From the NCBI GenBank assembly GCA_029862165.1, contig JAOTXU010000005.1, positions 31,102-95,101 of the forward strand: a stretch of 64,000 bases of DNA. The letters run 5' to 3'. The notes beneath the pieces were generated by a model. The model saw nothing but the letters and a program-made list of their open reading frames with translations, had not been told where the DNA came from and did no database searches. The first letter of the stretch is position 1; the number at the start of each line of letters is the position of its first letter. Positions 1 to 64,000 of this stretch are shown piece after piece. This DNA is from Gammaproteobacteria bacterium. GTDB lineage: Bacteria > Pseudomonadota > Gammaproteobacteria > Steroidobacterales > JABDKV01. The translations under genes and the position numbers were made by a program.

Positions 1-2
1 GG

Positions 3-239
3 GGCAGTCCCGACCAGGGAGAATCATTGCAGCACTACAGACTGGCCGCTAAAGCAGCGCAGGGCGCCGGGTTGGAGGTCAACGCCGGGCACGATCTCAA
101 TTTAGACAATCTCGGTGCGTTTCTCACGATCGAGGGCATTAGCGAAGTCTCCATCGGGCACGCGGTGATTGCCGACGCGTTGCGTTTCGGCTTGCATGAG
201 ACCGTGTGCCGATACAGGACTGTCATGTCGGCAACCTAG
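3..239 (+). CDS. pdxJ: Pyridoxine 5'-phosphate synthase, C-terminal part (5' truncated by window)
   Basis: GLEVNAGHDLN and EVSIGHA motifs; frame open back to window start. Confidence 0.9.
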   Translation, partial: GSPDQGESLQHYRLAAKAAQGAGLEVNAGHDLNLDNLGAFLTIEGISEVSIGHAVIADALRFGLHETVCRYRTVMSAT

Positions 240-290
240 GCCCCGTGGTTTCTTGTCGTGCGTCGTCCCATCGCGTAGTCTGCCGCGACG

Positions 291-2774
291 ATGAACGCTG
301 AACCCTGGGTCATTCACAAGTTCGGAGGCTCGAGCCTCGCCGACGCTGCACATTTCCGGCGGGTAGCGGAGATCCTTGCTGTCCGCAATATCGGACCACA
401 GGCAATTGTGGTGTCCGCAGTCGCCGGCGTAACCGATCGCTTGCTCGATCTCGTTGAAATGGCCCGCCAGCGCGATGATGGCTATACAGGCCAGCTCGCG
501 GCACTACGGGCCGATCACGAGCGTCTGGCCGATGCACTATTGGGTCGTGGTGGTGCTGCCCGTGACGCGTTTCAGGAACGCTTTGATCCGATCTGTCAAA
601 ATATCGCTGATGTGCTGCATGCCACGCTATTGATCGGCTCGGACACGGCAACTGTCCGTGATGTCGTTGCCGGCGCGGGTGAATTGTGGTCAGCGCAGCT
701 GCTCGCGGGTTTGTTGCAAATGGATGGCGAAGCCGGAACGGTGGATTGGCTGGACGCCCGGGACGTACTCGTCATCGAACACTCCGAACTGGGACCGGGG
801 GTGTTGTGGGACGAGTCCCGCTCCGCATTGCGTGCAAGAATTGCCAGTGATTTTTCTGGACTGCTGGTGATCACCGGGTTCATCGCGCGTGATCGGGCCG
901 GCGTACAAACGACGCTCGGCCGCAATGGCAGCGATTACTCCGCGTCGATATTTGGTGCGTTACTCGATGCCAGCCAGGTCAACATCTGGACCGATGTGCC
1001 GGGTGTCATGAGTGCCGATCCAAGATTGGTGACGGAATCGTCGGTCATTCCGGAACTGACTTACGACGAAGCTATGGAGTTGGCTTATTTTGGAGCCAAG
1101 GTCTTGCATCCGCAAACAATGGCGCCGGCAGTGGACGGTGGCATTCCGATTTATATCCGTGACAGTGCTATGCCTAATACCGCCGGTACCCGAATCGGTA
1201 GTAAGGCGGTATCCGATGACACCGTAAAGGGAATTACCGCCATCGACGGGATGTCGCTAGTAAACGTGGAAGGGGCAGGCATGATTGGCGTGCCCGGAAC
1301 GGCATGGCGCTTGTTTGGCGCCTTGCGGGAAGCTGGTGTTTCAGTGGTGTTGATTTCGCAGGGCAGCTCGGAGCACTCAATCTGTTTCGCGGTTCGTGAC
1401 GAGCATGCAAAGCAGGTTGATAGAATCCTCGCGCAGGCTTTTCACGCCGAGTTAGATAGCGGACAGATTCATTCTGTCGATGTCACGCCAAATTGCAGCA
1501 TCCTCGCGGTTGTCGGTGACGGCATGGCGGGTATTCCGGGCGTCGCGGCGAAAGTGTTTGGCAGCCTGGGGCGTGCCGGCATAAACGTGCGCGCGATTGC
1601 GCAGGGTTCGTCAGAGCGCAACATTTCCGCGGTGATCGATCAGACGGACACAGTACGGGCATTGCGGGCCGTCCATGCCGGCTTTTATCTATCACCACAG
1701 ACACTGTCAATCGGATTGATCGGACCAGGATCCGTCGGGGGCGTCCTGCTGGAACAACTGTCCGGCGAGGCATCAAGACTGGCTGAGGACCTCAATCTGG
1801 ATTTGCGTATACGGGCCCTGGCCACATCGAAACATATGGTGCTGGATGATCGAAAGATTGGACTGGGCGATTGGCGGGATCGGATGGGTGCGGCCGGTGA
1901 GCCATTAGATATCGATCGATTTGTGCGGCATGTTCAGGTTGATCATATTCCTCACTCGGTCATTATTGATTGCACTGCTTCGCAGGATGTCGCCGAACGT
2001 TATGCTGAGTGGCTGGCACGCGGTATCCATATCGTAACCCCCAACAAGAAAGCCAACTCTGGCAGCTTTGACTACTATCAGCGATTGATTCGGGAGAGAC
2101 GAAGCGGCGACGCTCGCTATCTCTACGAAACAACCGTCGGCGCCGCATTGCCGATAATTCAGACATTGCGGGACTTGCGTGAAACTGGCGATCGGATAAT
2201 GCGCATCCAGGGTATTTTCTCCGGCACGCTGGCCTATCTGTTTAATCTTTACGATGGTACGCGGCCTTTTTCGGAACTCGTTCGTGAGGCACGAACTCAT
2301 GGGTACACGGAACCGGATCCACGCGACGACCTTTCAGGAATGGATGTTGCCCGTAAGGTCGTTATCCTCGGTCGCGAAATGGGTCTGGATCTGGAGTTGG
2401 ACAGTATAGAGTTGGAAGGTCTGGTGCCGGCGTCATTGATTGATTGTTCGATCGACGACTTTCTGTCCGGTCTGGCCGATCTCGATGATGTCATCGACAA
2501 AGTTTATCAGGAGGCGGAGCAGGCCAGCGAAGTGTTGCGTTATATTGGCCGGTTGGAAGCCGACGGTCGTGCGAGCGTCGGTCTGGAGCGTGTTTCGGCG
2601 GATCATTCGTTCGCACATATTAACTTGACCGACAATATCGTCCAGTTTGAAACGGAGCGTTATTGCGATAACCCGTTAATCGTCCAGGGTCCCGGTGCGG
2701 GACCGGCGGTGACCGCAGGCGGTGTGTTTTCTGATTTGCTGCGTCTGGCCGGGAATCTCGGAACGGCGCTATGA
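291..2774 (+). CDS. thrA: Bifunctional aspartokinase/homoserine dehydrogenase I
   Basis: HKFGGSS, TLGRNGSDYSA, two ACT-like repeats, GPGSVG, NKKA, YETTVGA, GYTEPDPRDDLSG, GPGAG. Confidence 0.96.
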   Translation: MNAEPWVIHKFGGSSLADAAHFRRVAEILAVRNIGPQAIVVSAVAGVTDRLLDLVEMARQRDDGYTGQLAALRADHERLADALLGRGGAARDAFQERFDPICQNIADVLHATLLIGSDTATVRDVVAGAGELWSAQLLAGLLQMDGEAGTVDWLDARDVLVIEHSELGPGVLWDESRSALRARIASDFSGLLVITGFIARDRAGVQTTLGRNGSDYSASIFGALLDASQVNIWTDVPGVMSADPRLVTESSVIPELTYDEAMELAYFGAKVLHPQTMAPAVDGGIPIYIRDSAMPNTAGTRIGSKAVSDDTVKGITAIDGMSLVNVEGAGMIGVPGTAWRLFGALREAGVSVVLISQGSSEHSICFAVRDEHAKQVDRILAQAFHAELDSGQIHSVDVTPNCSILAVVGDGMAGIPGVAAKVFGSLGRAGINVRAIAQGSSERNISAVIDQTDTVRALRAVHAGFYLSPQTLSIGLIGPGSVGGVLLEQLSGEASRLAEDLNLDLRIRALATSKHMVLDDRKIGLGDWRDRMGAAGEPLDIDRFVRHVQVDHIPHSVIIDCTASQDVAERYAEWLARGIHIVTPNKKANSGSFDYYQRLIRERRSGDARYLYETTVGAALPIIQTLRDLRETGDRIMRIQGIFSGTLAYLFNLYDGTRPFSELVREARTHGYTEPDPRDDLSGMDVARKVVILGREMGLDLELDSIELEGLVPASLIDCSIDDFLSGLADLDDVIDKVYQEAEQASEVLRYIGRLEADGRASVGLERVSADHSFAHINLTDNIVQFETERYCDNPLIVQGPGAGPAVTAGGVFSDLLRLAGNLGTAL

Positions 2775-3706
2775 GTTCGGTCACCGCGTTCGCGCCCGCC
2801 TCAGTCGGCAACGTGGCAGTGGGTTTTGATGTGCTGGGTCAGGCCCTCGCAGGACCCGGCGATCGCTGCACGGCAAGACGTGCCGCAACCAGCGGCGTCA
2901 CGATAACAGCCATACGCGGTTTGCCCGATGCAATACCGGGCGAAGCGGCACTAAACACGGCAGGGCGGGCGGCCCAAAGTCTCCTCGATGCGACAGACGC
3001 CGGTTTTGGTGTTGAGCTGGAGCTGGACAAGGGTATTCCGCTCGGTTCCGGCATGGGAGGTTCGGCGGCGTCCGCTGTCGCCGGCGCTGTGGCGGTTAAT
3101 GCGTTGCTGGAACAACCGTTGCCTACCGCCAAATTACTTATACATGCGATGAACGGCGAGTACCTAGCAAGTGGTGGCACGCCACATGCCGACAATGTTG
3201 CACCATCATTGTACGGTGGGCTAACCCTGGTTTCGGGAGGTGATAAGCGGCGTGTTAGTGCTTTACCTGTGCCGCCAGGTTTGCAGTGCGTACTGATACA
3301 CCCGCACCTGCAAATCGAAACCAGTGTCGGAAGAGCCGTTTTGTCCGACAACTTGCCAACCGACAGAGTTATCGATCAGATCGCAGCGCTGGGCGGTTTT
3401 ATTGCAGGGTGTTTTCGCGAGGACATCGAGCTGATCGCAGACTCATTGCGTGATTCCATCATTGAGCCACAGCGCGCTCACATGGTTCCCGGTTTCTACG
3501 ATGTCAAAAATAATGCACTTGATTGTGGCGCATTGGGTTGTTCCTTGTCCGGTAGTGGTCCAAGCATATTTGCCTGGACCCGGGATGTAGACAGCGAGGC
3601 TGTTGCATCGGCAATGCAGGCCGCTTTTGCCGGTCACGGGCTGGCCAGCGACAAATGGATATCCCGGCTGGATGCACCCGGCGCAACGATCCAACAACAG
3701 CGGTGA
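2771..3706 (+). CDS. thrB: Homoserine kinase
   Basis: APASVGNVAVGFD, GHMP motif IPLGSGMGGSAAS, HADN, SGSGPS; ATGA overlap with thrA. Confidence 0.95.
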   Translation: MSSVTAFAPASVGNVAVGFDVLGQALAGPGDRCTARRAATSGVTITAIRGLPDAIPGEAALNTAGRAAQSLLDATDAGFGVELELDKGIPLGSGMGGSAASAVAGAVAVNALLEQPLPTAKLLIHAMNGEYLASGGTPHADNVAPSLYGGLTLVSGGDKRRVSALPVPPGLQCVLIHPHLQIETSVGRAVLSDNLPTDRVIDQIAALGGFIAGCFREDIELIADSLRDSIIEPQRAHMVPGFYDVKNNALDCGALGCSLSGSGPSIFAWTRDVDSEAVASAMQAAFAGHGLASDKWISRLDAPGATIQQQR

Positions 3707-5004
3707 AATACCTCAGCACCGTCGGCCGCAGTGCGCCCGCAACGCTCAGTGCGGCCATCGGCGTGGGTCTGGCTGACGACGGTGGGCTGTTTGTGCCTGA
3801 GGTTTTCCCCACGTTTCAAAGCAGCGATTTTGCCCGGGTCGAGTCTCTGGTCGAAGTGGCAACGATTCTGCTGTCCCCGTTTTTTAGCGGGGACGAAATG
3901 GAAAGCGAATTGGCGGCAATCTGCCACGACGCGTTCAGTTTTCCTGTGCCACTTAGGCCATTGCCATATAAGCCGTCTCTGGCAGTGTTGGAACTTTTTC
4001 ACGGGCCGACCGCAGCATTCAAAGATGTTGGCGCACGGTTTCTGGCGGCCTGTCTGCAGCGATTGGAGCAGCAAGCAGCAAAACCCCTGAAGGTATTGGT
4101 AGCAACCTCTGGTGACACCGGTGGTGCGGTCGCCGCGGCGTTTCACCAACGGCCTGGGATCGAAGTGTATGTACTCTATCCGGCGGGGCTGGTGTCGCCC
4201 AGACAAGAGAAACAACTCACCTGCTGGGACGACAACGTACATGTTTTTCGCGTGGGCGGTGTATTCGACGACTGTCAGCGCCTGGTTAAAGAAGCATTTG
4301 CGTCGTCTGAGTTGCGTTCGGTTCAGCGACTGACTTCGGCCAACAGCATTAGCATTGGCCGGTTGCTGCCTCAGTCGGTTTACTACGCCGCTGCAGCCTT
4401 GTGGCATTGGCGTGAATATGGTCGCAAGGCCTCGTTTGTTGTTCCGACCGGTAACCTCGGCAACGCCGTCGCGGGTATCTGGGCCCGTCACATGGGTCTG
4501 CCGATAGATCGAATAGTTCTAGCGACCAATGCCAACCGGACAATTCCGGATTACCTCGAAACCGGTCGGTGGGAGCCGCGTCAGAGCCTGGCGACCCTGG
4601 CCTCGGCGATGGATGTCGGGAATCCGAGCAATATGGAGCGTCTGCGGCATCTCCATCCGGACGTGAAAACGCTAAATGAACAGGTGAGTGCCTGGGCGGT
4701 TAGTGACGAGCAAATCAGGAATCAGATCAAGCTTGATTACGAACAGCACGATCAGCTGTGGTGTCCGCACACTGCTACCGCGGCCTATGTTCACGATCAT
4801 TACCTGGCCAACGGCGGATCCACGCAGGACCATATCCTGGTGGCAACGGCGCATCCGGCCAAATTTGAAACAGTGATTGAGCCGCTGATCGAAAAAGAGA
4901 TCAGCATGCCACCGGCCTTGGCAAAACTCATGCACCTGCCGTCTTGCTTTACCGACCTCTCGCCCGACTACGCTGCATTCCAGCAGGTACTCCGTCAAGC
5001 GTGA
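3703..5004 (+). CDS. thrC: Threonine synthase
   Basis: GLADDGGLFVP, LELFHGPTAAFKD (PLP Lys), ATSGDTG, PTGNLGN, ATAHPAKF; GTG start at 3703 overlaps thrB stop. Confidence 0.95.
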   Translation: MKYLSTVGRSAPATLSAAIGVGLADDGGLFVPEVFPTFQSSDFARVESLVEVATILLSPFFSGDEMESELAAICHDAFSFPVPLRPLPYKPSLAVLELFHGPTAAFKDVGARFLAACLQRLEQQAAKPLKVLVATSGDTGGAVAAAFHQRPGIEVYVLYPAGLVSPRQEKQLTCWDDNVHVFRVGGVFDDCQRLVKEAFASSELRSVQRLTSANSISIGRLLPQSVYYAAAALWHWREYGRKASFVVPTGNLGNAVAGIWARHMGLPIDRIVLATNANRTIPDYLETGRWEPRQSLATLASAMDVGNPSNMERLRHLHPDVKTLNEQVSAWAVSDEQIRNQIKLDYEQHDQLWCPHTATAAYVHDHYLANGGSTQDHILVATAHPAKFETVIEPLIEKEISMPPALAKLMHLPSCFTDLSPDYAAFQQVLRQA

Positions 5005-5218
5005 TTTGCGCGAACACGAAATTCATAAAAATCCTTGAAGGTGAATTTTTGAGCACTGTCGGAACCGTGTTTTCTTAAAGTTTCGAAGCCGAATCAGCTT
5101 CCTCTGCATCTTTTTGAGAATAGTGCTGAGTTTCATAAGCTGTGGATAAAATCGGTGGAATGTTCGTAGTGCACGCGAGACAGTAGACTGTTGCGCACAG
5201 ACATCAGAACGAGTTGGA

Positions 5219-5773
5219 ATGACACCAGAACTAACGGCTACCTTGTCAGTTGTCGCGGCGTCCGCGGGCTTGATTGCGTTTATTTCGCGATCCCGCGGAC
5301 GCGCTCGACGCTATTTACTAAAAACGATTCGTGCCATTTCTCATGACTACCTGGAGCGCGTTCTTGTTCCGGACGGTTTGGACGGCAAGATTGAAATTGA
5401 TTATTTGTTGCTGACCTCGCGTGGCTTGCTCGTACTCGATGTGAAAGAAGTTGGTGGCGTTGTTTTCGCCGGCACGGCACTGGATCGCTGGGCGGTTATG
5501 GATGGGACTGAGCGCTTCAAGATCAACAATCCGATCGGGCCCTCTATGGCGAGGATCGTTGCCGTCAAAAGATTGGTGCCTGATCTCCCCGTTCACGGCC
5601 GGATCGTATTCACACAGGAAACGGATTTTCGCGGCGACGAGCTGCCACAGGTGGTGTCTGTGGACGAGCTACGCAAGCAGTTTCCACCGCCGCAGACGGC
5701 TGCGGCTGACAGACCCATCGATGCGTTCTATAGTGATTGGTTGAAGCTGCGGGAAGTCGCCGCAGCAGCCTAA
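5219..5773 (+). CDS. NERD-domain (nuclease-related) protein with N-terminal membrane anchor
   Basis: EIDYLLLTSRGLLVLDVK followed by G...W...NP pattern typical of NERD; hydrophobic N-terminus. Confidence 0.7.
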   Translation: MTPELTATLSVVAASAGLIAFISRSRGRARRYLLKTIRAISHDYLERVLVPDGLDGKIEIDYLLLTSRGLLVLDVKEVGGVVFAGTALDRWAVMDGTERFKINNPIGPSMARIVAVKRLVPDLPVHGRIVFTQETDFRGDELPQVVSVDELRKQFPPPQTAAADRPIDAFYSDWLKLREVAAAA

Positions 5774-5804
5774 TAAAATCAACCACCTACGGGGTTATCA
5801 TCAT

Positions 5805-7109
5805 ATGCTTTCTTCGCGATTTGCGCGCCTTTGCGTGCTCGGCAGCCTGCTATTGTCCGGTTGTGCGGCTACGCCACCGGCTACCCCGCACGATATGGAT
5901 CGGGTCGCCGAGGAATATGTTCGCCTGGTGCTAGCTCTGGGTCTGCACGATCCTGATTTTGTCGATGCGTACCACGGTCCAAAGAAATGGCGCAAAGAGG
6001 CCGAACGCCGAGAGCTGTCTTTGGACGGGATATCCATCGAAGCAGGCTTGTTACGCAGTACGCTGTCAGCTGGCGACTTTGGTCGGGACAAAGCGCTTAT
6101 TGCTCAGCGCAGGGGACTGTTACTGAAACAGCTGACTGCCGTGCAGACGCGTTCGGATCAGTTGCGTGGCAAAGAGTTCAGCTTCGATCAGGAAGCCAGA
6201 TTGCTATATGACGCACGCGCACCAAAGCACACCGCCGAACATTTTGCGGCCTTGCGCATGGAACTGGACGCTATGTTGCCGGGGCAGGGGAGCCTGGCAG
6301 AACGACGCAGTCAATACCGCGAGAGTTTTGTAATTCCCGCCGACAGACTCGACGCGGTGTTTGCCGCAGCAATTCAGGAATGCCGCAAACGCACGCTTGA
6401 ACATATTGCACTGCCGGAGGGCGAGCGGTTTGTCGTCGAATACGTCAACGACAAACCGTGGAGCGGTTACAACTGGTTCCAGGGTGGGGCTTACAGTCTG
6501 ATACAACTCAATACCGATCTGCCGATACATATCGATCGTGCCGTCGATCTAGCCTGTCATGAGGGTTATCCCGGCCATCACGTTTTTAATACCTTGCTGG
6601 AGCGTGAATTGGTAAAAAACCGCGGATGGATGGAATTCTCCGTATATCCGTTGTTTAGCCCCATGAGTCTGATCGCCGAAGGCAGTGCCAATTTTGGCAT
6701 AGACATGGCGTTTCCCGATGACGAGCGGGCGGAATTCGAACGCGAGGTGTTGTTTCCACTGGCCGGTCTGGATGCCTCGCGAGTCGAGGAATACTACGCC
6801 ATAGAAGATGTTGTTAGCCGGTTGAACTACGCCGGTAATGAGGCTGCGCGGCGTTACCTGGACAAGGACATTGATGCTGCCGCCGCGGTGCAATGGCTCC
6901 AGGATTACAGCTTAATGAGTAAGGAGCGCGCAGAGCAACGGTTGAAATTCATCGAAAAGTACCGAGCGTACGTCATCAACTACAATCTGGGTAAAGATTT
7001 AGTGCGTAATCACGTCGAGGCTGTAGGCGGTAATTCGGATGCCCGCTGGGACGTATTCGAAAAACTGCTTTCCACACCGATCAGCGCCTCGATGCTCAAC
7101 GAGAACTAG
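5805..7109 (+). CDS. Lipoprotein, DUF885-like zincin metallopeptidase
   Basis: Lipobox LLSGC; HEGYPGHH zinc motif, downstream AEG and YNLG. Confidence 0.65.
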   Translation: MLSSRFARLCVLGSLLLSGCAATPPATPHDMDRVAEEYVRLVLALGLHDPDFVDAYHGPKKWRKEAERRELSLDGISIEAGLLRSTLSAGDFGRDKALIAQRRGLLLKQLTAVQTRSDQLRGKEFSFDQEARLLYDARAPKHTAEHFAALRMELDAMLPGQGSLAERRSQYRESFVIPADRLDAVFAAAIQECRKRTLEHIALPEGERFVVEYVNDKPWSGYNWFQGGAYSLIQLNTDLPIHIDRAVDLACHEGYPGHHVFNTLLERELVKNRGWMEFSVYPLFSPMSLIAEGSANFGIDMAFPDDERAEFEREVLFPLAGLDASRVEEYYAIEDVVSRLNYAGNEAARRYLDKDIDAAAAVQWLQDYSLMSKERAEQRLKFIEKYRAYVINYNLGKDLVRNHVEAVGGNSDARWDVFEKLLSTPISASMLNEN

Positions 7110-8512
7110 CTGTTGTAATGGTCCTTTAGGACCTGAACGACACAGCTGGTGACTCTTTTGCCAGTGTTGATATGCAGAAATTCATTCGGCCCGTGGGCAT
7201 TGGAGTGGGGTCCCAACACACCGGTCACGAGAAACTGCACGCCAGGGAATTTGTCGCCCAGCATGGCCATGAACGGAATACTGCCACCAGTACCCATGTA
7301 CATCGCTTCGGCACCGAAATAAGCGCGCGATGCGCGACGCATGGAATCTGCCAGCCATGGCGCAATTTCCGGTGCGCTCCAGCCTTCCATCGCCGATTCG
7401 ACATTAAACTTCACTCTGGCTCCGAAGGGCGGATCCATCTCGAGTATTTCTTTTACGGCCTCACCCGCCGCTATGGCGTCGGTCTTCGGTGACAGCCGAA
7501 ACGAAAGCTTGACGGTCGTTTGCGGTCGCAGAACATTGCCGGCTTGCTGTAATTCTGGAATGCCGTCGATCCCGGTTACACACAAAGTTGTGCGCCACCA
7601 GTTGTTCAGTAACAGCTCGACCGGATCACCGCTGACCGGTTGCATGCCATCGACCCATGGATAGCGCAAGTGCACGCCGTCACCCAGTGTGGTGGCCGTC
7701 TCGCGGGCTTCTTCCACGCGCGCATCAGGTATCGGCATTTCAATGCCGGATATCCGCGTCTGGCCCGTTGCCTCGTCTTCGAGCCGGTTCAATAAGATGC
7801 GCAGGATACGAAAACTCGATGGCACGATTCCGCTTGCGCCGCCAGAGTGCACGCCTTCGGTCAGCACATCTACAGACAATGTCCCTACCAGGTTGCCACG
7901 CAGCGTGGTTGTACACCACAGTTGATCATAGTTGCCACATTCCGCATCGAGACAAACAACCAGGCTGGGCGTGCCGATACGATCATTCAAGTGATCGATA
8001 TACGCGGGCAAATCCGGACTACCGCTCTCTTCGGAGAATTCGATCACGACGACGCAACGGGCATGCGGAATATTCTGTTCCTGCAGCGCCTGGATGGCTG
8101 TGAGCGAAGCAAAAACTGCATACCCATCGTCGGCACCACCGCGACCATAAAGTTTGCCGTCGCGAATAACGGGTTTCCAGGGATGCAGGCCTTCTTCCCA
8201 GCCAGTAAATTCCGGTTGTTTGTCCAGGTGCCCATACAGCAACACCGTATCGTCATTGTCACCTGGAATTTCGATAAAAAGCAGCGGTGTACGGCCATCC
8301 AGCCGCACTACTTCGACCTGCATGTCCTTGATCGGCTGTTCGCGGCACCAGTTCTCCGCCAGTTTTGCCGCCTCGTCCATAAACCCGTGCTTCGCCCAGT
8401 CCGGATCGTACAACGGCGATTTGTTCGGAATTCTGACGTAGTCACACAACTTGGGAACGATTGAGCTGTCCCACCTGTCCGCTACAAATTGTTCGACCTT
8501 CGCGTTGTCCAC
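7106..8512 (-). CDS. M20 family metallopeptidase (dipeptidase/deacylase)
   Basis: YGHLDKQP, GRGGADDG, SEESGS, HSG, GGSIP, NAHGPNE. Confidence 0.9.
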   Translation of the reverse strand: MDNAKVEQFVADRWDSSIVPKLCDYVRIPNKSPLYDPDWAKHGFMDEAAKLAENWCREQPIKDMQVEVVRLDGRTPLLFIEIPGDNDDTVLLYGHLDKQPEFTGWEEGLHPWKPVIRDGKLYGRGGADDGYAVFASLTAIQALQEQNIPHARCVVVIEFSEESGSPDLPAYIDHLNDRIGTPSLVVCLDAECGNYDQLWCTTTLRGNLVGTLSVDVLTEGVHSGGASGIVPSSFRILRILLNRLEDEATGQTRISGIEMPIPDARVEEARETATTLGDGVHLRYPWVDGMQPVSGDPVELLLNNWWRTTLCVTGIDGIPELQQAGNVLRPQTTVKLSFRLSPKTDAIAAGEAVKEILEMDPPFGARVKFNVESAMEGWSAPEIAPWLADSMRRASRAYFGAEAMYMGTGGSIPFMAMLGDKFPGVQFLVTGVLGPHSNAHGPNEFLHINTGKRVTSCVVQVLKDHYNS

Positions 8513-8521
8513 GTTTTTCTC

Positions 8522-9160
8522 CTAACCGGTATTTCTCATAAAGTCGTCTGCTGCTGCAATCGCATCCTCAAGGTCAGCGATCAACGCGGCAACATCACCC
8601 TCGATCACTGACACTTCGCCCTGCAAAGACGCGATCGCCTGTGCATTAAGATTGTGTTTCAGCCACAGCACCTGATCCCGAAACGGATTCAGTACCGGCT
8701 GTATACGGGCCTCGGCGCGTCGCATAACCACTAGCATGCCCGCGTAACGTTGTTGCGTATCGCGTAGCTGGCGTTCACTTTGCTGGCGCAATGTGGCGCT
8801 GCTGTATTCTCCCAGCTCGTCTTCCCACTCGCGGAACAGTGCCTCGGCGACATCCTCGATAGCATCGATTCGATCGCTGACTTCTTCCGCCCTGGCCTCG
8901 GAGCGCTCCAGCTCGCGATTGAGATCGTTGTACAACGCCTCCAGGTCGCCACCATCGAAGTCGACCACGCTGCGGAATTTCTCCAGGGCGCTGACAAATT
9001 GTTCCTTGGTTTCGACTTGCGATTCACGGGCCTCTTTCACACGATCAACCAGGATCTCCCGCTTGTGGATACCAAACTGTTCCAGGGTGTTGTAGTAGGC
9101 ACTGGAACAGCCGACCAGCAACAAAGACAGCAGAGCGAATGACAGAGCTTTGTCGCGCAT
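8522..9160 (-). CDS. DUF2959-like coiled-coil lipoprotein
   Basis: LLVGC lipobox; GIHKREILVDRV and LKHNLNAQAI motifs; ATG at 9160 chosen as start. Confidence 0.75.
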   Translation of the reverse strand: MRDKALSFALLSLLLVGCSSAYYNTLEQFGIHKREILVDRVKEARESQVETKEQFVSALEKFRSVVDFDGGDLEALYNDLNRELERSEARAEEVSDRIDAIEDVAEALFREWEDELGEYSSATLRQQSERQLRDTQQRYAGMLVVMRRAEARIQPVLNPFRDQVLWLKHNLNAQAIASLQGEVSVIEGDVAALIADLEDAIAAADDFMRNTG

Positions 9161-9191
9161 CGTAAACCTCGGTGAAGCAAACATTCGGTAA

Positions 9192-10025
9192 TTATGCCTG
9201 TGATTCCGTTTCGGGTGGAATGGCCAGGCCAAAAAACGCGCGCGCGGTATTGGTGGTCTCGCGGGCCAGCTCAGCCACCGAACGATTATTGTGACGGGCT
9301 ATCGTGTCGAGTATATGCGGCAGGTGCATCGGCTCGTTGCGACGCGTTTTTGGTGCCGGCGTGAGATCGCGTGGCAGCAGATACGGCGCATCGGTCTCGA
9401 TCATCAGGCGACCTGCCGGAATATCGTCGACGGCTTCGCGCAAATCGTGGCCGCGTCTTTCGTCACAGATCCAGCCCGTTACCCCGATATGCAGATCGAG
9501 ATCCAGACAATCATACAATTCGCGGGTGCTGCCGGTGAAGCAATGCGCCACCGCTGCTGAGAGGCGGTCGCGGTACTCGCGAAGGATTCCAACGAAGACA
9601 TCGTGCGCATCGCGTTGATGTAAGAACACCGGAAGCTGAACCTCGGCGGCAAGCTCCAGTTGTGCCAGGAAGGCACGTTCCTGGTCCGCAGGTGTCGAGA
9701 AATTACGAAAGTGATCCAGGCCGCACTCACCGATCGCCACAACTCCGTCATCGCCTGCAAGTTCGCGAAATGCCGACAACGCAGATTCATCGAATTCATT
9801 TGCATGATGTGGGTGCATACCGGCGGTGGCATACAGCGATTCGCGATGTTGCCCGGCAAGCTTGGCTGCCGCGACGCTCGAATCTACGCTGCTTCCTGTG
9901 ACGACCATTTGCACCACACCCGCCGAGACCGCGCGTTCGAGCACTGCCTGCCGGTCGTGATCGAAGCTGTGGTGGGTCAGATTGGCGCCTATATCGATTA
10001 ACGCAAGCGGGGTAATTTCGGTCAT
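9192..10025 (-). CDS. tatD: TatD family 3'-5' exonuclease
   Basis: IDIGANLT, GMHPHHA, IGECGLD, LHQRDAH, HCFTG, ETDAPYL, RNEP; ATG at 10025 chosen. Confidence 0.92.
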   Translation of the reverse strand: MTEITPLALIDIGANLTHHSFDHDRQAVLERAVSAGVVQMVVTGSSVDSSVAAAKLAGQHRESLYATAGMHPHHANEFDESALSAFRELAGDDGVVAIGECGLDHFRNFSTPADQERAFLAQLELAAEVQLPVFLHQRDAHDVFVGILREYRDRLSAAVAHCFTGSTRELYDCLDLDLHIGVTGWICDERRGHDLREAVDDIPAGRLMIETDAPYLLPRDLTPAPKTRRNEPMHLPHILDTIARHNNRSVAELARETTNTARAFFGLAIPPETESQA

Positions 10026-10144
10026 GGCAAAAAAGTGGCAGTGATGCGGCCGGGTACTATAACCTAGCCGGTTCCCGGGGCGTATGGCCCCTGGTTCACT
10101 ACAAAAGGAAGGCGGGGGAGCGGCGCGCGCAGCGCCTCTTAGAG

Positions 10145-11377
10145 ATGGCGTTGGATAAAGAACAACTCGATGCATTGCGTATCGACCCGCAACAGCGGGT
10201 GGCCGGTCGTGGTAGTGGCCGCTATGTTCTGATCCTGATCGGTTTGGCGATCCTGGTGGCTGCGGTATTCGCAGGAATGCGGTTTGCCGCCGGACCAGCG
10301 GCAGATAGCGGACCGGCCATGGAATTCGCGCTGGCACAGCCGCCCGGTACCGCACAGGACGCTGTGCTGGATGCATCGGGTTACGTGGTCGCCAGACGCA
10401 TCGCGACGGTCAGCTCGAAAGTGACCGGGCGCATTGATGCTGTCTTTATTGAAGAGGGTATGAGCGTCGAACAGGGACAACTCATGGCCCAACTCGATGC
10501 CAGTTCAGTTGAGGCGCAATTTGCGCTTGCAAAAAGCCAGCTTGAATCTGCACGGCGTGGTCTCGAGGAAACCGAGGTCAGGTTGGCAGAAGCCGACCGG
10601 CAGTTGGCACGCAAGCGGCGGCTGCGCGCGGATAAACTAGTCAGCGAAGCGGAGCTGGACGCGGCAGAATCTGAGGTCAAGGCACTAAATGCACGTCTTA
10701 ATGCTTCGCGTTCCAGCGTTAGCGTTGCCGAGCGATCGTTAGCCGTTCAAAAACAAGAGTTGGATGATCTGCAGATCCGTGCGCCGTTTGCCGGCATCAT
10801 AATTTCGAAGAACGCACAGCCGGGAGAGATGATTTCCCCGGTGTCGGCCGGTGGCGGATTCACTCGTACCGGCATCGGCACGATCGTCGACATGGACTCG
10901 CGTGAAATAGAGGTGGACGTCAATGAGGCCTATATCAACCGGGTTACCGATGGCCAGCGTGTAGTGGCGACACTCGACGCCTATAATGACTGGGATATTC
11001 CGGCCAGTGTGATAAACATCGTCCCGACCGCTGATCGGCAACGTGCGACAGTCAAGGTGCGTATTGCATTTGACCAACTCGATCCTCGCATCCTGCCTGA
11101 CATGGGAGTGAAAGTTCGCTTTCTTGATAGCGAGGTAGAAATCGACGATTCGGGGCCTGCCGTTTTGGCAGTAGTCCCAAGTGCGGCGCTGCGATCCGAT
11201 AAGGGCACCGACTATGTCTGGCTCGTACGCAACGGACAACTGGAGCGACGCGCGGTGAGCACCGCGCGCCGTAGCGGCGGTTCCATAGAAATTATTGCCG
11301 GTGTCTCACCGGGTGATCGGGTCGTAACAACGGCAAACATCGAACTGGAAGAAGGTAAAAAGGTACAGGGCTTATGA
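10145..11377 (+). CDS. Periplasmic adaptor (membrane fusion protein), MacA-like
   Basis: N-terminal TM, ASGYVVARR, lipoyl halves around coiled coil, IRAPFAG, PTADRQRATVKV. Confidence 0.88.
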   Translation: MALDKEQLDALRIDPQQRVAGRGSGRYVLILIGLAILVAAVFAGMRFAAGPAADSGPAMEFALAQPPGTAQDAVLDASGYVVARRIATVSSKVTGRIDAVFIEEGMSVEQGQLMAQLDASSVEAQFALAKSQLESARRGLEETEVRLAEADRQLARKRRLRADKLVSEAELDAAESEVKALNARLNASRSSVSVAERSLAVQKQELDDLQIRAPFAGIIISKNAQPGEMISPVSAGGGFTRTGIGTIVDMDSREIEVDVNEAYINRVTDGQRVVATLDAYNDWDIPASVINIVPTADRQRATVKVRIAFDQLDPRILPDMGVKVRFLDSEVEIDDSGPAVLAVVPSAALRSDKGTDYVWLVRNGQLERRAVSTARRSGGSIEIIAGVSPGDRVVTTANIELEEGKKVQGL

Positions 11378-12057
11378 GCAGCGTAAAGATTAGAGGATTA
11401 ACAAAAACCTATATGCGCGGTTCCGAGCGGTTGGATGTACTCAATAATCTGGATCTGGATGTCAAAGGCGGCGATTTTGTGGCGTTGATGGGGCCATCGG
11501 GTTCCGGCAAAACGACACTGCTAAACCTGATTGGTGGTATCGATCGGCCGAATAGCGGCAGCATCTTTGTGGATAACCAACGCATCGACCAGCTTAGTGA
11601 TCGGCAACTGGCACATTGGCGGTCGCGCAATGTAGGTTTTATTTTTCAGATGTTCAACTTGCTGCCTGTTCTATCGGCTGAGAGAAACGTAGAATTACCA
11701 TTGTTGTTGACCAACATGGCTGCGGCCGAACGACGTAGCCGGGCGCGGACCGCTTTGTCGCTCGTAGGTTTGGATGATCGCGCGTCACACAAGCCCGCCG
11801 AGTTATCAGGAGGTCAGGAACAACGCGTCGGTATCGCTCGCGCAATAGTGACCGATCCGGGCTTGTTGCTGTGTGATGAGCCAACCGGTGATCTGGATCG
11901 CAAGGCCGGCGACGAGATTCTGGAGTTGCTGGTCGCTCTCAATCAAAGTCAGGGCAAAACCATTATCATGGTCACCCATGATCCGCACGCAGCCGAGCGG
12001 GCGCAGCGCACGGTGCATCTGGACAAGGGTCGTCTTGAAATGGATGCAGCGGCATGA
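11374..12057 (+). CDS. ABC transporter ATP-binding subunit (MacB/LolD type)
   Basis: Walker A GPSGSGKT, LSGGQEQR, DEPTGDLD, VTHD. Confidence 0.93.
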   Translation: MSSVKIRGLTKTYMRGSERLDVLNNLDLDVKGGDFVALMGPSGSGKTTLLNLIGGIDRPNSGSIFVDNQRIDQLSDRQLAHWRSRNVGFIFQMFNLLPVLSAERNVELPLLLTNMAAAERRSRARTALSLVGLDDRASHKPAELSGGQEQRVGIARAIVTDPGLLLCDEPTGDLDRKAGDEILELLVALNQSQGKTIIMVTHDPHAAERAQRTVHLDKGRLEMDAAA

Positions 12058-13217
12058 AGTATCTGCGCCTGGTGCGCGCGAGCCTGATGCGCAAGAAAAC
12101 GCGGACGCTGCTGACGATCGGCTCGATCATGATTGCCTTTTTGATGTTCGGCCTGCTATCGGCGCTGGAAAAGGCGTTTACCGCTGGTGTGGACATCGCC
12201 GGTGCCGATCGTCTGGTGACAATACACAAAGTGTCGCTAATCCAGTCAATGCCGTTGGCCTACTACAACCGCATACGGGCAGTGGAAGGTGTAACGGAAG
12301 TAACCCACGCGACGTGGTTTGGCGGCTATTACAAGGAGCCACGCAACTTTATCGCGACATTCCCGATAGAAGCGGAAACTTATCTCAAAATCTATCCGGA
12401 ACTCGAAATTCCCGACGAACAGCGTGCGGCGTTTATGCAGGATCGCGCCGGTATGGCCGCCGGGTACGTGTTGGCGGAGAAGTACGGGTGGCAAGTAGGG
12501 GATCGTCTACCGATACGTTCGGAGATTTACCGGCAGGACGACGGCAGCGACACGTGGGAAATGACCTTGCGGGCGATCTACCGGCCAAAGGATAATCTCG
12601 GCGATCCGACTGCGTTGATGATGCACTACGATTTCTTTAATGAGTCCTTGCCCGAGCGAATCAGAAATCGGGCCGGGTGGTATGTCTTGCGGGTAGACAA
12701 TCCCGATAATGCGCCACAGATCGCCGAGGCAATCGATAACCAGTTTGCCAATTCCTCAACAGAGACCAAGACCTCGACTGAGAAAGCCTTTGCAGCAGGT
12801 TTCGCAAACCAGGTTGGCAACATCGGCGCCATTGTGACCGGGGTTGTAACGGCGGTTTTTTTCACGATGTTGCTGGTTACCGCCAATACTATGGGTCAAT
12901 CCGTGCGTGAGCGCACGAATGAGTTGGCCGTACTCAAGACGCTCGGCTTCACCAACAACCGTGTCACGGTCTTGGTGTTGATTGAATCATTGTTGATTAC
13001 CGCGGTTGGCGGCCTCCTGGGGCTGGGGCTGGCGTGGTTGTTGATCCAGGTGCTGGGTGATGCCCTGCGGCAGTTTCTGCCGGTGTTTTATTTGCCGCCA
13101 CGCGACTTGTTAATTGGTTTGGCGTTAATGGCGATCTTTGGCCTGGTCGCCGGCGCTTTGCCCGCCGGACAAGCATTGCGTTTGCGTATTGCCGACGCCT
13201 TAAGAAGGGGTGCGTAA
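12054..13217 (+). CDS. ABC transporter permease (MacB/FtsX family)
   Basis: One TM, large periplasmic domain, three C-terminal TMs; SVRERTNELAVLKTLGF. Confidence 0.9.
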   Translation: MKYLRLVRASLMRKKTRTLLTIGSIMIAFLMFGLLSALEKAFTAGVDIAGADRLVTIHKVSLIQSMPLAYYNRIRAVEGVTEVTHATWFGGYYKEPRNFIATFPIEAETYLKIYPELEIPDEQRAAFMQDRAGMAAGYVLAEKYGWQVGDRLPIRSEIYRQDDGSDTWEMTLRAIYRPKDNLGDPTALMMHYDFFNESLPERIRNRAGWYVLRVDNPDNAPQIAEAIDNQFANSSTETKTSTEKAFAAGFANQVGNIGAIVTGVVTAVFFTMLLVTANTMGQSVRERTNELAVLKTLGFTNNRVTVLVLIESLLITAVGGLLGLGLAWLLIQVLGDALRQFLPVFYLPPRDLLIGLALMAIFGLVAGALPAGQALRLRIADALRRGA

Positions 13218-13220
13218 GCT

Positions 13221-16435
<3,215 letters not shown>

Positions 16436-16588
16436 ATGGCTCAGCCCGGCAAAAATAAAGAAATGTGCTTATCTTTCTATTCAGTAGGCGAAACATCCCC
16501 GATTCCCGCGTAGCGGCGACATCCTCGCCGCGATTGCCGGACATGCTGCTAGACTGAAGGAAGATAGGCTATACGGGGGTGCATCGCT

Positions 16589-17719
16589 ATGCAGACTAGC
16601 AAAACCGTCGTCGTCATCACATTGCTCCCGGTGTTGTTGTTGACCGGATGCGATATCAGCGAATTTATGGCGGAAGACGCCAATATTATCAAGCTGACCG
16701 GCATCGTTATCCTGTGGTTTTTCCTGCCACTGCTGGCCTGGAGCTATCACAAGTTTCGGCGACCACGCCGAGAAGCCGAAATCCACCGAGTGTTCGATAT
16801 ATTGCGGCTGGACAAAACGGTGCGTGAAGCATTCGACAGTGAGGACAGTGGCACCTTCCTCTCGTGGGCCGTTTTTTATACGTCGATCGTCAGCCTGATT
16901 AGTATGGCGGTATTGTTATTCCCCAGTGAGTTGGGAATAGTAGAATTGCCGGCCGTTAAGGTCGGTGACACGGAGTTTCCACGCCCTGGTTCCCGATTGG
17001 TAATGGGTATGGCATTGCTCGGTGGTTACGTGTGGGGTATCCAGCATCTGCTTGCTCGTTACTCCCGCAATGACCTGCTACCGGTGGTCTATTACCAGCT
17101 TTCGTCGCGCATGATACTTGCGGGCGTCGTATCAGTGGCGTTATACAATGGATACAGTGCATTGATCGGTGGCAGCGATGAGGCCTTCGGCATGGACGCG
17201 TGGCCTGTGATCGGATTGTTGGTAGGCATGTTTCCACAACGCGGGTTGCGGTGGCTTACCGATCGCGTACCGTTTCTGTCACCAAAGTCTGAGTCCAGTG
17301 TCATCCCGTCGCCGCTGGATTTGGTCGAGGGCATCCAGTCTGAGGACATTCTGCGCTTTAATGAGATGGGCATCAGCGATTGTTACAACCTGGCGCGTGC
17401 TGACTACATTCCGCTGGTGCTGCGCACGCCCTACAGCGCCCGCGAATTGCTCGACTGGATACTGCAGGCCAAACTGTGCGCGTTGTTTACCGAGTCCCTC
17501 CCCGAGCTGCGTCAAAACGGCGTGCGTACCGCGCTTGACTTGAAGAAACTGACCCCTGAAGACATCACGACTATGGCGCAAGGGACGAAACTGACGGAAC
17601 GTGGTCTGACTCAGGGGCGCGAATTGATCGATCGAGATGAAGAAGTCGACCGGTTGCAGGCTGCAGCAGCCAAGCTCAGCCATTACCTGCGCGACAAGCA
17701 TGCTCTGGACGATGACTGA
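16589..17719 (+). CDS. Uncharacterised polytopic membrane protein with lipobox-like N-terminus and helical (HhH-like) C-terminal domain
   Basis: 376 aa ORF; LLLTGC; about five hydrophobic segments; PLDLVEGI...EMGISDCYNLA...LDWILQAKL. Confidence 0.6.
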   Translation: MQTSKTVVVITLLPVLLLTGCDISEFMAEDANIIKLTGIVILWFFLPLLAWSYHKFRRPRREAEIHRVFDILRLDKTVREAFDSEDSGTFLSWAVFYTSIVSLISMAVLLFPSELGIVELPAVKVGDTEFPRPGSRLVMGMALLGGYVWGIQHLLARYSRNDLLPVVYYQLSSRMILAGVVSVALYNGYSALIGGSDEAFGMDAWPVIGLLVGMFPQRGLRWLTDRVPFLSPKSESSVIPSPLDLVEGIQSEDILRFNEMGISDCYNLARADYIPLVLRTPYSARELLDWILQAKLCALFTESLPELRQNGVRTALDLKKLTPEDITTMAQGTKLTERGLTQGRELIDRDEEVDRLQAAAAKLSHYLRDKHALDDD

Positions 17720-18434
17720 GGAACAGCTCGACTTGCTGGCACCACACCAACCGGATGAACATTTTGTCATCCGCGAAAGTGCGCGCGCGAAGCACATGGC
17801 GATCAACGTTGGTGCGCATGGGGTAGTCGAAGTCGTTGTGCCACGTCATACCCGGCCAAAGATTGTTCAGGAATTTGTCGCACAACATCGTCAATGGATC
17901 GATCGCGCTTTGAGCGAGCTGGAGAAGGACCGGCCACCGATAAAACGGGCGATGCCGGATGTCATTGAGCTGGCAGCCATCGACCGGCGATGGACTGTGC
18001 AGTATGGCAGCAAGCGATTGCAGGAGATTGGCGGTACTGTTCATGTGCCGGCAATACATGAAGACCGGCCGCAATGCCGGCAGCATTTGCAGCAGTGGCT
18101 AAAGAACACGGCACGGGAACACCTGGTCCCGAGACTAAACGGCCTCGCCGAGGAAACAGGATTTCACTACAAAAAGGTGCAAGTGCGCGGTCAGCGGACC
18201 CGCTGGGGCAGTTATTCCTCCAGCGGGACGTTGAGCCTTAACTACTGTTTGCTGTTTTTGCAGCCGGAACTGGTCAAGCACCTGATGATGCACGAACTCT
18301 GCCATACGCGTGAGATGAGTCACTCGCGCCGCTTCTGGCGCCTGCTGGGCGAGTACCAACCGGATTTTCGCAGCCTGGAACGTCGTCTCGATGGCGCCTG
18401 GATCGATGTCCCTGGTTGGGTCGGTCTGCACTAG
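17712..18434 (+). CDS. YgjP-like (DUF45) zinc metallopeptidase-domain protein
   Basis: QRTRWGSYS, HELCH, HSRRFW; ATG at 17712 overlaps upstream gene. Confidence 0.85.
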   Translation: MTEEQLDLLAPHQPDEHFVIRESARAKHMAINVGAHGVVEVVVPRHTRPKIVQEFVAQHRQWIDRALSELEKDRPPIKRAMPDVIELAAIDRRWTVQYGSKRLQEIGGTVHVPAIHEDRPQCRQHLQQWLKNTAREHLVPRLNGLAEETGFHYKKVQVRGQRTRWGSYSSSGTLSLNYCLLFLQPELVKHLMMHELCHTREMSHSRRFWRLLGEYQPDFRSLERRLDGAWIDVPGWVGLH

Positions 18435-18437
18435 GGC

Positions 18438-19256
18438 TTACAAAAACAAATCAGGAAGCAGCGCCTCGCTCGGATCGACTGCATAGTTTGTAAAATCACT
18501 GACGCCTGCTGTGCGCAGCACATCGTCATCGAGCAGAAACTGACCGCTATAGTCGCGGTCGTCGTTGCACAGTATCGCGTGCGCCGCGTCTCCCATGATT
18601 TCCGGTTTACGGCAGTTTTTTGGATCGAACGGTCCACCCAATGCTCTCAGCGCGGCCGTAGCAATGACCGTCCGCGGCCACAGCGCGTTTACGGCGATAC
18701 GGCCGGCAAATTCTTTGGCCATACCTAAAACACACATGCTCATACCGTATTTCGACATGGTGTAGGCGGTGTGTGGCCCGAACCACGCCGGATCGAGGTT
18801 CAATGGTGGTGCGAGATTAAGAATGTGCGCTTTTTCCGCCTCGAGCAAATGTGGCAGGCAGGCCTGACTACAGGCAAAGGTACCGCGCACATTGATCGAG
18901 AACATCAGATCGAAGCGTTTCATCGGCGTTTCCAGGGTGCCGGTCAAACTAATGGCGCTGGCATTGTTGACGAGTATGTCTATGCCACCGAACTTGTCAG
19001 TTGCCAGCGCAACAGCTTCAGCTATAGCGGTTTCGTCACGCACATCCATTTGCACAGCCAGGGCGTTGCCACCAGCGTCAATCATCTCCTGCGCAGCAGT
19101 ATGAATTGTGCCCGGCAAAATTCGGTGTGGCTTGTCCGTCTTTGAGGCAACAACAATATTGGCGCCGTCGCGTGCGGCACGTAATGCGATGGCTTTGCCG
19201 ATGCCGCGACTGGAACCGGTAATGAATAGTGTCTTACCGGCGAGTGTCTTGGGCAT
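18438..19256 (-). CDS. Short-chain dehydrogenase/reductase (HSDL2-like)
   Basis: TGSSRGIG, NNASAI, YTMSK catalytic YxxxK, NALWPRT. Confidence 0.88.
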   Translation of the reverse strand: MPKTLAGKTLFITGSSRGIGKAIALRAARDGANIVVASKTDKPHRILPGTIHTAAQEMIDAGGNALAVQMDVRDETAIAEAVALATDKFGGIDILVNNASAISLTGTLETPMKRFDLMFSINVRGTFACSQACLPHLLEAEKAHILNLAPPLNLDPAWFGPHTAYTMSKYGMSMCVLGMAKEFAGRIAVNALWPRTVIATAALRALGGPFDPKNCRKPEIMGDAAHAILCNDDRDYSGQFLLDDDVLRTAGVSDFTNYAVDPSEALLPDLFL

Positions 19257-22003
19257 CAGGCTGTACTCGCGATCTGTCGGAGTACATAGTGCAAAATCCC
19301 GCCGTTACGGTAGTAATCCCGCTCTTTTGGCGTGTCGATACGCACACGCGCCGTAAAGCTTTTTGGTTGACCACCGTTTTCCGAGGTCGCAGTAATGCTA
19401 ACTTCGGTGGCATGGCCGTTATCCAGGCCGGTAATGGAATAGCGCTCCTTGCCAGTCAGGCCCAACGACACGGCGTTGTCGCCGTTCATGAATTGCAACG
19501 GCAACACGCCCATGCCGATCAGATTGGACCGATGAATGCGTTCGAAACTTGTCGTCAGCACAGCCTTGATTCCAAGAAGCAAGGTGCCTTTGGCGGCCCA
19601 GTCCCGTGACGAACCGGTGCCGTACTCGCTGCCGGCGATGACAACCAGTGGCGTGTCACTGGCCGCGTATTTCTGCGCCGCCGCATAAATGGACATCTGT
19701 TCACCGGACGGGATGTGCGTCGTCCAGCCGCCCTCGGTCCCGGGTGCGAGTTGATTGCGTAAGCGTATATTGGCAAAGGTGCCACGCATCATGACTTCGT
19801 GATTACCGCGTCGCGACCCATAAGAGTTGAAGTCCTTGGGTTCGACGCCACACGATTGCAGGTATTGTGCCGCAGGGCTGTCAATGGCAATGCTGCCGGC
19901 CGGCGAGATATGATCCGTCGTGACCGTATCACCCAGCAACGCAATACAACGGGCACCCTCTATGTCCTCAATGGCATCGAGTTGCTGACTCATGCCGACA
20001 AAGTAGGGCGGGTTGCGTACATAAGTCGATGCCTCATCCCACTGGTAGATTTCACCGGCCGGGACTTCAAGTCCATTCCAGTTGTCATCCCCCGCAAATA
20101 CGCTGTCATAGCTGCGCTTGAACATGTTCGAATCGATGCTGCCCATGACCGTTTCTTGTATCTGCTCACGTTTGGGCCAGATGTCTTTCAGATATACGGG
20201 TTTGCGGTTTTTATCGTCGCCCAGGGAATCTGTGTACAGATCGACATCCATATTCCCGGCCAACGCATAGGCGACTACCAGCGGTGGTGAGGCCAGGAAA
20301 TTCATGCGAATGTTTTGGTGAATGCGCCCTTCAAAGTTTCGGTTACCCGATAATACCGAGCAGCCAACGATGTCGTGTTCAGTTACGGCAGCCGAGATCT
20401 CCGGACGTAACGGGCCGGAGTTGCCAATGCAGGTTGTGCAACCGTACCCGACCGTATGAAAGCCCAACGCCTCTAGATCATCGTCCAGTCCGGCCTTTTG
20501 TAAGTAATTGGTAACTACCCTGGAGCCCGGTGCCAGACTGGTCTTGACCCAGGGTTTCGAAGTGAGCCCCTTTGCGCGCGCATTGCGTGCCAATAGACCG
20601 GCGGCCAGCATGACGTCGGGGTTCGAAGTATTCGTGCAACTTGTAATAGCCGCGATCAACACTGCGCCGTCTTTGATCGTAAATTTCTCGCCATCGACCG
20701 ACACCTGGTCCGCGCCATGCAATTCAGAGTTTGATGCGCCGACGGCCGTGTCACCACCTTCGTCCTCGAAGCGGCTTTCGTTGCTGCTCTTCTTGCCGCG
20801 CTCCATGTGGATCGGTTCCATGAGGCTGGCAAACTTGCCGCTGGCGTTGCGTAGGGCGATGCGGTCTTGCGGGCGTTTGGGACCGGCAATACTGGGCACT
20901 ACCGTGGCCAAATCCAGTTCAACGACCTGTGAGTATTCGGGGTCCGGATCGTTTTCATTCTGCCAAAGTGTTTGTTCTTTGGCATAAGCTTCGACCAGGC
21001 GGATGCGATCTTGGTCGCGACCGGAGAGATCCATGTATCGCAGAGTTTGCTCGTCAATCGGAAATATCGCACAGGTGCTGCCAAATTCCGGTGACATGTT
21101 GCCCAGCGTGGCACGGTCAGCCAGCGGTAATGCGGCGATACCGGAACCAAAAAACTCGACAAACTTGCCCACCACACCGGTCTCACGCATCAGTTCGGTT
21201 ACTGTGAGCACCAAATCTGTTGCCGTTGCGCCTTCCGGCAGCGTGCCGATCAGTCGTACCCCGACTACTTGCGGGATTAGCATGGTAATGGCCTGACCGA
21301 GCATCGCGGCCTCGGCCTCGATACCGCCGACACCCCAACCGAGCACGCCGAGCCCGTTAATCATTGTGGTATGTGAATCCGTTCCGACGAGGGTGTCAGG
21401 ATAGGCTATCTGCCGACCGTCAATTTCCGAATCGAAAACGACGCGCGCCAGGTACTCCAGGTTGACCTGGTGGACGATGCCGGTATTTGGCGGCACTACT
21501 TTGAAATTGCTGAATCCATTTTGACCCCAACGCAGGAATGCGTAGCGTTCACGATTGCGTTGAAACTCTATTTTGTTATTGACATCCAGCGCGTCGGCGC
21601 GCCCGTAGGAATCTACCTGAACCGAATGGTCGATGACCAGTTCGGCAGGGGCAAGCGGATTAATCGCATCGGCTTTCCCACCCAGGGCAACAATAGCGTC
21701 ACGCATTGCCGCAAGATCAACAACCGCAGGGACTCCGGTAAAATCCTGCATGATGACCCGCGAGGGTGTGAAGGCAATTTCCTGGCTCGGCGTCGCTTTG
21801 GGTTGCCAGTTGGCCAGTGCCTGGATGTCGTCGGCGGCGACGTCTACACCGTCTTCATGACGTAACAGATTTTCCAGCAGAATCTTAAGTGAGTAGGGCA
21901 GTCGCTCCAGCTTGATGCCTTCAATACTGTCCAGCCTGAAGATGTCGTATTGTTTATCGCCCACTGCAAGCTGGCTGCGGGCGTTATCACGCAATGCGGT
22001 CAT
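19256..22003 (-). CDS. acnA: Aconitate hydratase A
   Basis: [59 protein letters not shown]. Confidence 0.97.
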
Positions 22004-22039
22004 TCCTTGGTTCTCCGTGTGAGTCAGCGCGAGGCGGGA

Positions 22040-23158
22040 TTATACAGCGCTTTGTACTGCGTGGGTCGCGGTCGCCGCCACGATGACGCCACCGCCCAGA
22101 CAGCGTGCCCCGTCATAGACCACCGCGTATTGGCCGGGAGTGATCGCCCACTGTGGCTGGTCAAAATCGACACGACACGATTTTTCATCCAGTAATGTCA
22201 AAATTCCGGCTGCTGGCGATTGCCGGTAACGGCTGCTGACCTGGCATCGGAGCTCGCTTTTGTCCGGTGGCCCGTTGATCCAATGCATTGTCGTCGCTGC
22301 CAGGCTCTGCGAGTACAGCATCGGGTCGTCGTGACCCTGAACCACAGTCAAAACATTGCGCTCGACGTCCTTGGCGGCAACATACCAGGGCTCGCCATTG
22401 CTGCCGCTGACACCACCTATACCCAGGCCCTGTCGCTGGCCGAGTGTGTAAAAGGCCAGTCCGATATGTCTTCCGACAATCCGGTCATCAGTTGTGCGGA
22501 TGTCGCCCGGTTCACAGGGCAGATGTTCCTGAAGGAACTCCCGAAACGGTCTCTCCCCGATAAAGCAGATACCGGTGCTGTCACGCTTGCGCGAGTTACC
22601 TAGTCCGGCCGCTAATGCGATTTTCCGCACTTTCGTCTTATACATTTCACCCAGCGGGAAAAGCGCGTTGCTCAACGCGCTCTCGGGCACGGCGTGCAGG
22701 AAATAACTCTGATCCTTGTCCTCATCCAGTCCGCGCAATAGTTGGGTTGCGCCATCGACGGTGCGACGCCGCACATAATGCCCGGTCGCCACAAGGTCCG
22801 CCCCGAGACGCTGCGCGTGCTCCAGAAAACTGCCAAACTTGATTTCGCGATTACACAACACATCTGGGTTGGGTGTATGACCGGATTCCAAACCGGCCAG
22901 GAACATGTCGAAAACCTGTTTGCGGTATTGTGTAGCGAAACTAACCTTGTGCAGCGGCAGGCCAAGCTGCCTGCAGACACTGCTTGCATCTTGAAAGTCT
23001 TCGGCCGCGGTGCAGTAGCCCTGCTCATCTTCATCCCAGTTAAACATGAACAAACCATGGACGTCGTAGCCCATATCCTGCAACAGCAGCGCTGCTACTG
23101 AGGAGTCCACCCCGCCGGACATCCCGACAACGACGCGTTGAATTTGCTTGATAGTCAT
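22040..23158 (-). CDS. mnmA: tRNA-specific 2-thiouridylase
   Basis: MSGGVDSS, NPDVLCNREIKF, TGHY, KDQSYFL, DSTGICFIG, TPGQ. Confidence 0.96.
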   Translation of the reverse strand: MTIKQIQRVVVGMSGGVDSSVAALLLQDMGYDVHGLFMFNWDEDEQGYCTAAEDFQDASSVCRQLGLPLHKVSFATQYRKQVFDMFLAGLESGHTPNPDVLCNREIKFGSFLEHAQRLGADLVATGHYVRRRTVDGATQLLRGLDEDKDQSYFLHAVPESALSNALFPLGEMYKTKVRKIALAAGLGNSRKRDSTGICFIGERPFREFLQEHLPCEPGDIRTTDDRIVGRHIGLAFYTLGQRQGLGIGGVSGSNGEPWYVAAKDVERNVLTVVQGHDDPMLYSQSLAATTMHWINGPPDKSELRCQVSSRYRQSPAAGILTLLDEKSCRVDFDQPQWAITPGQYAVVYDGARCLGGGVIVAATATHAVQSAV

Positions 23159-23319
23159 GATCAACAAGGGAGCGGTGAGGTTGGACAGCGGGTTGCCAGT
23201 ACAGGCAAAATAATGGCTATATCATAGGGTTTATCAGCGGATGACCGGCACCCGCAGCGGACCCTTTCCAGATCGCGTCTCAACCGACCCGCCATTAGCG
23301 ACGCAGTTTAACAGAATAC

Positions 23320-23335
23320 TGTGATCACGATCACA
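23320..23335. promoter_or_regulatory. CRP/Vfr/Clp-type binding site
   Basis: Perfect TGTGA-tcacga-TCACA in the mnmA/TPR-barrel divergent intergenic region. Confidence 0.7.
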
Positions 23336-23425
23336 CCGAGCGCCCGGTGCTTTCTGGATAAATGTGTTACGAGTTTTGACACCCGTGCTGCCAGCGGCGG
23401 CTAAGGATTGTGGGGAGCGGTCGTT

Positions 23426-24742
23426 TTGCTTAAAAAAGGCCTGCATGAATTTGTAGGAGCATTGGCGATAGGCCTGTTCATGGTCTGTAATGCTGTGTGC
23501 GCCGATGAGGAAGTCCTGCGTCAGGCCGAATCCTTTATTAATGACGGCCGTCATGCTGACGCAAGACAGATACTCGAGCCATTGGAAGCCGAGTATATTG
23601 GCGATCCTCGCTACGACTATCTGATGGGACTGGCCTTTCTGGAAACCGGCGATCCGGGTCTGGCCGTATTTGCCCTGCAACGGGCGATAGCTAATGATCC
23701 ACGCTTTGCGGGCGCCCGTGTGGATTTGGGCCGGGCCTACTACGCGTCCGGCGCCTACAAAGATGCCCGTGACGAGTTCGAGCGACTGCGTGATGAAAAT
23801 CCCCCGCCGGCCGCCCGTCGGGCGATTGAAGAATACTTGTCCCTGATCGCCAATCGGCAACGGCGTTTGCGGATGGAATATCGCCTGGGTGCACGCACCG
23901 GTTATGACAGCAATGCAAACAGTGCAACAGCCATCAATGCATTCCTGGGCTTCAACCTGCTGGAGGAGAGCCGCGAAACATCCAGTTCCTTCGCAGAGTT
24001 CAGCGGTAACATAGTTATACTCAAGCCCCTCAGTGCGAACTTGTTACTGGACACTCGTCTGGGGCTGCGCCGCCGCAACAACCCAGATGCTTCTTTTGTT
24101 AATTCGAGTAATGGCGATCTAAGTGTCGGTATTAAGCACGTCACGGAAGGTGTCAGCAAATCACTGCGTCTGCAAGCCTACCGGGTCGACGTAGACGACA
24201 AACTAAATAGCCAAGGCGTGGCGTTGGCCGGTGCCTGGGACTTTAATGTACGCGAGAAATTGCGGGTCGGTGTTCTCGGCCGCGTAGGACAAACGACCTT
24301 TGGTAATGGCCTGGAAATAAAGGACGTTGATCAATACCTGTTTGGCGTCTCCGCCGGCTGGACTTACGGTGACGGAGACCGTGCTTCGCTCGGCGGTTCG
24401 TTGCTCGTCGGAAGCGACGATCCGCGGCGCTCCGGATCGCGTTATGCCCGCGATCTGGCGGGTCTGCGTTTCAACGCCGGGTGGTCCTTTAGTTCTCAAT
24501 TTAGGGCTCAGTTCACGGCAGGATTGATGCATTCCGATTATGATGAGGTCTTCTTTGAGCAGCAGTTCAATTCGCCGCGCTCTGATACATTGGTCCAAGC
24601 TGCAGTAAAACTTGACTGGCGAATCTCTTCGAAGTGGCTTATGTCACACGTTGTTAGTTACGCGAACAATGATACTGAGGTAGATGTATTCGCGTTTGAG
24701 CGAGTGGAAACCAGTCTAAGTATTAATCGTGTTTGGCGTTGA
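23426..24742 (+). CDS. TPR plus outer-membrane beta-barrel protein, Slam/DUF560 (T11SS)-like
   Basis: Signal peptide; TPR helices (YDYLMGLAFLETGD, ARVDLGRAYY); GYDSNANS at barrel start; amphipathic strands ending SLSINRVWR; TTG 23426 has GGAG upstream (alternative start 23408). Confidence 0.7.
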   Translation: MLKKGLHEFVGALAIGLFMVCNAVCADEEVLRQAESFINDGRHADARQILEPLEAEYIGDPRYDYLMGLAFLETGDPGLAVFALQRAIANDPRFAGARVDLGRAYYASGAYKDARDEFERLRDENPPPAARRAIEEYLSLIANRQRRLRMEYRLGARTGYDSNANSATAINAFLGFNLLEESRETSSSFAEFSGNIVILKPLSANLLLDTRLGLRRRNNPDASFVNSSNGDLSVGIKHVTEGVSKSLRLQAYRVDVDDKLNSQGVALAGAWDFNVREKLRVGVLGRVGQTTFGNGLEIKDVDQYLFGVSAGWTYGDGDRASLGGSLLVGSDDPRRSGSRYARDLAGLRFNAGWSFSSQFRAQFTAGLMHSDYDEVFFEQQFNSPRSDTLVQAAVKLDWRISSKWLMSHVVSYANNDTEVDVFAFERVETSLSINRVWR

Positions 24743-24784
24743 TTGAGTCTTTAAGTTAAACAAAAACGAATAATTTTCCAAATT

Positions 24785-24832
24785 CGTGAGTGCTATCACA
24801 GCGATATCTCTTTGTATGTGAGTAGGCTCACA
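24785..24832. promoter_or_regulatory. Tandem CRP-type sites
   Basis: CGTGA-gtgcta-TCACA (24785-24800) and perfect TGTGA-gtaggc-TCACA (24817-24832), 32 bp apart. Confidence 0.72.
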
Positions 24833-24920
24833 GACCTTTCACCTCGTTTCCTGTAACTTTCGCTTGCTATCTGGGACAAGTGGCGTTTTCGTTTTTTGAG
24901 TGGAATTAAGGGTATTGGAT

Positions 24921-26429
24921 ATGAACAGGCTTATCACTAATTTTTGGCGCTTACCGGTGGCGTGCTTGCTGATGGCATTGCCATTGGCTGTAGCGCACGC
25001 AGATGCCGGACAGGCGCTGTTTGTATATGGCAAGGCTTATGTCGTGTCGCCTGATGGCAGCAGAACTGCCCTCAGAAAAGGCAGCACAGTGCAGTCTGGC
25101 GATACAATCGTGACCTCGGCCAACGGTCGTGTGCAGATGCGTATGGACGACGGTGGCTTGCTGGCATTGCGGCCGCAGACTGAGTTTGTCATTGAAGAAT
25201 TTAACTTTCCGTCGGCGGCGGGCAGCAGCTCTGCCAGCAACGGAGAGCCGAGAAGTTTCTTCGCGCTGGTCAAGGGCGGATTTCGCTCGATAACAGGCGC
25301 GATTGGTAAAGCCGACAAGTCAGACTATCGTGTACGCACACCGGTCGCGACTATTGGTATTCGTGGTACGGACTATACGGCAGTGTTTTGCGACACTGAT
25401 TGCGCGCGTGGCACCTCAAAGGGCCTGTACGTTGGCGTTACCGATGGTGGCGTGACCCTGGTAAACCGTGGCGGATCGCTTGATCTGAACCCTGGTCAGT
25501 TTGGGTTTGTGCGTGATTCTGTATCGGTTCCTGAAAAATCGGCTGCTGCCGCCAGGATGCTCGCGGCTGAAGTCGCGCCTGAGGCAGGTGATTCCGAAGA
25601 CGCAGGCGTGAGCGCCGAAGTTGCTACCGTTGCCGAAGGCAATGTCGACCTGACATCAGGTACGGAAGTAGGTAGCGATAGTGGTGCGGTGGCTTACGCG
25701 ACCGGCCCGCTTGGCAGCAGCAGTGGGTTCGCGGGCGTAGCCGCTCAGGGTTCCTCCGGCAAGGTCGTAGATGCGGAAGGCAATCCTGTTGCTTTCATGG
25801 CCGACTCTCCGCTGGGAACTGCGACGATTGAGCAAAACGGTAGCCAGGCGGTTAACGTCGGTCGCGATACTGATCGTCAGGGCGCCACCGGTTTACACTG
25901 GGGTCGTTGGACGACTGGTTCTGTGAACGTCACATCGGCGGGCGAAACGATCAACCAAAACGTTGATAACAGCAGCCTGCACTATGTAACGGGTGCTGAC
26001 GGCAACGCCGCTGTGCAACTGCCCAGCGAAGGTTCAGCCAATTTCGCACTGGTCGGTAACACCAATCCGACGGATAATCACGGCAACGTGGGTACCCTCG
26101 GTTCGGCTAGCCTGTCTGCGGACTTTACGAATCAGACCGCTGATGCTGATGTCAGCTTGTCTTTCGACGAGACCAGCCAGGTGTGGGACGCCTCGGCGCA
26201 GGATGTTGACATCAACAGCGATGCCACATTCGGCGGAGAGTTCGACTCTGTAACGGTAACCGATGCCGCCGGCGGAACTACGGCCGACGGAGCGGGTGAT
26301 GTCTCCGGCTTCTTCAGTGGCGACGCTGATGGCAACCTCAGTGGCGCGGGCATGAGCTACTCGATGACTGAGGGCGATGACAGTGTCTCTGGCGCTGCAG
26401 CCTTCCAGGTTGAAGGTGGCAGTCAATAA
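24921..26429 (+). CDS. Secreted FecR-domain protein with C-terminal TbpB-like beta-barrel
   Basis: Signal peptide ending AHA; FecR motifs GDTIVT...DGG...LRPQT...LVKGGFR...RTPVATIGIRGT; C-terminal ADFTNQT...GFFSG...AGMSYS...SGAAAF. Confidence 0.7.
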   Translation: MNRLITNFWRLPVACLLMALPLAVAHADAGQALFVYGKAYVVSPDGSRTALRKGSTVQSGDTIVTSANGRVQMRMDDGGLLALRPQTEFVIEEFNFPSAAGSSSASNGEPRSFFALVKGGFRSITGAIGKADKSDYRVRTPVATIGIRGTDYTAVFCDTDCARGTSKGLYVGVTDGGVTLVNRGGSLDLNPGQFGFVRDSVSVPEKSAAAARMLAAEVAPEAGDSEDAGVSAEVATVAEGNVDLTSGTEVGSDSGAVAYATGPLGSSSGFAGVAAQGSSGKVVDAEGNPVAFMADSPLGTATIEQNGSQAVNVGRDTDRQGATGLHWGRWTTGSVNVTSAGETINQNVDNSSLHYVTGADGNAAVQLPSEGSANFALVGNTNPTDNHGNVGTLGSASLSADFTNQTADADVSLSFDETSQVWDASAQDVDINSDATFGGEFDSVTVTDAAGGTTADGAGDVSGFFSGDADGNLSGAGMSYSMTEGDDSVSGAAAFQVEGGSQ

Positions 26430-26452
26430 TACGCGGCTCTTACCGCACAACG

Positions 26453-26480
26453 AGGCCCGCTTTAGAGCGGGCCTTTTTTT
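26453..26480 (+). terminator. Rho-independent terminator
   Basis: AGGCCCGCT-ttag-AGCGGGCCT stem followed by a T run. Confidence 0.85.
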
Positions 26481-26787
26481 GTCCTCGCCACCGATGATGC
26501 CGAGAATGATTTTTCGCCGCAAGCTGCGATTCCCGTACAAATCGATAGTAGCGCGCATCGCTCATAGATTTCCATTGATCGCAAAACGTGCTGTTTCATC
26601 AGTCGCATTTCTCTGCCTCCCATTAAAAAATTCACCCCGTTACGATGCAATAATTCTGTCGTGATTATGTTCAGAATGCTGAACATCTTGTGATCCAGTT
26701 CCTATTAGAAATGTTAACCACGTCGGCGTAGTTATCGTGATTGCGCGTTAGTGTTGTCCGTAGAGTCACGAATCGAGGATCACGTCG

Positions 26788-27387
26788 ATGTACTACACGA
26801 GCCGAAGAGTCTTTTTTGTTCTATGCGCAATCGGCCTCGCCGGTCTGACAGCCGGCTGTGCGACCACGATGACCCAGACACAGTGTGTATCGGCGGACTG
26901 GTACGCTATCGGTCTGGAAGATGGTGCTCGCGGTCAGGCCATGACACGGCTCACTAAGCATCGGCAACAGTGCAGCGAATTTGGTATATCGCCCGACGTG
27001 CAGGCGTATCAGCAGGGTCGTCTGGAAGGCCTGGATTATTTCTGTACGCTTTCTAACGGGCTGTCGGTCGGTAAAACGGGCAGTAACTACGCCGGTGCTT
27101 GCCCGGCCGAGATGGAATACTATTTTCTCACTGGCTATCGCCTGGGCCGCGAGATGCATCGCGTGCGTTCAGACATAAACACAAATCGTCGTGATTTGCG
27201 TGCTGCCGAAAAGGAATTACAAACCGAAGACGTGACCGACGAGCGTACGGCAGAGTTACGCTATAAACTGCGGACGCTGGAACGCGAGTTTGGTCGGTTG
27301 CAAGGCCGACTCGAATATCTCGAACTTGAAGAGCGTCGAATCGTAGTTTCAGACGCACGTTCGGCCAATAACGTCGTGACCGACTAG
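26788..27387 (+). CDS. DUF2799-like lipoprotein
   Basis: LTAGC lipobox; C..ADWYAIGLEDG..G, YQQG..GL..FC, Y.GACP; coiled-coil tail. Confidence 0.8.
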   Translation: MYYTSRRVFFVLCAIGLAGLTAGCATTMTQTQCVSADWYAIGLEDGARGQAMTRLTKHRQQCSEFGISPDVQAYQQGRLEGLDYFCTLSNGLSVGKTGSNYAGACPAEMEYYFLTGYRLGREMHRVRSDINTNRRDLRAAEKELQTEDVTDERTAELRYKLRTLEREFGRLQGRLEYLELEERRIVVSDARSANNVVTD

Positions 27388-27873
27388 TTAAATATGCAGT
27401 CGCCGGATCCCAGGGTCCGGCACGCTGTGTGCCCACATCTCCTCAAAAGCCGTCAGGCGCTGTCTGGCGACTTCAGGCCGTGTTTGATCGTACAAACCCG
27501 CCCACGATGATGCCTGCTTGCGCAGCGCGTATTGCGTGTCGTCTGCGATGACAAACGCATCATCACGGCTGTAAAAATCCGTCGCGAGCTTGCGGACAAT
27601 GATCTTGCTGCTAATCCGTTGAGCGACAGCCAGAAAACGATGGTCGTCGCGGGTCAATGGGCCTGTGTCGCGGATTAACACACGCATAGTACTGTGCTTG
27701 TTGCGTGTGACAAAGCTGCGTACCGCAGCGATCAAGTCGCTGCTGCCAAAAACCACGGGGTTAAGATCCGGGCTGAATATTTCCACAGATTGTCGTGCGG
27801 TATTGAGTAGATCGATGACGGCTGTGGCATAGTCACCTGGTGTATCCAGTGGTCGGCTCGTTTGCTCACTCAT
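27388..27873 (-). CDS. Conserved hypothetical protein, PLD-like fold without HKD, GNAT-associated
   Basis: ARQSVEIFSPDL...RVLIRD...AFVIADD...FEEMW pattern; overlaps GNAT gene. Confidence 0.55.
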   Translation of the reverse strand: MSEQTSRPLDTPGDYATAVIDLLNTARQSVEIFSPDLNPVVFGSSDLIAAVRSFVTRNKHSTMRVLIRDTGPLTRDDHRFLAVAQRISSKIIVRKLATDFYSRDDAFVIADDTQYALRKQASSWAGLYDQTRPEVARQRLTAFEEMWAHSVPDPGIRRLHI

Positions 27874-28306
27874 GTTTTTTCAGCAGTGAACGGCGCATTA
27901 GCCGGTGCGGGATGCCGGCCTCATCAAACTCGGGGCCTTCGGCCACAAAACCGTGTCGTTCATAGAAATCCAGCGCATGGGTTTGGGCGTGCAGATAGAC
28001 CGTTTTCATACCCGTCTCAATTGCGGCGTTGAAAAGTTCAGCGAGAATCGCGGCGCCCAGCCCGTGCTTGCGCCATTGCGGCAACACGGCCATTCTTCCA
28101 ATCTTGCCGTCTGCCTGCAAACGCCCCGTGGCGACAATATCGTCCTCGACCAGGCCAGCCAGGGCATGCACAGCATCAGCGTCCTCGCCGTCCCATTCCA
28201 GTTCTGGATCGACGTGTTGCTCGATCACGAAAACGGCCTGGCGTATCTTTCGAATCAACGCTTGATCGCGGTCCCATCGGGCCAGACGCGTAGTCAGTTT
28301 AGTCAT
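27866..28306 (-). CDS. GNAT N-acetyltransferase (ElaA/YjcF-like)
   Basis: IRQAVFVIEQ, IGRMAVLPQWRKHGLG, LHAQ, FYERHGF, EAGIPH. Confidence 0.9.
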   Translation of the reverse strand: MTKLTTRLARWDRDQALIRKIRQAVFVIEQHVDPELEWDGEDADAVHALAGLVEDDIVATGRLQADGKIGRMAVLPQWRKHGLGAAILAELFNAAIETGMKTVYLHAQTHALDFYERHGFVAEGPEFDEAGIPHRLMRRSLLKKHE

Positions 28307-29447
28307 CGCTAGCCCAGTATAACTTGCTGTCACAATACAGATCGTATAACAGTGCCAGGGCGTCATCGTCACCGGGATTTTGCAGCAGGTCTCCGCGACA
28401 CAGCGGTCGCGCCAGTTTGCGGCTGCCAGCTGTAAGTGACCAGGCAACGCCATCGACAAAAAGCAGGCCATGTCCGGGAAACTCGCTGCGTGCCATGCGT
28501 ACGGCCAGGTGTCTCAATAAATTCTCGCCGTCTTGCAGCCGCTGGAGAAATTGTTGTTTCGTCTCAGCCGAGTCCGGATGTGACGGTGCCAGCCAGGGTT
28601 TGTTTTCAGTGACCAATCGACCGAACCAGTTGACGGCATGGCTTGTCTGCCCGGGCGTTTCGTGTACAAGCGCAAGCGCTCGCTCGACCGCCGCGGTCGA
28701 AATGAGTCCATCATCGGACTCATCCAGCGTCAGACCGGCATCACTATATCGACCGCGTACTTGCTCAGCCTGATACTCAGCCTGACCCATTACGAGTTCC
28801 TGTGCCGATGGTGCGCGAAAACCAACTGAAACTGTCATACAGGCCACATCGGAAAGACCATGATGGGCGATTCCGGGTGGCAAATACAAAACATCGCCGG
28901 TAGTGAGATCCCAATGTTGTTCTACTTCGAATTGTTCCAGCACTCGCAGTGGCGCGTCCGCAATGAGGACACCGTTGCTTCGTCCAATATCCCAACGGCG
29001 GTTGCCCGCTCCCTGAACCAGAAAAACATCGTATTGATCTATGTGTGCACCGACCGATCCGCCGGGGACGGCGTAACTGATCATGACATCGTCTATACGC
29101 CAGCTCGGCAAAAAATTGAATTGATCGCGTAAGGCCGTCACCTCCGGCACGTACTTGTCTACGTCCTGGACCAGCAAAGTCCATCCGGTGGCTGGTAGCT
29201 GTTGGAAATCCTGTGACCGGAATGGGCCATGGCGCAGTTGCCACTGACCAGGCGATCCCGCCGTAGTGATTAACCTGGCTTCGACATCGTTCTCGCAGGC
29301 AAGCCCCGCCAGGTCTGCCGGCGTCAGGACCGATTCCAACGCCGCTAACTCGTCGCTCATTGCATTTGGCAGCAGCAGTGGCTGGCGCTGCCAGTAGTCG
29401 GATAGAAAACGTTGCGCATCGATGGATGCAGGAAATCGAAGGGCCAC
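28299..29447 (-). CDS. roxA: JmjC/cupin ribosomal oxygenase, RoxA/YcfD family
   Basis: FLSDYWQRQP, WTLLVQDVD, WRIDDVMISYA, HIDQYDVFL, YLPPGIAHHG, SVGFRAP; GTG 29447 chosen. Confidence 0.8.
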   Translation of the reverse strand: MALRFPASIDAQRFLSDYWQRQPLLLPNAMSDELAALESVLTPADLAGLACENDVEARLITTAGSPGQWQLRHGPFRSQDFQQLPATGWTLLVQDVDKYVPEVTALRDQFNFLPSWRIDDVMISYAVPGGSVGAHIDQYDVFLVQGAGNRRWDIGRSNGVLIADAPLRVLEQFEVEQHWDLTTGDVLYLPPGIAHHGLSDVACMTVSVGFRAPSAQELVMGQAEYQAEQVRGRYSDAGLTLDESDDGLISTAAVERALALVHETPGQTSHAVNWFGRLVTENKPWLAPSHPDSAETKQQFLQRLQDGENLLRHLAVRMARSEFPGHGLLFVDGVAWSLTAGSRKLARPLCRGDLLQNPGDDDALALLYDLYCDSKLYWASDD

Positions 29448-29448
29448 T

Positions 29449-30837
29449 CTAGTCGTCTGTGATGTCTTTTGCTGCTTCGACAGCATTGCCCAGGTAATTC
29501 GCGGGTTCCAGCGCCAGCAGTCGTTTTTTCGCGTCGTCGGGTAAAGCCAGTCCGTCAATAAACCTGTGAATCATGTTGCGATCAACAGCCTTGCCGCGAG
29601 TCAAAGTTTTGAGCTCCTCATAACCACCGCTGAGACCGTGACGCCGCATGACTGTTTGTATCGGCTCGGCTAGTAACTCCCATCGTTCGCTCAGATCGGC
29701 ATGCATGGCTTCTTCGTCTGCAGCAAGTTTGGCCAGGCCGCGGCTGATTGCCACGTGGGCGACGGTGCTGTGGGCGAGTGCAACGCCGACATTGCGCAAT
29801 ACTGTTGAGTCACTCAAGTCCCGCTGCCAGCGCGAGACGGGCAGCTTTTCCGCAAAGTGCGCCAGCAATGCCTGTGCGATCCCGATATTGCCCTCGGCGT
29901 TCTCGAAATCAATCGGATTTACTTTATGTGGCATTGTTGAAGACCCTGTTTCACTTTCGGCCGCGTTTTGTTTGAAATAGCCGAGCGAGACATAGCCCCA
30001 GATATCGCGAGCGAAATCCAGCAGAATCGAATTACAGCGCATGAGCGCATGGCTGTACGCAGAGATCCAGTCGTGCGGCTCGATCTGCGTTGTGTAGGTG
30101 TTCGCCTGTAGACCCAGCGCCACAATGAATCGGTCCGTTACACCCGGCCAGTCAATTTCTGGCGCCGCGGCGTAGTGAGCGTTGTAGTTGCCAACCGCGC
30201 CATTGAACTTGCCCAGCACCGAAACCTGCTCCAAATCTGATCGTTGTGTTTTAAGACGCGCAGCCACCGTTGCCAGCTCTTTTCCCAGCGTGGTGGGAGT
30301 TGCCGGTTGGCCATGTGTTCTGGATAACATTGGCACTGCAGCATAACGGTGCGCCATGTCTGCCAGAGCTGTGATTATGCTTTGCAGCCCCGGTAACACA
30401 ACGGCTGCGCGGGCCTCGCTGAGCATCAGTGCGTAGGCCAGGTTGTTTATGTCCTCTGAAGTACAGGCAAAATGCACGTACTCGCTGATTGATGCCGGCA
30501 CTTTCTGCCTGGCTAGCTCCTCACGCAGATAATATTCGACTGCCTTTACATCGTGATTGGTAGTCGTCTCGATCTGTTTAATGCGGCTTGCAGCGTCAAG
30601 GTCGAAACCGTCGGCAATTCTTCGCAATCTGCTCTGCAGACCCGAATCCAGTGCCACGAGCTCGGGCAGGACGCCTTCCTCAGCCAGGTGGATCATCCAG
30701 CGTAGCTCGACCTGCACGCGATAGCGCAACAGACCGTATTCGCTGCAGATGGGGCGTAAGGCGGATAGTTGTGCGGCATACCGGCCGTCTATGGGAGAGA
30801 CGGCTGTCAGTTCGCTAAGCTGCAGGGTCGCTGTCAC
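29449..30837 (-). CDS. purB: Adenylosuccinate lyase
   Basis: SPIDGRY, NHDVKAVEY, TSEDINN, RTHGQ, GSSTMPHKVNPIDFEN, QRDLSDST. Confidence 0.96.
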   Translation of the reverse strand: MTATLQLSELTAVSPIDGRYAAQLSALRPICSEYGLLRYRVQVELRWMIHLAEEGVLPELVALDSGLQSRLRRIADGFDLDAASRIKQIETTTNHDVKAVEYYLREELARQKVPASISEYVHFACTSEDINNLAYALMLSEARAAVVLPGLQSIITALADMAHRYAAVPMLSRTHGQPATPTTLGKELATVAARLKTQRSDLEQVSVLGKFNGAVGNYNAHYAAAPEIDWPGVTDRFIVALGLQANTYTTQIEPHDWISAYSHALMRCNSILLDFARDIWGYVSLGYFKQNAAESETGSSTMPHKVNPIDFENAEGNIGIAQALLAHFAEKLPVSRWQRDLSDSTVLRNVGVALAHSTVAHVAISRGLAKLAADEEAMHADLSERWELLAEPIQTVMRRHGLSGGYEELKTLTRGKAVDRNMIHRFIDGLALPDDAKKRLLALEPANYLGNAVEAAKDITDD

Positions 30838-30921
30838 GCGCGCATCATAGCCTAAAAGCCAGTTCACAGCGCGTAACAGCGGTATCATAGGTGACGTAAT
30901 TACGGCTCAGCAGGAGCAGAC

Positions 30922-32325
30922 ATGAGTGCACGTGGCAAAAGCAGGGGACCGGTCAGGATAGAACGCGACAGCATGGGCGAGCTTGAAGTGCCGGAAGAGG
31001 CACTGTGGGCAGCGCAGACCCAGCGGGCCGTAGAGAATTTTCCGATCAGCGGCAGGGTGATGCCTGCGGCATTTATCCGCGCCGTCGGTTTGATCAAGTG
31101 GGCCGCGGCTGGTAGCAACAGCGATCTGGGTTTGCTCGACAAAAAAATCGCTGAGGCGATTCAGTCCGCCGCAATGGAGGTGGCCGAGGGCGCTCACTAC
31201 GATCATTTTCCGATTGACGTTTTTCAGACCGGCTCTGGCACCAGCACGAATATGAATGCCAACGAGGTGATCTCGAGGCTCGCCACCGAGCGGCTGGGTT
31301 CAAAGGTGCATCCAAATGACCATGTGAACATGTGCCAGAGCAGTAACGATGTAATCCCGACCGCAATCCATGTCAGTGCGGCCCTGATGATCGATAAGGA
31401 ATTGCTCCCCGCGCTGACCCATTTGCATAAGACGCTGGTCACTAAAGCAGACTCCCTCGACGACGTCATAAAGACTGGACGCACCCATCTGATGGATGCG
31501 ATGCCGGTACGCATGAGTCAGGTAGTCGGCGCATGGGCTAATCAGATCAGCGACGGGATCGCTCGCATCGACGATACCCGCAAGCGCCTGCATCGTCTGG
31601 CTCAGGGTGGCACGGCCGTCGGTACTGGCATAAACGCACATCCGGAATTCGGGGCCCGTGTGGCAAAAGCGATGTCACAACACACTGGCGTTTCTTTTAC
31701 GCAAAGTGACGACTTGTTTGTGGGTATAGCAACGCAGGATACAGCGGTCGAATTGTCAGGCCAGTTGCGCAGTATCGCAGTGAGTCTGTTGAAAATTGCC
31801 AACGATTTGCGATGGATGAACAGTGGACCGCTGGCCGGCTTGTCGGAGATCCACTTGCCGTCACTGCAACCCGGCAGCAGCATCATGCCCGGAAAAATCA
31901 ATCCGGTTGTGCCCGAAGCCGTAGCGATGGTTGCGGCACAAGTGATCGGCAACGACGCAACTATCACAATCGGTGGTCAGTCGGGCAACTTTGAGTTAAA
32001 CGTAATGTTGCCGGTCATTGCCGATAATTTGATCGATAGTCTGACTGTTTTAAGCAACAGCTCGCGTGTACTGGCTGACAGTGCGATCGCCGGATTTACT
32101 GTGAACCAGGATGCAATGGCCGAAGTCTTGCAACGTAATCCCATACTGGTAACGGCACTTAACTCGGTAATTGGCTATGACCTGGGTGCAGCAACGGCCA
32201 AGAAGGCTTATGCGGAAGGTCGCCCGATACTTGATGTTGCGCGTGAGACCACCGACCTCGATGAAGCCGAGCTGCGACGCCTGCTCGATCCTGAAAAGTT
32301 GACCCGAGGCGGTATCCAGGGCTAG
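30922..32325 (+). CDS. fumC: Class II fumarate hydratase
   Basis: QTGSGTSTNMN, QSSND, GRTHLMDA, GSSIMPGKINP. Confidence 0.93.
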   Translation: MSARGKSRGPVRIERDSMGELEVPEEALWAAQTQRAVENFPISGRVMPAAFIRAVGLIKWAAAGSNSDLGLLDKKIAEAIQSAAMEVAEGAHYDHFPIDVFQTGSGTSTNMNANEVISRLATERLGSKVHPNDHVNMCQSSNDVIPTAIHVSAALMIDKELLPALTHLHKTLVTKADSLDDVIKTGRTHLMDAMPVRMSQVVGAWANQISDGIARIDDTRKRLHRLAQGGTAVGTGINAHPEFGARVAKAMSQHTGVSFTQSDDLFVGIATQDTAVELSGQLRSIAVSLLKIANDLRWMNSGPLAGLSEIHLPSLQPGSSIMPGKINPVVPEAVAMVAAQVIGNDATITIGGQSGNFELNVMLPVIADNLIDSLTVLSNSSRVLADSAIAGFTVNQDAMAEVLQRNPILVTALNSVIGYDLGAATAKKAYAEGRPILDVARETTDLDEAELRRLLDPEKLTRGGIQG

Positions 32326-32329
32326 TGCT

Positions 32330-32950
32330 TTGCGCGCGTTAATCCGGAAGCGTCTGGAAGGTACCCGGCCACAAGACCCCAAGATCGTACAACGACCTGG
32401 CTGGGGTGATATTCCCGACGCGTTTATGGACAGGCTGCCCAAGCCGCTGATCCCGGCGGCAGTGTTGTTGCCACTGGTCGAGCGCGCCGATGATCTGCAC
32501 ATTCTGTTGACTCAACGCGCGGAGCATCTAAAGCATCATGCGGGACAAATCAGTTTTCCGGGTGGTCGTGTTGAGATCGGTGATAACAATCCCAGCGAAA
32601 CGGCGCTGCGTGAGACGGCAGAGGAGGTGGGCGTGCCCGCAGACCGGGTCGAAGTTGTCGGCTACCTGGACAACTATTTCACTATCACCGGTTATTCGGT
32701 GACACCGGTCGTTGGATTTTTCGATAACACAATCTCTTTACGGCTGGACAGTGCGGAAGTTGAGGACGCCTTCGAAGTGCCGCTATCGCATCTGTTTGAG
32801 CCCGCCAATCACCACAAGAAGCAAAAAGAGATTTTTGGGCAGCGCATTCCGTATTACGAAATTCCGTGGCAGGACCGCATTATCTGGGGTGCGACTGCAT
32901 CGATGATTGTCTGTTTTTACAAAGCTATACTCGGAGCAGACAACGAATGA
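32330..32950 (+). CDS. CoA pyrophosphatase (Nudix, NudL-like)
   Basis: AAVLLPL, HAGQISFPGG, ALRETAEEVG, IWGATA. Confidence 0.88.
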   Translation: MRALIRKRLEGTRPQDPKIVQRPGWGDIPDAFMDRLPKPLIPAAVLLPLVERADDLHILLTQRAEHLKHHAGQISFPGGRVEIGDNNPSETALRETAEEVGVPADRVEVVGYLDNYFTITGYSVTPVVGFFDNTISLRLDSAEVEDAFEVPLSHLFEPANHHKKQKEIFGQRIPYYEIPWQDRIIWGATASMIVCFYKAILGADNE

Positions 32951-33726
32951 CTGAGATCGACCGGTTATTGGAGATCATGGCGCGCCTGCGGGACCCACAA
33001 CAGGGGTGTCCCTGGGATCTGGAGCAGGATTTCAGCACCATAGCGCCACACACGGTCGAGGAAGCCTACGAAGTTGCCGATGCAATCGAACGCAACGATT
33101 TGCCGGGCTTGCGTAACGAGTTGGGTGATTTGTTATTTCAGGTTGTTTTCCATGCGCGTCTGGCCGAAGAGTCGGGCGAGTTTTCGTTTGCCGATGTCGT
33201 TAACGGTCTCTGTGACAAGATGACGCGCCGCCACCCACACGTATTCGCCGATGCCAGCGTGGCCAACGCCGAGGCGCAGACCATTGCATGGGAGGCGCAA
33301 AAGGCTGCGGAGCGACAAACTGACGACGCGGGGGTCCTCGATGACGTGCCACGGGCGTTGCCCGCATTGCGTCGCGCTGCAAAACTTGGCAGTCGTGCGG
33401 CCAGTGTGGGTTTTGACTGGCCCAGCGCCGCGGGCGCGCGAGCCAAGATCAACGAAGAACTGGCAGAACTGGATGCGGAAATTGCGACCGGGAATCGGAC
33501 TGCGATCGAACGCGAGACGGGTGATTTGCTCCTGGCAATCGTTAATCTGGCGCGTCACATGCGCTTCGATCCGGAGACTGCACTGCAGACTGCAAACAAT
33601 CGCTTCAGAGCCCGTTTCCGGCATCTGGAGCGATCTTTAGCCGAGGCCGGGCGTCGTCCTGAACAGGCTGATCTGGATGAGCTGGAGACCCTCTGGCGGG
33701 CCGCCAAAGACGCCCTATCTGACTGA
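32947..33726 (+). CDS. mazG: Nucleoside triphosphate pyrophosphohydrolase
   Basis: GCPWDLEQ, EEAYEV, ELGDLLFQ, RRHPHVF, GFDW. Confidence 0.94.
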   Translation: MTEIDRLLEIMARLRDPQQGCPWDLEQDFSTIAPHTVEEAYEVADAIERNDLPGLRNELGDLLFQVVFHARLAEESGEFSFADVVNGLCDKMTRRHPHVFADASVANAEAQTIAWEAQKAAERQTDDAGVLDDVPRALPALRRAAKLGSRAASVGFDWPSAAGARAKINEELAELDAEIATGNRTAIERETGDLLLAIVNLARHMRFDPETALQTANNRFRARFRHLERSLAEAGRRPEQADLDELETLWRAAKDALSD

Positions 33727-33734
33727 AATCTGGG

Positions 33735-33770
33735 GTATTCAGGCCGTATTCAGGCTGTTAGCGCTATCTT
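33735..33770 (+). promoter_or_regulatory. PhoP-type direct-repeat box with -10 element
   Basis: GTATTCAGGC twice with 11 bp period (33735-33744, 33746-33755), i.e. ATTCAG-N5-ATTCAG; TATCTT at 33765-33770. Confidence 0.7.
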
Positions 33771-33824
33771 GCTCCTGACGCTGGCGGGAACCGTTGTTCC
33801 GCCGCAAAAACAGGAGTTAAGGAG

Positions 33825-34460
33825 ATGTTGAAGAAGATCGCATTAACGGCAGCGGCCTTCGCCATGCTCACGATGACCACAACAGCTATGGCTGATCATG
33901 GCTGGTGGGACGACGAGGGTGACGACGACTACCGCGACAGCCGTTATGATTATAAAGACACTGGTTATGACGACGGTTATGTCTATGCCGAGGTAGTGGA
34001 TGTTGAACCGGTCTATCGTTATGTCAGGGTGCGCCAACCACAGCGGGAATGCTGGGATCAGCGTGTCCAGGACCGGCCACGCAGACAGTACCGTGAGACG
34101 GCCCCTGCGACCGTTACCGGCGGGCTGATTGGTGGTGTAATAGGCCGCCAGTTTGGTGATGGTCGAGGCCGCGATGCCATGACAATAGTGGGTACGTTGA
34201 TTGGTTCGGCGATGGGGCATGATGGTGCCGCTCGTCGCAACTATGAAGCTAACCATTATTACGATGATCACAGAGTACGGACGCGAACGGTCGAACGTTG
34301 TACAACGCGATATACGTCACGTGAAGAGCGCAGAATTGACGGTTATCATGTGACGTACGTTTACGCGGGTCGCGAGTACACGACGCGCACTTCGCGGCAG
34401 CCGAGGGATAGAATACGGGTGCGAGTAGCAGTAACACCGGCCCGGTCTGGACGTTACTGA
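33825..34460 (+). CDS. Glycine-zipper 2TM envelope protein (YcfJ-like)
   Basis: Signal peptide; YAEVVDVEPV, GGLIGGVIGRQFGDGRG, GYHVTYVY. Confidence 0.8.
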   Translation: MLKKIALTAAAFAMLTMTTTAMADHGWWDDEGDDDYRDSRYDYKDTGYDDGYVYAEVVDVEPVYRYVRVRQPQRECWDQRVQDRPRRQYRETAPATVTGGLIGGVIGRQFGDGRGRDAMTIVGTLIGSAMGHDGAARRNYEANHYYDDHRVRTRTVERCTTRYTSREERRIDGYHVTYVYAGREYTTRTSRQPRDRIRVRVAVTPARSGRY

Positions 34461-34471
34461 GGGCAACTGAA

Positions 34472-34756
34472 GTGAAACGGTTTCTTGTAAGCATTTTTCT
34501 GGGCACGTTGATGAGCCTGTCTCTGCTGACGCCGCTGACGGCGCAGGCGGAGAACGGCGTCATCCAGCTCGCTGCGCAGGAAAGATTCATATCGCTCGAT
34601 CAGGCGGTGGCACGCGTGCGCCGTCAGATCGATGGCGAAGTAATCAGCGCCAAGACCCGTTACGTAAATGACCGGCCGATACACTACGTCAAGGTCTACG
34701 ATCGGGGTCGCGTTCGCACAATTCGTGTGGACGCCCGCTCCGGTCGGATCATGTGA
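34472..34756 (+). CDS. PepSY-domain periplasmic protein
   Basis: Signal peptide; ISLDQAV...GEVISA...YVKV...VDARSG. Confidence 0.75.
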   Translation: MKRFLVSIFLGTLMSLSLLTPLTAQAENGVIQLAAQERFISLDQAVARVRRQIDGEVISAKTRYVNDRPIHYVKVYDRGRVRTIRVDARSGRIM

Positions 34757-34765
34757 GCGACTGAT

Positions 34766-35437
34766 ATGCGTTTACTGTTAGTTGAAGACGAACAGGTACT
34801 GAGAGAGTCACTCAGTACAGCTTTGAAAGACGCAGGCTTTGTGGTTGATGCCGTTGGCGACGGTGAAGAGGGTCTTTATTACGGCAAGGAATATCCAATC
34901 GATGTTGCCATTGTCGATCTTGGACTGCCGGCAATGTCTGGCATGGAATTGATTTCCGCCCTGCGTAAAGCCGAACGAAATTTCCCGATATTGATATTGA
35001 CAGCGCGTGACCGTTGGCAGGACAAGGTTAATGGACTTGAGTCCGGTGCAGACGATTACGTGGTCAAGCCTTTTCATACAGAAGAAGTGCTGGCCCGAAT
35101 TAATGCGTTGCTGCGGCGTCAGGGTGGCTGGGCCGATTCTGTTCTGCGTGCCGGACCGATCTCGCTCGATACCCGGGCACAACAGGTATCCGTCGAAGAC
35201 AGCAACGTCGATCTGACCTCCTACGAATATAAGGTGCTTGAGCATTTGATGATGAGCGCCGGCAAAGTCGTTTCCAAGACAGAACTGACTGAGAGTCTCT
35301 ACGAACAGGATTTTGAACGCGATAGTAATGTCATTGAAGTGTTTGTCGGGCGGTTACGGCGTAAGCTGGACCCGGCAAACACGATCAAACCGATCGAGAC
35401 CCTAAGGGGCAGGGGATACCGCTTTACACTGGAATGA
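34766..35437 (+). CDS. OmpR-family response regulator, PhoP-like
   Basis: LLVEDE, DLGLP, LTARDRWQDKV, GADDYVVKPF, SNVIEVFVGRLRRKL, ETLRGRGY. Confidence 0.9.
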   Translation: MRLLLVEDEQVLRESLSTALKDAGFVVDAVGDGEEGLYYGKEYPIDVAIVDLGLPAMSGMELISALRKAERNFPILILTARDRWQDKVNGLESGADDYVVKPFHTEEVLARINALLRRQGGWADSVLRAGPISLDTRAQQVSVEDSNVDLTSYEYKVLEHLMMSAGKVVSKTELTESLYEQDFERDSNVIEVFVGRLRRKLDPANTIKPIETLRGRGYRFTLE

Positions 35438-36792
35438 TGTCATCACTGAGCGCCCGTCTGTTACTTGCCGTCAGCCTGGTGCTGGCGGTTTTCTTTGGGG
35501 CAACAGTACTCGTCCTGGATTCTGTATTTAGAAACGCCGCCGAACGTGCGGTCGAAGCCCGGCTAGACGTACAGATTTTCCTGTTACTGGCCGAGGCCGA
35601 ACCCAATGCCCAGGCTACACTGGATCTGCCGGAAGATCTGCCCGAACCGCGTTTTAGTACCGCCGGTTCCGGTTTGTATGGTCAGATCAATTCCGCCGAT
35701 GGCGAGCCCATCTGGCGTTCCCAATCCACAGTCGGTACCGGTTTGCCGATGCAGCCTGGCGGTGGTCTGGGTGTCCATGAATTCAACCGTACGCAACTTT
35801 CCGATGGCAGGCCGGTGTTCCTGCACACGCTAAATGTCGAATGGGAGTTTGAAGACGGCAGCGCTGCCGGTTATCAGTTTGGTGTCGCCGAAAGTCTGGA
35901 ACCTTTTGTCGATCAGATGCGTCGCTACCGGCGTCAGTTGTTTGGCTGGTTTGCCGGTCTGGCCGTGGCTCTGGTCCTGACTCTGGGTGTATTGCTGCGT
36001 TGGGTGTTATCGCCATTGCGCCAGATCGAACGTGAAATCAGCGAAGTAGAAAGCGGGATGCATCCACAACTCAGCGAAAACTATCCCAGTGAACTTCAGG
36101 GGCTGACAAAAAACACCAATAAGCTGATCCGGGCTGAGCGTACACGTCTACAACGGTACCGAAATACATTGGGAAACCTCGCGCATTCGCTCAAGACGCC
36201 GTTGGCGGTAATCCGCAGCTCGATTGAAGGCGCGGATCGTGACAGCGCAGAAATCGATGCTCAATTGAACCGTATGGATGAGATTATCGGTTATCAGTTG
36301 AATCGTGCCGCGACTTCAGGTGGCGTGACACTGGGCAGCAAACCGGTTGACGTGACCGAGGTTGTCGGCAGCATCGTGCGGTCGCTGGACAAGGTTTATG
36401 CCGACAAAGCGCCGGTGACCGAGCAGAGAATATCGCCACAGTCTTTGTATTTCGGCGACAGGGGAGACCTCACCGAGATCATGGGTAATTTGCTCGACAA
36501 TGCCTTCAAGTATTGCCAGCAGCGACTGCGTGTTTCAGCCCAGGCAATCGACGTTGATGCGGCACGACGGCCGGGCGTGCATTTAATCGTCGAAGACGAT
36601 GGCGCGGGAATAGCACAGGCTGACGCACAACTGGTCTTTGATCGTGGCGTACGTATCGATGAACGTGCCGACGGGCAGGGGATCGGCTTGGCCGTTGTAC
36701 GTGAAATCGTAGAACTGTGCGGTGGCACCCTGGAGATCAGTGATTCCGATCTGGGTGGTGCGAGCATCACGGTTAAGTTCCCCTCGAACTGA
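35434..36792 (+). CDS. Sensor histidine kinase, PhoQ-like
   Basis: Two TMs, HAMP, LAHSLKTPL H-box, GNLLDNAFK, EDDGAG, GIGLA. Confidence 0.9.
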   Translation: MMSSLSARLLLAVSLVLAVFFGATVLVLDSVFRNAAERAVEARLDVQIFLLLAEAEPNAQATLDLPEDLPEPRFSTAGSGLYGQINSADGEPIWRSQSTVGTGLPMQPGGGLGVHEFNRTQLSDGRPVFLHTLNVEWEFEDGSAAGYQFGVAESLEPFVDQMRRYRRQLFGWFAGLAVALVLTLGVLLRWVLSPLRQIEREISEVESGMHPQLSENYPSELQGLTKNTNKLIRAERTRLQRYRNTLGNLAHSLKTPLAVIRSSIEGADRDSAEIDAQLNRMDEIIGYQLNRAATSGGVTLGSKPVDVTEVVGSIVRSLDKVYADKAPVTEQRISPQSLYFGDRGDLTEIMGNLLDNAFKYCQQRLRVSAQAIDVDAARRPGVHLIVEDDGAGIAQADAQLVFDRGVRIDERADGQGIGLAVVREIVELCGGTLEISDSDLGGASITVKFPSN

Positions 36793-36833
36793 CGCCAGCG
36801 GCATCATGCCGCGATATTTGTCCGAGCGGCAGG

Positions 36834-37553
36834 TCAGGAATGCGTTATCGGTTCCTGGATCTTCCAACCCCTGGCCAAAAGCCAAAGCATAAAGATTATT
36901 TCGCCGACAAATGTGATCATGATGAATCCAACGTCGGCATTGGGATACAGGTAGGGGCTCAAAACATAGATCAGCCAGCCCAACCCGGCGATTGTCAATA
37001 AAATGCCCAGTATCCTGGGGATATAGCCAGACCGGTACACGAGATAACCCAGCAAACCAAGATGGATCGCGAAAAGTATCAGGCCGATGTTCCATTCGTA
37101 TCGAAACGAATTCAGCAGAAGTTTAACGTGGGCATGCAGCTGATCGGAGCCAAAGACCGCCACGTAGTCGGCGGTATTCGAAATGCGAAAAACGGTCACC
37201 AGCTTTAACAGGGCAACGAAGCCGATCGCTGTATAGACCAACCTGAACCACGCGGTAAGCAATGACAACGCTCGATTGACCGGGACGAGGAGAAAATAGA
37301 GCGCCCACGCAACGATCAAATCACAGATAAAGACGGCCAGGTAGGCAAAAATCGCGGCAAGAACAAGTCCGTGGTTCGCTGCAATGTTCTGAGTGGTTTG
37401 TACGATGTCTCCCGGAACAACGATCTTCTTGTAGACAAAAAATTCGGCAAAGGGGGCTGCAATTGTCATGATCAGCAGGCCCAGGCCGGCGACCAGCGCC
37501 GCCTGGCGCAATGAAATTCCCAGATCATGAACTGCTGGATTAACGGAGCTCAC
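36834..37553 (-). CDS. DUF4386-like membrane protein
   Basis: About six TMs; DLIVAWALY, YRSGYIPRILG, GEIIFMLWLL. Confidence 0.75.
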   Translation of the reverse strand: MSSVNPAVHDLGISLRQAALVAGLGLLIMTIAAPFAEFFVYKKIVVPGDIVQTTQNIAANHGLVLAAIFAYLAVFICDLIVAWALYFLLVPVNRALSLLTAWFRLVYTAIGFVALLKLVTVFRISNTADYVAVFGSDQLHAHVKLLLNSFRYEWNIGLILFAIHLGLLGYLVYRSGYIPRILGILLTIAGLGWLIYVLSPYLYPNADVGFIMITFVGEIIFMLWLLARGWKIQEPITHS

Positions 37554-37661
37554 TTTTAATTACACGTTAATGGCGGGTATCAAATCTGGTCCAGCGCGAG
37601 ATCTCACTTGTAGTGAGAATCAGGATCGCAGCGATTACTGCCTTTGCGTCAGCTACTACGG

Positions 37662-38411
37662 CTAGGACAGCTTCTTGAACAATGGCTCAATAAGATCCAG
37701 CGGCAACGGGAATACTATTGTTGAATTGTTTTCACCGGCAATCTCGGTGAGTGTCTGCATATAGCGCAACTGGATCGCCTGCGGCTCACCGGTCAGAATA
37801 TTTGCTGCTGCAGATAGTTTCGTCGCCGCCTGTTCCTCACCCTCAGCATGAATCACCTTGGCACGTCTCGTTCGTTCGGCCTCGGCCTGTTTGGCAATAG
37901 CACGAATCATGCTCTCGTCCAGATCGATATGTTTGATCTCGACATTGGAGACTTTGATACCCCAGGCATCGGTCTGCTTGTCCAGTATCTGTTGCAGATC
38001 GTGGTTGAGTTTCTCGCGTTCGGACAGCATCTCGTCCAGATCATGCTGACCGAGCACAGAACGCAAAGTCGTCTGGGCCAGCTGGCTGGTTGCGACAAAG
38101 GGCTCGGCGACCTGGGTTACCGCACGCTCCGGGTCGAGTATCCGGAAATAAATGACCGCATTGACCTTTACCGAGACGTTGTCCCGTGAAATTACGTCCT
38201 GTGTGGGCACATCCATGACCTCCACACGCAGACCGACCTTGATCATTTGCTGGATGATCGGTATGACAAAGATCAGACCAGGTCCTTTGACCTTCTTGTA
38301 GCGGCCCAGTTGCAAAATAACACCGCGCTCCCACTCTTTGAGAATCTTGATCGCGCTGAACAGGAATAGCAGCAGTACTGCTACGACAATAATTACCGGT
38401 GTAAATGACAT
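37662..38411 (-). CDS. SPFH/band-7 (stomatin/slipin) protein
   Basis: [42 protein letters not shown]. Confidence 0.92.
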
Positions 38412-39799
38412 TAGCTTTTTCCCCCACCCGGGTAGTGTTCCACCTCGAGCTGTAGACCGTTTATTGCAACAATTTTGACAGTGTCACCACGTTGTATTGC
38501 GTGGGCAGAGCGTGCCGTCCAGTTTTCACCATGTACGAATACCGTTCCCTTCCCATCGAAATCAGAGACCGCCTCGGCTAGCGAACCAACTAGTTCCTGC
38601 TGGCCGGTCACCACCGGCATCTGCCGTGCACGCACCGCGAACCAGACGATTGCCATGACCAGGCTGCCACCCAGTGCCGCAATCGTACCGATCAAAGCAC
38701 GGTCCACCCCGAATCCAGGCACGTCCGTATCCATGAGAATAATTGAGCCGACGACAAAAGCGATAATGCCGCCTATCCCCAACGCGCCAAAACTTGGTAC
38801 AAATATCTCGGACACCATCAGGATCAGTCCAAGCAGAATCAAACCCAGACCCGCGTAATTCACCGACAGGATCTGAAAGGCATATAGCGCCATCAACAGA
38901 CAGATCGCGCCGACTACACCCGGAACTATCGCACCGGGGTTATAGCCTTCAAACATCAGGCCATAAATGCCAATCAGCATCAGAAAATACGCCACGGTCG
39001 GATCGGTCAGTGTTGCCAGCAATCTGGTGCGCCAGTCCGGCTCGATACGCTCTATCACCAGTCCTTTCGTATCGAGGGTTTTGTCTACACCGCCGACATC
39101 GACTACACGACCGTCGATTTGTTCGAGTAAATCGGTCAGATTGTCTGCCGTCAGATCGACGACATTCTTCTCAACTGCTTCGTTGGCCGATAAACTCACC
39201 GCATTGCGCACGGCATCTTCGGCCCAATCGGCATTGCGGCCACGCAATTCTGCAAGTCCGCGTATGTAGGCAACCATATCGTTGATGCCCTTGCGCTCCA
39301 GTGTGGTTGACGGGTCAGGCGCGTCGTCTTTTGTTTCACCATTTTCGTCGTCATCGGCCTCGTCGGGTTTTTCCTGCGGCGCACCAGGAGCACCACCCGG
39401 GCTGACCGGAGTTGCGGCGCCGAGGTTTGTTGCAGGTGCCATCGCAGCGATATGGCTGGCATAAAGTATGTAAGTGCCGGCGCTGGCGGCACGCGAGCCG
39501 CTTGGGGAGACGTAAGTGACCACCGGTATCGGCGAGCTCAAAATGGCCTTGATAATGTCCCGCGTCGAGGCAACCAGACCACCCGGTGTATCCATCACGA
39601 GTACAATCAAACCTGCGCCTTCGTCTTCTGCCTGTTCGACGCCACGTACAAAATAGTCACTGGTGGCCGGGCCTATTGCGCCGTCGATCGTCAGCAATGC
39701 CAGCACACGGTCGTCTTCGGAGGTGGTGGCTATGCCAGACAATCCAATCAGGCCCACACCCAGAGCCAACGCCAGTCCAATGCTTCGGATTGAATTCAT
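38411..39799 (-). CDS. nfeD: NfeD long-form membrane serine protease
   Basis: [26 protein letters not shown]-terminal OB-like domain; coupled to SPFH gene. Confidence 0.88.
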
Positions 39800-39873
39800 G
39801 CCTACATCATAGCAAAGGCGACGGCGTACCTGTTCCAGGCGGTTATACTGCGTTGATCTTATGGGGGAACTTA

Positions 39874-42549
39874 ATGAGTAGACGAATTCTGCTTTTTGCC
39901 ATCATTTGTCTCGGTGGCTGCGGCACAGTCGAAGCTCCGGGGCCGGCGGAGCTACGAAAGTCGGACAATGTGCCGACCGGCCGCCTATCGCACACGGTAG
40001 TCCCGGTGGCTTATGCGCTGAATCTGACGCTGGTCCCGGAACGCGAAACCTTTAGTGGCTACGTCACGATTGACGTAGACATTCGTGAACGGTTGAAAAC
40101 ATTCTACTTGCATGCGTCTGGGTTGCAGGTCAGCGAAGCGCGCTTGCGGCTAGCCGATGGACAGGTGCTCGAAGCAACATTTCACGTTACTAATGTTGCA
40201 GGTGTGGCAGAAATTGCCTTACCCCGTTTGGTCGAGCAACAAAGGGCACGTCTGGAAATCGCATATGAGGCGCGGTTTGGCGAGCAACTGAAAGGGCTCT
40301 ATCGGGTGCGCGATGGCGGAGAGTTCTACGCGTTCACCCAGTTTGAGCCCGTCAGCGCACGTGAGGCTTTTCCGTGTTTCGACGAGCCGGTGTTCAAGAC
40401 GCCATTTGAGGTCACTTTGAATGTTGCGCCTGGTCACGCCGCGATTGCATCCATGCCGGAAGTCGAACGCATGCCATTGGAAAACGGATTGCAACGTATC
40501 CGTTTTGGCAAGACGCCGCCATTACCGACATATCTCATTGCATTCGCTGTTGGGCCGCTCGATGTCGTCGCGGCTCCGGACATCCCTACGACGGCGCAAC
40601 GCAGCGTGCCCTTGCCTTTGCGAGGAATCGCCGCGAGCGGGAAGGGGGGTCGACTGGGACATGCATTGGGCACGACACCTGAGCTGTTGGCGCTGCTGGA
40701 GGCGTACTTTGATACTGCCCATCCGTATCCGAAGCTGGATATTCTTGCAGTGCCCGATTTTGCTTCCGGTGCAATGGAAAATGTCGGCGCGATTACCTAT
40801 CGAGAGAGTCTGTTGTTACTCGGCGACGACGCGCCCGTACTACAACGACGCCGACATGCGCTCGTGCATGCTCACGAAATAGCGCATCAGTGGTTTGGCA
40901 ATCTGGTCACCATGCCGTGGTGGGACGATATCTGGCTCAACGAGGCCTTTGCGACCTGGATGGCCTACAAGACAGTCGCGCAATGGAACCCGGAGCATCG
41001 GGCCGGCATGTCGCGACTGGTTCGGCTCAACGCAGCAATGAAAGAAGACGCGCTGACTACGGCGCGCCAGATACGTCAGCCGGTCACTACCAATCACGAC
41101 ATCGAGAATGCTTTCGACGGCATCACCTATAGTAAGGGCGGTGCCGTACTGAGCATGTTCGAAAGATATCTGGGCGAGGAGAGCTTTCGCGATGCGATGC
41201 GTTTTCACCTGCGGCAGTTTGCACACCGCAATGCAGACGTGAACGATTTCATTGATTCCGTTGTACGCACGGGGGGTGATCAGGTCGGTGACGCATTTCG
41301 GTCTTTCTTGTTCCAACCCGGCATTCCCATGCTGGCTATGAACCTGGATTGCAGCACTACACCGACGGTCACGATCGGGCAGACCAAGTTCAAACCCATC
41401 GGCTCCGAGGCCAAAGCCACGCAAGGGTGGATGGTCCCGGTTTGTATGCGTTACGGCAACAATGACGAGCAGCATGAAAGCTGCAAACTGGTGGGGCCCG
41501 AAACTACGACGTTGCCCCTATCGATGGATCATTGTCCTACCTGGTTTTTGCCCAATGCCGACTTCGCTGGCTATTTTCACTGGGTCATGCCGGCGTCTGC
41601 CTATCCCGGGTTGATTGCCGCTGAAGCCCACTTGTCCGCAATAGAACAAATGTCGATTGTTGACAGCATCAACGCGGCACTGGCTGCGGGAAGCATGTCT
41701 GTGGGCGACGCCGCGACATTGCTGGAGATGATCGCCAAGTCGGAACGACCACAAGTTGCGTTGGCAGCAAAAAACTTTATCGAATACACCCGTGATTATC
41801 TGGTGGTCGGTGAGGAAACACGCAACGGATTGGTTGCTTACGTGGAAAAACTATATGGCGATCTTCCTGCCGTCGAGGCGTTCAAACCGGATTACATGAA
41901 GGAGTTGCCGAGCGACTCGCTTCGTCTGTTTCTGGTGGATGTTGCAGAGTTGCAGGCGTGGTCGCAGGATGAGGCGGTCCGCAATACGGCAACCCATCGG
42001 GCCAGGCAGTGGATCGCCGGTCATGAAGACAGCCTGGCGCCCAGCAGCATCGAGCTGGCATTGCGTGTGGCCATTGCAGATACCGGGGAAGAGGCCATTG
42101 CACCGCTGCTGGAGCGTTTTGAAAATAGCCGTGACGGGCATGAAAGAAAGACTATTCTGGCTGCGATTGCCCGTGTTACCGATCCGAAGCTGGCTGCACG
42201 GGTCCGGAATATGGCTCTCGGAAAGAGTCTTCGGGTCAATGAGATACGAGGCTTTCTTATAAATCACATTAAGGAGTTGGCCAATCGACCGGCCACCTGG
42301 GTATGGCTCCAACAAAACTTTGATGCGCTGATTAGTCGGTTGCCACCACGGGATGCCGGTCGCCTGCCGGCTGAGATTGCTGGCCGTCTATGTGATGAGA
42401 CTGTGGCAACGGAAGTGGAAGCTTATCTGGCGCCCAGAATGTCCGATCTGACGGGCGGTCCGCGAAACATCGCCAAGGCGGTGGAAACGATAAGACTCTG
42501 TGCGCGGCGGGCCGAGGTGCAACGGCCGCAGGCAGACGAATTTTTCTAA
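39874..42549 (+). CDS. M1 family aminopeptidase lipoprotein (ERAP1-like C-terminus)
   Basis: LGGC lipobox; TQFE, FPCFDEP, GAMEN, HEIAH...WLNE, YSKG. Confidence 0.92.
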   Translation: MSRRILLFAIICLGGCGTVEAPGPAELRKSDNVPTGRLSHTVVPVAYALNLTLVPERETFSGYVTIDVDIRERLKTFYLHASGLQVSEARLRLADGQVLEATFHVTNVAGVAEIALPRLVEQQRARLEIAYEARFGEQLKGLYRVRDGGEFYAFTQFEPVSAREAFPCFDEPVFKTPFEVTLNVAPGHAAIASMPEVERMPLENGLQRIRFGKTPPLPTYLIAFAVGPLDVVAAPDIPTTAQRSVPLPLRGIAASGKGGRLGHALGTTPELLALLEAYFDTAHPYPKLDILAVPDFASGAMENVGAITYRESLLLLGDDAPVLQRRRHALVHAHEIAHQWFGNLVTMPWWDDIWLNEAFATWMAYKTVAQWNPEHRAGMSRLVRLNAAMKEDALTTARQIRQPVTTNHDIENAFDGITYSKGGAVLSMFERYLGEESFRDAMRFHLRQFAHRNADVNDFIDSVVRTGGDQVGDAFRSFLFQPGIPMLAMNLDCSTTPTVTIGQTKFKPIGSEAKATQGWMVPVCMRYGNNDEQHESCKLVGPETTTLPLSMDHCPTWFLPNADFAGYFHWVMPASAYPGLIAAEAHLSAIEQMSIVDSINAALAAGSMSVGDAATLLEMIAKSERPQVALAAKNFIEYTRDYLVVGEETRNGLVAYVEKLYGDLPAVEAFKPDYMKELPSDSLRLFLVDVAELQAWSQDEAVRNTATHRARQWIAGHEDSLAPSSIELALRVAIADTGEEAIAPLLERFENSRDGHERKTILAAIARVTDPKLAARVRNMALGKSLRVNEIRGFLINHIKELANRPATWVWLQQNFDALISRLPPRDAGRLPAEIAGRLCDETVATEVEAYLAPRMSDLTGGPRNIAKAVETIRLCARRAEVQRPQADEFF

Positions 42550-42623
42550 AAGTTTGCTGATCTCGCCGGGGGCGACACCGCCGCGGACCGACGGCGGATA
42601 AAACCGCCGCCGGCCCTCAGGTA

Positions 42624-44078
42624 TCAGGCTGGCGGAGAAACGATAATAACGCTTGCGTCGATGCAGCCGTCGATATCTTCGGTCCCGTAAACGTCTGCCG
42701 GTGAACCGGCAATCACGTCGCCCAATTCGATTGAGTTGGTGAGGCTTGTCTCGTCGCCGACCGTAATCTCGAAAATGCCGGTGTCGTCGTCGAGCCGCAC
42801 ACAACGATCGCCGTCGTCCGTCGACAGGGTCAGGCCGGCATTGGCCACATCCACCGTAAGGACTTCACCGCTCAGCATAATCTCGTCGTCGTCACCCATG
42901 CCGTCTTCGGACATGAGATCAAGGACTACATAGGCTGCACGCAGCGTGTCGGTGGAATCGCCACTCAGAGCGACCACGCCTTCGACGAGGGCGATGATGT
43001 CGGGTTGTATCTGATCGGCGCCGACCGGCTCGCCGTCGTCATCGACCACGTGCGTACCCGGCTGCAGCTCCACGGAAATTGTCGAGCCGTCTGCGAAGCC
43101 CTGTCCCGGTGCGATCAGAAAATCGAAACGGTTATCCGCGTCGACCGCGCTCAGGACGGTTCCTTCAAGACGCTCAAATGTGCCCGGCGGCCCGATGGTG
43201 ACAACATCCGCGACAAAGAGCCTGCCGTCGTCGCCGAATTCGTCATCCATGGCAAAACGACCGATCACGGTTACTTGATCTCCCACCTGGAGATCCACAA
43301 ATGCGGCGGCGTTACCGTCGCTGTCGAAAATACCGGTCTCGTCGTCGATCACTACCGTCACACAATGAGCCGTCCGGCCATCCATTAAGGCATTGTCATC
43401 CGACGATGAACTTGGGCGCTGCTGGCACACTTCCATGGTGCTGTTGGCCTCGTCGATGGCCGTGATCTCACCGTTGATCCTGACGTTCTTGCCGTCGAAG
43501 CGGTCGGAAAGGACATCGACAAAGACCACGGGACGGAAGCGATACCGTCCATTTCCGGTCATATGAATTGACCGGCGCGCATCCATGTCGAGCTGCAACA
43601 TCAGGTGGTCTCCCCCGGCAACTTCGAAAGAGCCGCGAGGATTGAGGTCAATTTTGCCGTTGGCTGGCAGACTTGGATGAATTGATTCCACGACATTGCC
43701 ATCTTCGTCGAGACCAACCAGTTCAAGGTCGGAAATGCGGAGCCGAATCTTGTCATAGGTGCCGGCATCAATATCGTCGGCAACGACAAACAAATCGGAG
43801 AAGTTTTCGAGCTGTAGCAAATCAACAGTCTCGCTGCCCTCGAACAGGGTCTGCGGATCGCTGCCTCCCAGGAGCTGGATTGATGAAATCGTGACATTGA
43901 TCTCGTCAAAGTGATCGCTGGGGGCGTCCGTAAGGAGCACGGTCACAGTCGCCTTTTCTACCGGAGGCGGCGCCAATTCAACGGGAAGTTCGGTTGTTGA
44001 CCCACCACCACCACCACAGCCGTTGATAGCCAGCAAAACAGTCAAACCGATTGCGGTCAAAGGAAGTCGTCTATTCAT
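42624..44078 (-). CDS. Acidic lipoprotein with DUF4382-like domain and repeated OB-like (DUF5666-like) modules
   Basis: INGC-GGGGG; LLTDAP, GTYDKIRL, LDMDARRS, FRPV; three repeats of G.V..VD...T.I...L..G..V.V.G. Confidence 0.65.
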   Translation of the reverse strand: MNRRLPLTAIGLTVLLAINGCGGGGGSTTELPVELAPPPVEKATVTVLLTDAPSDHFDEINVTISSIQLLGGSDPQTLFEGSETVDLLQLENFSDLFVVADDIDAGTYDKIRLRISDLELVGLDEDGNVVESIHPSLPANGKIDLNPRGSFEVAGGDHLMLQLDMDARRSIHMTGNGRYRFRPVVFVDVLSDRFDGKNVRINGEITAIDEANSTMEVCQQRPSSSSDDNALMDGRTAHCVTVVIDDETGIFDSDGNAAAFVDLQVGDQVTVIGRFAMDDEFGDDGRLFVADVVTIGPPGTFERLEGTVLSAVDADNRFDFLIAPGQGFADGSTISVELQPGTHVVDDDGEPVGADQIQPDIIALVEGVVALSGDSTDTLRAAYVVLDLMSEDGMGDDDEIMLSGEVLTVDVANAGLTLSTDDGDRCVRLDDDTGIFEITVGDETSLTNSIELGDVIAGSPADVYGTEDIDGCIDASVIIVSPPA

Positions 44079-44438
44079 TTTAATGTGCGTCCAAAAGTTG
44101 ATCCGCAAAGATTACAGGCAAGTCGGTTATCGGGCTAGCCGATAGTTAACATAACGACTGTCTGGTGTGTGTTATCGGATGAGAGTCAGCGAGGGCTAGA
44201 TCATGCGGCGACATTACTGCCCCCGATTACCTGAATATGGCTTCCTGCGTGCTTCAACACGAGACCATAGACGGAACTTGTTAACTTTTGTCGCCGCGCC
44301 TCGACGCTGACAGACGTGACTGGTCCCGCCGGACTAGATACCGATTAGTTCTTGCGACCCATCTCCTGACGGAATCCCGCCATGCCGGTTGCAAGTGAAC
44401 TTTTATCAGATCGAATCTGGATCCGTACCACTAGTGGT

Positions 44439-45359
44439 CTATTGCACGTCTGGCTTTTTGTTTGTTTTACCTGTCGTTGAGATTTCAACGTCACCACTCA
44501 TCGTTTCGATTTGAATGCGGCTGGAACCCTTACCCTCGGTCAATTCAAGCCTGCTGCCGGGAGCGTACTTGCTGGTTCGCTTTGCTTTGTAATCTAGAAC
44601 CGGATCGATGTCGCCGCTGAAGCTTTCAACGTAGTACTCGGTATCGTATAAGTTCTCGAGGTTAAGGTTCACGTCGCCGCTGACAGACTCAGCGTCCACT
44701 CGCCCGCCTTTTTCCAGGTCTCCACTGCAATCCAGATCGCCGGACACGCTCTTCATATCCAAACGTGAGAATTCGGTGGCGTCGAGTTCGATATCGCCGC
44801 TGACACTTCTGGCACTAATTTCACCGGCGACATCCGTCACCTCGACGTCTCCACTGACGGTGCCGACCATAAGGTTCGACGCAGAGTTGTTTCCTTCGAT
44901 AATAATTTCGCCGCTGACGGTTTTTGCGTCGACATCCTCCCCAAAGACCTGGGTTTTCAAATCACCACTGACAGTCTTAAGCCTTTGGACGCCTTTGATG
45001 TCGCGAACTGTAAGATCGGCACTGACCGTGCTTACAGAGACACGAGTCGAGTGCGGCACACGAATGACCAGATCGCTAGACTCAAGATTTCTGTGTCTTT
45101 TCCGCCCGTGGTTTTTAAATTCAACCTCGACAACGGCGGTATCGTCATCGACATCAAAGATGAGCGTTGAGTCGTCGCCAAGTTTTCCGGTGACTTCAAT
45201 CCTTTTGTTTGACCAGCCTTCAATGTCAACTGTCCCGGCCACGTTTGATACCTTGAGTTTGCCATTCGGCTTCATGTTGGCCTGCTCGTTAATTGTTTCG
45301 CTACTGATTGCAGAGCAGGCGAAGAGAGCCAGCAAGGGGATATGCAGGTAAATTTTCAT
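44439..45359 (-). CDS. DUF4097-like beta-strand repeat protein
   Basis: Signal peptide; many [TS]VSG[DE] repeats. Confidence 0.8.
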   Translation of the reverse strand: MKIYLHIPLLALFACSAISSETINEQANMKPNGKLKVSNVAGTVDIEGWSNKRIEVTGKLGDDSTLIFDVDDDTAVVEVEFKNHGRKRHRNLESSDLVIRVPHSTRVSVSTVSADLTVRDIKGVQRLKTVSGDLKTQVFGEDVDAKTVSGEIIIEGNNSASNLMVGTVSGDVEVTDVAGEISARSVSGDIELDATEFSRLDMKSVSGDLDCSGDLEKGGRVDAESVSGDVNLNLENLYDTEYYVESFSGDIDPVLDYKAKRTSKYAPGSRLELTEGKGSSRIQIETMSGDVEISTTGKTNKKPDVQ

Positions 45360-45901
45360 GTTTCAATCTCATCCGGCAGCGTCAAAGCCACCCTGTTAAT
45401 GTTCGACAGCAGTCCAAGTTCCTGCTGATAAGTGGTGTAAAGCAACTGATGTAAAAAGCCGTTGTTTGGATCTGCATCCAGCGCCATACGAATCTCTGCG
45501 AGACTTTCGTGAATCTCCAGCAGGTTAGCACTGACCTTTCTGCGGGTCTTTGGTGACAAGCGCATAAGGTTGTCATCCAGCGCTGCAGTCAACTCCTGAC
45601 GTATCTGCACCAATTCGGCATCCTGCACGTAAGGTCGTGCCGGTTCGGTTATCACGGCCGCGATCCGGTCCGGACTCACATCTGCCCGGTTGGCCACCGT
45701 CCAGGTGATCGCCGATGACAACACAGCAAGCGCCAAACCGGCCGCCAAGGCAATGGGCCAGACCGATGACCTGCTAGAAGGCTTCGACTGTATAGCCGGT
45801 GTCAGTCGTGATGCAATTACCGGCCACAAATCCCGATTCGGATTGATTTCATCGGGGAGTGCCGCGGCACGCTCCATCAGGGGATCATTTCTATCGTTCA
45901 T
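45356..45901 (-). CDS. Putative single-pass anti-sigma factor
   Basis: LP..I.P.RDLWP.I..RL N-terminus, one TM, ALDADPNN helical C-terminus; directly after ECF gene. Confidence 0.65.
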   Translation of the reverse strand: MNDRNDPLMERAAALPDEINPNRDLWPVIASRLTPAIQSKPSSRSSVWPIALAAGLALAVLSSAITWTVANRADVSPDRIAAVITEPARPYVQDAELVQIRQELTAALDDNLMRLSPKTRRKVSANLLEIHESLAEIRMALDADPNNGFLHQLLYTTYQQELGLLSNINRVALTLPDEIET

Positions 45902-46464
45902 GCGTCCAGCCTTGCGCGTAACAGTTTTCTGGCGCGGTGTACTTGTGCTTTGCAGGTGCCGACTGCCAGTCCCAGCGTGTCGGCAATTTCTTTGTGTGTG
46001 TAGCCATAAACGGCATAGAGCACGAAAATTTCCCGGGCGCCGCTTGGCAAGGTTTGCAGGGCGTCTTCCAGGTCCATGTTTGTGCCGGTATCGCGGCTCT
46101 GCAGATCGACGTCTGTGCCGGTCGGCAGCTCGTTGACCAGCTCCAGGTGGGTGCGCCGCCGTCCCTCACTACGATGACGGCCTAATACTTCATTCACGGC
46201 GATGCGATGTAACCAGGAGCTAAAGGCACTGCGCCCCTCAAAGCGATCGAGTTTCTGCCACGCACTGACAAAGGCGGCCTGTGTGCAGTCTTCAGCTATG
46301 CCACGATCCGCCGTCATGCGCAGACACACCGCATATATCTTGCCGACGGTGGCACGATAGATTTCCTCGAATGCTCCGACGTCTCCGCCAACGGCTCTCG
46401 CTACTAACGCAGCCTGTGGGTTGGCGTTTTGATGGGCGGGCTTCATTAGTGCGACGGCGGCCAA
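45898..46464 (-). CDS. ECF sigma-70 factor
   Basis: GDVGAFEEIY, AEDCTQ, FSSWLHRIAVN, LP..AREIF, GYTHKEIA..LG..GTCKAQVHRAR; start TTG 46464 or ATG 46446. Confidence 0.9.
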   Translation of the reverse strand: MAAVALMKPAHQNANPQAALVARAVGGDVGAFEEIYRATVGKIYAVCLRMTADRGIAEDCTQAAFVSAWQKLDRFEGRSAFSSWLHRIAVNEVLGRHRSEGRRRTHLELVNELPTGTDVDLQSRDTGTNMDLEDALQTLPSGAREIFVLYAVYGYTHKEIADTLGLAVGTCKAQVHRARKLLRARLDA

Positions 46465-46509
46465 GAGCTGATCCTCATTTTGGACGATCTCACAGATTCC
46501 ATGCCCCTG

Positions 46510-46538
46510 AGATGCGTCCTATGGATCAAAGGTTTACA
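46510..46538 (-). promoter_or_regulatory. Candidate ECF-type autoregulatory promoter
   Basis: Minus strand TGTAAACC-N15-GCATCT upstream of the ECF gene. Confidence 0.45.
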
Positions 46539-46543
46539 CCCGG

Positions 46544-48067
46544 CTAGCCCAAATCGAACTTGATTCCCTGGGCCAGCGGGAGTTCGCTACCCCAGTTGAT
46601 CGTATTGGTCTGCCGGCGCATATAGGCCTTCCAGGAGTCTGAACCAGCCTCGCGGCCACCACCGGTCTCCTTTTCGCCGCCAAATGCGCCACCGATCTCG
46701 GCGCCCGACGTGCCGATATTGACGTTGGCAATGCCGCAATCGCTGCCGGCGGCAGACAAAAATCGTTCGGCATTTTGCAGATTGTCGGTGAAAATTGCCG
46801 ATGACAGCCCCTGTGGGACCTGATTTTGCATGGTTATAGCTTCATCCAGATCGCTAAAGCTAATGACGTACAGGATCGGTGCAAAGGTCTCGGTCTGCAC
46901 GATGTCCCAGTCATTCCTGGCCCGCACGATAGTCGGTTCAACAAAATAGCCCGGGCGGTCCAGCGCCGAACCACCGGTTAGTATCGCGCCGTCGCGATCG
47001 CGTACTGCCTGCACGGCGTCGCTAAAACGCTCGACACTGGGTGCGTCGATCATCGGTCCCATCAGCGTCTGTGGGTCCAGTGGATCGCCAATGCGCACTT
47101 GGCCGTAGGCCTGCACCAACTTGTCGGTGAGATCGTCGACAATTTTCTCGTGCGCAAGCAATCGGCGAGTCGTAGTACAGCGTTGGCCGGCAGTTCCGAC
47201 CGCACCAAAGACTATGCCCGGCACGGCGATCTTCATATTGGCATGCTGGTCAACGATTAAGGCATTGTTGCCACCAAGTTCCAACAGACTGCGTCCCATG
47301 CGCGCGGCGACCCGCTCACCCACCTGGCGACCCACCGCACAGGAACCGGTGAACGAAACCAGATCAATACGCGTATCGTCGACGAAGTGTTGTGCTAATC
47401 GATTATCTTTGTCGGTAAACAAGGAGAATATTCCGGGGAATCCGTTTTCGGCCAACGCGCGGTTGCAAATCTGCTGCACAGCGACGGCGCACAGCGGAGT
47501 TTTGGGTGATGGCTTCCAGATACAAACGTTACCGCACACCGCAGCGATGAAAGCGTTCCAGGCCCAAACAGCCACCGGAAAATTAAAAGCGCTGATAATT
47601 CCGGTAAGGCCAAACGGATGCCACTGTTCATACATGCGGTGTTGTGGGCGCTCCGAATGCATAGTGTTGCCATAGAGCATGCGTGACTGACCGACGGCAA
47701 AATCGGCAATGTCGATCATCTCTTGTACTTCGCCATCGCCTTCGGCCTTGATCTTTCCCATTTCCAACGAAACGAGACTGCCCAGTGGATCCTTGTACTG
47801 ACGTAACGCATCGCCGGCCAAGCGGATCGCTTCACCACGACGTGGTGCAGGTACGGTTCGCCACAGTTCGAAAACGGTGCGCGCCTCGTTGATCACGCGT
47901 TCGTAGTCTGCATCAGTCGTTGACAGCACGGAGGCAATTTCTTCCTCGCTGGCCGGGTTAATAGATGCCAGCACGCCACCGCTGTCATCGTTCGACCAGC
48001 CTGACACGGCGGTACAGGTACCGGGATTGAGTGATTTCAGCCCTAGTTGATCCAGGATGCTTTTCAT
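46544..48067 (-). CDS. Aldehyde dehydrogenase, ALDH7/piperideine-6-carboxylate dehydrogenase family
   Basis: [56 protein letters not shown]. Confidence 0.88.
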
Positions 48068-48198
48068 CGGTCGGGTCTCCAAGGTGACATAAACGCCCTG
48101 ACGGCCTTCTGGGGTGGGCGACGATTCTGCCAAGACGAGGCCACATATGCCACTACTTGATTGCGCCCCGGCCAAGCGGTCGATAGCATGACGCGACC

Positions 48199-49578
48199 AT
48201 GACACGAAAACCGGCACAATCTGACTGGCACCCCGCAACCTGGCAGGCGCAAACCGTAAGCCAGCATCCACTGTATCCGGATGCCGCGGCGGTTGAGTCT
48301 GTCGTGGCGTCACTTAGCCGTTTGCCACCCATCGTTACCAGTGGCGAGATCCTCACGTTGAAGCGGCAGCTTGCAGAAGCCCAACGCGGCGAGCGATTTC
48401 TGTTGCAGGGAGGCGACTGTGCGGAGAACTTTGACAATTGCACCTCAGACGCTATCGCTAACAAACTCAAGATCCTGCTGCAGATGAGTGTCGTGCTGCT
48501 GTACGGTCTCAAGAAACCGATCATTCGGGTAGGGCGGTTGGCCGGACAGTACGCCAAGCCCAGATCTGCGGATTCAGAAACACGAGATGGCGTCACGCTG
48601 CCGAGCTATCGGGGGGACCTGATTAATCGGCATCCCTTTACGATGGCTGATCGTGTGCCGGATCCGAGTCTCATGTTACGCGGTTACGAGCGTGCGGCAT
48701 TGACGCTAAATTTTGTGCGAGCCCTGGTCGATGGTGGGTTTGCCGATTTGCATCATCCGGAAAACTGGGATCTTGCGTTCGTTCATCATTCGCCAGTCGC
48801 TGAGCACTATCATCAAATTGTTCACGCGATATCTGAGTCACTCGATTTTTTCGAACTCGTGTCCGGACAGACGGCGACCAGCGGAACCGAACGCGTCGAT
48901 TTTTATGCCAGTCATGAAGGCCTGCATCTGCCCTATGAGCAGGCACAAACACGTTTCCTGGAAAAACGCCGGGGTTGGTTTAATTTGTCGACCCATTTTC
49001 CGTGGATAGGTATGCGTACCGCCGATGTCAGCGGTGCACACGTTGAGTATTATCGCGGCATCCAGAATCCGATCGCAATCAAAATCGGTCCGGCCATGAG
49101 TGCAGAGTGGTTGCAGGAATTGATTGCCATTCTCAATCCGCAAGGCGAACCGGGTCGTCTTACTTTGATATGCCGTTTTGGCGCTAAAAAAGTGGAGCAG
49201 GGCTTGCCGGCAATGATTCAGGCCGTGCGGGCCACCGGCTCACCTGTGTTGTGGAGTTGTGATCCCATGCATGGCAACACGGAATCGACGGCAACTGGTG
49301 TTAAAACCCGTCGTTTCGACAACATACTGGCTGAAGTGCAGTCATCGTTTCGTGTGCACAGAGACATGGGCAGCTACCTCGGTGGCGTACATGTTGAGCT
49401 CACGGGCGAAGATGTTACTGAGTGCACGGGTGGTGCGCGTGGTCTGACGGAAACAGACCTTGCACGCGCCTACAAGTCAACAGTAGATCCGAGGCTGAAC
49501 TATGAACAAGCCCTGGAACTGGCCCTGAGCATCGCTCATGCGCGTGGCCAGCCGGTTGGATCCCAGTCGACGCGCTAG
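48199..49578 (+). CDS. Class II DAHP synthase
   Basis: [50 protein letters not shown]. Confidence 0.93.
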
Positions 49579-49593
49579 CCGGGCAATGGAATA

Positions 49594-49626
49594 GAAAAGG
49601 GGGCCGCTAAGCGACCCCCTTTTTTC
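49594..49626. terminator. Bidirectional Rho-independent terminator
   Basis: AAAAGGGGGCCGC-taa-GCGACCCCCTTTTTT between convergent genes. Confidence 0.8.
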
Positions 49627-49645
49627 GTAATAGCCTTTGTTGTTG

Positions 49646-51205
49646 TCAGTCTGATGCCGCCCGGGCGAGGATTTCTCCTCGAGTGAGTGCGTAACCGGGG
49701 CCATTGAAGTTCCACGCCGCCAGTTCATTGAACAATCTGGATGCCTCGGCTGGGTTACCAGCTTTGTCATTTGCAAGCGCGAGGTGATATTTGGTGTACA
49801 TGTTGTTCACGACATCGCCGGCCGCCAGGCGTTTCGCGGCCCCGGCGAAGTCTCCCTGGTAGAAGTCCGACATACCCAGTATCTCGTGCATGCGTTCAAG
49901 TTTGCGCGGATTGGTATTGGTCACGGAATGACGTTCGAACGCGGCGGCATTGGCCTGTGCGCCCTCCGTGTCGCCCATGCGGGCGGCCAGCATGCCTTCA
50001 AGAAACGCGATATTGGCCTCCTGCGCACTGCTAAACTCAGGGGTCCCCACGTCCTCGGCCTGTTGGCGCATAAGTGCGGCGGCCTGGGCGATCACACTGT
50101 TGGCGGTATCGCTATCACCGGTATGTGTGGCGACTAGTGCGGCGCTTGTTAGCGCGTTGACTTTCAGATCGGTCGTGCCCTCCCTGGTCGGGTCGGCGCC
50201 GGCGGCGAGTGCGCGGAGTTCAGAAACGGCTGCTCCCGGCTTCCCTTCGTGCAGATTGACATAGGCCTTGAACACCAGGAAGAACGGTCCGGCGTTTGTA
50301 CCCCTGGCATCTTCGAGTTTGGCGGCGCGCGTGTAATCGGACCGCGCCTCGTCGTAGTTACCGAGAAATGAGTTGACGTGCCCGCGTTGCTGTAGCGGTG
50401 AGCCATTGTCGGGAGCAAGTTCGGCTGCACGTGTGTAGTCGTCGTAAGCGGCCTTGAGGTTACCTTGTGCACGATGGACGTCACCCAGAAGATCGTGAGG
50501 ATTCTGCTCATTGGGCTCCAGCGCAACGGCTTTTTTGATGTGCGCCTCGGCCTTGTCGTAGTTCTTAGGCTCAAGGAACATATAGGTGTTGCCGAGCTGC
50601 AGATGCCCCAACACAAACTTGGGGTCCAGCGAGATCGCCTTGTCGAGCGCTTTGACGGCGCCCGCCGTATCATTCTGGTTTCCGTGTGCTAAAGACTGCA
50701 CAAACCAGGCACGCGGAGAATCCGCCTGCAAGCCAGTCAGTTCCTTTGCGGCCCTTAATTGACCCACCTGGTCGGCGTCAAACGCATGCTCGTATACGCT
50801 GATCATCAACTGCTCAGCCTTGCTTGCGCCCGCTGCATGTTCGCTAGCTTTTTTGAGGCTGTCGGCAAACCCTTCGGTCGACGCGGCCGTCACTGCTGTC
50901 ATCAAATGCGCGATCGCAAATGATGGATCGGCTGTAGTTGCGGCAATGAAATGGTTTTTGGCGTCATTATTCCGGCCTACTTCATATGCTGCCCAGCCAT
51001 CCATGTAATGCTTGCGCGCATCTGCAGATGCGGTCGTTGCGGCGAGTTTCATTCCGCCTGGCGCCGGTGCCTCCTTTTTTACATCGGCTTTTACATCGGC
51101 TTTTACATCGGCGGGCGTAGTCGGCGTTGCCTCCTCTGTCTGCTGCGCGCAGCCAGACACAATCGCCAGAGCCGCAAACACGGCCATCAAGAATCGGGTA
51201 TTCAT
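49646..51205 (-). CDS. TPR-repeat lipoprotein
   Basis: IVSGC lipobox; TTAS..AR..Y..G, ADPSFAIAH and several TPR units. Confidence 0.78.
   Translation of the reverse strand: MNTRFLMAVFAALAIVSGCAQQTEEATPTTPADVKADVKADVKKEAPAPGGMKLAATTASADARKHYMDGWAAYEVGRNNDAKNHFIAATTADPSFAIAHLMTAVTAASTEGFADSLKKASEHAAGASKAEQLMISVYEHAFDADQVGQLRAAKELTGLQADSPRAWFVQSLAHGNQNDTAGAVKALDKAISLDPKFVLGHLQLGNTYMFLEPKNYDKAEAHIKKAVALEPNEQNPHDLLGDVHRAQGNLKAAYDDYTRAAELAPDNGSPLQQRGHVNSFLGNYDEARSDYTRAAKLEDARGTNAGPFFLVFKAYVNLHEGKPGAAVSELRALAAGADPTREGTTDLKVNALTSAALVATHTGDSDTANSVIAQAAALMRQQAEDVGTPEFSSAQEANIAFLEGMLAARMGDTEGAQANAAAFERHSVTNTNPRKLERMHEILGMSDFYQGDFAGAAKRLAAGDVVNNMYTKYHLALANDKAGNPAEASRLFNELAAWNFNGPGYALTRGEILARAASD
51077..51112. 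repeat. Perfect 12 bp tandem repeat x3 (in frame, ADVK)
   Basis: TTTTACATCGGC three times. Confidence 0.9.
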
Positions 51206-51426
51206 AATTTCTCCAACATTAGTCAAAACAGTGCGCACCGTGCCTGCCAGGGTCCCCCTGCTGCCGGCGATGCGGGCCGCACATTCTGGGGCAATTCCAG
51301 AAAAATTGCCCGTGAAAATGGGGTTGGAGACCGGGTCAGGGAAATTTCGGCCGAAAAGTAGGTTGACGATCAGGGCGACATCGCTGGCCCGCCAGGCTGC
51401 CGGGCTAAACCCTGGGAAGCCAGGAG

Positions 51427-52314
51427 CTAAACGCGAAAATCCCTTAACTCGCCGAGCTTGGTGGCGACAGCATCCACCGACAGCCTACCTGCCGCGATGG
51501 TCTCATCTGCACGATGAAAATCCATCAGCTGGATGTCATCCACGTGGGGCGCAATCTCGACAAAAGGTGGTTCGCCGGCCATGCGACTGCGCGTAATACG
51601 TTCCTGCATAATGCTGATCGATGCATTGACGACATCGAAGATTCCCGGTTCCGCCTCGCGACTGCGAAACAACGAGCCCAAGACCCCGGCCAGCTTTTCA
51701 AAACGTTTCAGCTCACCGTCATTTCCTTCGGCCCTGAGTTTGGTTGCAACCAAATGCCGGCGCGACGCAAGGTGGGCGTTCAGGTTTACGGCAATAACGA
51801 CGTCGGCGCCCATCGCATAACAAAGCGAAACCGGTACCGGGTTGACCAAGCCGCCATCGAGCAGCCAACGGTTATCGTGACGGGTCGGTGCAAACAGCCC
51901 CGGCATTCCGCAAGAAGCGCGCACTGCCGATAAAACACTGCCTTCGCGTAACCAGATTTCGCGCCCGGTAATCAGGTCGGTAGCAACGGCACCATAGCCT
52001 GTGGCGAGGCTTTGGATGTCATGATCGCCAAGTTGTTCGCCAACGGCGCTCATAATTCGGCCACCGTCCATCACGCCACCACGAAAGCGGGCGTCGAGCA
52101 GACCGAATACATCCATGCGTGTCAGGCCACGCACCCATTGTTCCAATATGGGTAGCTGATTACTGGCGTAGGCAGCACCGACCAGTGCACCCATAGAGGC
52201 GCCCGCCACAACTTGAGGATAAATATCGCGCTCAGCCAACCCGTGCAGGACGCCGATATGCGACCAACCGCGGGCGGCGCCGCTACCGAGCGCAATGCCG
52301 AGTTTTACCGCCAT
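51427..52314 (-). CDS. Patatin-like phospholipase, RssA family
   Basis: GSGAARGWSHIG, GASMG, DGGLVNPVP, ITRSRMAG. Confidence 0.88.
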   Translation of the reverse strand: MAVKLGIALGSGAARGWSHIGVLHGLAERDIYPQVVAGASMGALVGAAYASNQLPILEQWVRGLTRMDVFGLLDARFRGGVMDGGRIMSAVGEQLGDHDIQSLATGYGAVATDLITGREIWLREGSVLSAVRASCGMPGLFAPTRHDNRWLLDGGLVNPVPVSLCYAMGADVVIAVNLNAHLASRRHLVATKLRAEGNDGELKRFEKLAGVLGSLFRSREAEPGIFDVVNASISIMQERITRSRMAGEPPFVEIAPHVDDIQLMDFHRADETIAAGRLSVDAVATKLGELRDFRV

Positions 52315-52504
52315 TGTGGGGAATGATTTGCGCGGCGATGGTGCATCGCGGCATTCTAACCCATCTGAGCTAGACAAACTAAACCCCTGAGCAATATGAA
52401 GAAAACTGCGACCCAGTTGACAGACTTCTTGGTATCGCGCCGCACAATGGGTCTAATGGCGGCGATTTCCGCACCATCAACTAACGCATTATCGAGGCAC
52501 TGGA

Positions 52505-53779
52505 ATGACAAACGATTTACAAAAGGAGTGGCGTCGCAACGCCCGTTGGGACGGCATTAAACGACCGTACGAAGCAGCCGACGTGGAACGACTGCGTGGC
52601 ACCGTGGCGATCGAGCATACGCTTGCCCGGCGAGGTGCGGAACGACTCTGGTCCCTGATGAAACAAAAACCGTTTGTTAACGCGCTAGGTGCGCTGACGG
52701 GAAACCAGGCCATGCAACAGGTCAAGGCTGGACTTGACGCAATTTATTGTTCTGGGTGGCAGGTTGCCGGCGATGCCAACCTGTCCGGACAAATGTATCC
52801 GGACCAGTCTCTTTATCCGGCCGATTCGGTACCGGCGCTGGTGCGCAGAATTAATAACACCTTGCGCCGGGCAGATGAAATACATCATGCCGAGGGCGAT
52901 GACAGTGTCGAATGGTACGCGCCGATCGTTGCGGATGCCGAGGCAGGTTTTGGAGGTGTACTCAATGCTTTCGAACTGACCAAGGGCATGATCGAAGCAG
53001 GTGCTGCGGGCGTGCACTTCGAAGACCAGCTTTCATCGGCGAAAAAATGTGGCCACATGGGCGGGAAAGTCCTGGTGCCGACGACCGAAGCGGTCAGCAA
53101 ACTTGTCGCGGCGCGATTGGCGGCCGATGTGTGTGGTGTACCGACTGTCATCATTGCTCGCACCGATGCTGATGCAGCAAATCTGTTGACCTCGGATATA
53201 GACGAATACGATCGCCCGTTCATTGAGGGTGAGCGGACTGTGGAAGGCTTTTTCCGCGTGAACGCCGGTCCCGATCAGGCAATAGCACGCGGCCTGGCAT
53301 ATGCGCCCTATGCGGACATGGTGTGGTGCGAAACATCCGTACCGAACATGGAGCAGGCGCAACGCTTTGCCGATGCGATCCACAAGGAATATCCGGACAA
53401 GATGCTGGCGTACAATTGTTCGCCATCGTTTAACTGGCGCAAAAATCTGGACGACAAATCTATCGCGCGTTTCCAGCAGGAACTGGGTGCGATGGGTTAC
53501 AAGTTCCAGTTCGTAACGCTGGCCGGTTTTCACGCGCTTAACCACAGCATGTATTCCCTTGCAACAGACTACAAGGAACGTCAAATGGCTGCGTACGTGA
53601 AACTGCAAGAAGCGGAATTCGCGGCAGAGGACGCCGGGTACACGGCGACGCGTCACCAACGCGAAGTCGGTGCCGGCTATTTTGACGCAGTCACCCAGGT
53701 AATCAATGCCGGTCAATCGTCTCTCACGGCGTTGAAAGGCTCCACCGAGGAAGCACAGTTCGACGAAGCCGCCAGCTAG
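52505..53779 (+). CDS. aceA: Isocitrate lyase
   Basis: [46 protein letters not shown]. Confidence 0.97.
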
Positions 53780-53863
53780 GCATAATTTCAAATCACTCTT
53801 GCGCGGATTGTATTGTCGTCTATGCTCGATAAGCGACGAATATCGTCATCACAGGAGAGACAA

Positions 53864-54241
53864 ATGAGATTCAAACTACTGGGTTTCTTGCTGGGAATTT
53901 GCGTTTCTGGCCCCGCCGCCGCCGATTTGTTTCTGGTTAAGACCGCCGACGGCCCGGGTTTCGCAGGACCGGACCAGGCCATCGAAGTGCTCGAGAAAGG
54001 CATCCTGCCGACTTTTGCCGCACTGGCGGAGCTCAAGGCCAAGAAAAAGATTGTGGCCGGCGGGCTGCCCGTCGGGTCGCGCACCCTGTATTTGATTATC
54101 GAGGCCGATAGCAATGACGAGGTCGATCGCATCCTGCGCGGCCTGCCGGCCTGGGGCGTGTTTTCCTGGAAAGTGATGCCCTTGCAAAGTCTCGAGGGGC
54201 GGGCGGAAATGGAACGACAAATTCTCAAATCCCTGAAGTAA
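53864..54241 (+). CDS. Dimeric alpha/beta-barrel protein (muconolactone isomerase/YCII-like) with possible signal peptide
   Basis: GG..G.R..IIEADSNDEVD..L..LP.W....W.V.PL; AGGAG RBS. Confidence 0.55.
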   Translation: MRFKLLGFLLGICVSGPAAADLFLVKTADGPGFAGPDQAIEVLEKGILPTFAALAELKAKKKIVAGGLPVGSRTLYLIIEADSNDEVDRILRGLPAWGVFSWKVMPLQSLEGRAEMERQILKSLK

Positions 54242-54346
54242 ACTAAGCAGCGTAAGAAAGTTCTGGCGCTGCGCGGAGGGCGTCGTGTGGTGGCGGCTTA
54301 GCCGCCATTCATCTGCTATCATGCGCGCGAAATATCGGGAGGACAC

Positions 54347-55696
<1,350 letters not shown>

Positions 55697-55778
55697 CTGC
55701 GTCAAATACTTATACTAAAATTGTGACGATGTGCCGCCTCTGGTGGTAAATTGATCACAGGAGACGAGGTCAGGGATA

Positions 55779-56441
55779 GTGATAACAGTACTGTTAGCCG
55801 ACGACCATACGCTGGTCCGTAAAGGCATTAGAAAAATATTGGAGGGCGCCGGTGATATCGACGTAGTCGGTGAAGCCGCATCCGGTGAGGAGGCACTTGA
55901 GCTGGTTGAACAGCTTAAACCGGACATCTGTGTCATGGACAAATTCATGCCAGGGATGGGGGGCTTCGAGGCTTCCCGGCGAATTCTGGCCCGTGGCAGT
56001 TCCAAGATCATCTGCCTGACCGTCTACAGCGATATGCCGCTGCCACGCAAAATCCTGGAACTCGGTGCCCACGCTTATCTGACCAAAGACTGCGCTCCGG
56101 AGGAGATCATCGAGGCAGTGCGTCTGGTTGATCGCGGGGAGCGATACCTGGCACCAGTGATAGCCCGGCGGCTTGCAGATGAGACTTTGCTCCGCGGCGA
56201 TAACGAGTCGCCGATGAATACGCTGTCGGAACGAGAGCTGCAGGTACTCTTGCTGATTACCCAGGGCGACAGCACCCAGGCTATTTCCGACAAGCTTTGT
56301 CTCAGCCCCAAGACCGTCAGTACCTATCGCTCGCGGATATTCCAGAAGCTCGACGCCGACAACAACGTTGATCTGGTGCGTCTGGCCATGCGTTATGGCC
56401 TGCTGGATCCGGAGCCGCCTCCGCTGTCTACAGTCGATTAA
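55779..56441 (+). CDS. uvrY: UvrY/GacA-family response regulator
   Basis: REC plus LuxR HTH (LSERELQV, LCLSPKTVSTYR); upstream of uvrC-pgsA. Confidence 0.8.
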   Translation: MITVLLADDHTLVRKGIRKILEGAGDIDVVGEAASGEEALELVEQLKPDICVMDKFMPGMGGFEASRRILARGSSKIICLTVYSDMPLPRKILELGAHAYLTKDCAPEEIIEAVRLVDRGERYLAPVIARRLADETLLRGDNESPMNTLSERELQVLLLITQGDSTQAISDKLCLSPKTVSTYRSRIFQKLDADNNVDLVRLAMRYGLLDPEPPPLSTVD

Positions 56442-56533
56442 TTTTTAAGATCTTAACCACTATTCCTCAGACGGTATTTAGGTCCCGGGCGGCCCGGTGT
56501 TCGCCACCCGGCCTAGCCGTTAAAGTACTGGGC

Positions 56534-57178
56534 ATGTCTGCGACCGAGTTTTTCGATCCCAATTGCCGTCGTTGTCCCCGTCTCGCGGACTACCTGGATC
56601 ATAGCCGCGAAACCTATCCGGATTATCATTGTGCCCCGGTGCCGTCTTTCGGCGACCCTAGTCCACGTCTGCTGATCGTCGGGCTGGCCCCGGGCATGCA
56701 CGGCGCAAATCGCACCGGCAGGCCTTTTACGGGCGATCATGCCGGCGTAATTCTCTATCGCACGCTACACCAATACGGTTTCGCCAGCGCACCCGAATCC
56801 GAGATTAACGACGAACTCTCGTTGCCTGGTGCGCGGATCACCAATGCCGTCAAATGTGTACCCCCGGGGAATAAACCGATCGGCGCCGAGATTAACGAGT
56901 GCAATACATTTCTTGCCGCCGAACTGGCCGCATTGAAGCGTCCGGTAGTGGTGCTGGCATTGGGCGGTATTGCCCACCGTGCCGTAATCCGCAGCCTGGG
57001 TCTGAGACAGGCCGACTATGCTTTTGGCCACGCGGCCGAGCATGGGCCCGAAGACGGCGTGACGCTGGTCGATTCGTATCACTGCAGCCGTTACAACACG
57101 AATACTCGCCGCCTGACAGAGGACATGTTTGGTGGGATTTTTGCGCGTATTCGGGAAATTCTTGCGGAGATGGCATGA
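56534..57178 (+). CDS. Uracil-DNA glycosylase family 5 (Fe-S)
   Basis: CRRCPRL, GLAPGMHGANRTGRPFTGD, KCVPPGNKP, YHCSRYNT. Confidence 0.9.
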   Translation: MSATEFFDPNCRRCPRLADYLDHSRETYPDYHCAPVPSFGDPSPRLLIVGLAPGMHGANRTGRPFTGDHAGVILYRTLHQYGFASAPESEINDELSLPGARITNAVKCVPPGNKPIGAEINECNTFLAAELAALKRPVVVLALGGIAHRAVIRSLGLRQADYAFGHAAEHGPEDGVTLVDSYHCSRYNTNTRRLTEDMFGGIFARIREILAEMA

Positions 57179-59031
57179 AAAGCCGTCCGGCGCCTTTGAC
57201 CGAACGGCCCGGACCGGTCAGTTTCGATCCCGAGGAATTGCTCACATCGCTGACCAGCCGACCGGGCGTTTACAGCATGCTGGATGCCGACGGGAAAGTG
57301 ATCTATGTCGGCAAGGCCAGCAACCTGCGCAATCGTGTGACCAGCTATTTCCGCGGTGGCGCCACGGCCGTCAAAACTGCTGCCATGCTGCGACTGGTCC
57401 ACGACATCCAGGTGACCGTAACCCATACCGAAACCGAGGCCTTGTTGCTTGAGGACACGCTGGTGAAACAACACCAGCCCCGTTACAACATTTTGCTTCG
57501 TGACGATAAGAGTTTCCCGTACATTCGGGTGTCCATGGAGCATGACTTTCCGCGCCTGTCTTTTTATCGCGGACCAAAACGCAAGGGACACAAATACTTT
57601 GGCCCTTATCCCAGCGCCCGCGCGGTGCGAGAGGCCCTGGGTCATTTGCAACGCCTGTTTCAGATTCGTCAATGCGAAGACAGCTTCTTTTCCAATCGTT
57701 CTCGGCCTTGCCTACAACACCAGATCAAGCGCTGTTCCGCGCCGTGCGTCGATGTCATCAGCCGTGACGACTATGCCAACGACGTAAAGCACGCGCTGTT
57801 GTTCTTACGGGGACGCGAAGCGGAAGTCAGTGCTGACCTGGTTAATCGCATGGAAAGCGCATCAGCCGATCTGGACTACGAGCGTGCCGCACATCTGCGT
57901 GATCAGATCGCCCGCATGAAACGCGTGCAGGAGAAGCAGTTCGTTGCTTCGGGTAGTGGTGACGTTGACGTCGTTGCAGCAACCACCAAGGGTCGACAGT
58001 TTTGTGTGGCCGTAATGTTTGTGCGCAGTGGTCGCAATCTCGGCAGTCGCAACTTCTTTCCGCGCAGCGCAACGCGGGCCGATGCTGCTGAAGTGTTGGC
58101 CTCGTTTATCTCTCAATATTATTTAGCTCGTGAAGCACCCGTGGAAATCCTGGTCAGCCATGAACTCGCGGATCGAGAACTCCTGGAGCAAACATTTGGT
58201 GAGCGGGCAGGGCGGAAGGTTGCCATTCGTACACGCGTACGGGGTGACCGCGCGCGCTGGGTTCAAATGGCCAAAACCAATGCTGATCATGGGCTGCAGT
58301 TGCGCGTAGCATCAGCCAGCAGCCTGGCCAATCAATTCGACGCGCTTAAGGAAGTGCTGGATTTATCTGACCCGCCGAGTCGTCTGGAATGTTTCGATGT
58401 CAGTCACACATCAGGTGAATTGACTGTTGCCAGTTGCGTAGTCTTTGGTCCGGAGGGTCCACATAAGAGTGAATACCGCAGATTCAACATAAAAGACGTT
58501 ACCCCGGGTGATGACTATGGAGCTATGCGGCAGGCATTGCAGAGACGTTACACACGAATTCGCCGCGGCGAGGCGCCGTTACCTGATGTATTGTTTGTCG
58601 ACGGTGGCAAAGGACAGCTCGCCGAAGCGGACAAAGTCATCGAAGAAATGCAACTTGACGGTGTGGAAATTGTCGGCGTAGCAAAGGGCGCCGATCGTCG
58701 CGTCGGCGATGAGCGCCTTTTCTTGTTGGGCAAAGACAGGCCAATTATACTGCCGACAGATTCGCCGGCCCTGCATCTGATCCAGCAACTACGTGATGAG
58801 GCGCATCGGTTTGCGATTAGTGGTCACCGTTCCCGGCGAGCGAAGGCGCGGACCAGTTCTGTGTTGGAATCCATACCGGGTCTGGGACCGAAGCGACGAC
58901 GTGAATTACTAAAACACTTTGGCGGTTTACAAGGCGTGACACGCGCCGGAATCGAGGATCTTTCGCAGGTGCAGGGCATAAGCCACAAATTGGCCGTAAT
59001 GGTTTATCAGACTTTTCATGGGACAGACTGA
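57175..59031 (+). CDS. uvrC: Excinuclease ABC subunit C
   Basis: GIY-YIG PGVY...YVGKA, LRDDKSFPY, ECFDVSH, DGGKGQ, RDEAHRFAI, HhH GLGPK. Confidence 0.97.
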   Translation: MKSRPAPLTERPGPVSFDPEELLTSLTSRPGVYSMLDADGKVIYVGKASNLRNRVTSYFRGGATAVKTAAMLRLVHDIQVTVTHTETEALLLEDTLVKQHQPRYNILLRDDKSFPYIRVSMEHDFPRLSFYRGPKRKGHKYFGPYPSARAVREALGHLQRLFQIRQCEDSFFSNRSRPCLQHQIKRCSAPCVDVISRDDYANDVKHALLFLRGREAEVSADLVNRMESASADLDYERAAHLRDQIARMKRVQEKQFVASGSGDVDVVAATTKGRQFCVAVMFVRSGRNLGSRNFFPRSATRADAAEVLASFISQYYLAREAPVEILVSHELADRELLEQTFGERAGRKVAIRTRVRGDRARWVQMAKTNADHGLQLRVASASSLANQFDALKEVLDLSDPPSRLECFDVSHTSGELTVASCVVFGPEGPHKSEYRRFNIKDVTPGDDYGAMRQALQRRYTRIRRGEAPLPDVLFVDGGKGQLAEADKVIEEMQLDGVEIVGVAKGADRRVGDERLFLLGKDRPIILPTDSPALHLIQQLRDEAHRFAISGHRSRRAKARTSSVLESIPGLGPKRRRELLKHFGGLQGVTRAGIEDLSQVQGISHKLAVMVYQTFHGTD

Positions 59032-59655
59032 GTGAGACCGCAGCTCAACATTCCGACGCTTCTGACCCTCGGTCGCATGGCGCTCATCCCGTTGTTCGTT
59101 ATTGTGTTCTTTTTAGGCGAGTGGGCACGTCCCGCAGCAGCCTTCATGTTCTTGCTGGCCGGACTTACCGACTGGCTGGACGGCTACCTGGCACGACGTC
59201 TGAATCAGACCTCGCACTTTGGGGCGTTTCTGGATCCAGTTGCAGACAAGCTGATCGTTGCTGTTGCCCTGGTGTTAATACTCTACGTGCACGACGGATT
59301 GTTTGGGATTGCTGTTGCTGTGTCCTCGGCAATTATTATCGGGCGGGAAATCGGTATATCCGCTGTGCGGGAATGGATGGCCTTGCTGGGCGCGCGGCAG
59401 CGTGTGGCCGTGGTCGCAATTGGAAAGATCAAAATGATCGTTCAGGTGATCGCGATTTTCTTGCTGCTGTACAAACGACCGATTTATGGCATCGAGATCT
59501 ATGACTATGGCGTGTTGTTGTTGCTGATCGCCGCAGCCCTGACGCTGTGGTCGATGTTTGTCTACTTGCGCGCTGCCTGGCCGATCATTGTTGACCCGAA
59601 CACTGAGATCAGCCCGGGTCAGGCCAGACCGGCAGATCGCGACGGGGACGCTTGA
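59032..59655 (+). CDS. pgsA: CDP-diacylglycerol--glycerol-3-phosphate 3-phosphatidyltransferase
   Basis: TDWLDGYLAR, FGAFLDPVADK, GREI..SAVREW, GKIK. Confidence 0.94.
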   Translation: MRPQLNIPTLLTLGRMALIPLFVIVFFLGEWARPAAAFMFLLAGLTDWLDGYLARRLNQTSHFGAFLDPVADKLIVAVALVLILYVHDGLFGIAVAVSSAIIIGREIGISAVREWMALLGARQRVAVVAIGKIKMIVQVIAIFLLLYKRPIYGIEIYDYGVLLLLIAAALTLWSMFVYLRAAWPIIVDPNTEISPGQARPADRDGDA

Positions 59656-59679
59656 CAGCCATAGGCCGGCCGCTAATAT
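59652..59679 (+). promoter_or_regulatory. Sigma70 promoter of tRNA-Gly
   Basis: TTGACA-16 bp-TAATAT followed by a GC-rich discriminator. Confidence 0.7.
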
Positions 59680-59690
59680 GTAGCGCCGCA

Positions 59691-59766
<76 letters not shown>

Positions 59767-59772
59767 GATAGT

Positions 59773-59803
59773 AAACCCCGGAACAGCTGTTCCGGGGTTT
59801 TTT
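59773..59803 (+). terminator. Rho-independent terminator after tRNA-Gly
   Basis: 28 bp perfect palindrome AAACCCCGGAACAG/CTGTTCCGGGGTTT plus T run. Confidence 0.8.
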
Positions 59804-59856
59804 CTGTCAGGCGGGCCTATGCTACATTGCGCGCTCGCTGGACTGCCCCCCATTAA

Positions 59857-59930
59857 GGCCAGGTGGCAGAGTGGTTATGCAGCGGCCTGCAAAGCCGTGT
59901 ACGCCGGTTCGATTCCGACTCTGGCCTCCA
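59857..59930 (+). tRNA. tRNA-Cys (GCA)
   Basis: GCGGC-CT-GCA-AA-GCCGT arm, TTCGATTC, CCA end, 74 nt. Confidence 0.95.
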
Positions 59931-59942
59931 TTTCTCTTTCAC

Positions 59943-60031
59943 GCCCGGGTGGCGGAACTGGTAGACGCAGCGGACTTAAAATCCGCCGGCCGCATTAGGC
60001 TGTGCCGGTTCGACTCCGGCCCCGGGCACCA
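59943..60031 (+). tRNA. tRNA-Leu (TAA)
   Basis: GCGGA-CT-TAA-AA-TCCGC arm, long variable arm, CCA end. Confidence 0.96.
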
Positions 60032-60238
60032 TAAAGTTGATCGGTTAGGAGACGTGCCTAACACAAACTTCCACTAGAAAAGCCATCTCTTGTCACGCTC
60101 GGGCCAGCATTAATGTTTTTACTGTTGTAGGTGCTGGAGAGTGTTGTGGCTCGCGGCAGGAATTACTCGGTTGACTCGTACCCAAAAGCGTTAATATCGG
60201 GCAAAAGGCTAATGACTCTGAAGCGGGCAGGAATCACC

Positions 60239-61066
60239 ATGAGAACAGTTGTCGTGTACGCCTTACTCCTTCTGCTCGTTGTATCGCCCGTTGATGCTGC
60301 TGTGGACATGCAGTTTCTGCAGAGTCTGGGTGACACCCGATATCACAAAGTGGAGTCAGAAGGCATTGGGCGTGGCTATCACATTTATGTGATGCTGCCG
60401 CAGGGATACGATGAATCATCTCATGAAGAATATCCGACAATTTATCTTTTGGATGGTGGAGCGCTATTTCCACTATTGTCAGGCTATTACCGCTACTTAA
60501 ATTTTGGAGAGGAGATACCAGACGCAATTCTTGTGGGCATTTCCTACGGAAGCGATACTTTTGAGGGAGGAAACTACCGCAGTACCGATTTCACGGCGAA
60601 ATCGTCGGAACGGGATTATTGGGGAGGAGCTGAAAAGTTTCAACAATTCCTGAGTGACGAGTTGATGCCGTTGATTGAAAGTACCTACCATTCGCGAGTT
60701 GATCGTCGTGTTATTTTTGGACAATCGATCGGTGGGCAATTCGTTTTATATACAGCCATGACAAGGCCAAATCTATTTTGGGGCCACATAGCGAGTAATC
60801 CGGCCTTGCATCGAAACTTGCCATTTTTCATGGCAAAACACGCACCGTGTGATACAAAGAGCAAGCGCTCTAAGTTGTTTGTGGGTAGTGGAACCATGGA
60901 CGATCCGAGGTTTCGCGGGCCGGCTCTCAAATGGATCGAATATTGGTCTGCCAATGAGGATAGGCCCTGGCAACTAAAAACATTGAATTTAGCTGGACAT
61001 AGCCATATGTCCGCACCACCCGCATCGTTTCGCCAGGGCATGAGATGGTTATTCACTACAGACTGA
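60239..61066 (+). CDS. Secreted alpha/beta hydrolase (IroE/Fes-like esterase)
   Basis: Signal peptide; YPTIYLLDG, ILVGISY, R..DFT, GGAEKF, GQSIGG nucleophile, C-terminal His; start uncertain (60212 or 60239). Confidence 0.82.
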   Translation: MRTVVVYALLLLLVVSPVDAAVDMQFLQSLGDTRYHKVESEGIGRGYHIYVMLPQGYDESSHEEYPTIYLLDGGALFPLLSGYYRYLNFGEEIPDAILVGISYGSDTFEGGNYRSTDFTAKSSERDYWGGAEKFQQFLSDELMPLIESTYHSRVDRRVIFGQSIGGQFVLYTAMTRPNLFWGHIASNPALHRNLPFFMAKHAPCDTKSKRSKLFVGSGTMDDPRFRGPALKWIEYWSANEDRPWQLKTLNLAGHSHMSAPPASFRQGMRWLFTTD

Positions 61067-61232
61067 CGTGCGGCATTTGCTAATCAAGGGAACCGGGGCC
61101 GTCCAAGTCTGTTTATCCAAGAAAAGGTGTCAGGTTTACTTTAGGGCCATATGGTCGAGGCGATGGGAAGCTGATTTTCCAAGACCGTAATGGTGTTGGT
61201 GCGATCAATTAGAAGTCGTCATTGCCGCCCAA

Positions 61233-62117
61233 TCATCGGTCCGACCCCACTATGAATGGGGGTAGCCGATTACGCTGGAGCCAGTTGATTTTGGACCAGC
61301 GTGCATCGCGCGCTGCAAAATGCATCGTGAACGCATGACGCGATTGCGTTGACTGGTTTTGCGAGCTGTAGTGGGGCAGGTGGTCGTCGAATACAATAAT
61401 ACTGCCAGCCGGCACTTCCAGTGCGACAGCATCAGAATCAGACGGCGGCCGCGTCTCTTCTAACGTGCGTAAGACACCCTGGCCGGTATCATGATTGACC
61501 TCATAAACCTCCCGCAGCGGTGAGTTGTGACCGCGCGGCTGCACCCAAAGACAGCCATTGCCCAGGTGCGCATCCTCAACGGCAATCCAAAACCCAACGA
61601 CACCAGGATAATCGGCGATTAGATAACTGGCGTCCTGGTGCCAGCGAACTTCGCCTCCGATGCGGGGTTGCTTGAATATGTACATGGTTTGCCAAAGCGT
61701 GGCTGGTGCCACGCCCAGGTCGTGCAAGATCGCGGCAAAAATCGGGTTACGGCAAAATTCGGCGAATGCCGGTACAAGGTGGTGCATGGCGTGACCAATC
61801 TTGTTGATGGCCAGGTGTTTAGGCCGAACCAGCTTGCCGCTCGCATCCAGTGCATCTTCTTCCAGAAAACAATGTACCGCCTCTGCGGATTCCAGAAAGT
61901 ACTTATCTCGACCGCGGTCGCGATCTTTGGTTGAAAACACTGAAAGGGGCTGGCTGGTATCGAACTCATGGACGATGTCGAGTGCGGCATTTCTAATCGC
62001 ATCGAGTCCAGGTTGTGCGAGCGCATTCTCGAGCACCAGGAAGCCCTGTGTCCGATAGTCGTTTAGCTGTTCGTCGGTCAACAGCGATTTCGGCGATTCA
62101 GCACGCAGCGATTCCAA
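61233..62117 (-). CDS. PhyH-family 2-oxoglutarate/Fe(II) dioxygenase (PHYHD1-like)
   Basis: INKIGHAMH, MYIFKQPRIGGEV, WHQD, NGCL, PHYS..N.S..SRHAFT. Confidence 0.88.
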   Translation of the reverse strand: MESLRAESPKSLLTDEQLNDYRTQGFLVLENALAQPGLDAIRNAALDIVHEFDTSQPLSVFSTKDRDRGRDKYFLESAEAVHCFLEEDALDASGKLVRPKHLAINKIGHAMHHLVPAFAEFCRNPIFAAILHDLGVAPATLWQTMYIFKQPRIGGEVRWHQDASYLIADYPGVVGFWIAVEDAHLGNGCLWVQPRGHNSPLREVYEVNHDTGQGVLRTLEETRPPSDSDAVALEVPAGSIIVFDDHLPHYSSQNQSTQSRHAFTMHFAARDARWSKINWLQRNRLPPFIVGSDR

Positions 62118-62163
62118 GGAGATTCACCCTAATACGAGGAACTTCGATCATATAGTCAACCAT

Positions 62164-62315
62164 TGGCTCAGTGTACTGCTTGGCAGGGGGAAAAGGCAGG
62201 TTCTGGAACCCCGCGGGCGCTTCGAGTCCTGCATCAGTATGGCCCCACGGTATCGTTGAACGGCAACCGTTGCTGCGAGCGAGCGGGGCATCAATCCTGT
62301 GGGGCGACCGAGCCA
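62164..62315 (-). ncRNA. Candidate structured non-coding element (possible orphan IS110-type non-coding end)
   Basis: Outer 9 bp stem enclosing two interrupted hairpins; see findings. Confidence 0.4.
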
Positions 62316-62410
62316 GACACTAGTAATCCTCTAAGTATCAGCTACGCTTGTTAGCGGTACAATCGGTCTCCAGTTACTGAGATCGTTGGCAAACTCGTAG
62401 GGGATTAACC

Positions 62411-63211
62411 ATGAAGTACACAATGATGATCTGCGTCACCGTCTCGGGCGCGTTACTTTGGGGCTGCACTCCAGCTGGTGTAGACATCCAAGCCGAGCAG
62501 GCGGCACTTCGCGCCGCAGCAGATGCCTATCATGAGGCCGGACACCAGAACGACTTTGGCAGCCTGGCCAATTTCTATGCGAAAGACGGAATCATCCTGC
62601 CGCCAAACACACCAGAAGCAAAAGGTCTGCAAGGCGCCCGGGATTTCTTTGCGACCATCGCCGAAGTTCCAGGAATCGGTGTTCGTTTCGACGACGTCAC
62701 AGCCGAAGTCGCAACCGGCGGGGACATGGGCTATACGCTATCGAATGCCGAAATTAGTTCTGCAGGACCACACGGAGAACAATTGACGGATAAGGACCGG
62801 GACTTTCATCTCTGGAAAAAGCAAGACGGAGAATGGAAGATAGCGGTAGACATGTGGAACTCAGAACTCCCCTTGCCGGGAGTCGCGCCAACATCCAGGC
62901 CGAGAACAACGAGGGCGGACGACGCAACAAATGCGGATCCGCAGCATTACACGGTCGAATTTGAAAACGACAGGGTTCGCATAATAAGAATCAAATACGG
63001 TCCGGGCGAGAAGTCCGTTATGCACACGCATGGCCCAAACGCGGCAGTTTTCCTGACCGGAAATTCTGTTCGTATGAACTTAGCCGACGGTACATCCCAG
63101 GAATTAGTGTCTGTGGCTGGTGCCACTGCGTGGAGTGATGGAGACGAGCATCTACCCGAGAATTTGACCGACGAGCCTTTGGAAGTTGTTCTGGTTGAAC
63201 TTAAGGAATAG
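62411..63211 (+). CDS. Lipoprotein, DUF4440/SnoaL (NTF2-like) domain fused to cupin domain
   Basis: LLWGC; FYAKDG..PPN, GDMGY, WKKQDGEWKIAVDMWNS; then DPQHY.VEFENDRVR, MHTH, EHLPEN. Confidence 0.8.
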   Translation: MKYTMMICVTVSGALLWGCTPAGVDIQAEQAALRAAADAYHEAGHQNDFGSLANFYAKDGIILPPNTPEAKGLQGARDFFATIAEVPGIGVRFDDVTAEVATGGDMGYTLSNAEISSAGPHGEQLTDKDRDFHLWKKQDGEWKIAVDMWNSELPLPGVAPTSRPRTTRADDATNADPQHYTVEFENDRVRIIRIKYGPGEKSVMHTHGPNAAVFLTGNSVRMNLADGTSQELVSVAGATAWSDGDEHLPENLTDEPLEVVLVELKE

Positions 63212-63220
63212 GGGCAACTC

Positions 63221-63454
63221 ATGATTCGAAGAGCCGGCCAGATGACCTACCGGATGGCCCGCCGCATTGTGATCGGCGTAATAGGCGGGTCGCTGCTGTT
63301 GCTGGGTTTGGCGTTAATCGTCTTGCCGGGTCCGGCATTTATTGTAATACCGGTAGGACTGGTAATCCTCAGCCTGGAGTTCGCGTGGGCACGGAGTTGG
63401 TTGCTCGCGATCCGGCGTGGTATTAGCCGTCGGCAACAAAGCGCACATCGCTAA
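63221..63454 (+). CDS. PGPGW-type small membrane protein
   Basis: LIVLPGPA...GLVILSLEFAWAR. Confidence 0.8.
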   Translation: MIRRAGQMTYRMARRIVIGVIGGSLLLLGLALIVLPGPAFIVIPVGLVILSLEFAWARSWLLAIRRGISRRQQSAHR

Positions 63455-63636
63455 AGATAGAATCGCGCACCAACAATTGGTGATTAAAAACATCGCTTCG
63501 TCGATGGAGGCCCGTTTTTCAGCCAAAAATGTGACGGACTTGGCAAAACGGCATCTTGACAATCCTACCTGGTTCATGGCAACGATATTTATCGGCTGTT
63601 ACCCTGTTCTCTGTTGGTCAGTACGAGAAGCGCGAG

Positions 63637-64000
63637 ATGATGCAAGCGGATATCGCGAAATATGCGATGTGGTTATTCGACCGCACGGTCGAGCCGCGTG
63701 AGAATCTTCCCGCGTTATTCGACTTGTTGCGTCGAAAAAATCCCGTTGGCAGCGAATCACTCACTTTTCGGGATTTCGAGGCATTGTTTCGGCGATGGCA
63801 TTGGCAGCAGCAAACTAGCGTCACGACACACGAAGAGATTGAGTTCCATGACGAACCCGGGGAGCCGACGCAGCTCGTCGATGAGAACGACAACGATCTC
63901 TCGCCTGGCATTTGCGAGACGACACAGATGCTGTCGCCTGACGCCGCCCCAATCAGCGACTATCACGTGGTAACGGAAATGCTGATCGAGCAGTTGGTTG
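63637..64000 (+). CDS. Hypothetical protein, 3' truncated by window
   Basis: My translation: ATG at 63637, 121 codons with no stop to the window end (MMQADIAKYAMWLFDR...). Confidence 0.5.
   Translation, partial: MMQADIAKYAMWLFDRTVEPRENLPALFDLLRRKNPVGSESLTFRDFEALFRRWHWQQQTSVTTHEEIEFHDEPGEPTQLVDENDNDLSPGICETTQMLSPDAAPISDYHVVTEMLIEQLV

Follow-up and report, generated by a model that had tools for sequence, protein, structure and literature searches.

Experimental proof of type 11 secretion exists for just seven outer-membrane proteins, which all belong to a single host-associated cluster (PMC12282271). In the published Slam model (PMC9090332), a C-terminal motif of the substrate is recognised and the substrate is translocated with its C-terminus first. 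Published lists of type 11 secretion system (T11SS) cargo were built from matches to the Pfam models DUF560 and TbpBBD. The two neighbouring genes described here, Gene 1 and Gene 2, belong to a clade that lies below both Pfam thresholds and is therefore missed by such surveys. The clade is large, with 853 homologues of the Gene 2 protein and 2376 cluster representatives that bear its C-terminal lobe. Judging by predicted structures and sequence comparison, Gene 1 and Gene 2 may well form a divergent exporter-substrate pair of type 11 (Slam-type) secretion, a reading to which we give a probability of about 0.6. A literature search found no description of a FecR-headed T11SS cargo, and the pairing is absent from the published cargo lists.

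The two genes and their products

The window, i.e. the whole stretch of DNA that was analysed, is 64,000 nucleotides long. The two open reading frames lie in it co-oriented and exactly where the first-pass annotation had placed them, as a unit with the following features outside Gene 2.

23426..24742, + strand: putative Slam/T11SS-like outer-membrane protein gene (Gene 1), 438 aa, TTG start
23426..23503, + strand: signal peptide of the Gene 1 protein, residues 1-26, ending VCA/D
23504..23863, + strand: predicted periplasmic TPR domain of Gene 1, residues about 27-146
23870..24739, + strand: predicted 14-strand beta-barrel of Gene 1, residues 149-438
24743..24920, no strand: intergenic spacer between Gene 1 and Gene 2, 178 nt, AT-richer, AAGGG ahead of ATG
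26452..26482, + strand: intrinsic terminator closing the two-gene unit, 10-bp stem (26452-26475) with 7 GC pairs, then TTTTTTT

A ribosome-binding site, GGGGAG, is located 8 nt upstream of the start of Gene 1, and the product of this gene is 100% identical to a 438-aa database protein. The GC content of the spacer is about 0.50 compared with about 0.56 around it, and no promoter-like site was found between 24743 and 24920. For about 9 kb around, the pair is surrounded by housekeeping genes (aconitase, MnmA-type tRNA methyltransferase, DUF2799, DUF7931, GNAT, JmjC, adenylosuccinate lyase and fumarase). Inspection of the neighbouring genes bore out the earlier observation that no TonB-dependent receptor, sigma factor or cyclase is adjacent, and no heme gene was found near the pair either. 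The third gene seen in the loci of the closest relatives is absent at the present locus.

The order of signal peptide, TPR repeats and barrel, read at first from the translation, is reproduced in the Gene 1 protein by a hydrophobic N-terminus (cleavage site assigned by eye), by matches to Pfam TPR models (TPR_19, E 4e-13; TPR_16, E 1.5e-9) in the region of model helices 43-145, and by an AF2 model with a pLDDT of 95.0, in which 7 helices are followed by 14 strands according to DSSP. The barrel opens with a family-invariant G-x-D-x-N-x-N motif (G159, D161, N163, N165). The top structural matches to residues 141-438 obtained with VIA-align were CymA (Z 21.4) and OmpG (Z 19.8), both of which we take to be 14-stranded; the fold matches of the Gene 1 model include no solved Slam structure. 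A search of the Gene 1 protein with SlipAM (PF04575, cut-off 22 bits) gave no match at E <=0.1, nor did this protein have one at E <=10 in the genome-wide search, and its score with TPR_Slam was 15.4 bits, below the cut-off of 35.2. Three Gene 1 paralogues reach 17.3-19.7 bits with SlipAM, which is below the same cut-off of 22. Among 56 aligned full-length homologues, SlipAM is matched by 28 (best E 2e-23) and TPR_Slam by 26, and P0052, a DUF560 protein by its source naming, matches the Gene 1 product with an E of 2e-44 and 93% coverage. Through such intermediate sequences and the predicted structure, Gene 1 can probably be placed in the Slam barrel class, to which the first-pass annotation had assigned it.

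The second gene of the unit was divided as follows.

24921..26429, + strand: gene of the FecR-headed, TbpB-like-tailed partner (Gene 2), 502 aa, ATG start
24921..25001, + strand: predicted Sec (SPI-type) signal peptide, residues 1-27, ending AHA/D, no lipobox (judged by eye from the translation and the alignment)
25002..25532, + strand: FecR-type beta-sandwich domain, residues 28-204, Pfam FecR
25533..25676, + strand: acidic disordered linker, residues 205-252, about 48 aa, pLDDT <50 at 221-250
25677..26000, + strand: handle-like beta domain, residues 253-360, with invariant W327, G328, W330 and H354
26010..26420, + strand: C-terminal 8-strand TbpB-type barrel, residues 364-500, strands at 372-497 in the AF2 model

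A secreted protein of ~500 aa with a FecR domain and with neither lipobox nor transmembrane helix had been proposed here, in agreement with the match to Pfam FecR (PF04773) at 44.1 bits (cut-off 24, E 3e-11) and with the cleavable signal peptide as the only membrane-directed segment. The protein is regarded as free of a lipobox because the only Cys of the signal peptide, at residue 15, lies ahead of the hydrophobic core and is not shared by the homologues. The FecR domain carries a conserved VATIGIRGTDY motif and, in the alignment, a nearly invariant CxxxC pair, and its structural matches are the periplasmic domain of PupR (6ovk, Z 15.1) and BDI_1681 (4m0n, Z 14.4). Residues 35-94 are similar to the retention module of LapA-type proteins (NF033682, E 1.6e-9, 38.1 bits, below the cut-off of 50), a model matched, again below its cut-off, by 42 of 58 Gene 2 homologues, and also match the N-terminal region of MpIBP (5ix9, E 0.011). 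Matches of the FecR region to the Leptospira models LipL45 and Lsa33 were found for 35 and 33 of these 58 homologues, respectively; as the models are named for a lipoprotein and a surface adhesin, the FecR domain could act outside the cell.

The middle part of the protein, described earlier as acidic and Gly/Ser/Asp-rich, is acidic indeed (10 acidic versus 2 basic residues in 205-252) but Ala/Glu-rich instead. The length of this linker in 28 relatives varies from 24 to over 1300 aa, with none shorter than 24. The C-terminal pattern ADF...GFF.G...AG..Y...GAAAF, also pointed out before, is present and conserved in the alignment, and in the AF2 model (pLDDT 86.7) this part forms the anticipated TbpB-type barrel of 8 strands, with a handle ahead of it. 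The barrel is similar to the C-domain of NHBA (5o1r; Z 14.0, rmsd 2.0, 113 aligned residues, 23% identity), to OmpX (Z 14.0) and to fHbp (Z 12.3; barrel 4ayn, Z 11.6), and the handle together with the barrel is similar to hemophilin (7rea, residues 253-498, Z 11.8), the TbpB C-lobe (5kkx, residues 252-500, Z 12.0) and HpuA (residues 250-502, Z 11.6). HphA (8gm3), to which residues 254-497 align likewise, was the top Foldseek match and the sole find of the lobe profile among PDB sequences, the latter at a non-significant E of 0.36. The view of Gene 2 as a T11SS cargo that carries FecR instead of a handle therefore stands in its first half only: the FecR domain is there, but a hemophilin/TbpB-like handle and barrel are present as well, and FecR is an extra part at the N-terminus.

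TbpB_B_D (PF01298, cut-off 26 bits) matches neither the Gene 2 protein nor any of its 58 aligned homologues (E <=0.01), nor any protein of the genome. Hence the profile searches that the first-pass annotation had recommended, with SlipAM and TbpB_B_D, do not reach threshold on the two proteins themselves. A multi-module relative, P0204, which matches the lobe profile with an E of 2e-196, has a true TbpB_B_D match of 46.9 bits, and sub-threshold scores were found for L079 (23.8 bits), P0319 (24.6 bits) and a Paracoccus protein (22.1 bits). The larger Gene 2 relatives contain from 2 to 8 lobes in tandem.

Conserved pairing and the CHASE2 context

Co-location of the two genes, for which a survey of gene neighbourhoods had been proposed, was found in nearly all relatives. 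The count was confined to the 72 ORFs that have a FecR domain and 1.4 kb or more of sequence upstream; in 57 of them, a TPR-barrel gene was located directly upstream and on the same strand. For the ORFs that match the tail profile, the barrel gene is directly upstream in 34 of 36, and the remaining two are also barrel-adjacent: in L009, overlapping stop-to-stop ORFs had caused it to be missed, and in L024 the barrel gene is downstream. No barrel neighbour was found for 13 of the 36 FecR proteins that lack a tail match, and therefore the FecR domain as such needs no barrel. All four barrel genes of the genome are followed by a FecR/TbpB-like partner. An arrangement found again in dozens of genomes goes far beyond what chance would give. 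A gene of a TPR-GT41 glycosyltransferase follows the pair in 12 related loci.

The genome encodes four CHASE2 proteins. A CHASE2 cyclase gene adjoins a paralogous pair on contig C22 of the same genome, CHASE2 cyclases adjoin six related pair loci, and an operon of TPR-barrel, FecR and cyclase genes is located on pAMI5 of Paracoccus aminophilus. No CHASE2 cyclase gene is found next to Gene 2, and its absence is a peculiarity of the present locus.

Proposed mechanism and alternative explanations

The proposed mechanism builds on the folds, on homology via intermediates and on the conserved pairing, from which we infer that the barrel acts as exporter, which way the substrate travels, that the FecR domain is held back and that it may signal. 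The Gene 1 product would sit in the outer membrane by its 14-strand barrel, with the TPR domain facing the periplasm, and the Gene 2 product would be its dedicated substrate, carried into the periplasm by Sec. There, the C-terminal TbpB/hemophilin-like lobe (handle and 8-strand barrel) may be recognised by the Gene 1 protein and moved to the cell surface by its barrel, and the tail is probably exported with the C-terminus leading. The N-terminal FecR domain would fold in the periplasm and, being too bulky for a 14-strand pore, would stay behind, and the acidic linker, running through the pore, would connect it with the surface lobe. As a result, the protein would be anchored in a position spanning the outer membrane, with no lipid involved, and its FecR end in the periplasm could plug the pore and, if there is a CHASE2 sensor at hand, also transmit signals. 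Retention of the FecR domain in the periplasm as the anchor and signalling end is suggested only tentatively, at less than even odds. To our knowledge, no T11SS substrate leaves a domain in the periplasm, and hemophilins, which are known non-lipidated T11SS cargo, are released whole.

A broader and more speculative idea, possible but on the whole rather doubtful, is that type 11 secretion here builds a receptor spanning the outer membrane, in which a surface TbpB/hemophilin-like ligand-binding lobe would be tethered via the Slam-like pore to the periplasmic FecR domain, which would plug the pore and relay ligand-induced changes to inner-membrane CHASE2 sensors (cyclases or kinases). This might represent a general route from the surface to cyclic nucleotides, with NsrA-CyaK as its fused special case; the four channels of the genome, three of them alongside giant cadherin-type surface lipoproteins, would then belong to it. 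If the exporter-substrate reading is correct, the clade adds a new cargo architecture to type 11 secretion, a FecR head with a TbpB-like tail, and offers a lipid-free mode of anchoring a surface protein, as well as a testable structural idea of how signals from beyond the outer membrane reach CHASE2 sensors and the NsrA relay.

Secretion might not occur at all if the two proteins were a split version of NsrA, i.e. a stable outer-membrane signalling complex, in which the partner is periplasmic, docks on the TPR domain or the barrel and relays signals that enter via the barrel. An ORF of Sinorhizobium meliloti BL225C, taken as NsrA only from its size and its place beside a CHASE2 cyclase in an unannotated record, encodes a chain of 1229 aa that unites FecR (93-187), TPR (405-558) and an extended C-terminal region, and it is located directly upstream of the cyclase gene. 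NsrA is described in PMC7529298 as an outer-membrane-associated receptor upstream of CyaK. Such a complex is nevertheless quite improbable: hhalign of the barrel family against this presumed NsrA aligned the TPR repeats only, with a probability of 23%, and the tail of the Gene 2 protein is predicted to be a water-soluble TbpB/hemophilin-type lobe. Lobes of this type end up outside the cell in every studied case, and a periplasmic location would hardly account for lobes in tandem or for linkers of over 1000 aa.

An ordinary soluble-cargo T11SS pair, where the whole protein including FecR is released or displayed and FecR operates as an extracellular binding or adhesin module, is unlikely, although it would agree with the whole secretion of the known non-lipidated cargo hemophilin and HrpC (PMC8406197), with the LipL45 and Lsa33 matches and with the adhesin-like appearance of relatives that carry up to 8 lobes in over 3000 aa. 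Against this explanation stand the periplasmic location of anti-sigma FecR domains, the closest solved structures, the position of FecR N-terminal to the TPR repeats in the presumed S. meliloti NsrA, suggestive of the periplasmic side, and the recurrent adjacency of CHASE2, the sensing domain of which is periplasmic; besides, a compact fold with a conserved CxxxC pair would need passage through the 14-strand pore. The barrel could also be an export porin for a polysaccharide or another non-protein substrate, like PgaA, BcsC or PelB, with a merely regulatory FecR adjacency, as the first Foldseek matches of the whole Gene 1 model were BcsC (E 2e-10), PgaA (4y25) and PelBC (9h80), PF04575 also picks up some PgaA proteins (PMC8406197), and the TPR-GT41 gene follows the pair in the 12 loci mentioned. 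This is very improbable, since the model shows 14 strands rather than at least 16, PelBC (Z 14.2) and BcsC (Z 12.2) rank far behind CymA and OmpG in VIA-align, no polysaccharide synthase genes are present within the window, and the partner bears the fold that marks T11SS cargo.

Comparison with known systems

As a candidate type 11 exporter-substrate pair, Gene 1 and Gene 2 are similar to hemophilin/HphA-HsmA (Slam) and to HrpB-HrpC of Xenorhabdus, in which the gene of a TPR and 14-strand outer-membrane protein adjoins that of a Sec-dependent, non-lipidated protein with a handle and an 8-strand barrel. They differ from these pairs in the extra 180-residue FecR domain and acidic linker before the lobe, in a locus that lacks both a heme gene and a TonB-dependent receptor in the vicinity, and in protein scores short of the Pfam cut-offs by which such pairs are detected. 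The two-gene logic and the C-terminal barrel fold are shared with Slam1 and Slam2 of Neisseria and their substrates TbpB, LbpB, fHbp, HpuA and NHBA, and the lobe is repeated in the larger Gene 2 relatives, as in TbpB, which has two. However, the Neisseria substrates are lipoproteins with an N-terminal lipid anchor, whereas the Gene 2 protein has no lipobox and a folded N-terminal FecR domain, and its host is an uncultured sediment bacterium rather than an animal commensal.

S. meliloti NsrA-CyaK resembles the present system in an outer-membrane-associated FecR protein that has ties both with TPR repeats and with CHASE2 cyclases; the presumed NsrA is a single chain, whereas here there are two proteins and a locus without a cyclase, and no similarity was detected outside the FecR and TPR parts. 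The FecR/PupR anti-sigma factors have the Pfam FecR domain in common with Gene 2, and PupR and BDI_1681 provide its closest solved structures, but the Gene 2 protein has neither a cytoplasmic anti-sigma domain nor a membrane helix, its FecR domain comes right after a cleavable signal peptide, and no ECF sigma factor or TonB-dependent transducer is found near the gene. A further likeness, through the sub-cut-off match to the retention module at residues 35-94, is to the giant LapA-type adhesins of type 1 secretion. Export of the latter is thought to proceed with the C-terminus first and to leave a folded N-terminal domain behind, and the same is proposed for the Gene 2 protein, although its route would be Sec and an outer-membrane barrel, in contrast to the ABC/TolC system of LapA.

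The gene pair and its predicted products

The first-pass annotation had placed two co-oriented reading frames at 23426..26429, and the reading of ORFs reproduced these coordinates exactly. The first gene encodes a TPR-barrel protein and the second a secreted protein, here called the partner.

23426-24742, + strand: gene 1, 438 aa, with the TTG at 23426 as best start
24921-26429, + strand: gene 2, 502 aa, with an ATG start preceded by AAGGG
26452-26482, 3' of gene 2: terminator-type hairpin with a 10-bp GC-rich stem and a T run

The sequence GGGGAG lies 8 nt 5' of the gene 1 TTG, and the gene product is 100% identical to a database protein of 438 aa. The spacer between the two genes (178 nt) is AT-richer, and a promoter scan found no promoter-like site in it; the one site found upstream of gene 1 (23182-23211) corresponds to chance expectation only. 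Since no convincing promoter was found in the spacer, gene 1 and gene 2 are likely to be co-transcribed. The neighbours are housekeeping genes, namely those of aconitase and an MnmA-type tRNA methyltransferase upstream, and of DUF2799, DUF7931, GNAT and JmjC proteins, adenylosuccinate lyase and fumarase downstream; none encodes a TonB-dependent receptor, a sigma factor or a cyclase, as had been noticed earlier. The stretch is present in three sediment-metagenome DNA runs, with no RNA run among those listed.

In the gene 1 product, Pfam recognised TPR repeats only (TPR_19, E 4e-13). A search with SlipAM (DUF560, PF04575), the Slam family model, gave no match at E <=0.1, and TPR_Slam reached 15.4 bits of the 35.2 required. 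The AF2 model, made from an alignment of 56 homologues (pLDDT 95.0, pTM 0.81), opens with seven helices and continues with exactly 14 strands, the number anticipated in the first-pass annotation. In an exhaustive structural comparison CymA (Z 21.4, rmsd 3.5, 274 residues) and OmpG (Z 19.8), both 14-strand barrels, came well ahead of all other barrels. The first Foldseek matches were BcsC, EstA, CymA, PgaA and PelBC; neither match list contained a Slam structure. The suggested DUF560 match failed for the gene 1 product itself, homology to the Slam family coming through intermediates: among the 56 aligned full-length homologues, 28 match SlipAM (best E 2e-23) and 26 match TPR_Slam, and a homologue named DUF560 protein by its source aligns with the gene 1 product over 93% of its length (E 2e-44). 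No protein of the window's own genome passes the SlipAM cut-off (22 bits), three paralogues of gene 1 scoring 17.3-19.7 bits and the window copy nothing. The gene 1 clade lies at the edge of the SlipAM family model and would escape surveys resting on PF04575.

The signal peptide of the partner ends in AHA, followed by D. The one Cys in it lies ahead of the hydrophobic core and varies among homologues, indicating that the product is not a lipoprotein, which agrees with the earlier claim that a lipobox is lacking. The reading of gene 2 as lipoprotein cargo was rejected for want of a conserved lipobox. The AF2 model, made from an alignment of 58 sequences (pLDDT 86.7), has four parts.

Residues 28-204: beta-sandwich, the FecR domain (Pfam FecR, 44 bits)
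Residues 221-250: segment with pLDDT <50
Residues 257-357: second beta domain
Residues 372-497: eight long strands

The Pfam match bears out the FecR domain seen before. The structures nearest to this part are those of BDI_1681 (Z 14.4) and of the anti-sigma regulator PupR, in its periplasmic domain (6ovk; Z 15.1, rmsd 2.6, 134 residues). The TbpB-like C-terminal barrel proposed from the sequence is likewise found in the model: its eight strands resemble the NHBA C-terminal barrel (5o1r; Z 14.0, rmsd 2.0, 113 residues, 23% identity), as well as the fHbp barrel and OmpX (Z 14.0). The second beta domain, a handle, and the eight-strand barrel form the lobe (253-502), in which W327, W330 and H354 are invariant. 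Handle and barrel jointly align with whole lobes of known cargo, and the top Foldseek match of the whole partner model was HphA 8gm3 (E 2e-5).

Structural matches of the partner model to known cargo (protein, Z, partner model range)
fHbp, 12.3, 283-499
TbpB C-lobe 5kkx, 12.0, 252-500
Hemophilin 7rea, 11.8, 253-498
HphA 8gm3, 11.8, 254-497
HpuA, 11.6, 250-502

Classical iron signalling of the FecIRA type was rejected, since neither an anti-sigma domain nor a sigma factor or receptor is present.

Conservation of the pair and relatives of the lobe

A locus scan with one genome per species gave at least 587 related loci, 80 of which were kept and scored with HMMs built from alignments made in the present analysis. 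These 80 loci contain 88 FecR-domain ORFs, 72 with 1.4 kb or more of DNA in front of them. A TPR-barrel ORF lies directly upstream on the same strand in 57 of the 72, and directly upstream of 34 of the 36 FecR ORFs that also match the profile of the partner's tail (the lobe), so that the presumed co-location of homologous genes in other genomes is apparent. Of the two exceptions, L024 carries the barrel gene on the other side, directly downstream of the partner, and L009 was missed in the count only because stop-to-stop ORFs overlap. By length, an upstream barrel accompanies 7/17 FecR ORFs of <=400 aa and 50/55 longer ones. In five loci, among them L019 (1271-5962), L028, L030 and L034, a short FecR protein with no barrel neighbour adjoins a giant protein with a two-partner secretion (TPS) domain. 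The named carriers include many gammaproteobacterial MAGs, Pseudoalteromonas, Marinobacterium, Oceanospirillum and Fluviicoccus, as well as Rhodocyclaceae, Methylophilaceae, Gallionellales and the alphaproteobacterium Paracoccus.

Four barrel genes, each directly followed by a FecR-plus-lobe gene, are found in the window's own genome (3.34 Mb in 49 contigs, 94.5% complete). One or two bacterial SH3 domains precede the TPR in the three paralogous barrel proteins but are absent from the window copy. Gene 1 and gene 2 are a real, well-conserved two-gene unit.

Further barrel-partner pairs of the window's genome (loci L093, L094 and L095; contig, positions)
C22, 24953-28335
C22, 39013-42581
C24, 22936-27029

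The Pfam model of the cargo barrel, TbpB_B_D, matched neither the window partner nor any of its 58 aligned homologues. A search with a lobe profile, built from alignment A3, gave 2376 cluster representatives at E <=1e-3, and 40 of the 150 best were taken into a Pfam scan. One relative, P0204 (E 2e-196 to the lobe profile), matches TbpB_B_D with 46.9 bits at a cut-off of 26, and three others reach 22-25 bits; the expected TbpB_B_D match was therefore missing for the partner but was obtained through this relative. Among PDB sequences the lobe profile matched only hemophilin 8gm3, non-significantly (E 0.36), and the whole-partner profile only the N-terminal region of MpIBP, an ice-binding adhesin (E 0.011), apart from one spurious match due to low complexity. 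In the ESM Atlas, the nearest named clusters to partner residues 250-502 were TbpB_B_D, HpuA and hemophilin (0.86-0.89), a lead only.

Larger relatives contain the handle-plus-barrel unit in two to eight copies. In P0204 (2808 aa) and P0205 (3351 aa), eight such modules follow in tandem after an N-terminal FecR domain. A FecR head is present in 103 of the 147 top lobe-profile representatives, and most of the others look like N-terminal fragments. The relative P0215 (1239 aa) lacks a FecR domain; in this single chain the signal peptide is followed by TPR (27-120), a Slam-like barrel (124-413) and, at 490-1239, three TbpB-like lobes. It is either a natural exporter-cargo fusion or a gene-calling artefact.

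Proposed export of the lobe and the place of the FecR domain

Given the predicted folds and the conserved pairing, the barrel protein would be an exporter and the partner its substrate; export or display of the partner's lobe by the barrel is given a probability of about 0.6. A complex prediction for barrel residues 26-438 and partner residues 25-502, run with their own alignments, scored 0.27 and 0.16, the mark being 0.32, which counts neither for nor against a complex. The partner would cross the outer membrane C-terminus first, following the published Slam model, in which the C-terminal motif of the substrate is recognised and the chain is moved C-terminus first (PMC9090332).

During export of the lobe the FecR domain might be left behind in the periplasm, and its retention for anchoring or signalling is a tentative and somewhat doubtful reading. 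It is suggested by the closest structural relatives of the domain, which are periplasmic, and by its first 60 residues, which resemble a LapA-type retention module (38.1 bits, below the threshold of 50), as in 42 of 58 homologues, and also the N-terminal region of MpIBP (E 0.011). Retention is suggested, too, by a nearly invariant CxxxC pair in the partner homologues, by the linker between FecR and lobe, which in 28 relatives is never shorter than 24 residues (median 50, maximum >1300), and by the presumed NsrA, a FecR-domain receptor of S. meliloti, where the FecR domain is on the same side as the TPR repeats, the periplasmic one. In P0215, the barrel-lobe fusion without FecR, covalent attachment to the barrel would fit as a replacement of the FecR anchor, albeit as a single case and perhaps an artefact. 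Against retention, known soluble cargo of type 11 secretion is released whole, and the FecR region is also similar to two Leptospira models, LipL45 and Lsa33, of which Lsa33 bears the name of a surface adhesin.

Accompanying genes and comparison with known systems

Three extra genes recur beside the pairs and encode a giant lipoprotein, a TPR-GT41 glycosyltransferase and a CHASE2 cyclase.

Examples of genes accompanying related pairs (locus, positions, product)
L001, 7666-9138, giant protein
L004, 7685-12595, giant protein
L021, 7507-11199, giant protein
L093, 295-3954, giant protein (13 others found)
L027, 8313-10514, TPR-GT41 glycosyltransferase
L043, 6814-9339, TPR-GT41 glycosyltransferase (10 other loci)
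L094, 7958-10216 (- strand), CHASE2 adenylate/guanylate cyclase, directly upstream of a paralogous pair on contig C22 of the window's genome

The giant Big_9/cadherin-like/HYR protein is encoded by the next gene in 14 related loci and at the three other pairs of the window's genome. By eye, 16 of these 17 proteins start with a lipoprotein-type signal and 12 have a Gly-rich stretch after the Cys, a pattern also shown by Neisseria surface lipoproteins. The lobe profile matched none of the 17. Perhaps the outer-membrane protein of the pair handles them too, as a second class of surface lipoprotein that lacks the barrel. The closest relatives of the window locus share the upstream aconitase and MnmA genes and have the giant lipoprotein gene as a third gene; in the window, the terminator and the DUF2799 gene take its place, with the DUF2799 lipoprotein gene (+) and the DUF7931 gene (-) at 26788-27873.

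In 12 loci, most of them betaproteobacterial, the gene after the pair encodes the TPR-GT41 (O-GlcNAc-transferase-like) glycosyltransferase; genes of dihydrofolate reductase and Orn/Lys/Arg decarboxylase recur nearby. Of the 80 loci, 11 contain a CHASE2 adenylate/guanylate cyclase, and barrel-partner pairs are present in six of these (L017, L021, L026, L064, L075 and L076); L021 is a cluster of four genes in the cultured Pseudoalteromonas denitrificans DSM 6059. On pAMI5 of Paracoccus aminophilus, the genes of a TPR protein, a FecR protein and a CHASE2 cyclase lie close together in one orientation; the TPR protein is related to the barrel family (hhalign probability 97.6%, E 4e-12), and the FecR protein has weak TbpB_B_D and FHBP_C matches. 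Four CHASE2 proteins are encoded in the window's genome, namely two cyclases, a Ser/Thr kinase and a protein truncated at the end of a contig. Further upstream of the cyclase on C22 are genes of an 860-aa multihaem-cytochrome-like SH3 protein and an LVIVD-repeat protein, and on C21 (L098, 3443-7628) a CHASE2-Ser/Thr protein kinase fusion is followed by a PP2C phosphatase and an FHA-domain protein. The window pair is a minimal, cyclase-free version of the module.

A tblastn search of plasmids with the partner gave one weak match in Methyloprofundus, with 31% coverage, but missed NsrA of S. meliloti. A candidate was found with a CHASE2 cyclase query.

L101, 4283-7969, + strand: presumed NsrA, 1229 aa, on S. 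meliloti BL225C pSINMEB02, directly upstream of the CHASE2 cyclase

As the record is unannotated, its identity is only presumed, from size and position. It contains FecR (93-187), TPR repeats (405-558) and then a long C-terminal region. According to PMC7529298 and PMC13001267, NsrA is an outer-membrane-associated receptor required for CyaK-dependent cAMP signalling. Passages on NsrA in papers citing the original work make no mention of TPR repeats, and one NsrA-related paper draws no link to type 11 secretion. Profile comparison with the barrel family aligned the TPR part alone (probability 23%); NsrA may thus be a fused analogue of the pair, barrel homology not being implied.

FecR is not mentioned in the main text of the two main surveys of type 11 secretion. 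In the supplement of PMC12282271 it stands among the Pfam domains that co-occur with cluster 1 but did not pass the FDR filter (201 co-occurrences, FDR 0.24), and two hemophilin preprints treat it solely as a neighbouring iron regulator. A literature search, which did not extend to bioRxiv supplements, found no paper describing FecR-headed cargo. The pair is a putative new variant of type 11 secretion, with a cargo architecture undescribed so far. Further features of the module are the four paralogous pairs in one genome, the recurring giant lipoprotein gene, the cyclase-free minimal pair, the relative with a true TbpB_B_D match, and the tandem-lobe relatives, whose repeats echo the two lobes of TbpB.
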